In this document: positions 1-14,950 of the stretch, in pieces
Position numbering within the stretch: the stretch's first letter is position 1
How the letters are laid out: each line of letters begins with the position of its first letter
IMG/VR virus record: IMGVR_UViG_2630968558_000006
Source: a virus
Lineage: Duplodnaviria > Heunggongvirae > Uroviricota > Caudoviricetes
Direction: 5' to 3' (one strand)
Length of the DNA: 14,950 bases
Notes under the pieces: model-generated
Database searches by the model: none
Told to the model about the DNA's origin: nothing
Seen by the model: the letters and a program-made list of their open reading frames with translations, nothing else
Position numbers and translations under genes: made by a program

Positions 1-60
1 ATGATGGACATTATTTTTGTAGAGCCGGAGGAAACAGACCAGACGGTTTAAATGAGCCGG

Positions 61-297
61 TTACGAAAAGCCTGCTTTTATTCCGATCTCTTTCAGTGCC
101 TGTAATGAAGTGACAAACTCACCTTCGCGCAAGATAAATCCGTCTGTCACTCGACCATCCACAAAATTAATTAACGCAGCCCCATTCTTTCGCAAACACA
201 TAATGCGGTAATGACTAACAAGATTTCCATTTTCAACGCACACAGCATAGAGGCCATCTTCACAAAAAATTTTACGCAGTTCTTCGATGTTCATCAT
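61..297 (-). CDS. Small hypothetical prophage protein (78 aa), occupying the position of rem next to hokD in K-12 Qin
   Basis: ATG-ATG start at 297/294 with GGAAGGA Shine-Dalgarno about 7 nt upstream; protein-like composition. Product not recognised from sequence; the Rem assignment is positional only. Confidence 0.55.
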   Translation of the reverse strand: MMNIEELRKIFCEDGLYAVCVENGNLVSHYRIMCLRKNGAALINFVDGRVTDGFILREGEFVTSLQALKEIGIKAGFS

Positions 298-411
298 CAG
301 AATCCTTCCGGATAATTAGCTCTCCCCTTTAAGGGACCATCCCTCTTATCCCTGCGCGCTACTTAAGTATTTTTGATTCTATTCCGGCACCGTCCAGAAC
401 TTCAAACGCGT

Positions 412-443
412 TGAAAATAAAAACAAAAACCCGCCGAAGCGGG
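412..443 (-). terminator. Rho-independent terminator on the minus strand, downstream of hokD
   Basis: Stem CCCGC(430-434) / GCGGG(439-443) with loop CGAA; on the minus strand it is followed by a TTTTTGTTTTTATTTT run (429 down to 412). Confidence 0.7.
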
Positions 444-513
444 TTAAGTGCGGGTGCGTTGAGGATGCCTGCCACATCAGAGGTGGCGAGGGATTTCTCC
501 CTCGCCGGGTCTC

Positions 514-669
514 TTACTCCTCAGGTTCGTAAGCTGTGAAGACAGCGACCTCCGTCTGGCCGGTTCGGATTCGTACCTCGCAGAGGTCTTTCCTCGTTAC
601 CAGTGCCGTCACTATGACGGTTAAACAGATGACGATCAGGGCGATTAACATCGCCTTTTGCTGCTTCAT
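514..669 (-). CDS. hokD: Hok-family membrane toxin HokD/RelF (51 aa)
   Basis: Translation MKQQKAMLIALIVICLTVIVTALVTRKDLCEVRIRTGQTEVAVFTAYEPEE matches my recall of K-12 HokD; AAGGAG Shine-Dalgarno before the ATG at 669. The track ORF 514..726 is an in-frame upstream extension, not the real start. Confidence 0.85.
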   Translation of the reverse strand: MKQQKAMLIALIVICLTVIVTALVTRKDLCEVRIRTGQTEVAVFTAYEPEE

Positions 670-1166
670 AGCCTGCTTCTCCTTGCCTTTCGGCACGTAA
701 GAGGCTAACCTACATGTGTCTAGCATGAAATTGGCCTCAGATTAATGTTAAGCGTCTTGCAGGACGCGTAATGTTAACTGGGGCTTTTCTCTATCTGCCG
801 TTGGTGTTCATGCCCGAGGCAGATAGCCTCAAGCACCCGCAGCCATTCTACTTAACTACCGTTACCTCGCCAATATGAAATCAATCAGAAAGGTGATCCA
901 TAAGAACAATAACAAGACAATAAATTGCCATTACAGCCACAATAGCCAGCGTGCATTTGAGAACCAGCACATAAATCTCCTGCTCTTGACGTATACAGGC
1001 ACTGATAAATATGTGTCTTCGTGCTCGTTACTTCAATACGTAAGCGTCAGTTGCGCGTAATCAAATCAGACAACCGACTTTAAACCAGGGACAAACAGCA
1101 GGTAAAATAATCAAACGTTATTTTAAGCCATATCATGGCTGCAAGATTTCCTCTAATTTCAACAAG

Positions 1167-1203
1167 ATGAGCAGGTCATTGCTTGCACTGATGACCTGCT
1201 CAT
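1167..1203. repeat. Perfect 13-bp inverted repeat ATGAGCAGGTCAT / ATGACCTGCTCAT with 11-nt spacer
   Basis: Read directly from sequence (1167-1179 and 1191-1203); lies about 80 nt downstream of the QueH-like gene stop on the minus strand; no clean U-run on either strand. Confidence 0.5.
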
Positions 1204-1281
1204 TAATCATGATTATTTGAAAATTAAGGTAGGCGTACTATATATAGAAACACTGCTACGCTCCGTTGGCATAATATAAAA

Positions 1282-1968
1282 TCATTCCTGTCCTTCTTTA
1301 CCGTAGTGCAGTTGACCAATTTTGATTAGAGGGCGTCCCTGAGATTTGCGGTGTAGATTGGTATCGCGCAGTGAATACACGCAGCCACAATATTCCTGCT
1401 GATAGAATTGTTCGCGCTTGCTGATTTCAATCATGCGGGAAGAGCCGCCCTGTTTTCGCCAGTTATAATCCCAGTACACCATGCCCGGATAATGCGCGAC
1501 GGCTCGCCGTCCACAGTCGTTAACCTGCTGCATATTTTTCCAGCGTGAAATGCCCAGTGAGCTACTGATCACACTGAAACCATTTTCAGCGGCATACAGT
1601 GCAGTCCGCTCAAAACGCATGTCAAAACACATGGTACAACGGATCCCTCGTTCAGGCTCCCATTCCATTCCTTTGGCTCGCTCAAACCAGTTGTCTGTGT
1701 CGTAATCAGCATCAATAAATGGCACGCCGTGTTGTTTAGCAAAGCGAATATTCTCATCCTTACGAATTAAATACTCTTTCTGAGGATGAATGTTCGGGTT
1801 GTAGAAAAAGATGGTGTAGTCGATTCCCGAGGCCTGAAGCGCCTCCATCACTTCACCGGAACATGGAGCACAGCAAGAGTGCAGTAATAGTTTTTTTGCC
1901 CCGTTTGGGAGCTCCAATTTGGGGCGTTTGAAATCAGCAACAGTCATAAATGTGTTTATGAGGTTCAT
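1282..1968 (-). CDS. QueH/DUF208-like protein (putative epoxyqueuosine reductase homolog). Start uncertain: ATG at 1968 or 1947; the track ORF extends to a GTG at 2061.
   Basis: Motifs [18 protein letters not shown] (CxxC) and [10 protein letters not shown], which I recall as the cysteine signature of the DUF208/QueH family. No strong Shine-Dalgarno at any candidate start. Confidence 0.6.
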
Positions 1969-2000
1969 GAAAATAGCAAAAAGTGTAGCATCAGAACGGG

Positions 2001-2207
2001 CTATCGGAAACAGATGTCTAAATCTGGTAATGTCTGCTTTTGATGCAAAGCAGACAACCACGGCAGCGCACGAAAATCAGCGATAATGTCGGGATTAATA
2101 ATCGGGTGACGTCCATCACATAGCGAATGTTCCTCTTTCCTGATATCGCTAAATATCGACCATTCGTCATTCTTATCGAACCAGAGCATGCGACTGCCAC
2201 AGCACAT
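2001..2207 (-). CDS. Possible small hypothetical protein (68 aa from ATG 2207; the track ORF runs from GTG 2303 and would overlap the upstream gene)
   Basis: Fills the 262-nt gap between the 140-aa gene and the QueH-like gene; contains [15 protein letters not shown]. No convincing ribosome-binding site, so this is weakly supported. Confidence 0.3.
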
Positions 2208-2230
2208 GTCGAGAATGGTAGCCGATGTAC

Positions 2231-2653
2231 TCACAGCATCACCTCCCGATAATTCCCCTGATAAAACGTCAGAACACGCTGCATAACTTCGCTCTTCCGG
2301 CACTCGCGACAGATTATGTTTAGACGACTGTCGTAGCGGCGTATTTCTCCGTCAGGTAATGACCAGATAAGGTCCGGATCAACCACAGCAGGTTTCTTCA
2401 CCTTTGCCCTCGAGAGTTTTTTGCGGGCGTTTTGCCAGTCCTTACGCGCCTGTTCAGACGGGAATAACCCGTAGCCGGAGTTGTATACATCGCCACTGGC
2501 TACCAGCTCTCTGGCAAGAACGCTCATCAGATATCTAGTCGCACCTGTTTTAGCTTCCAGTTGCCGTAACGTCTCACGACCGCTCTGGCGCACGAGTTCC
2601 ACCACCTGCCCTTTAATTTTTTCCCGCTCTTCTTGTGTAAAAACTTTTGCCAC
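2231..2653 (-). CDS. Hypothetical phage protein (140 aa) directly downstream of the replication initiator
   Basis: GTG start at 2653 preceded by a strong AAGGGGGA Shine-Dalgarno; basic, with a CxxC element (ICRECRK). Function not recognised. Confidence 0.6.
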   Translation of the reverse strand: MAKVFTQEEREKIKGQVVELVRQSGRETLRQLEAKTGATRYLMSVLARELVASGDVYNSGYGLFPSEQARKDWQNARKKLSRAKVKKPAVVDPDLIWSLPDGEIRRYDSRLNIICRECRKSEVMQRVLTFYQGNYREVML

Positions 2654-2693
2654 AAGTCCCCCTTAAAATTACCTCATGACCTGAAATCAACAC

Positions 2694-3659
2694 TTATCCT
2701 CTGAAACCAGGCGGAATTTCTGTATCCGGTTCAGAAATATGATTAACACAACGCTGTACAGGTGAACGTCCCAGGCGGATGACCAGTTCGTCCCATTTTT
2801 CGCGGAGCTTTGACGGGCTCATGATGTTTTTTACCCAGAATGGATCTCGCTGAACCCGACCAAACATTTCGCAAATTTGTCTGTGGCTTCTGCCATCCAG
2901 CATCCGCATTGTGCGCACGTCATTGGCCCAGGCAGTCCAGTTAGGCTCTTTTGGTCGCATGATCTCGCCATCATCACTGGCTGCCTGTTCGTAGAGACCC
3001 ACGATCCGCCCCCAGATCCACTGCGCACACGCCAAATCCTCCCTGCTACCCCACTGGCGTTTTTTCGCACTAAACACAACCGCGTCGGAGTTCCGGGTTA
3101 AAAAATCCTGTTCAGTCGTCTGCGGGTCCGGTTGCGAAGCTTCCGGACGAAAAGTGTTTTTATTCTCTGTAGTAATCTCTGTTGTATTCTCTGTAAGATC
3201 ATCAGGCCATTTTGACCCGATGACATTGGGTCGTTTTGAACCAATGGAGCGTTTCATTTTGACCTCTTCCATCGTATCATTTAGACCTGATGGAGCAGCG
3301 CATTTTGAACCGATGGATACGCTCAATTTACCACCATCTAAAAGCTCGCACCCATAGTTGATCGTGTAGAAATTGGTCATGTCGCGCTTTGATTTATTGA
3401 GCTTTTCGCAACGCAAAAGCCCCAGCGTTTTCAGACTTGCAAACGCGCGCTTTAACGTTGACTCTGACCAGAATGGGAACTGTTCCAGCCATTGTTCCGT
3501 TGTGTTATAAATCCAGCGGACACCATCACATTCCATACCGGAATTAGTATCTCTCAACCAGTAATGCAACTGCTGCAACACAATGGCCTCGTTTAAGCCA
3601 ATCTTCATCGCAAGCTGTGTGTTTATAACCAGTGGGCGTTCAGCAAAAAGAAGACTCAT
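2694..3659 (-). CDS. Phage replication initiator, O-like (about 321 aa from ATG 3659; the track ORF begins at an upstream TTG 3713)
   Basis: Sits downstream of the Cro-like dicC and a cII-position ORF; carries an internal direct-repeat (iteron-like) array at 3209-3317 encoded as repeated IGSK peptides. The ATG at 3659 overlaps the end of the upstream ORF (translational coupling). Confidence 0.6.
   Translation of the reverse strand: MSLLFAERPLVINTQLAMKIGLNEAIVLQQLHYWLRDTNSGMECDGVRWIYNTTEQWLEQFPFWSESTLKRAFASLKTLGLLRCEKLNKSKRDMTNFYTINYGCELLDGGKLSVSIGSKCAAPSGLNDTMEEVKMKRSIGSKRPNVIGSKWPDDLTENTTEITTENKNTFRPEASQPDPQTTEQDFLTRNSDAVVFSAKKRQWGSREDLACAQWIWGRIVGLYEQAASDDGEIMRPKEPNWTAWANDVRTMRMLDGRSHRQICEMFGRVQRDPFWVKNIMSPSKLREKWDELVIRLGRSPVQRCVNHISEPDTEIPPGFRG
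3209..3317. repeat. Iteron-like array: five about 23-bp direct repeats, consensus CATTTTGA(A)CC-GATGG, starting at 3209, 3233, 3256, 3279 and 3302
   Basis: Direct reading of the sequence; regular 23-24 bp spacing; the third unit is degenerate in its right half. Preceded by three TCTCTGT-containing repeats at 3163-3198. Confidence 0.6.
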
Positions 3660-4161
3660 AATTCCATCCAGCTTTTTGTTGGTATTGCTGTCGATACGCA
3701 AGCTTGAAAGCAATTGCTTTTTCTATAAGTTCGTCAGTTTCACGATCCACTACGGCAGGATCAGCAAAAAGCAGTCCGGACTCCACCACATCGCCATATT
3801 CTTTGTTTAACCCGGCGATCATATACGTGATGCTTTTTCCGTCACTAATTTCACGATATAACCTGAAATCATTAATCCGGATAGCCTCCATAATTGCAGG
3901 CACTAGCGCCATGAACTTTTCACGCTTATCCCTGGTGTCGATAGCCTTCCAGCGTTCGAATATCTTCACTCGATTAACGCCAAGCGCTCGCTGATCAACC
4001 GCGCCACCTTCATCTGTGACACGCTTAACATCGATGTTCGGGCGCTCTTTCAAAGCCCAGAATGCTTCAGTGATTAATATCGTCGCCTGCTCCTGTGTCA
4101 TTCCTGGTCGACATATCCAGGCATCCAGAGCCTCACGAGCCTGTTCAGGAGTGATTTTCAT
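3640..4161 (-). CDS. Hypothetical phage early protein (173 aa) in the cII-equivalent position
   Basis: ATG at 4161 overlapping the dicC stop by 17 nt; protein-like sequence. Function not recognised. Confidence 0.55.
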   Translation of the reverse strand: MKITPEQAREALDAWICRPGMTQEQATILITEAFWALKERPNIDVKRVTDEGGAVDQRALGVNRVKIFERWKAIDTRDKREKFMALVPAIMEAIRINDFRLYREISDGKSITYMIAGLNKEYGDVVESGLLFADPAVVDRETDELIEKAIAFKLAYRQQYQQKAGWNYESSFC

Positions 4162-4375
4162 TGTTCAACCGCCCCGCCCGCTTCGTCTTACGATATTCGT
4201 CATAAACTTTGGGGTCATACTGAAGCTCCCCGCCAGATGCCTCCTGTAGACGCATCGCGCGACCTTCGGGAACTAAATCCCCTTTCCAGCTATAAAGCGA
4301 AGCCAAACGAATACCAGCTGCTTGTGCAAGTTTTGTTTTTGAACCGAAATACAAAAGAGCGTCAGTTTTAAGCAT
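4145..4375 (-). CDS. dicC: DicC, Cro-like regulator (76 aa)
   Basis: Translation MLKTDALLYFGSKTKLAQAAGIRLASLYSWKGDLVPEGRAMRLQEASGGELQYDPKVYDEYRKTKRAGRLNNENHS matches my recall of K-12 DicC; AAGGTG Shine-Dalgarno; divergent from dicA. Confidence 0.9.
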   Translation of the reverse strand: MLKTDALLYFGSKTKLAQAAGIRLASLYSWKGDLVPEGRAMRLQEASGGELQYDPKVYDEYRKTKRAGRLNNENHS

Positions 4376-4458
4376 TTAAAACACCTTGATTGTTAGTTAT
4401 AACTAACAAAATAGATGTTAACAAAAACATAGTCAATACGATTTAGCATTAGCTAACT
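4376..4458. promoter_or_regulatory. Divergent dicC/dicA promoter-operator region with a 20-bp perfect palindrome TTGTTAGTTATAACTAACAA (4390-4409)
   Basis: Palindrome verified by reverse-complementing; additional ATGTT/AACAT inverted arms at 4414-4429 and a TTAGCTAA palindrome just before the dicA ATG. No canonical Shine-Dalgarno precedes dicA. Confidence 0.6.
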
Positions 4459-4866
4459 ATGGATACAAAAAATTTAACTATCGGCGAACGCATTAGGTAT
4501 CGTCGGAAAAACCTCAAACACACCCAAAGGTCTCTTGCTAAAGCCCTGAAAATCTCCCATGTGTCTGTATCACAATGGGAACGGGATGATAGTGAACCTA
4601 CAGGGAAGAACCTTTTTGCCCTCAGCAAAGTATTGCAATGCTCACCAACATGGATTCTATTTGGCGATGAAGACAAGCAACCAACACCACCTGTTGAGAA
4701 GCCAGTTGCCTTATCTCCCAAAGAACTAGAGCTCCTTGAGCTGTTTAATGCACTGCCAGAATCAGAACAGGATACCCAGCTCGCCGAAATGCGAGCTCGA
4801 GTAAAAAACTTCAATAAACTCTTTGAAGAATTACTAAAAGCCCGTCAGCGGACAAATAAAAGATAA
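4459..4866 (+). CDS. dicA: DicA, C2/cI-like HTH repressor (135 aa)
   Basis: Translation MDTKNLTIGERIRYRRKNLKHTQRSLAKALKISHVSVSQWERDDSEPTGKNL... matches my recall of K-12 DicA almost throughout. Confidence 0.9.
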   Translation: MDTKNLTIGERIRYRRKNLKHTQRSLAKALKISHVSVSQWERDDSEPTGKNLFALSKVLQCSPTWILFGDEDKQPTPPVEKPVALSPKELELLELFNALPESEQDTQLAEMRARVKNFNKLFEELLKARQRTNKR

Positions 4867-4900
4867 CATCATCAATGAGTTATCTTTTACTACATTAATT

Positions 4901-4955
4901 ATGTTAGTCATAACATACAAAATCACTTGACCAATATGTTAGTCATAGCTAATCT
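4901..4955 (+). promoter_or_regulatory. Putative dicB-operon promoter with operator repeats: ATGTTAGTCATAACAT (4901-4916) and ATGTTAGTCATAGCTAA (4936-4952); -35 TTGACC (4927-4932) and -10 TAATCT (4950-4955) with a 17-nt spacer
   Basis: Hexamers and repeats read from the sequence; the repeats share TGTTAGT with the dicA/dicC palindrome; location matches the DicA-repressed dicB promoter recalled for K-12. Confidence 0.5.
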
Positions 4956-5032
4956 TGTTTGCATCAACACACCGCACGGTGTTCTCAGCAAACAGTTCCG
5001 CTACCCCGGCGTTAAGGGGAAATGAGGTCAGC

Positions 5033-5185
5033 ATGGATACTATCGATCTTGGCAACAGCGAATCTCTGGTATGTGGCGTGTTCCCCAACCAGGACGGTAC
5101 GTTCACCGCGATGACATATACCAAAAGCAAAACGTTTAAAACCGAATCTGGCGCGCGTTGCTGGTTAGCCAGAAACACTGACTGA
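5033..5185 (+). CDS. ydfA: YdfA-like small protein (50 aa), first gene of the dicBF operon
   Basis: ATG at 5033 with GAGG Shine-Dalgarno 5 nt upstream; MDTIDLGN... resembles my recollection of K-12 YdfA. The track ORF start at 4955 lies inside the promoter region and is rejected. Confidence 0.7.
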   Translation: MDTIDLGNSESLVCGVFPNQDGTFTAMTYTKSKTFKTESGARCWLARNTD

Positions 5186-5196
5186 TGAGGCTGACG

Positions 5197-5466
5197 ATGG
5201 AATTTAAAGATTTACCGTCTGATGTACAGAAAACAGCAGCTCATACATTGCATTCTGTGCTGCGAGAAATCGGGAAAGATATTGCAAGCGAGCCAGCAAA
5301 AGATCTGGCCCGGAAAATCAAGACCGCTTTCGTTGAGCTTTATAATGTTGGCACTGACTCTGAAACTGTCGAGACCAAGAGCGTAAGTTCACCAATATTC
5401 TCACTTGAGCCAGGCGTATTATCAGGTGAAATATCACCGAGATTTCCAGCGAACTGCTTCCGGTAA
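5197..5466 (+). CDS. YdfB-like protein (89 aa; the N-terminus MEFKDLPSDVQK resembles K-12 YdfB, but this gene is longer)
   Basis: ATG at 5197 with GAGG 6 nt upstream; an alternative ATG at 5185 overlaps the ydfA stop (TGATG). Confidence 0.6.
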   Translation: MEFKDLPSDVQKTAAHTLHSVLREIGKDIASEPAKDLARKIKTAFVELYNVGTDSETVETKSVSSPIFSLEPGVLSGEISPRFPANCFR

Positions 5467-5529
5467 TACGAGAAGCAATTTGCCGTCGCGGTTTGGATGG
5501 AAGTTACGATCATGACGTCCTGCAAGTTC

Positions 5530-5730
5530 TCAGGACAATGGTGACTTCACTGGGGATTTGATCCCTGCGTCCTCTAACCTTTTGATATAGCGGTCCTCCA
5601 AGAAGCGGTAAATTTTGTCGAAATCATCTTTCCCCTCTGGTTTATTCAGAGGATTACAGGACCCGTAAGTAGCGGCATACATTTCAACCGTTTTATCAAA
5701 AATATAAGAGACAAATTCTTCTTTAGTCAT
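5530..5730 (-). CDS. Hypothetical small protein (66 aa) oriented against the dicBF operon
   Basis: ATG at 5730 with GAAGGAAA Shine-Dalgarno about 8 nt upstream; protein-like charged sequence; locally AT-rich; no competing plus-strand ORF longer than about 15 codons in 5467-5740. Confidence 0.45.
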   Translation of the reverse strand: MTKEEFVSYIFDKTVEMYAATYGSCNPLNKPEGKDDFDKIYRFLEDRYIKRLEDAGIKSPVKSPLS

Positions 5731-6005
5731 ATAGATTTCCTTCTTGGTTATTCGGGATAAGAAGGATACCACCTCGCCTGACGTGGTTAAAAGCAGGCAC
5801 ACAACACGAAAGCGCACGGCGAAGTTCGTCTCACTGTACGGTGTCGTTAAATTTAATTCGACCGTGCGCTTCCGGTTGTGGCAACCCGCGAAATGGCGCG
5901 GCGGTAAGTATGGCGGGGTTATTCCTTCCCCGTTGAGGACACCGAGTTGTCAGGTTGACCATACGCTTAAGTGACAACCCCGCTGCAACGCCCTCTGTTA
6001 TCAAT

Positions 6006-6063
6006 TTTCTGGTGACGTTTGGCGGTATCAGTTTTACTCCGTGACTGCTCTGCCGCCGTTTTT
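6006..6063 (+). ncRNA. dicF: DicF small regulatory RNA (about 53 nt plus terminator U-run)
   Basis: TTTCTGGTGACGTTTGGCGGTATCAGTTTTACTCCGTGACTGCTCTGCCGCCG followed by TTTTT matches my recall of K-12 DicF (possibly one 3'-terminal difference); located between the ydfB-like gene and dicB as in K-12. Confidence 0.85.
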
Positions 6064-6232
6064 AAAGTGAATTTTGTGATGCGGTGAATGCGGCTAAGCG
6101 CACGCGGAACAGTTAAAACCAAAAACAGTGTTATGGGTGGATTCTCTGTATCCGGCGTTAATTGTTAACTGGTTAACGTCACCTGGAGGCACCAGGCACT
6201 GCATCACAAAATTCATTGTTGAGGACGCGATA

Positions 6233-6421
6233 ATGAAAACGTTATTACCAAACGTTAATACGTCTGAAGGTTGTTTTGAAATTGGTGTCACTATCAGTAA
6301 CCCTGTATTTACTGAAGATGCCATTAACAAGAGAAAACAAGAACGGGAGCTATTAAATAAAATATGCATTGTTTCAATGCTGGCTCGTTTACGTCTGATG
6401 CCAAAAGGATGTGCACAATGA
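6233..6421 (+). CDS. dicB: DicB cell-division inhibitor (62 aa)
   Basis: Translation MKTLLPNVNTSEGCFEIGVTISNPVFTEDAINKRKQERELLNKICIVSMLARLRLMPKGCAQ matches my recall of K-12 DicB; GAGGA Shine-Dalgarno 7 nt upstream. The track ORF from 6128 is a 5' over-extension. Confidence 0.9.
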   Translation: MKTLLPNVNTSEGCFEIGVTISNPVFTEDAINKRKQERELLNKICIVSMLARLRLMPKGCAQ

Positions 6422-6609
6422 ATTCAGCATTTGCGCTTGTTCTGACAGTTTTTCTTGTTTCCGGAGAGCCAGTTGATATTGCAGTCAGTGTTCACAGGAC
6501 AATGCAGGAGTGTATGACTGCAGCAACCGAACAGAAAATTCCCGGTAACTGTTACCCGGTCGATAAAGTTATTCACCTGGATAATATCGAAATCCCGGCA
6601 GGTCTTTAA
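6418..6609 (+). CDS. ydfD: YdfD (63 aa), small Qin prophage protein reported as a lysis protein
   Basis: MNSAFALVLTVFLVSGEPVDIAVSVHRTMQECMTAATEQKIPGNCYPVDKVIHLDNIEIPAGL; ATGA start/stop overlap with dicB (translational coupling). Confidence 0.8.
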   Translation: MNSAFALVLTVFLVSGEPVDIAVSVHRTMQECMTAATEQKIPGNCYPVDKVIHLDNIEIPAGL

Positions 6610-6702
6610 AACAGTTCCGTAATAAATATCCGGTTTCATTCTTATATGCCAGCAATGGCAGGGATTTGTTCATCCTTAAATCTGTCATGAGGTTAAAACA
6701 AA

Positions 6703-9174
6703 ATGAGTAAAGTCTTTATTTGCGCCGCTATTCCTGACGAACTGGCAACAAGGGAAGAAGGCGCTGTGGCTGTAGCCACAGCCATTGAAGCTGGCGACGA
6801 ACGCCGTGCTCGAGCAAAATTTCACTGGCAGTTCCTGGAACATTATCCGGCTGCTCAGGACTGCGCTTATAAATTTATTGTCTGCGAGGATAAACCTGGC
6901 ATACCCCGCCCTGCCCTCGATTCATGGGATGCTGAATATATGCAGGAAAACCGCTGGGATGAGGAGTCTGCTTCTTTTGTCCCGGTTGAGACTGAATCCG
7001 ATCCGATGAACGTCACTTTTGACAAGCTGGCCCCTGAAGTACAGAACGCTGTCATGGTTAAGTTCGACACATGTGAAAACATCACCGTTGATATGGTTAT
7101 TAGCGCACAGGAATTGTTGCAGGAAGACATGGCAACATTCGACGGACATATCGTTGAAGCGTTGATGAAAATGCCAGAAGTTAACGCCATGTATCCGGAG
7201 CTTAAGTTGCACGCCATTGGGTGGGTTAAGCATAAATGTATTCCTGGTGCTAAATGGCCCGAAATTCAGGCAGAGATGCGCATCTGGAAAAAACGTCGCG
7301 AAGGTGAACGCAAGGAAACCGGAAAATACACGTCTGTTGTTGATCTCGCCCGCGCCAGAGCCAATCAACAGTACACTGAAAATTCAACAGGAAAAATCAG
7401 CCCGGTCATTGCTGCCATTCATCGCGAATACAAGCAGACATGGAAAACACTGGATGACGAACTGGCCTACGCTCTCTGGCCTGGTGATGTGGATGCCGGA
7501 AACATTGACGGCAGCATCCATCGCTGGGCAAAAAAAGAAGTTATCGACAACGACCGCGAAGACTGGAAGCGTATCTCGGCATCAATGCGCAAACAGCCTG
7601 ATGCCCTTCGCTACGACCGCCAAACTATTTTTGGCCTTGTCCGTGAGCGTCCGATCGACATTCACAAAGATCCCGTAGCACTGAACAAATATATCTGCGA
7701 ATACCTGACGACAAAGGGCGTGTTTGAGAATGAAGAAACAGACCTAGGCACTGTTGATGTTCTCCAGTCATCAGAAACACAAACTGATGCAGTGGAAACT
7801 GAGGTATCTGATATCCCAAAAAATGAAACCGCGCCGGAAGCTGAACCATCTGTAGAGCGTGAGGGGCCGTTCTATTTCCTCTTCGCAGATAAGGACGGAG
7901 AAAAATACGGTCGCGCAAACAAACTTTCTGGTCTGGATAAGGCACTGGCTGCTGGCGCCACTGAAATCACAAAAGAAGAATATTTTGCCCGAAAAAATGG
8001 CACATACACGGGCTTACCGCAAAATGTAGATACCGCTGAAGATTCAGAACAACCAGAGCCGATAAAAGTTACCGCTGACGAAGTAAACAAAATTATGCAG
8101 GCAGCCAATATCAGCCAGCCTGACGCCGATAAGTTGCTTGCTGCATCACGTGGTGAATTTGTTGAAGGGATTAGTGACCCGAATGATCCGAAATGGGTTA
8201 AGGGGATCCAGACCCGCGATTCTGTGAACCAGAACCAGCATGAATCGGAACGGAACTACCAAAAAGCGGAACAAAACAGCCCAAATGCGTTACAAAACGA
8301 GCCAGAAACGAAACAGCCTGAACCAGTGGCGCAACAGGAAGTGGAAAAAGTCTGCACCGCCTGCGGTCAGACCGGCGGCGGCAACTGCCCTGATTGTGGC
8401 GCGGTGATGGGCGACGCAACATACCAAGAAACATTCGATGAAGAGTATCAGGTTGAAGTTCAGGAAGATGATCCGGAGGAAATGGAAGGCGCTGAACATC
8501 CACACAAGGAGAACACTGGCGGCAATCAGCATCACAATAGCGATAATGAAACTGGCGAGACGGCAGATCACTCAATTAAGGTGAACGGTCATCACGAAAT
8601 CACATCCACCAGCAGGACGTGTGACCATCTAATGATCGACCTTGAAACCATGGGAAAAAATCCTGATGCCCCGATCATCTCAATAGGTGCAATATTTTTC
8701 GATCCGCAAACCGGAGATATGGGACCCGAATTTAGTAAGACTATCGATCTGGAAACTGCTGGCGGAGTCATTGATCGGGACACCATTAAATGGTGGCTTA
8801 AGCAATCACGCGAAGCGCAATCTGCCATTATGACCGATGAAATCCCGTTAGATGATGCACTGTTACAATTGCGGGAATTTATCGACGAAAACTCCGGTGA
8901 ATTTTTTGTTCAGGTCTGGGGAAATGGAGCCAACTTCGACAACACGATTTTGCGCCGTTCATACGAACGGCAGGGGATCCCCTGCCCGTGGCGTTACTAC
9001 AACGATCGCGATGTACGCACAATCGTTGAGCTGGGGAAAGCCATAGACTTCGATGCCAGAACGGCTATTCCATTCGAAGGTGAGCGCCATAATGCACTTG
9101 ATGACGCCCGTTACCAGGCAAAATACGTTTCAGTTATCTGGCAAAAACTGATCCCGAGTCAGGCTGATTCTTAA
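6703..9174 (+). CDS. ydfE: Prophage exonuclease (823 aa): N-terminal YdfE-like region, acidic low-complexity linker with a CxxC...CxxC zinc ribbon, C-terminal DnaQ-like DEDDh 3'-5' exonuclease domain
   Basis: N-terminus MSKVFICAAIPDELATREEG... matches my recall of the K-12 ydfE remnant. Zinc ribbon CTACGQTGGGNCPDCG (about 8350-8400). Exonuclease motifs MIDLETMG (Exo I), GNGANFDNTIL (Exo II) and HNALDDARY (Exo III) in about 8620-9174. GAGG Shine-Dalgarno 10 nt before the ATG. Confidence 0.85.
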   Translation: MSKVFICAAIPDELATREEGAVAVATAIEAGDERRARAKFHWQFLEHYPAAQDCAYKFIVCEDKPGIPRPALDSWDAEYMQENRWDEESASFVPVETESDPMNVTFDKLAPEVQNAVMVKFDTCENITVDMVISAQELLQEDMATFDGHIVEALMKMPEVNAMYPELKLHAIGWVKHKCIPGAKWPEIQAEMRIWKKRREGERKETGKYTSVVDLARARANQQYTENSTGKISPVIAAIHREYKQTWKTLDDELAYALWPGDVDAGNIDGSIHRWAKKEVIDNDREDWKRISASMRKQPDALRYDRQTIFGLVRERPIDIHKDPVALNKYICEYLTTKGVFENEETDLGTVDVLQSSETQTDAVETEVSDIPKNETAPEAEPSVEREGPFYFLFADKDGEKYGRANKLSGLDKALAAGATEITKEEYFARKNGTYTGLPQNVDTAEDSEQPEPIKVTADEVNKIMQAANISQPDADKLLAASRGEFVEGISDPNDPKWVKGIQTRDSVNQNQHESERNYQKAEQNSPNALQNEPETKQPEPVAQQEVEKVCTACGQTGGGNCPDCGAVMGDATYQETFDEEYQVEVQEDDPEEMEGAEHPHKENTGGNQHHNSDNETGETADHSIKVNGHHEITSTSRTCDHLMIDLETMGKNPDAPIISIGAIFFDPQTGDMGPEFSKTIDLETAGGVIDRDTIKWWLKQSREAQSAIMTDEIPLDDALLQLREFIDENSGEFFVQVWGNGANFDNTILRRSYERQGIPCPWRYYNDRDVRTIVELGKAIDFDARTAIPFEGERHNALDDARYQAKYVSVIWQKLIPSQADS

Positions 9175-9246
9175 TGTTCAACTGTCGCCGGTTGTGACTG
9201 GTATTCTGCAACCGGCGCTCGTCTGATGTAAGAGATAAAGAAATCG

Positions 9247-9498
9247 ATGAGCGAAGTAATCATGATTGTCTCTCCCGGCAAATGGGTATCCGAAGAGCAG
9301 TTAATTGCGCTGAAAGGAATAAAAAAAGGTACGTTAAAAAAGGCCCGGGAAAAATCGTTTATGGAAGGAAGGGAATATAAGCATGTCGCTCATGACGGTA
9401 TGCCATGGGATAACAGTCCATGCTTTTACAACCTGGAAGAAATTGATCGCTGGATTGAGCGCCAGGCATCAGCAAGACCAAGACGTCATCTTACTTGA
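9247..9498 (+). CDS. Excisionase-like protein (83 aa)
   Basis: Immediately upstream of int; contains a GREY motif in a context resembling lambda Xis (KDGREYLFHESA versus MEGREYKHVAHDG); small and basic. Confidence 0.6.
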   Translation: MSEVIMIVSPGKWVSEEQLIALKGIKKGTLKKAREKSFMEGREYKHVAHDGMPWDNSPCFYNLEEIDRWIERQASARPRRHLT

Positions 9499-9517
9499 CT
9501 AAAAGCCACACTAACTA

Positions 9518-10813
9518 ATGAGAGAAGTTGAAATGAAATATCCGACAGGCGTGGAAAACCATGGAGGGAAATTACGTATCTGGTTTGTTTATAAAGGCGT
9601 AAGAGTCAGGGAAAACCTGGGGGTTCCTGACACAGCAAAAAACAGGCGCGTTGCAGGTGAGCTACGCGCCTCTGTTTGTTACGCAATAAAAACTGGTGTT
9701 TTCGACTATGCAAAACAGTTTCCCTCCTCACGCAATCTGGAAAAATTTGGTGAGACCCGACAAGATTTAACCATAAAAGAACTGGCTGAAAAATTTCTGG
9801 CACTGAAAGAAACTGAAGTCGCAAAAACATCACTCAACACATACCGTGCCGTCATCAAAAATATCCTGAGCATAATCGGTGAAAAAAATCTTGCCTCATC
9901 GATTAATAAAGAAAAATTACTGGAGGTTCGTAAAGAGCTACTGACTGGATACCAGATCCCCAAAAGTAACTATATTGTTACACAACCAGGGAGATCGGCT
10001 GTAACTGTAAATAATTACATGACAAATCTTAACGCCGTGTTCCAGTTTGGTGTTGATAACGGTTACCTGGCAGATAACCCGTTTAAGGGGATCTCGCCAT
10101 TAAAGGAATCAAGAACCATTCCGGATCCTCTTTCGCGGGAGGAATTCATCCGTCTTATCGATGCGTGCAGAAATCAGCAAGCCAAAAATTTATGGTGTGT
10201 TTCTGTTTATACTGGCGTTCGCCCTGGTGAGCTGTGTGCACTTGGATGGGAGGACATAGATCTGAAAAATGGAACAATGATGATCAGGAGAAATTTAGCA
10301 AAAGACCGTTTCACGGTACCAAAAACACAGGCGGGAACCAATCGGGTCATTCATCTTATTAAGCCAGCAATCGACGCTCTCCGGAGTCAGATGACATTAA
10401 CGAGACTGAGCAAAGAGCATATCATTGATGTTCACCTCAGAGAGTATGGCAGAACAGAAAAACATAAATGCACCTTTGTTTTTCAACCTGAAGTGTCAGC
10501 GAGAGTAAAAAATTATGGTGACCATTTTACCGTTGACTCAATAAGGCAGATGTGGGACGCAGCGATAAAACGTGCCGGACTCCGCCATCGAAAATCATAT
10601 CAGTCGAGACATACTTATGCCTGCTGGTCGCTGACAGCTGGTGCTAACCCGGCATTTATAGCAAACCAGATGGGCCATGCAGATGCGCAAATGGTATTTC
10701 AGGTATACGGAAAATGGATGTCTGAAAACAATAATGCACAGGTAGCTTTGTTAAATACACAGTTAAGCGAGTTTGCCCCAACCATGCCCCATAACGAAGC
10801 AATGAAAAATTAA
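9518..10813 (+). CDS. Lambda-family tyrosine integrase (431 aa; alternative ATG at 9533)
   Basis: Size and position next to the host junction; C-terminal tyrosine-recombinase-like segment (...HRKSYQSRHTYACWSL...HADAQMVFQVYGKW); corresponds positionally to intQ of K-12 Qin, which is defective there. Confidence 0.85.
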   Translation: MREVEMKYPTGVENHGGKLRIWFVYKGVRVRENLGVPDTAKNRRVAGELRASVCYAIKTGVFDYAKQFPSSRNLEKFGETRQDLTIKELAEKFLALKETEVAKTSLNTYRAVIKNILSIIGEKNLASSINKEKLLEVRKELLTGYQIPKSNYIVTQPGRSAVTVNNYMTNLNAVFQFGVDNGYLADNPFKGISPLKESRTIPDPLSREEFIRLIDACRNQQAKNLWCVSVYTGVRPGELCALGWEDIDLKNGTMMIRRNLAKDRFTVPKTQAGTNRVIHLIKPAIDALRSQMTLTRLSKEHIIDVHLREYGRTEKHKCTFVFQPEVSARVKNYGDHFTVDSIRQMWDAAIKRAGLRHRKSYQSRHTYACWSLTAGANPAFIANQMGHADAQMVFQVYGKWMSENNNAQVALLNTQLSEFAPTMPHNEAMKN

Positions 10814-11000
10814 TTTAATATTTATCAAATAGTTAACACGCATGGCTCTTGAAATCCATAAATTCAAGTGCCGTACCTAACCATCCTGATACCGCTGCCT
10901 TCACTAAATCCTTAGTGCTTCTTTCATGTTTTTCTATTGTCATAATTATTATCTCTAAATAAGAGGTAAGATGCGTACTGCTTATCCGCTGTTATTGATA

Positions 11001-12020
11001 TTATTCAGAAAAAGTGAGTAAAACTTTGCAGCAATGCTTTTGATCATTTTCAAATAATGAAATAGCATCAGCGACATGTTGATAATCAAAGGTATGAATA
11101 ATTAATTTATCAGGGTTAATTAAACCTTTGCTTAGCCAGTCGATAACCACCGGAAATTTATTGGCATTTAACCGAGAAGAAAAAATAGAGAGTTCCTTGC
11201 CGGTAATTCCCTGTTGAATAACTTCAGACGGCTCACTGGAGAATCCCATTAACACAATTCGTGCCGCAGGAGATGCCAGCATAACCGCTTCTTTCAGAAT
11301 TGATGGATGACAAGCGGCATCAATAATTAATGTTGGTTTAATACCCTTTTCAGCGAATATTTCGCCAAGCGGTGTCTGGCTGTTATTAATCGCCCAATCT
11401 GCTCCGCTCTCTTTCGCTTTGTCCAGTCGTTCATCAATGCGATCGGCAACAATCACATTTTTAACGTTATAGACCCCCTTTAATACCTGAACAATAGTCA
11501 GACCAATTGGACCTGCGCCATAAACCAGCACGGTGTCATCTTCAGTCGGTTGACCGTGTCCGGTAACGTTCGCCGCAATGGTAAAGGGTTCGATCATTAC
11601 CGCGAATTTATCAGCCACTGCATCGGGAATTTTCCACGCGTTTTTTGCCGGAACTACCGCATATTCGCTAAAACCGCCGTCGGTGTGAACACCTAATACT
11701 GCTAGCGTTGTGCAGACGTTCGGCTTACCAATTGAACACGGATAACAATGTCCGCAACTGACTACCGGATCTACCGCAACACGTTCGCCAACTCTGGTGT
11801 TCACTACGCCTTCACCTACGGCATCAATCACGCCAAAAAACTCGTGCCCAATGACGCGCGGATATTTCGCAAATGGATTATGACCGCGATAAATATGACT
11901 ATCCGATCCACAAATCCCGGCGAGTTTCACTTTTACTCGCACTTCACCCGCTGATGGGGTAGGTATTTCCCGTTCGATAATCGCCAGTTGATTCGGTTTT
12001 TCAATTAAGATGCTTTTCAT
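11001..12020 (-). CDS. rspB: RspB, zinc-type alcohol dehydrogenase-like starvation-sensing protein (339 aa)
   Basis: MKSILIEKPNQLAI...GICGSDSHIYRGH...GHEFFG...VLVYGAGPIGL matches my recall of K-12 RspB; GGAG Shine-Dalgarno overlapping the rspA stop. The track start at 12044 lies inside rspA and is rejected. Confidence 0.9.
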   Translation of the reverse strand: MKSILIEKPNQLAIIEREIPTPSAGEVRVKVKLAGICGSDSHIYRGHNPFAKYPRVIGHEFFGVIDAVGEGVVNTRVGERVAVDPVVSCGHCYPCSIGKPNVCTTLAVLGVHTDGGFSEYAVVPAKNAWKIPDAVADKFAVMIEPFTIAANVTGHGQPTEDDTVLVYGAGPIGLTIVQVLKGVYNVKNVIVADRIDERLDKAKESGADWAINNSQTPLGEIFAEKGIKPTLIIDAACHPSILKEAVMLASPAARIVLMGFSSEPSEVIQQGITGKELSIFSSRLNANKFPVVIDWLSKGLINPDKLIIHTFDYQHVADAISLFENDQKHCCKVLLTFSE

Positions 12021-12031
12021 TATTTTACTCC

Positions 12032-13246
12032 TTACCAGTTCCATAACGTGCCATCTTCCAGACGTGCGACTGGCAGATAAGCAGGTTCGTAGGGATATTT
12101 CGCCGCCAGCTTTTCATCGAACTCGATGCCAATACCTGGCTTGTCACCCGGATGCATATAGCCGTTATCGAAGCTCCAGTTGTGCGGGAACACTTCGAGC
12201 ATTTGTTCTGAGTAGCCCATGTATTCTTGTACGCCAAAATTCGGCACCCACAGGTCAAAGTGCAAAGCCGCAGCCATGCAGACTGGTGACAAATCGGAAG
12301 GGCCGTGTGAGCATGTGCGCACCTGATAAAGCGAAGCAAAATCCGCAATCCGACGCATACCGGTAATGCCGCCTGCATGGGTCAGCGTGGTACGGATATA
12401 GTCGATAAGTTGCTCTTCAATGAGCTGTTTACAGTCCCAAATGCTATTGAAGACTTCACCCACCGCAATTGGCGTGACGGTATGTTGGCGAATCAGACGG
12501 AAACACTCCTGGTTTTCTGCGGGGGTCGGATCTTCCATCCAGAACATGCGAAAATCTTCAATGCTTTTACCAAAGCGCGCCGCTTCAATAGGCGTTAAGC
12601 GATGATGCATGTCATGCAGCAAATGTTCATCAAAACCAAACTTGTTACGTACCGCGTCGAACAGTTTTGGCATGAAGTCGAGATATTTTTCCGTTGACCA
12701 CAACTGCTCTTCTGGCCACTGCCCTTTGGTCGCAGGTTCATAGGCCTGCCCTTTTCCTTTGGACATACCGTAAGTCGTTTTCATGCCAGGAATACCGCAC
12801 TGCACGCGGATGGCCTTGAATCCCAGTTCCTGATGACGGGCATAATCATCCAGTGCCTCATCAATACTGTGACCGGTGGTATGGCAATAGACCATCACCC
12901 CTTCGCGAGACGCGCCGCCGAGTAACTGGTAAAGCGGCATGTTGGCAGCTTTGGCTTTAATGTCCCATAGCGCCATATCAACGGCTGAAATGGCCGACAT
13001 AGTCACCGGGCCGCGACGCCAGTAAGCACCTTTATAGAAAAACTGCCAGATATCTTCGATACGGTGGGCATCGCGGCCTATAAGTTGCGGACACAGGTGA
13101 TCCTGCAAATAGGACGCAACGGAAAGCTCGCGTCCGTTGAGAGTGGCATCACCAAGACCGGTAATACCGTCCTCGGTGGTGATTTTTAAGGTGACGAAAT
13201 TACGCCCCGGACAGGTAACAAAAACTTCAGCCCCTACAATCTTCAT
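12032..13246 (-). CDS. rspA: RspA, enolase-superfamily mannonate dehydratase-like starvation-sensing protein (404 aa)
   Basis: Translation matches my recall of K-12 RspA nearly throughout (start [39 protein letters not shown]...); AAGGAA Shine-Dalgarno. Confidence 0.95.
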
Positions 13247-13343
13247 GTTCTATTCCTTGCATCGCTTATCGTGATGCATGAAATCTACGCAACTGAGCTA
13301 CTACCATACAAGTATGAAGATCAAAAAAAGCCAGAACGATCAC

Positions 13344-13366
13344 AAAAAAAAGCGCATATTTGCGCC
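13344..13366 (-). terminator. Putative rho-independent terminator downstream of ynfA (minus strand)
   Basis: Stem GCGCA(13352-13356) / TGCGC(13361-13365) with loop TATT; on the minus strand it is followed by TTTTTTTT (13351-13344). Confidence 0.5.
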
Positions 13367-13461
13367 ATGAATAGTTCTAAAAATAGTCAAAGCTTATTGT
13401 TTTTCAGTGCCCTGAAAACGCGTATGTCATTGATAATAAAATATCTTATAGACCAGAAAAA

Positions 13462-13788
13462 TCAGGCACGTCCCCAGCCAGCAACAATAATCAACATACC
13501 GCAAAGCGCAATTATCGCGCCTGTCCAGTCGTAGAGACTGAGCTTCACCCCATCCACCACACGCAGCCAAATCAACGCCGTACAGACATAAACGCCACCA
13601 TAAGCCGCATAAACTCGCCCACTTGCTGCGGGATGTAACGTTAACAGCCAGACAAACAGCGCCAGGGAAATCCCCGCCGGAACCAACAGCCAGACGCTGG
13701 CATTTCGTTTCAGCCATAACCAGGGTAAAAAGCAACCCATGATTTCACACAGGGCAGTAACAAAAAACAGTAATGTTGTTTTAATCAT
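13462..13788 (-). CDS. ynfA: YnfA, UPF0060-family inner-membrane protein (108 aa)
   Basis: [35 protein letters not shown]... matches my recall of K-12 YnfA; the track start at 13797 is a GTG three codons upstream. Confidence 0.85.
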
Positions 13789-13922
13789 CTTTGTCACTTA
13801 TTGACATCATGTATATTTATAGGGCGACATAATATCATCAACATATACATCCTTCTGTTACGTTTCGTGTTCACAGTGGATCGTGTAAAATCGCCTTTAA
13901 TCATTCATACAAGGAATGAATC

Positions 13923-14264
13923 ATGAATATCACTCTCTGCAAAAAACTCAGCCTGCTCGCTTTTCTGCTGCCTTGCGCACTGGCATTTAGCGCAACTACT
14001 CATGCAGAAACTAACAAACTGGTGATTGAATCTGGCGACAGCGCACAGAGTCGCCAGCAGGCGGCGATGGAAAAAGAGCAATGGAATGACACGCGTAATC
14101 TGCGTCAGAAAGTCAACAAACGCACCGAGAAAGAATGGGATAAAGCTGACGCCGCATTCGATAACCGCGATAAATGTGAGCAGAGTGCCAACATTAATGC
14201 CTACTGGGAGCCGAATACTTTACGCTGTCTGGACCGTCGTACTGGCCGCGTAATCATCCCCTAA
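13923..14264 (+). CDS. ynfB: YnfB, UPF0482-family secreted protein (113 aa, signal-peptide-like N-terminus)
   Basis: [32 protein letters not shown]...; AAGGAATGA Shine-Dalgarno; position between ynfA and speG as in K-12. Confidence 0.85.
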
Positions 14265-14298
14265 CCTGTTATTGATATAAGGAATGTAAGGACACGTT

Positions 14299-14859
14299 AT
14301 GACAAGCGCCCACAGTGTTAAGCTACGTCCGCTGGAGCGTGAAGATTTACGCTATGTGCATCAACTCGACAATAACGCCAGCGTAATGCGTTACTGGTTT
14401 GAGGAACCCTACGAAGCCTTCGTTGAACTCTCTGATCTGTACGATAAACATATTCACGATCAGAGTGAACGCCGTTTCGTCGTGGAATGTGATGGCGAAA
14501 AAGCCGGTCTGGTAGAGCTGGTGGAAATTAACCACGTCCATCGCCGCGCTGAATTTCAGATAATCATCTCCCCGGAATACCAGGGTAAAGGTCTGGCAAC
14601 CCGCGCCGCGACATTAGCGATGGATTATGGCTTCACTGTTCTTAATCTCTATAAACTTTATCTGATCGTCGATAAAGAGAATGAAAAAGCGATTCATATT
14701 TACCGTAAGCTCGGTTTTACGGTCGAAGGTGAACTGATGCATGAATTCTTTATTAACGGTCAATATCGCAATGCCATTCGCATGTGCATATTCCAGCATC
14801 AGTATCTGGCGGAACATAAAACGCAGGGGCAGACTCTACTGAAACCGACCGCGCAATAG
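14299..14859 (+). CDS. speG: Spermidine N1-acetyltransferase SpeG (186 aa, GNAT family)
   Basis: Translation [40 protein letters not shown]... matches my recall of K-12 SpeG; AAGGA Shine-Dalgarno. Confidence 0.95.
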
Positions 14860-14950
14860 CATTAATAATAATCAATGGTATTTTTGAGAGCCTGTTTAAG
14901 ATTCTGTGTAAATGCCTTTTCTCAGAAGTGACCGTCCAGGCGGTCACCGA

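Follow-up and report, generated by a model that had tools for sequence, protein, structure and literature searches.

A variable accessory-gene slot between a DUF977 gene and a hok/sok locus in Qin-type prophages of Escherichia coli

The stretch of DNA analysed here, 14,950 nucleotides from a Caudoviricetes record (IMGVR_UViG_2630968558_000006) and referred to below as the window, carries a site in an E. coli Qin-type prophage at which accessory genes are swapped in and out between conserved flanks. This variable slot extends from the stop codon of a DUF977 gene, at position 2231, to approximately position 1070. The explanation that best accounts for the evidence as a whole, and which we hold to be very probably correct, is that the ~1070-2231 interval is a Qin/Rac-type hotspot whose contents would be replaced by recombination in the flanks, that its present queH gene would have been captured, and that the different arrangement found in K-12 stems from an insertion followed by a deletion.

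Borders and variability of the slot

The genes of this region, namely hokD, QueH, a 68-aa ORF, a 140-aa ORF and the O-like and YdaT/CII-like genes, all lie on the minus strand. The left anchor of the slot is the 140-aa ORF (2231-2653), a DUF977 or "Ren-like" gene (PF06163, E 4.7e-29; phrog_142, 7e-47), for which a PDB sequence search yielded chance-level matches only. Beyond it are two core early genes, encoding an O-like replication initiator (2694-3659; phrog_391, E 3.5e-90) and a YdaT/CII-like protein (3640-4161; phrog_163). The right anchor combines a 29-codon ORF (970-881) with the complete hok/sok locus that comes after it (428-873). Further out, and outside the slot, positions 1-64 are the end of an IS66-like element that cuts off the 3' end of rem. 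Sequence comparison found the counterpart of this short segment to be missing in REL606, S19-651 and K-12; positions 1-400 are matched in full by strain GPEC996, where the features are rem and an IS66-like tnpA. Among 5426 complete E. coli genomes an identical gene arrangement occurs in 67, those of E. coli B REL606 and E. coli C being examples, and the isolated phage HannyBb has it too; the slot itself is present in HannyBb and also in phage mEp460.

How variable is the interior? Related loci were gathered by an IMG/VR pattern scan keyed to the 3' end of the 29-codon ORF, and because of this the survey is biased towards prophages that keep the small-ORF flank. Of 128 loci, 85 have the DUF977 gene upstream of the slot, and it adjoins every cargo variant inspected. 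In these 85 loci the gap between it and the small ORF measures 1.16 to 7.0 kb and the slot interiors fall into 36 architectures, with 104 ORF clusters; the spacing of small ORF and hok is constant, at 211-212 bp, in 103 of 103 loci. Homology between loci with different cargo holds for ~100 nt upstream of the GTG start of the small ORF and then decays, at ~100-200 nt upstream. The slot thus has conserved core genes on both sides, highly diverse content between them and known anti-phage systems among the cargo, as is characteristic of a prophage hotspot. Even the "fixed" flank is subject to deletion or invasion: 904-1275 is missing in EC958-type and O157 Z1814-type prophages, and the Kiwa system of DA33137 and the restriction-modification system of Z1814 are located inside or beyond the flank.

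A first-pass annotation of the window had proposed a cargo or moron hotspot at this place, a proposal borne out by the 85 loci, with their 1.16-7.0 kb span, 36 architectures and many known defence systems. Every gene on its list (the replication module, the 140-aa and 68-aa ORFs and a QueH-like gene) is present. The left edge that it gave, position 726, falls inside the hok/sok locus, and its boundaries are corrected here. The ~550 bp that it described as AT-rich and non-coding proves to be mostly functional, since it contains the leader of sok/hok and the promoter of hok, then the small ORF and the putative promoter of that ORF, and a hairpin, and its AT-richness is moderate only (41% G+C for 726-1281, compared with 46% for the whole window).

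The cargo of related slots is diverse. It includes SMEK, a methyltransferase, a BCCT transporter, DUF2254, HAD and NUDIX; PDC-S39, PD-T7-1, Tmn and a CBASS cyclase; and PDC-S06, an NsnA-like protein, a dCTP deaminase, a SIR2/ThsA-like protein with an adenosine deaminase, and PDC-S15. To these the RefSeq annotation adds Kiwa, NgoMIV restriction-modification, AIPR and sce7726/beta family proteins. When 20 representative cargo proteins were submitted to PADLOC models, 14 found matches, at least 11 of them strong (E < 1e-20), as exemplified by the CBASS cyclase (4.6e-144), the dCTP deaminase (7.9e-169) and PD-T7-1 (3.7e-157). Several recurrent cargo proteins, among them the clusters represented by L076:781-1587, L022:4701-5477, L033:810-1829 and L017:7065-8063, have no PADLOC match, and their Pfam matches are none or marginal. 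Certain cargo genes of the related loci are oriented on the opposite strand, which, with a hairpin that follows QueH, gives an indirect hint that cargo may have promoters and terminators of its own. The long slots with chromosomal-looking genes (BCCT, LysR, DUF2254) may represent decayed prophages rather than phage cargo.

In mechanistic terms, the hotspot lies within the early-right operon, directly downstream of the replication genes, and takes both moron and defence cargo. The DUF977 gene on one side, and the small ORF with hok/sok on the other, would act as homology arms, such that recombination among co-resident or infecting lambdoid phages could swap the DNA between them.

Prophages of the P2 and P4 types are known to carry hotspots of antiviral systems (Rousset et al. 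2022, PMC9122126; Vassallo et al. 2022, PMC9519451). The slot resembles these in being a short, defence-rich locus between conserved phage core genes, with content that varies among similar prophages. It differs from them, however, in belonging to Qin/Rac-type lambdoid prophages, in being flanked by the DUF977 gene and by the small ORF with hok/sok, and in having a mixed cargo that includes the metabolic QueH, NUDIX, HAD and the BCCT transporter. No description of this locus turned up in a literature search on lambdoid defence hotspots, on DUF977, on the peptide sequence and on QueH in prophages. A further parallel is provided by the moron concept and the ren/nin region of lambda, reportedly the work of Hendrix, Juhala and colleagues. 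Like ren/nin, the slot comes directly after the replication genes and before the Q antiterminator, and is mosaic in content, with extra genes inserted among core genes. Unlike ren/nin, it is without nin genes, its conserved neighbours being DUF977, hok/sok, rem and DUF968.

QueH and a methyltransferase relic

The cargo gene carried by the slot in the window (1282-1947, minus strand) encodes a predicted QueH, a cobalamin-independent epoxyqueuosine reductase. The gene is intact, its start agrees with that called by PGAP, and its product matches Pfam PF02677 over profile positions 1-174 of 175 (E 2.7e-65; 220.2 bits, against a cut-off of 23.5). An alignment with the QueH (DUF208) of T. maritima, 7LC5, covers 177 residues and shows that the two proteins share the CC(AP), CxxC and CGC motifs, whose cysteines are reported to be metal ligands in the T. 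maritima structure. E. coli's own enzyme for the conversion of epoxyqueuosine to queuosine is QueG, which is B12-dependent. The QueH of the window differs from that of T. maritima in being encoded by a temperate phage whose host already possesses QueG.

Outside prophages, the queH of Scandinavium, Kluyvera and Enterobacter shows 88-92% identity to QueH of the window, and the similarity to chromosomal queH is limited to 1278-1990; queH appears to have been captured from an enterobacterial chromosome nearly exactly as a coding sequence. Because of this identity to chromosomal genes the protein is expected to reduce epoxyqueuosine in tRNA, and it probably supplies the lysogen, or the phage as it replicates, with a step from epoxyqueuosine to queuosine that does not depend on cobalamin. 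Altogether queH is present in 995 of 5426 complete E. coli genomes (~18%). As a mobile unit the QueH cassette spans 1276-2062 (minus strand), comprising the coding sequence and ~115 bp upstream, and this cassette recurs with other flanks in EC958, O157:H7 Z1814, DA33137 and E. albertii. On its downstream side is a spacer (1071-1281, minus strand; 36.5% G+C) that accompanies QueH in the Rac-type prophages GF54 and AR436, and within it a hairpin (1167-1203), with a 13-bp perfect stem, a predicted energy of -22 kcal/mol and a z score of -3.6, is likely to be the QueH terminator. Sequence reading and a promoter scan revealed no obvious Shine-Dalgarno sequence and no strong promoter for QueH.

The two smaller ORFs had both been taken for uncharacterised cargo, and for neither does that description hold. 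The 140-aa ORF is the conserved DUF977 gene (phrog_142) that borders the slot on the left. The 68-aa ORF, which begins with an ATG at 2207 and stops at 2001, is the 5' half of a gene for a class I SAM-dependent methyltransferase (truncated gene 2001-2234, minus strand; homologous part 2049-2234). It covers positions 3-61 of the 117 in phrog_11564, the methyltransferase domain being incomplete, and PGAP annotates it as a pseudogene "missing C-terminus"; an intact 118-aa homologue adjoins DUF977 in ECNB21-M121. The ORF is a relic of an earlier methyltransferase cargo. The methyltransferase gene is cut at the junction with the QueH cassette, which would have displaced its 3' half.

The hok/sok flank and its small ORF

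The conserved right flank contains a complete hok/sok locus (428-873, minus strand). Its parts are a terminator-like site (428-445), the hokD coding sequence (514-669; Pfam HOK_GEF, PF01848, 3e-23), an overlapping mok-like ORF (514-726), a full-length leader/sok (664-838; Rfam RF01794, 115 bits against a gathering score of 59) and a promoter-like site correctly placed for hok (845-873), all on the minus strand; in addition, 838-816 is predicted to form a tac/fbi-like duplex with the region downstream of hok (-31.9 kcal/mol). In its Hok peptide, overlapping mok frame, leader/Sok RNA, 5'-3' mRNA pairing and terminator it is like the hok/sok of plasmid R1 and the hokW/sokW of phage 933W. In contrast to both, it has the 29-codon ORF ahead of it at an unvarying distance, an element absent from described hok/sok anatomy, and its K-12 copy (hokD/relF) is severed from the leader by the relBE block.

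The 29-codon ORF (881-970, minus strand) has a GTG start and encodes MLVLKCTLAIVAVMAIYCLVIVLMDHLSD, a predicted small single-helix membrane peptide. It is preceded on the same strand by a Shine-Dalgarno sequence and putative promoter (977-1036), comprising AGGAG at 977-981, a -10 hexamer CATATT at 1008-1013 and a -35 hexamer TTGAAG at 1031-1036, and both hexamers and the Shine-Dalgarno sequence are conserved among alleles with differing spacers. An exact look-up showed that GenBank labels the ORF "membrane protein" or "conserved hypothetical" (REL606, BL21); RefSeq PGAP leaves it unannotated. The search for the peptide was extended by tblastn against phages. No credible match was found in Pfam, NCBIfam or PHROG, the sole NCBIfam match being at chance level (16 bits, against a cut-off of 116). 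A small hydrophobic peptide under purifying selection fits a trait of type I toxins. As to a cognate antisense RNA with a conserved promoter, another such trait, an Rfam search gave nothing besides sok, and the sole nearby plus-strand promoter-like site (1079-1108) is outside the part conserved across loci. A plus-strand ORF of 61 aa (875-1060), annotated in HannyBb, was rejected as a gene, being antisense to the 29-codon ORF, whose frame is the one of the three compared that shows purifying selection. Rather tentatively, the DUF977-hok interval could be a major defence hotspot in lambdoid prophages of E. coli that has yet to be described and that, given its recurrent cargo proteins without a PADLOC match, could be mined for new anti-phage systems, with the 29-aa peptide as a possible toxin-like or hok-modulating partner rather than a bystander; we regard this combined proposal as possible without favouring it.

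The K-12 lineage and competing explanations

Why does the Qin prophage of K-12 look so different? Between hokD and dicC it contains relE, relB, ydfV, flxA, ydfW and ydfX, just as the first-pass annotation had stated, and relBE, ydfV and flxA stand where the window has QueH and its neighbours. This correspondence had suggested a single slot in which a relBE toxin-antitoxin cassette, in K-12, and QueH with the small ORFs are exchanged as alternative cargoes. Such an exchange is not borne out and we consider it very improbable, since QueH and the relBE block occur together in one Qin-type prophage, that of DA33137, and since the block is inserted at a separate point inside hok/sok (668-683), which is occupied in K-12 and DA33137 and empty in the window. 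The block, relE-relB-ydfV-flxA-ydfW-ISNCY, is 3.27 kb long, with a 16-bp direct repeat, ATAGCCTGCTTCTCC(T/G), on either side (locus L007) and imperfect inverted repeats at its ends (20/28), and so displays both the target-site duplication and the terminal inverted repeats of a transposon insertion; its ISNCY transposase gene is a pseudogene. Alignment shows that K-12 is without positions 684-3881 of the window, homology stopping at 683 and resuming at 3882. The O-like replication gene is lost, and of the YdaT/CII-like gene only the N-terminal part is left, as ydfX. An ECNB21-M121-type Qin becomes that of K-12 by a clean deletion of 4.8 kb, and the slot of the ECNB21-M121 type holds a methyltransferase, not QueH. 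The history of K-12 is one of transposon-like insertion and then deletion, not of gene-for-gene exchange. The relBE-ydfV-flxA-ydfW-ISNCY block entered hok/sok at a point 14 bp ahead of the ATG of hokD. The 4.8-kb deletion then took away what remained of ISNCY and the cargo of that lineage, together with DUF977, the replication gene and the YdaT-like gene's 3' part.

The roles of QueH and of the small ORF could also be read differently. QueH might serve the phage directly, by tuning tRNA queuosine to phage codon usage in lytic growth, or through 7-deazaguanine DNA modification or counter-defence. The gene is sense-oriented in the early-right operon, and transcription in lytic growth is therefore expected; it has a PHROG family to itself (phrog_3217), and it is carried by an isolated and viable phage, HannyBb. 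Against this, tgt/dpdA, queC, queD, queE and folE are all missing from the window, on which ground a 7-deazaguanine DNA-modification module is rejected, and the 88-92% identity to chromosomal housekeeping queH argues that the tRNA chemistry is unchanged. The lytic-translation and lysogen-benefit variants are inseparable by sequence data, and a directly phage-serving role seems to us unlikely. A still less probable suggestion is that the 29-codon ORF is not a gene, and that its conservation reflects a DNA or RNA signal, for instance a transcript regulating hok/sok or an upstream element of the promoter of hok. Its end is 8 bp away from the hok -35 with no terminator in between, and it is without a credible protein-family match or a PGAP call. 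Its frame, however, has a pN/pS of 0.17, compared with 0.56 and 1.89 out of frame, as measured over codons 2-20, which are unconstrained by the search pattern. The ORF is intact, with GTG, AGGAG and stop codon kept, in 122 of 127 loci, and its 16 peptide variants show conservative differences only. This pattern argues for a protein-coding gene, which would be expressed.

Finally, the locus, with borders that sequence can define, provides a place to seek new defence systems in the commonest class of E. coli prophage; it holds both known and unassigned systems. Since the transposon-like relBE block was inserted within hok/sok, the hokD of K-12 is without its sok and mok controls, and the mapped 4.8-kb deletion is the reason that K-12 Qin has no replication genes; the two events together explain both the odd hokD/relF and the missing replication genes of this strain. 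With a phage-borne, B12-independent QueH in ~18% of complete E. coli genomes, the queuosine status of tRNA could shift when cobalamin is scarce, a possible effect that extends to E. coli B and BL21.

The early-right operon and the borders of the slot

The prophage is of the Qin-type lambdoid kind, with an integration site adjoining rspB-rspA-ynfA-ynfB-speG. Its early-right operon lies on the minus strand and runs from a Cro/DicC-like gene (4145-4375) through a YdaT/CII-like gene (3640-4161), an O-like replication initiator (2694-3659), a DUF977 gene (2231-2653), a class I SAM-dependent methyltransferase gene reduced to its 5' half (2049-2234), queH (1282-1947), a small ORF with a conserved reading frame (881-970) and hok/sok (428-873; RF01794 leader plus hok) to rem (61-297). 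The last of these is clipped by an IS66-like element, whose end (1-64) stands in place of the final codons of rem; the same junction is present in strain GPEC996. On the plus strand, the DicF sRNA is intact (6007-6058; RF00039, 72.5 bits), with DicB and YdfD downstream and, beyond them, an uninterrupted gene for an 823-aa exonuclease (6703-9174), then xis and integrase; their positional counterparts in K-12 are the pseudogenes ydfE, insD and intQ. An identical arrangement covering the query occurs in 67 of 5426 complete E. coli genomes, REL606 and E. coli C among them, and the isolated phage HannyBb is 100% identical across 664-1290.

All genes named in the first-pass annotation were found, at the coordinates it gave. 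Its variable interval began at 726, however, which falls inside the hok/sok locus, and the 140-aa product that it regarded as uncharacterised cargo is DUF977 (PF06163, 4.7e-29; in PHROGs phrog_142, 7e-47, labelled "Ren-like exclusion protein"). DUF977 adjoins every cargo variant inspected, and is thus the left border of the slot rather than part of its contents.

For a survey of variability, a pattern from the small ORF's 3' end was used to scan IMG/VR, and 128 loci were oriented, a sample biased to loci that retain the right flank. The distance from the small ORF stop to the hok CDS is 211-212 bp in all 103 hok-containing loci (103/103), and that from the end of DUF977 to the start of the small ORF ranges from 1.16 to 7.0 kb (85 loci). 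These 85 slots comprise 36 architectures, and their ORFs of 70 aa or longer form 104 clusters. Comparison of loci that differ in cargo gives a nucleotide agreement of 0.8 or more as far as about 100 nt upstream of the small ORF, with a fall to background past about 200 nt. The slot is a true cargo hotspot, as the first-pass annotation had proposed, and belongs to a known kind; no description of this particular locus was found in the literature searched.

Representative cargo proteins match SMEK, class I methyltransferase, BCCT transporter, DUF2254, HAD and NUDIX, and also PDC-S39, PD-T7-1, Tmn and CBASS cyclase, with further matches to PDC-S06, NsnA-like, dCTP deaminase, SIR2/ThsA-like with adenosine deaminase, and PDC-S15. 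RefSeq annotation places Kiwa in DA33137, an NgoMIV-type restriction-modification pair in O157:H7 Z1814, AIPR in SW070912 and sce7726/beta family proteins in UTAK-8; the slot of phage mEp460 encodes, on the opposite strand, a protein of 450 aa. Several recurrent cargo clusters have no PADLOC match, and their Pfam matches are none or marginal.

The QueH cassette and the methyltransferase stump

The queH gene is full length (PF02677, 220 bits), and its product aligns with T. maritima QueH (7LC5), with the cysteine motifs kept. Its nearest relatives outside Escherichia are in Scandinavium (92%), Kluyvera (90%) and Enterobacter (88-90%), where neither DUF977 nor hok is found within 3 kb of queH. 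DNA homology to these genes is limited to the CDS (1278-1990), and the phage therefore captured an essentially bare housekeeping gene. The cassette (1276-2062, minus strand) is also present in ST131 EC958, O157:H7 Z1814, DA33137 and E. albertii, where its neighbours differ, and the queH CDS occurs in 995 of 5426 complete E. coli genomes. The likeliest role for the phage enzyme would be B12-independent completion of queuosine, since QueG is cobalamin-dependent, QueH is its non-orthologous, iron-dependent replacement, and E. coli is not known to synthesise B12 de novo.

The 68-aa ORF (ATG 2207), likewise at first considered uncharacterised, corresponds to the 5' half of the methyltransferase (profile positions 3-61 of 117) and is called a pseudogene by PGAP. 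ECNB21-M121 has a complete version of the gene (118 aa) directly beside DUF977; the stump is homologous to it as far as about 2068, while the start of the QueH cassette lies at about 2062. We infer that arrival of the cassette probably cost the methyltransferase gene its 3' half.

The small ORF and its surroundings

The 550 bp beyond queH, first described as AT-rich and non-coding, is only moderately AT-rich (41% G+C, compared with 46% for the window) and consists mostly of functional elements. On the minus strand these include the hok leader/Sok RNA (664-838; RF01794, 115 bits), a promoter-like site placed for hok (845-873), the conserved small ORF (881-970) and a hairpin 3' of QueH (1167-1203; -22 kcal/mol). 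Another hairpin, with a perfect 10-bp stem (TGTCTGCTTT/AAAGCAGACA; 2031-2056, minus strand; about -18 to -20 kcal/mol), coincides exactly with the stump/cassette junction.

The small ORF (970-881; 29 codons) has a GTG start with its own Shine-Dalgarno sequence, AGGAG, 6 nt upstream, encodes a hydrophobic product, MLVLKCTLAIVAVMAIYCLVIVLMDHLSD, and is followed 8 bp downstream by the hok -35. It is preceded by a promoter-like TTGAAG-17-CATATT (1036-1008), whose hexamers are kept across alleles as the spacer diverges. The frame is unbroken in 122 of 127 loci, the substitutions being conservative only, and across codons 2-20, the part left free by the search pattern, pN/pS is 0.17 in frame, compared with 0.56 and 1.89 for the two alternative frames. 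GenBank entries for REL606 and BL21 label it "conserved hypothetical" or "membrane protein"; it has no RefSeq annotation and no credible family match in Pfam, NCBIfam or PHROGs. A search for a conserved antisense promoter found none, so that the small ORF is not classifiable as a type I toxin.

A 372-bp segment (904-1275) is present in the window and in the Rac-type prophages GF54 and AR436, and is cleanly missing from EC958, Z1814 and DA33137. In EC958-type prophages this deletion leaves only the last codons of the small ORF, and its promoter is also lost.

Proposed exchange at the slot and the history of the K-12 arrangement

The K-12 hokD-dicC interval holds relE, relB, ydfV, flxA, ydfW and ydfX, as the first-pass annotation stated. 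Its proposal that relBE had been exchanged for QueH is rejected, since the two occupy different sites and can coexist. A single Qin-type prophage in DA33137 carries DUF977, QueH, Kiwa, the sok/hok leader (window 851-668), an ISNCY transposase remnant, ydfW, flxA, ydfV, relB, relE, hokD and rem. The 3.27-kb block from relE to ISNCY (477-3749 in the DA33137 locus, L007; from 3290 in the K-12 locus, L003) lies between copies of a 16-bp direct repeat, ATAGCCTGCTTCTCC(T/G), equivalent to window 668-683, and its ends form imperfect inverted repeats (20/28). The direct repeat and inverted ends mark the block as a transposon-like insertion, which came between the mok/sok leader and the hokD CDS.

K-12 and ECNB21-M121 are colinear, at 99.7-100% identity, save for a clean 4.8-kb deletion (1516-6314 in the ECNB21-M121 locus) that took out the ISNCY remnant, two pseudogenes, the intact methyltransferase, DUF977 and the O-like gene, and cut off the YdaT-like gene in its 3' part, so that ydfX is what K-12 retains of it. 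In DA33137, the Kiwa cassette is flanked by two copies of a stretch of about 42 bp equal to window 810-851, the hok promoter/5' end (in the regions L007 3750-3933 and 5911-6004), which suggests a third insertion point within the "fixed" flank.

Modular exchange among lambdoid phages and moron accretion are established ideas. Both fit the pattern seen here, the former through recombination between related phages: homology breaks abruptly at conserved flanks, alternative inserts are many and remnants of earlier cargo persist. Recombination at the slot is the reading that we infer from these comparisons. The interest of the locus lies in its phage-borne QueH, in the fixed unit of small ORF and hok/sok, and in the corrected history of the K-12 Qin prophage.

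Follow-up and report, generated by a model that had tools for sequence, protein, structure and literature searches.

A queH gene as variable cargo of Qin-type lambdoid prophages in Escherichia coli and its possible part in cobalamin-independent queuosine completion

Two enzymes of unrelated fold and cofactor, QueG and QueH, are associated with the reduction of epoxyqueuosine (oQ34) to queuosine (Q34) in tRNA. The enzyme of Escherichia coli, QueG (YjeS), depends on cobalamin and on Fe-S. Escherichia coli does not synthesize cobalamin de novo and its tRNA stays at the oQ stage when the cofactor is absent. QueH reduces oQ independently of cobalamin and takes the place of QueG in organisms to which cobalamin is inaccessible, and loss of QueG tracks with absence of cobalamin (PMC5615194). 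In S. aureus, a QueG/QueH pair with distinct cofactors has been read as a case of cofactor-dependent redundancy (PMC13443448). The structure of QueH from Thermotoga maritima has been solved (7LC5, 7LC7, 9DEU), and the PDB includes C9S and D13N mutants of this enzyme. Li et al. reportedly assigned the residue-to-metal ligands of QueH in 2021; six cysteines, distributed over CCAP, CxxC and CGC motifs, presumably hold a [4Fe-4S] cluster and an adjacent iron.

Among phages, two kinds of system invite comparison. The 7-deazaguanine DNA-modification clusters, which combine DpdA with FolE, QueC, QueD and QueE, have deazaguanine and queuosine metabolism in common with queH. Hutinet et al. (2019) found no homologues of QueA, QueG or QueH in the viruses that they analysed; the phages harbouring such clusters are reported to be without these three enzymes (PMC6884629). 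Lambdoid morons and auxiliary metabolic genes are single genes of bacterial origin that are lodged between phage modules, vary in presence and have a putative promoter of their own. The queH gene described here shares all of these features, and differs from typical lambdoid morons in that its predicted target is a tRNA modification step rather than a surface, toxin or exclusion function and in that it is without a clear terminator of its own.

The DNA under study, referred to as the window, is a stretch of 14,950 nucleotides that holds the right-hand portion of a lambdoid prophage of the Qin type and its host flank. On the minus strand the order of transcription is a cro-like gene, a YdaT/cII-like gene, an O-like gene (2694-3713), a DUF977/Ren-like gene (2231-2653; Pfam PF06163, phrog_142), a truncated DNA methyltransferase gene, queH, the hok/sok type I toxin-antitoxin locus (514-838; Pfam HOK_GEF, Rfam sok) and rem (61-297). 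Within hok/sok, the sok antitoxin RNA spans 664-838 on the same strand (Rfam, 115 bits). The opposite strand accommodates a cI-like repressor gene, the DicF small RNA (6007-6058, plus strand; Rfam, 72 bits), homologues of dicB and ydfD, a gene for an 823-residue exonuclease, an excisionase gene and the integrase gene (9518-10813); DicF and sok are both typical of Qin-type prophages. Host genes follow, starting with rspB (11001-12044) and continuing with rspA, ynfA, ynfB and speG. The first-pass annotation had placed the gene in a lambdoid prophage, and the position of queH between the replication module and hok/sok, together with that of the integrase next to rspB, bears this out. The prophage end falls between integrase and rspB, at 10814-11000. 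As to the 823-residue protein (6703-9174, plus strand), its sole Pfam domain is an Rv2179c-like 3'-5' exoribonuclease domain in the last 170 residues, and the N-terminal 640 residues, with an acidic low-complexity stretch among them, have no Pfam match.

The same arrangement is present at 99.5% identity in E. coli B REL606, E. coli C and ATCC 8739, and at 99.8% in the isolated Escherichia phage HannyBb, which encodes an identical QueH protein. Elsewhere in the REL606 prophage, outside the window and downstream of the Q antiterminator (462-2682 of its locus), lie a fragment of a YbgA-family (DUF1722) gene and a fragment of the '2-thiouracil desulfurase family', parted from each other by an IS3 insertion; they amount to a second Fe-S enzyme of modified-nucleobase metabolism as phage cargo in this strain.

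The longest open reading frame at the queH position extends over 1282..2061 on the minus strand and specifies 259 residues from a GTG start. Its translation had been read as a QueH/DUF208-like protein on the strength of CxxC and YCGC motifs, both of which are present, the former as CTMC. This identification is sustained by family profile, sequence match, conserved cysteines and predicted fold. A search with the Pfam QueH profile (PF02677) returned a significant, end-to-end match (E 2.7e-65) that spans positions 1-174 of the 175 in the profile and scores 220 bits, with the cutoff at 23.5; a chance match is thereby excluded. The sole match of phmmer in the PDB is T. maritima QueH (7LC5, E 5e-22), from which the prophage protein differs in sequence (∼31% identity), as it does in being phage-borne rather than chromosomal. 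All six cysteines expected of an Fe-S enzyme of this family are in place: C25, C26, C104, C107, C187 and C189 align with C9, C10, C87, C90, C169 and C171 of the T. maritima enzyme and are invariant in 24 aligned sequences, namely the prophage protein, 22 proteobacterial homologues and the T. maritima sequence. An AlphaFold2 model (pLDDT 78, pTM 0.80) has as its top five Foldseek matches in the PDB structures of T. maritima QueH (7lc7 and 7lc5 among them), with target-normalised TM scores of 0.78-0.80; the next matches, TtuA and argininosuccinate synthetase of the adenine-nucleotide-hydrolase-like type, have E-values about 1e6 times weaker. The solved enzyme and the prophage protein thus share the cysteine pattern (CC...CxxC...CGC), the profile span and the predicted fold.

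Two differences from the T. maritima enzyme are found in the sequence itself. A basic C-terminal tail of ∼25 residues is common to the prophage protein and its proteobacterial homologues and sets them apart from the T. maritima protein. Furthermore, the position of T. maritima Asp13, the fifth of the CCAPx motif, is taken by Cys29, giving CCAPC in place of CCAPD. The role of this residue has been probed structurally for Asp only, in the T. maritima enzyme. The loss of Asp13 was considered as a mark of an inactive or divergent enzyme and this notion was rejected: cysteine is the majority form of the family, found in 102 of 150 representatives at 50% clustering, with aspartate in 3 of the 150, and Cys29 is therefore no oddity. 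A scan of the reading frame against NCBIfam gave no QueH match, which is attributed to a gap in that library because RefSeq uses the name QueH for the protein and the Pfam evidence settles the matter. Taken together, the gene is almost certainly an intact queH, predicted from its sequence and modelled fold to encode a cobalamin-independent Fe-S epoxyqueuosine reductase.

In phage resources the gene has remained unnamed, being annotated 'hypothetical protein' in HannyBb and 'unknown function' in PHROGs, where the prophage protein belongs to phrog_3217 (E 5e-136). The profile of this group has 188 positions and, compared with window 1285-1947, starts at QueH residue 34. It therefore seems that the start of many phage gene calls has been set at an internal methionine, so that the CCAPC motif is missed, a circumstance that may explain the label. 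The identity of the gene is already known: the exact protein is named QueH in RefSeq and UniProt, and for this reason the gene is filed here as known; family, chemistry and structure are not new. The searchable literature yielded no account of a QueH from E. coli or from a prophage, nor of queH as cargo of E. coli prophages.

The reading frame of 1282..2061, which the first-pass annotation had equated with the gene, does exist; as a gene extent, its 5' end is 114 nt too long. In E. coli B REL606, RefSeq places the coding sequence on 666 nt that correspond to 1282-1947 of the window (minus strand) and specify 221 residues beginning MTVADF. DNA homology with chromosomal queH genes begins at 1952-1959, that is, 5-12 nt on the 5' side of this ATG, and an alignment of N-termini reveals the same initial methionine in queH homologues. 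An alternative ATG further upstream, at 1968, is missing from other alleles in an alignment of five contexts. Because of the RefSeq start, the limit of homology, the shared methionine and the loss of the upstream ATG elsewhere, the segment 1948-2061 is interpreted as a non-coding 5' leader. The 259-residue version of the protein was rejected, its N-terminal extension being without conservation.

Blastn breakpoints delimit the DNA that moves with the gene. Apart from separate hok and DUF977 blocks, the only part of the window that recurs in an ST131 prophage whose replication module is different is the interval 1276-2062, at 92.6% identity; in related phages with a longer methyltransferase gene, homology stops at 2068. 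The mobile unit is therefore a cassette of about 787 bp (1276..2062, minus strand), made up of the coding sequence and a 115-nt leader (1948..2062, minus strand) that travels with it and is conserved across different prophage backgrounds. Immediately upstream, at 2049-2234 on the minus strand, lies the N-terminal part of a DNA methyltransferase gene, recorded in RefSeq as a pseudogene 'missing C-terminus'; its PHROG DNA methyltransferase matches span profile positions 3-61 of 117 only, and longer versions, of 118 residues or frameshifted, occur at two related loci. To judge by these sequences, arrival of the cassette in this lineage cost the methyltransferase gene its 3' part.

The presence or absence of a gene at a fixed slot is a hallmark of a moron, and the interval from DUF977 to hok, whose borders are the DUF977/Ren-like gene and hok/sok, indeed varies between otherwise homologous prophages. 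In other E. coli it is occupied by genes for a HEPN protein, a DUF5677 protein, an alpha/beta hydrolase, DUF7167 with small open reading frames, or a SAM methyltransferase. Across E. coli lambdoid prophages, this interval (904-2230 in the window) constitutes a hot spot of interchangeable cargo, and its further contents comprise a TehB/DUF1971 gene and a gene for a 3'-5' exoribonuclease-domain protein. The two bordering genes are conserved neighbours of queH: in 75 of 80 IMG/VR loci with this QueH, the DUF977 gene immediately precedes queH in the same orientation, and in 69 hok is downstream; the methyltransferase remnant is present in 13.

The leader contains a candidate for the promoter of the gene. 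The element TGCTACACT, at 1982..1990 on the minus strand, is located 34 nt upstream of the queH ATG and fits the extended -10 promoter pattern (TGnTAnnnT). It is invariant in five aligned E. coli contexts and present upstream of queH in all 80 IMG/VR loci, at a distance of 34-35 nt. Counterparts (TGCTACAAT, TGCTACACT or TGCTAAAAT) precede chromosomal queH in Scandinavium, Kluyvera, Enterobacter, Symbiopectobacterium, Erwinia and a Citrobacter-type locus, with a spacing of 33-35 nt in the first four, where it was measured. The -35 region upstream of TGCTACACT is poor, and a simple scan for consensus promoters and terminators found nothing adjoining queH, TGCTACACT itself falling below the threshold, so that the proposal of a promoter is an argument from conservation. 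The pattern suggests that queH brought its own promoter from its chromosomal source.

Other signals in the neighbourhood are less distinct. Direct reading of the sequence ahead of the ATG disclosed no recognisable Shine-Dalgarno motif, and an Rfam scan of the window, which returned sok and DicF only, detected no riboswitch or other RNA in the leader. A perfect 10-bp inverted repeat, TGTCTGCTTT/AAAGCAGACA, with a 6-nt spacer (2031..2056) is located where the cassette begins on its upstream side, ∼40 nt ahead of the putative -10 element, and is only partly conserved in other alleles. On the downstream side, 79 nt past the queH stop, a perfect 13-bp hairpin (1167..1203, minus strand) is followed by a weak U-tail, CUUGUUG. 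It has an RNA fold z-score of -2.2 and is situated outside the conserved cassette, as 904-1275 is absent from the ST131 context; this hairpin may serve as a terminator.

The closest relatives of the protein outside the Escherichia prophage pool are found in Scandinavium (92% identity), Kluyvera (90%), Enterobacter (89-90%) and Symbiopectobacterium (88%), followed by Erwinia, Gibbsiella, Photorhabdus, Providencia and Proteus at 80-86%. The contexts inspected, in Erwinia, Scandinavium, Enterobacter and the Citrobacter-type locus, are all chromosomal and non-phage. In Erwinia the order is purL-queH-glrK, seen only for a single Erwinia protein, at two metagenomic loci; a tblastn search with GlrK gave no match in other species. 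The Scandinavium gene adjoins a short-chain dehydrogenase gene, a gene for a metallo-beta-lactamase-fold protein and hcp, that of Enterobacter adjoins genes for a DeoR regulator and a GH28 hydrolase, and in the Citrobacter-type locus the neighbour is a LysR regulator gene. These chromosomal genes of the Enterobacterales have the same start codon as the prophage gene and the closest of them (Scandinavium, Kluyvera, Enterobacter, Symbiopectobacterium and Erwinia) also the same extended -10-like element upstream, whereas the prophage gene has phage replication genes on one side and hok/sok on the other, and is gained and lost along with the prophage. The comparison points to capture of queH from an enterobacterial chromosome together with its extended -10-type element. 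The QueH proteins of this clade are unusually conserved, with 75-80% identity even to those of Sphingomonas, Stenotrophomonas and Paracoccus, and identity alone therefore cannot date the transfer.

The gene had been called unexpected cargo for such a prophage, which overstates the case. Of 5426 complete E. coli genomes, 985 (∼18%) have a full-length queH, and 1047 have a match when fragments are counted; carriers include REL606, ST131, the O104:H4 strain C227-11 and some O157:H7 strains, and all E. coli copies bear the RefSeq label 'epoxyqueuosine reductase QueH'. The exact protein of the window is recorded from about 1000 contigs. That the host already possesses QueG, as the first-pass annotation had stated for E. 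coli, holds without exception: queG was detected in all 5426 genomes and is intact in the carrier REL606. Wherever E. coli has QueH, the step is thus already provided with an enzyme. The two proteins have the same predicted reaction in the same cell, queG being a core gene and queH an accessory one.

This universal presence of queG lends some appeal to the idea that queH is a redundant passenger, brought in by illegitimate recombination and hitch-hiking on successful prophages with no gain beside QueG. The location of the gene in a recombination hot spot with interchangeable cargo is in keeping with it, as is the occurrence of degenerate queH pseudogenes on plasmids. The sequences of the phage copies speak a different language. 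Between the allele of the window and that of ST131 there are 35 synonymous and 7 non-synonymous differences, corresponding to dS 0.31, dN 0.013 and dN/dS 0.043, a ratio that is drawn from two phage alleles, since against Erwinia synonymous sites are saturated and no value is computable. While phage-borne, queH is under purifying selection. The 985 full-length copies, and the maintenance of cassette and leader across prophages with different replication modules and downstream neighbours, likewise argue against a gene adrift, and we consider a mere passenger unlikely.

A role that accounts for retention may be sought in the supply of the cofactor. QueG needs cobalamin and E. coli cannot make it de novo; hence prophage QueH would provide a second, B12-independent route, by which lysogens would complete queuosine when cobalamin is scarce. 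The enzyme would reduce oQ34 to Q34 in tRNA-Asp, -Asn, -His and -Tyr, and the cassette, equipped with a putative promoter of its own, occupies the variable interval from DUF977 to hok of Qin-type prophages in the manner of a moron. Three elements of this scheme are predictions: that QueH is enzymatically active in E. coli, that it is expressed in lysogens from the conserved TGCTACACT element, and that the sparing of B12 benefits the lysogen. An effect of the prophage enzyme on the queuosine status of host tRNA, as the first-pass annotation had envisaged, is plausible from the sequence. No large physiological difference between oQ-tRNA and Q-tRNA is known, which leaves the selective benefit in some doubt. 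The explanation as a whole, in which an intact, captured queH is carried as a moron and spares B12 for lysogens, is judged probable; its physiological component, the B12-independent completion of Q34 in lysogens, is put at roughly even odds.

An alternative is that a functional QueH serves the phage rather than the lysogen, being expressed in the lytic cycle as part of the early-right operon and topping up Q34 so that NAU and NAC codons of the phage would be read with the preferred speed or accuracy. The early genes cro, O-like and DUF977 are transcribed in the same direction as queH, which lies directly downstream of them; the gene has also been retained by a viable isolated phage, HannyBb. 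Its own conserved promoter-like element, inherited from chromosomal queH, fits this proposal poorly, and many close prophage relatives are without the gene. In addition, tRNA turnover in a single lytic cycle is limited. A benefit confined to the lytic cycle is accordingly given little credence by comparison with completion of Q34 in lysogens.

A part in conflict has also to be weighed. In the service of defence or counter-defence, QueH might alter the anticodon-loop chemistry of Q-tRNA and thereby either block or enable an anticodon nuclease, or it might act on 7-deazaguanine in DNA. The slot holds genes for HEPN, DUF5677 and exoribonuclease-domain proteins in other strains, which leaves some room for a role in conflict between phages, and its neighbours on either side are a Ren-like exclusion gene and hok/sok. 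The protein itself displays nothing of the kind: it is 80-92% identical to QueH of other Enterobacterales, its catalytic cysteines are intact and it has no extra domain. PADLOC gave no match for QueH, its sole match being the methyltransferase remnant (orphan and type II MTase models). The observation that the window is devoid of partner genes of 7-deazaguanine modification was upheld, as Pfam scans of the other main open reading frames revealed phage replication, immunity and integration genes and the host genes rspB to speG only, with no DpdA, TGT, QueC, QueD or QueE; the signature genes of the phage modification clusters are hence missing here. The absence of QueA, QueG and QueH from viruses with deazaguanine-modified DNA (PMC6884629) weighs in the same direction. 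The suggestion of a nucleoside-modification or anti-defence role, raised when the gene was first annotated, finds no support in the PADLOC result or in the gene content of the window, and a conflict function of QueH is held to be very improbable.

Should the phage copy be active, E. coli lineages would differ in tRNA wobble modification according to prophage content and B12 supply, with E. coli B (REL606), E. coli C, ATCC 8739 and ST131 on one side and K-12 on the other. This would bear on studies of tRNA modification, on codon-dependent expression in production strains and on the reading of queG mutant phenotypes, and would furnish a clear case of a temperate phage with a host tRNA-maturation enzyme. 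A bolder and decidedly tentative view is that queH of temperate coliphages is an 'epitranscriptome conversion' gene, kept, in the radical version, because Q versus oQ decides the outcome of phage-phage or nuclease-tRNA conflicts at a hot spot otherwise occupied by HEPN-type genes. If so, about one fifth of E. coli strains, ST131 and the laboratory strains of E. coli B among them, would finish queuosine without B12, and K-12 and most other strains would stall at epoxyqueuosine when B12 is absent.

Some records of queH fall outside the prophage pool. Matches from a tblastn search of phage collections other than HannyBb were not counted, as they are either faecal contigs without annotation or records of 280-380 kb, probably of bacterial DNA. 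Entries that look mislabelled or contaminated include records of 330-380 kb under the name 'Acinetobacter phage MD-2021a' and a contig labelled 'Bacillus subtilis' whose copy is 78% identical. On the E. coli plasmid pZ1323HEC0393-2, a frameshifted and truncated queH pseudogene is located at 3911-4285, near transposase remnants. Divergent queH sequences (∼70-75% DNA identity) occur on this and some 60 other E. coli plasmids; on the others the matches span only 18-44% of the gene.

Follow-up and report, generated by a model that had tools for sequence, protein, structure and literature searches.

The repeat-bearing segment described here is very probably where theta-type replication of the prophage starts, an origin that sits within the prophage's own initiator gene, in the part coding for the linker. 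This reading draws on the sequence and on analogy with characterised origins. It is carried by the repeats and their position, selection on them at the DNA level, their conservation across the initiator family, symmetric co-variation of the iteron arms and inheritance as one module with the N-terminal domain of the initiator; binding, melting, helicase recruitment and origin activity at the site in the window we infer by analogy.

The window, meaning the whole stretch of 14,950 nucleotides that was analysed, is a lambdoid prophage of Escherichia. Over positions 2600-3800 it shares 98% identity with phages HannyBb, PhiR42_1 and mEp460_ev081, and host genes start near 11000. The early-right operon occupies the minus strand and runs from cro through the cII-like gene and the initiator to a DUF977 / Ren-like gene (Table 1). 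Transcription from the predicted pR-like promoter would traverse cro, the cII-like gene and the origin. Domain searches for helicases and loaders found no P-, DnaC- or DnaB-like gene among the ORFs scanned in the window, and no helicase or loader gene is annotated in the fetched region of phage HannyBb.

Table 1. Features of the prophage replication region and its surroundings (positions in the window; iterons numbered in gene order)
Feature	Position	Strand	Remarks
Excisionase and integrase	9247-10813		
cI-like repressor	4459-4866	+	
pR-like promoter, predicted	4408-4436	-	upstream of cro; consensus scan only
P22-Cro-like gene	4145-4375	-	
cII/YdaT-like gene	3640-4161	-	
Replication initiator gene, 321 aa	2694-3659	-	ATG at 3659; ORF and translation
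N-terminal winged-helix domain, aa 1-108	3336-3659	-	presumed iteron-binding
Degenerate sixth iteron	3324-3339	-	gene sense AGATGGTGGTAAATTG, core GGTAAATTG; in 23-bp register with the array
Iteron 1	3301-3316	-	CCATCGGTTCAAAATG, + strand CATTTTGAACCGATGG; encodes SIGSK
Iteron 2	3278-3293	-	CCATCAGGTCTAAATG; second reading frame, PSGLN
Iteron 3	3255-3270	-	GGAAGAGGTCAAAATG; third reading frame, EEVKM; 5' flank unlike other units
Iteron 4	3232-3247	-	CCATTGGTTCAAAACG; encodes SIGSK
Iteron 5	3208-3223	-	TCATCGGGTCAAAATG; encodes VIGSK; 24 bp from iteron 4
Three 12-mers with flanks, presumed unwinding element	3155-3200	-	gene sense (T)ACAGAGAWTAC
C-terminal helical domain, aa 183-296	2772-3113	-	homologue of the lambda O C-domain
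C-terminal tail, ...VNHISEPDTEIPPGFRG	2697-2756	-	nearly identical to the E. coli DnaT C-terminus
DUF977 / Ren-like gene	2231-2653	-	next after the initiator

The array consists of five units of 23/24 bp with the core CATTTTGACC, spaced by 24, 23, 23 and 23 bp on the + strand. Cores of the CATTTTGACC type start at 3208, 3255, 3278 and 3301, and a more diverged copy, CGTTTTGAAC, starts at 3232; where the cores depart from CATTTTGACC, they do so by one or two mismatches. The original prediction had reported five direct repeats of about 23 bp; these are real and non-random, with every start one base lower than had been given. Four of the six near-matches to CATTTTGACC (at most one mismatch) in the whole window fell within the array's 100 bp, and 1.76 would be expected window-wide. 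The 23-bp autocorrelation at the array reached z = 7.6, whereas 200 Markov shuffles of the window, examined at every lag and position, gave at most 5.96; the periodicity that had been proposed is thus borne out. Elsewhere in the prophage part, the sole repeat cluster of similar strength is an in-frame periodicity of 21 bp in the exonuclease gene. Upstream of the five units in gene direction, the degenerate sixth iteron has its + strand core, CAATTTACC, at 3324-3332, and in orthologues this slot holds a good copy, GAGGTCAAAGTGACC. The consensus of the five window units, GGTCAAAATGACC, is palindromic; the right half-sites of the individual iterons are weak (TGCGC, TGATA, TGAAA, CGACC and TGGCC), so that the palindrome appears only in the consensus. 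The five units and the degenerate one occupy gene nt ~320-455, in the linker-coding stretch, and all repeats lie, as predicted, within the coding sequence of the initiator, whose gene is on the minus strand.

Next to the array, three 12-mers fill 3161-3196 (gene nt 463-499) and read TATTCTCTGTAG / TAATCTCTGTTG / TATTCTCTGTAA, as detected by TRF and a repeat search. They correspond to the three TCTCTGT repeats at 12-bp spacing noted before, which had been placed at 3163-3198. The 40 bp at 3157-3196 form the least stable window of that size in the gene, with a dG of -45.6 compared with a window mean of -55.1, and the tract ranks in the top 2.2% of the window for low stability. The stretches listed as less stable are found where coding regions end or in the gaps that separate the larger ORFs. 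The tract itself has a GC content of 0.33, and A accounts for 23 of 45 bases on its sense strand. In the window, the 12-mers encode TENTTEITTEN. Inspection by eye found no consensus match of the 12-mers to a DnaA box or an IHF site, and a link to the CTG trinucleotide of DnaG was too weak to claim.

From N- to C-terminus, the initiator has a winged-helix N-domain, a linker predicted to be disordered, a C-domain resembling that of lambda O and a tail like that of DnaT. It matches phrog_391 ('replication initiation O-like', E 3.5e-90); against Pfam, the full protein had no match at E<=0.01 and the N-domain alone had none at E<=10. In an AlphaFold2 model from a 74-sequence alignment (mean pLDDT 65), N-domain residues 10-105 were confidently folded (pLDDT 82-93) with the topology H-H-E-E-H-H-E-E, residues 110-178 were disordered (pLDDT <50), and residues 183-296 were helical and were followed by a disordered tail. 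The iterons and 12-mers encode residues ~113-167, which is exactly the disordered linker. A fold search placed the N-domain closest to the N-terminal domains of RepA_N and DnaD, and a profile search against PDB sequences returned only noise. The C-domain aligned to lambda O by BLASTP with 34% identity over 148 aa (E 1e-26), and tblastn also matched O of lambda, 933W and HK225. The initial description of the protein as an O-like initiator thus applies to the C-domain but not to the N-domain, which has no PF04492 (Phage_rep_O) match and gave an hhalign probability of 0.2% against lambda O. At the C-terminus, the NF002770 DnaT model matches residues 302-321; E. coli DnaT itself ends in ...VNTVSEPDSQIPPGFRG. 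Within the initiator family, this tail occurs in Enterobacterales members only. In the passages found, a 2026 primosome preprint (PMC12871339) assigns no partner to the extreme C-terminal tail of DnaT.

The initiator belongs to a large family. Its N-domain (aa 1-110) was found in 10,265 protein clusters at 50% identity (E<=1e-3), and the whole gene is present in 1849 of 5426 complete E. coli genomes, where the copies are named 'hypothetical protein' or 'phage O protein family'. We analysed 79 usable homologous loci, one per species, from Proteobacteria (Enterobacterales, Pseudomonas, Acinetobacter, Moraxella, Comamonas and Caedibacter) and Firmicutes (Bacillus, Staphylococcus, lactobacilli and clostridia). 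When the first 1100 nt of each gene were scanned, the strongest periodicity was 22-24 bp at an offset of 230-420 nt, directly after the N-domain, in 63 of the 79 genes, compared with 4 of 147 flanking control segments. About one-fifth of the family genes, mostly from Bacillus and Neobacillus, showed no clear array inside the gene. Directly after the array, at least two CAGAGA repeats at 11-13 bp were present in 48/79 genes and at least three in 39/79; adjacent pairs of the motif occurred four times in 702 kb of flanking background. The family motif following the array has the form (T)AC(A/C)AGAGA(W/C)TAC, in two to five copies. At several Firmicute and other loci, the CAGAGA repeats advance by 11 bp and so change frame, and the peptides there read RDFTEISSETS and RDYPETTTEN as opposed to TENTTEITTEN. 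These 11-bp steps and the changed peptides across phyla indicate that the 12-mer is more conserved across phyla than the iterons are.

Consensus iterons from 70 loci are palindromes of 11-15 bp with a CA-AWW-TG centre. The family consensus is the palindrome GGTCAAAATGACC, that is, GGTCA-AAA-TGACC at 23-bp spacing. Among the 70 consensus units, the outer arms change symmetrically between clades: they are GGTCA..TGACC in Escherichia, Xenorhabdus, Serratia and Staphylococcus, GGACA..TGTCC in Hafnia, Mixta and Pantoea, and GGGCA..TGCCC / TGCA..TGCA in Pantoea, Pseudomonas, Citrobacter and Comamonas. Limosilactobacillus has GATCA..TGATC, Moraxella has ACCCA..TGGGT, and a Paracaedibacter plasmid has CCGACA..TGTCGG. 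All five arm positions paired in 29 loci and four of five in 30, although against shuffles of each single consensus the pairing is only borderline per locus. Symmetric co-variation of this kind would be expected of a dimeric DNA-binding domain whose specificity shifts between clades. A Hafnia-type initiator, for example, would be predicted to prefer GGACAAATTGTCC.

Mosaic relatives delimit what is inherited together. mEp460_4F5 and SfII are unrelated up to a point just past the 12-mers; from there on, the rest of the gene is 96.6% identical in DNA. The SfII initiator, which represents the SfII/pPR9-type HTH_36 (PF13730) initiators, resembles that of the window in its C-domain, in its gene position and in having a repeat array of its own there. 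In contrast, its HTH_36 N-domain is unrelated, its array consists of 5-6 copies of TCAAAATCTGACCCG at 15 bp, and its gene has no ACAGAGA 12-mers. SfII therefore serves as a natural swap control. The reciprocal combination is found in Klebsiella phage vB_VIPKPNMC05, where the N-domain, the 23-bp iterons and the 12-mers are kept and the C-domain is Phg_2220_C. Hafnia phage yong2 also keeps the N-domain and iterons and has a Phg_2220_C C-domain; the 12-mer array was not found in this phage. Similarity to the window stops at gene nt 496-535. The position of the mosaic junctions just after the 12-mers shows that the inherited unit comprises the N-domain, the iterons and the 12-mers, and this inheritance as one unit links the iterons and the 12-mers to the N-domain. 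A circular plasmid of 15 kb from Paracaedibacter carries parA, a CopG-family gene and cargo genes, and its sole Rep candidate is a member of the initiator family adjoining parA. In that gene, the palindromic iteron CCGACAAAATGTCGG occurs twice with a 22-bp step, at the offset usual for the family, and the 12-mer-like TACAAAGAATACAGACAAT comes next. The plasmid is thus a suggestive, independent hint of replicon function for the family. A match to a 22-kb L. plantarum 'plasmid' proved to be a phage remnant and is uninformative on autonomous replication.

The repeats could in principle be selected as protein, with the periodicity reflecting a linker peptide repeat (IGSK, TENT/TEIT) and the DNA repeat as its by-product. 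The original prediction had described the repeats as translating into IGSK units, which is correct for three of the five (SIGSKC, SIGSKR and VIGSKW), and the 12-mers encode a TENT/TEIT repeat with a period divisible by three. However, since 23 is not a multiple of three, the units fall in all three reading frames, and the remaining two encode the unrelated peptides PSGLND and EEVKMK yet keep GGTC(A/T)AAATG. The IGSK repeat is therefore a by-product of the DNA repeat and is confined to one frame. Codon positions point the same way. In a codon-aware alignment of 10 orthologues with 68-95% protein identity over the N-domain and linker, we took mean pairwise identity at third codon positions as the measure and compared segments with the N-domain by the Mann-Whitney test. 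Third-position identity was 0.58 in the N-domain (112 columns), 0.84 in the iteron cores (16 columns, p = 2e-4) and 0.97 in the 12-mers (12 columns, p = 1e-6), which indicates selection on the DNA. At synonymous third positions, the values were 0.97 for the cores and 0.98 for the 12-mers versus 0.62 for the N-domain, which is itself strongly conserved. The iteron segment is not simply younger, because its spacers are less conserved than the N-domain at first and second codon positions (0.77 vs 0.90). The constraint is flattened over codon positions, as would be expected of a DNA element. Third-position identity was nevertheless also raised in the spacers (0.78) and in the 40 nt after the 12-mers (0.75), and part of the signal could stem from a regional effect such as a more recent shared history of the segment. 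The 11-bp CAGAGA steps of Firmicutes, with their shifted frame and altered peptides, likewise speak against selection on the peptide, as do the predicted disorder of the region and the dispensability of the equivalent peptide in pSK41 (PMC5703833). The original prediction would have been refuted by homologous genes that conserve the protein and lose the DNA repeats; the reverse was observed, in that homologous genes keep the DNA repeats though the peptide changes. We consider selection on the peptide extremely unlikely, the least probable of the explanations weighed here.

Neutral slippage or duplication, or sites for an unrelated function such as a partition centromere, packaging or a CII-type activator, would be a very unlikely source of the repeats, only slightly less so than a peptide repeat. 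Tandem repeats can arise by slippage, and a cII/YdaT-like gene is indeed the neighbour of the initiator, but the cores are conserved while the spacers diverge, and both core and period are retained across phyla where protein identity is 40%. Moreover, the repeats travel with the initiator N-domain and not with cII-like, par or terminase genes; no cII-like or terminase gene is among the annotated genes of the two phage loci (Klebsiella and Hafnia) or of the Paracaedibacter plasmid. CII-binding sites were considered separately and rejected: the TTGC-N6-TTGC pattern is absent, and in some phages and a plasmid the repeats accompany the initiator N-domain although no cII-like gene adjoins them. A further possibility is that the repeats are initiator sites for control alone, acting in autoregulation, titration/handcuffing or exclusion of related phages, with replication starting elsewhere. 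Plasmid iterons serve in both initiation and control. Consistent with a control role, cloned lambda ori iterons inhibit lambda-type phages, according to one report (PMC3349717). The array is, however, paired with an adjoining tract of low stability and conserved sequence, and array and tract together sit where lambda and pSK41 have proven origins. Apart from the periodicity in the exonuclease gene, the prophage part has no rival repeat cluster. A control role would also supplement an origin role rather than substitute for it, and we regard control without initiation as unlikely, though it is the least improbable of these three explanations.

The preferred reading, an origin within the initiator gene, is strengthened by comparison with known systems. 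An origin in the linker-coding part of an initiator gene is textbook knowledge for lambda and established for pSK41. Lambdoid phages follow the rule 'ori in the middle of O', with iterons and an AT-rich tract (PMC7466680). As in ori-lambda of lambda, 933W and P27, the candidate origin lies mid-gene between the parts that code for the N- and C-domains; in each case the dyad-symmetric iterons number 4-6, have a spacing of ~20-24 bp and begin ~345 nt after the start of the gene. Iterons begin at nt 348 of lambda O and at nt ~343 of the initiator gene (320 counting the degenerate copy), and their spacing in gene order is 20, 24 and 23 bp in lambda O and 23, 23, 23 and 24 bp here. In both, a weakly paired A-rich tract lies 3' of the iterons in gene direction, the C-domains are homologous (34% identity), and the site lies downstream of cro and a cII-like gene within the pR operon. 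The lambda-ori architecture proposed at the outset is thus upheld. The two also differ. Beyond the N-domain, which is unrelated in sequence, the iteron sequence is GGTCAAAATGACC in the family and ATCCCTCAAAACGAGGGA in lambda, with a CAAAAYG centre in both; the presumed melting tract consists of three sequence-conserved 12-mers rather than a generic run rich in A; the initiator gene is not followed by a P gene; and the initiator ends in a DnaT-like tail.

RepA_N plasmids offer a second parallel. In pSK41, a winged-helix N-domain of ~120 aa binds repeats in the centre of the rep gene, the peptide encoded by the ori serves as a dispensable linker, and the C-domain is host-specific; between pSK41 and pPR9, N-domain and ori were swapped as one module of ~500 bp (PMC5703833). 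The prophage initiator gene likewise has central repeats that encode a predicted-disordered linker, and its winged-helix N-domain is exchanged together with the repeats as one module. The N-domain fold is near that of RepA_N yet has no sequence match to Pfam RepA_N (PF06970). Unlike RepA_N, the initiator is found in phages and prophages rather than on large Gram-positive plasmids, and the C-domain of the family is lambda-O-like or Phg_2220_C. The 12-mers, in turn, resemble the oriC 13-mers and the DUE of RK2 and F in being three short direct repeats, of about one helical turn, in the least stable DNA beside the array. In oriC, RK2 and F, the initiator reads one strand of the DUE repeats after melting. 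The window 12-mers differ from the oriC 13-mers in sequence (ACAGAGAWTAC versus GATCTnTTnTTTT) and in lying inside a coding region.

By analogy with lambda O at ori-lambda and pSK41 Rep at its ori, dimers of the N-domain would bind the five or six dyad-symmetric iterons. The resulting nucleoprotein complex would stress the adjoining A-rich tract of three ACAGAGAWTAC 12-mers, which would then melt. Lambda O binds A/T-rich single strands (PMC7466680). It is about an even call that the 12-mers are read specifically; their helical-turn spacing, conserved sequence and co-inheritance with the N-domain argue for it, as does the analogy with the 13-mers of oriC and the DUE repeats of RK2 and F. The lambda-O-like C-domain, and probably also the DnaT-like tail, could conceivably recruit the host helicase; genes for P, DnaC or DnaB were not found in the phage itself. 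Transcription from the predicted pR-like promoter may traverse the origin, as rightward transcription does in lambda.

A wider reading, which we put forward tentatively and consider possible rather than probable, is that these loci form a cross-phylum class of origins with a non-Pfam winged-helix domain (>10,000 clusters at 50% identity). In such a class, the ACAGAGAWTAC 11/12-mers would be a specific element for melting and helicase loading that the initiator itself recognises, perhaps in single-stranded form, and the C-terminal tip, which differs by host, would imitate one of the host's replication proteins, namely DnaT through the IPPGFRG tail in Enterobacterales and SSB through SSB-like acidic-aromatic tips elsewhere. 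If this were true, the phage would plug into the restart or helicase-loading machinery of its host and would need no P-type loader.

Literature searches on the initiator family found no report of EMSA, footprinting, origin cloning, 2D gels or marker frequency. Those on 'Eru' units of Stx phages, TP901-1 orf13 repeats and prophage iterons in coding regions found nothing on this family, and searching for the core sequences of iterons and 12-mers literally yielded nothing but primers and unrelated matches. The large winged-helix family, the palindromic 23-bp iterons, the phylum-spanning ACAGAGAWTAC element and the loader-less arrangement were not described in the literature found. The architecture is already known in principle, and the gain is one of breadth and detail rather than a new concept.

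About one in three complete E. coli genomes contains the module, where it usually carries the label 'hypothetical protein'. The order winged-helix domain, 23-bp palindromic iterons, ACAGAGAWTAC repeats provides an annotation rule from Enterobacterales to Firmicutes that is usable for prophage, phage and plasmid replicons. The sequence of the iteron arms would predict the incompatibility and exclusion specificities of these replicons, and vectors could draw on the segment as a compact origin. Two testable leads, the conserved 12-mers and the DnaT-like tail, concern how DNA may be melted, and the host helicase recruited, by an initiator that has no loader of its own.

The iterons of lambda, tCCCTCAAAACGAGGGa (lambda locus L166, 435-580), and those of the window, GGTCAAAATGACC (3155-3320), share a CAAAAYG centre with symmetric arms. 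Lambda has one CAGAGAAT, located ~50 bp past its last iteron. Because the N-domains of the two initiators have no detectable sequence similarity, these likenesses may be a coincidence. In the initiator of Shigella phage SfII, an HTH_36 N-domain is joined to the C-domain that phage mEp460_4F5 also carries. The corresponding site of the SfII gene bears a separate array, made up of 5-6 TCAAAATCTGACCCG repeats spaced 15 bp apart (L005 1627-1790). This array probably represents a second, uncharacterised type of putative origin. In a Shigella flexneri chromosome, the copy of the initiator gene (L040 2501-3012) is frameshifted and interrupted by several stops, and both the iterons and three 12-mers are still present in it.

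The N-terminal winged-helix family of the initiator comprises >10,000 clusters at 50% identity, and it matched no model in the Pfam-A scans of this analysis. In some proteins of 400-880 aa, such as P0245, P0249 and P0267, the domain occurs in two tandem copies. Iterons aside, the strongest periodicity in the window was found at ~8223-8340 (+), with a lag of 21 bp (z 7.9), within a gene for a protein with an exonuclease domain. As 21 is divisible by three, this periodicity probably reflects a 7-residue peptide repeat; a repeat-finding search did not resolve it. Among the other prophage features (see table), the QueH-like gene may be a phage gene for DNA or tRNA modification.

Features of the prophage stretch, with window coordinates
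Feature	Position	Strand	Evidence or remark
hok/sok toxin-antitoxin locus	514-838	-	Hok PF01848; sok RNA RF01794, 115 bits
QueH-like epoxyqueuosine reductase, early region	1282-2061	-	PF02677, E 2.7e-65
Short DNA-methyltransferase-like ORF	2001-2303		adjoins QueH-like gene
DUF977/LygF/Ren-like gene	2231-2653	-	next after initiator
Initiator C-terminal tail, last 20 codons	2697-2756	-	compared with DnaT comparison locus L167:1479-2018 (-)
DicF small RNA	6007-6058	+	RF00039, 72.5 bits
823-aa gene, C-terminal Rv2179c-like 3'-5' exonuclease domain	6703-9174	+	contains the 21-bp periodicity

Downstream of the O-like initiator gene, the gene order includes no helicase-loader or helicase gene. Whereas P sits between O and ren in lambda, the Ren-like gene of the window directly follows the initiator. 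The initiator itself ends in ...VNHISEPDTEIPPGFRG and E. coli DnaT in ...VNTVSEPDSQIPPGFRG, with 13 of the 19 final residues identical. Across the 79 homologous loci, this IPxGFRG-type tip was confined to Enterobacterales, where it is also present on initiator-family members with another C-domain. Many non-enterobacterial members end instead in acidic-aromatic tips (…DDLPF, …EPDFDF, …SYWD), which recall the C-terminus of SSB. Such DnaT-like or SSB-like tips of the initiators may explain the absence of a P/DnaC gene.

Follow-up and report, generated by a model that had tools for sequence, protein, structure and literature searches.

Between the ybl81-type gene and DicF, the DNA studied here carries a small open reading frame (ORF) that points against the operon in which it lies. 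This raises two questions, that is, whether the ORF, which we call gene A, is a gene at all, and what a gene of this orientation could do at such a place. The window, by which we mean the whole stretch of 14,950 nucleotides that was analyzed, has the gene order ydfA (DUF1391)-ybl81-[A, reverse]-dicF/dicB-ydfD, and dicBp is the promoter. The first-pass annotation had described a 66-aa ORF with a strong ribosome-binding site on the minus strand, and both the ORF and its Shine-Dalgarno sequence are present (Table 1). The same annotation had called the region locally AT-rich. This description holds only weakly, since the GC content is 0.39-0.445 over 5500-5800 as compared with 0.33-0.555 in the neighboring 200-nt windows.

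Table 1. Positions of gene A, its signals, and the adjacent features in the window
Feature	Position	Strand	Description
Gene A ORF	5530..5730	-	66 aa; ATG at 5730-5728; stop codon ends at 5530
Shine-Dalgarno sequence of gene A	5736..5743	-	GAAGGAAA; 5 nt 5' of the ATG; read from the sequence
Candidate promoter of gene A	5763..5790	-	Predicted; extended -10 and weak -35, 16-nt spacer
Inverted repeat	5738..5767		TCCTTCTT ... AAGAAGGA; from the RNA fold of 5800-5400 (-)
Truncated ybl81-type gene	5197..5466	+	N-domain (MEFKDLPSDVQ...) and linker; ends early at 5466
Domain B	5436..5561	+	C-terminal ~41 codons of ybl81; cut off from its start codon here
DicF precursor/leader	5800..6006	+	Conserved; right-hand boundary of the variable cassette
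DicF sRNA	6007..6058	+	Rfam RF00039, 72.5 bits, E=1.1e-14; downstream neighbor opposed by gene A
dicB	6234-6421		Downstream of DicF

Coding evidence and distribution of gene A

The length of the ORF by itself is no proof that A is a gene. The window contains 39 ATG-started ORFs of at least 66 aa, and 11.1 +/- 3.3 such ORFs were found in shuffled sequence. The evidence that A is coding comes from the comparative data and not from its length. When A was compared with homologues of 57% and 73% identity, dN/dS was 0.28 and 0.11, respectively; dS was saturated in both comparisons, and the changes were concentrated at third codon positions. Counted in frame, the differences at the first, second and third positions were 12, 14 and 28 in one comparison and 21, 13 and 33 in the other. 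These values indicate that A is a genuine protein-coding gene under purifying selection, and the earlier claim of a reverse-oriented gene inside the DicA-repressed dicBF operon proved to be right.

The translation signals of A are conserved as well. All homologues of A share the start MT(K/N)EE, and a purine-rich Shine-Dalgarno sequence is retained in all of the diverged ones; the start, the length and the Shine-Dalgarno sequence are kept down to 47-57% identity. A longer form of 95 aa, which would start at a GTG and extend to 5817, was rejected as unused, because all homologues start at MT(K/N)EE. The product is a hydrophilic protein of 66 aa with a mass of 7.7 kDa and a pI of 5.3, in which no transmembrane segment was predicted.

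Gene A has been annotated before. Its amino acid sequence is identical to RefSeq WP_000159335.1, a "hypothetical protein" of BL21(DE3), and it is also annotated as a CDS in phage mEp460_ev081, a functional temperate phage that carries dicB, dicF, dicAC and rem (PMC10448788). Residues 1-66 align with profile positions 1-66 of PHROG 34441, a family with no assigned function (E=1.5e-50), and the exact sequence belongs to a cluster of 135 members, every one of which is named "hypothetical protein". A profile search of 1.84 billion cluster representatives gave about 10 true relatives, which belong to Escherichia, Shigella and Cedecea or lie on a small number of metagenomic contigs. The most distant of them, P0022, has 73 aa and is related to A with an hhalign probability of 99.2%. 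This is a very narrow family, yet a real one. The segment bearing A was present in 398 of the 5426 complete E. coli genomes (~7%), and both REL606 and BL21(DE3) carry the gene.

Three further loci (L065, L066 and L067) have the upstream region of A and only its first 15-16 codons (MTKEEFVSYIFDKTV), after which unrelated sequence follows. The three loci suggest a breakpoint that was used repeatedly, some 46 nt inside the gene.

The AlphaFold2 model of A is a two-helix hairpin (pLDDT 82.8) with helices at residues 3-22 and 31-54, and such a predicted fold is uninformative as to function. There was nothing significant for A in Pfam (best E=0.04), NCBIfam or PADLOC; the PDB profile search gave E values of 0.46 or higher, and all Foldseek matches in PDB and BFVD had E>1. 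When A, the 121-aa protein described below and P0022 were compared with Pfam, NCBIfam and PADLOC, which include toxin-antitoxin and defense models, none of the three gave a match above threshold. No literature was found on WP_000159335, ybl80, ybl81 or ybl82, and the databases and literature searched held nothing on the function of A. Thus A is an already annotated but uncharacterized gene, for the biochemical role of which the homology, structure and defense-model searches give no clue. As a separate candidate, we considered sRNA-17 of an mEp460-like prophage (PMC7719688), and the sequence given for it in the supplement of that paper is absent from the window.

The opposite strand and the cassette around gene A

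The first-pass annotation had found the plus strand opposite A empty, and the gene upstream of it had been called ydfB-like. In the window itself, the longest plus-strand ORFs within 5467-5743 are indeed only 22 and 36 aa. This emptiness is, however, private to the window, because a 1-bp deletion near 5436 cuts the upstream gene. Alignment with BL21 showed that one G is missing between 5435 and 5436, and tblastn placed residues 81-121 of the 121-aa protein of BL21 at 5436-5558, in another frame. Instead of a ydfB-like gene, the upstream gene is a frameshifted ybl81, whose full product of 121 aa is named Ybl81 in UniProt and matches PHROG 33007. The gene is intact, as an ORF of 121-137 aa ending at 5561, in BL21 and in all of the ~60 other loci. 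Among the 398 complete E. coli genomes that carry the segment, the deletion at 5436 was found in none, and ybl81 was intact in all 398. The deletion could be either a true pseudogenization or a sequencing error.

The C-terminal part of Ybl81, which we call domain B (~40-45 aa), is encoded by the strand opposite to A. The two coding regions converge, and their 3' ends overlap by 32 nt (5530-5561). Domain B is not confined to Ybl81. At locus L002, it is fused to another N-terminal part in a 129-aa protein encoded downstream of an S24 repressor gene (36% identity), and at the Cedecea locus L003 it is a stand-alone ORF that had not been called as a gene, with its own AGGAGA Shine-Dalgarno sequence (59-62% identity). 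Over the 29 codons of B that do not overlap A, the comparison of E. coli with Cedecea gave pS values of 0.84-0.95 and pN values of 0.18-0.20, and the differences by codon position were approximately 9, 3 and 18. This pattern indicates that domain B is itself coding. In the AlphaFold2 model of Ybl81 (pLDDT 59), a disordered linker (residues 54-84) lies between two separate helical hairpins, the second of which is B. An alignment of the B domain, used as the query of a word-indexed search, found no match, probably owing to a limit of the index, since the full 121-aa query worked.

Wherever A is full-length, B is present on the other strand, so that A and B are inherited together in three contexts, namely the ybl81 fusion, the L002 fusion and the stand-alone ORF of L003. 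Part of this co-inheritance is unavoidable linkage, because the two genes physically overlap. In addition, A is not strictly dependent on B, because in the window B is frameshifted and A is intact. The most distant homologue of A (locus L154) has as its partner an early gene of 63 aa, which overlaps it by 35 nt and is not detectably B.

In five contexts, including the window and BL21, L002, L003 and L154, gene A lies antisense to early genes that are under the control of a repressor. It lies downstream of the S24 repressor gene at L002 and between a cro-like and a cII-like gene in Cedecea (L003), and it was found alongside at least five types of repressor (immunity) gene. Within the ~8-10 kb fetched around each locus, dicF was not detected near A at L002, L003, L010 or L064, and neither dicB nor ydfA was detected at L002, L003, L010, L060, L062 or L064.

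The N-domain of Ybl81 (~50 aa) defines a wider family (L068-L151). Its genes are the first or second of the early-left region, and they have at least seven unrelated C-terminal parts. Behind each C-terminal type, at one locus or more, there is a different small convergent ORF in reverse orientation, which overlaps or abuts the gene. These reverse ORFs encode 63-81 aa; one belongs to PHROG 21180, and one is uncalled in Enterobacter kobei. Judging from this arrangement, the interval behind the ybl81-family genes looks like a hotspot of diversity.

When the window was aligned with the Qin prophage of K-12, the two were nearly identical from dicA through ydfA. Homology broke off at about 5185, returned at about 5800, and from about 5845 on, with DicF and dicB included, it was near-perfect. 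K-12 has ydfB-ydfC at the equivalent place on the plus strand, in agreement with the first-pass annotation as regards ydfC. The K-12 YdfB and YdfC proteins found no counterpart in the window by tblastn, where their best E values were 1.4 and 1.1 and neither best match lay within 5185-5800. Because K-12 homology breaks at ~5185 and resumes at ~5800, the interval is a mosaic alternative cassette that replaces ydfB-ydfC, and not an insertion into an operon of the K-12 type. The earlier suggestion of a horizontally inserted moron thus survives in part. That is, the DNA is mosaic and the orientation and position of A fit a moron, but the alignment with K-12 speaks for replacement. As for other features expected of a moron, the gene is present in one and absent from another of related phages (the cassette is swapped relative to K-12 Qin), its compositional contrast is only mild, and no intrinsic terminator was found at its 3' end.

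A degraded copy of the upstream sequence of A was observed in K-12 Qin (L005, ~2640-2700), although K-12 has no gene A. There, GAAAGGATAT..TGAAAAG.CAG can be aligned to AAGAAGGATAC..TTAAAAGCAG of the window (5760-5800). This remnant may be a scar left when a ydfB-ydfC cassette replaced a cassette of the A type.

At the right-hand end of the cassette, a TTG-started ORF occupies 5744-5974 on the plus strand, and the first-pass annotation had allowed that K-12 ydfC might correspond to it. YdfC does not align there. The ORF matches PHROG 8854 (E=2e-27), and it sits on the near-invariant DicF leader. Relatives have 1-nt indels within it, as well as indels of 3 and 7 nt in it or just upstream, and in view of the frame-breaking 1-nt indels it is most likely not a gene. 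PHROG 8854 probably collects ORFs that were miscalled on a conserved RNA precursor.

Several observations were made in other parts of the window. The DicA repressor (4459-4866) is K-12-like and only 58% identical to the BL21 repressor (L001, 2058-2465), and the ydfA-ybl81-A-dicF-dicB block is >99% identical to BL21; this difference implies that a recombination junction separates the early-left genes from the immunity region. On the minus strand, 514-838 contains a hok/sok-type type I toxin-antitoxin locus, with an Rfam sok match at 664-838 (115 bits) and a Hok-like ORF of 70 aa at 514-726. Between it and a DUF977 gene, a homologue of QueH (epoxyqueuosine reductase; Pfam E=2.7e-65) is encoded at 1282-2061 on the minus strand. 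On the plus strand, 6703-9174 encodes an 823-aa protein at the position of "exonuclease VIII", which is full-length here and truncated in BL21(DE3); a C-terminal Rv2179c-like 3'-5' exoribonuclease domain is all that Pfam recognizes in it. Excisionase and integrase genes followed by the host genes rspB/rspA (9247-13246) mark the attachment side known from K-12 Qin. The window as a whole is ~95.7% identical to its best E. coli matches, and because the identity is only of this order, the host may be a divergent lineage of Escherichia.

Expression signals and the possible role of gene A

The candidate promoter of A consists of the extended -10 sequence TGgTATCCT (5771-5763) and the -35 sequence TTAACC (5790-5785), which agree with the consensus at 4/6 and 4/6 positions, plus the TG. 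A generic promoter scan with a threshold of 9/12 matches did not report it. The block GGTGGTATCCTT is the best-conserved non-coding block 5' of A among the E. coli-type loci and L002, and the sequences on both sides of it diverge. Its counterpart in Cedecea (L003) is GGTGATACCCTT, and a perfect TATAAT precedes the distant homologue at L154 by about 60 nt. In view of this conservation, the TGnTATCCT element may serve as an extended -10 promoter of A.

The same motif could instead be the arm of a hairpin in the 5' untranslated region that pairs with the Shine-Dalgarno sequence. In the predicted RNA fold, the inverted repeat pairs the Shine-Dalgarno sequence of A (AAGAAGGA) with TCCTTCTT of the -10 region, and a shorter pairing, TCCTTT/AAAGGA, was seen by eye in the upstream sequence of L002. 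The repeat could sequester the ribosome-binding site, or it could belong to the folding of the sense transcript; it lies within the mRNA of A only depending on where transcription of A starts. No intrinsic terminator was found 3' of A by the terminator scan or in the RNA fold of 5800-5400. Farther to the left, on the minus strand at 4840-4853, a hairpin with a T run behind it resembles a terminator; it lies at the 3' end of dicA. This hairpin would halt leftward transcripts, e.g. those from the promoter of A, ahead of dicA.

The regulation of the opposing operon has been described. DicA and DicC play the parts of CI and Cro, DicA represses dicBp, and cleavage by RNase III and RNase E releases DicF from a polycistronic RNA (PMC10448788). 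Since the operon is under the control of DicA at dicBp and DicF arises from the polycistronic RNA, transcription of the operon must run head-on through A. Genes that are antisense to lytic genes and have their own promoter are typical morons or accessory loci (PMC7067206).

On these grounds, we hold with moderate confidence that A, in the slot of sieB, is an accessory gene (moron) of a Qin/Rac-type lambdoid prophage, that it is expressed in lysogeny and shut down by convergent early transcription, and that B is a possible partner. In the lysogen, DicA would keep dicBp off, and A would be expressed by itself, with transcription starting at its extended -10 promoter and translation giving the soluble two-helix protein. 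When the operon is derepressed, early transcription would pass head-on through A, and the collision of polymerases would shut A down; pairing of the sense and antisense RNAs over the overlap of at least 32 nt would help to silence it. The early transcript would also encode the co-inherited B domain of Ybl81. We speculate that A serves the lysogen, most likely in the exclusion or abortion of superinfecting phage or in some other modulation of the host, and that B might be a lytic-phase partner or antagonist of A, by analogy with Esc and SieB. A stronger form of this idea is that A and B make up a new strand-switched cassette for exclusion and self-immunity, in which A is made only in the lysogen and keeps out incoming phage or protects lysogeny in another way, B is made only by the derepressed operon and neutralizes A, and head-on transcription silences A, and that the ybl81-family interval, with its seven or more C-terminal types, is a hotspot of such pairs in Qin/Rac-type prophages. 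We regard this stronger form as unlikely. Neither the conserved partner domain on the opposite strand nor the match to the sieB slot had figured in the first-pass annotation.

The position of A, between dicBp and dicF, ~280 nt upstream of DicF and converging on the operon, can also be read in terms of RNA. That is, the unit might mainly serve to brake or insulate the dicBF operon from the antisense strand. Transcription from the promoter of A would collide with leaky transcription from dicBp, and the mRNA of A would pair with the polycistronic RNA and alter its processing by RNase III and RNase E, so that the toxic DicF and DicB are kept off in the lysogen and the peptide is secondary. The maturation of DicF from a polycistronic RNA by these two enzymes (PMC10448788) agrees with such a role, and as no terminator follows A, its transcript could reach back towards dicBp, the hairpin at 4853-4840 being the only one on the minus strand. 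However, the amino acid sequence of A is under clear purifying selection, which means that the protein matters, and the module occurs at loci where dicF or dicB/ydfA was not detected, which argues against a device specific for DicF. As a device for DicF alone, the antisense-coupled regulator that the first-pass annotation had suggested as a possibility is weakened by these loci too. As a main function, we consider the brake rather unlikely; it and our preferred explanation, a lysogeny-expressed accessory gene, are not mutually exclusive.

A further thought is that A and B, on their two strands, could form an addiction-type pair of toxin and antidote, one being harmful and the other neutralizing it. 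Their co-inheritance in three contexts would suit such a pair, both are predicted to be small helical hairpins that could pack together, and prophage early regions often hold toxin-antitoxin modules, as the hok/sok locus of this window exemplifies. We nevertheless judge it quite improbable: neither A nor B matches a toxin-antitoxin or defense model, convergent and oppositely regulated genes are not the usual layout of type II systems, A is hydrophilic and in this respect unlike type I toxins, A is intact in the window despite the frameshift in B, and the most distant homologue of A has a different partner. Finally, A might be a chance or over-annotated ORF antisense to a plus-strand gene or leader, e.g. 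a diverged ydfC. It is true that an ORF of this length is found about 11 times in shuffled sequence of the length of the window, and that 32 nt of A overlap a real plus-strand gene. Against this stand the dN/dS values of 0.11-0.28 with their in-frame codon-position bias, the conservation of the start, length and Shine-Dalgarno sequence in homologues of 47-57% identity, and the lack of matches to K-12 YdfB and YdfC in the window; moreover, beyond the 32-nt overlap, no relative has a rival ORF on the plus strand. The comparative data effectively refute the chance-ORF reading, which we find hardly credible.

Gene A adjoins the toxic dicF and dicB, and lambda and Rac have sieB in the corresponding slot. 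If A is indeed a lysogeny-phase exclusion or regulatory factor with a partner on the opposite strand, the locus would be a compact new example of how a prophage distinguishes self from non-self, and the interval after the first early-left genes would be a hotspot worth mining. If A has no phenotype, it would be one more small hypothetical gene of a prophage.

Comparison with known systems

Of the known systems, the Qin prophage of K-12 shares the flanks of the locus. Its ydfB-ydfC pair stands where the cassette stands here, with ydfA on one side and the DicF leader on the other, and the flanking sequences are nearly identical. In contrast to the cassette described here, both K-12 genes run in the plus direction, they show no relation to A, B or the N-domain of Ybl81, and no reverse gene is annotated in the slot.

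Other phages offer antisense units with which A can be compared. The OOP RNA of lambda is thought to regulate cII and hence the switch between lysis and lysogeny (PMC7067206); it is, however, a non-coding RNA of 77 nt, whereas A is a conserved protein-coding gene. In the Pseudomonas phage Fc02, olg1 encodes a 7.9-kDa protein that is expressed in the lysogen from the strand opposite to gene 10 of the early lytic operon, and the products of olg1 and gene 10 both give superinfection exclusion (PMC9936078). The likeness to A lies in a small protein and an antiparallel overlap with an early gene. Fc02 differs in that it is a Mu-like phage of Pseudomonas and olg1 is co-transcribed with the repressor gene, and homology to A is not to be expected.

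The system that A resembles most in its arrangement is sieB (superinfection exclusion B) of lambda, Rac and P22. SieB is a larger membrane protein, of 162-184 aa as compared with the 66 aa of A, which is predicted to be soluble. It aborts the lytic growth of superinfecting phage, with Esc protecting the resident phage, and A is not known to have an exclusion phenotype. The two proteins showed no similarity, with an hhalign probability of 0.4% against Rac SieB and E>1 by BLASTP against lambda SieB; a resemblance over 10 residues of A (YIKRLEDAGI) to VMKKLERKGI and YISELIELGV of SieB was not significant and not colinear, and it was discarded. The expression of sieB is under the control of sas, an antisense RNA, and SieB is countered by the phage-made Esc (PMC12197685). 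Esc is made from sieB itself as a shorter product; B, in contrast, is the tail of a convergent gene on the opposite strand.

The likeness is one of position. In lambda, N (-, 35037-35438) and sieB (+, 34482-35036) exactly abut. In the Rac prophage of K-12, the order is racR (-), ydaG (-), ydaF [DUF1391] (-), sieB (+), kilS and kilR (-), and sieB shares the last 4 nt at its 3' end with ydaF. Thus, like A, sieB lies in reverse orientation in the early-left operon by the immunity region and converges on the first early gene or genes. In Rac it also lies upstream of a division inhibitor, which is kilR there and dicF/dicB in the case of A. That is, A occupies the slot that sieB holds in lambda and Rac, in the same orientation.
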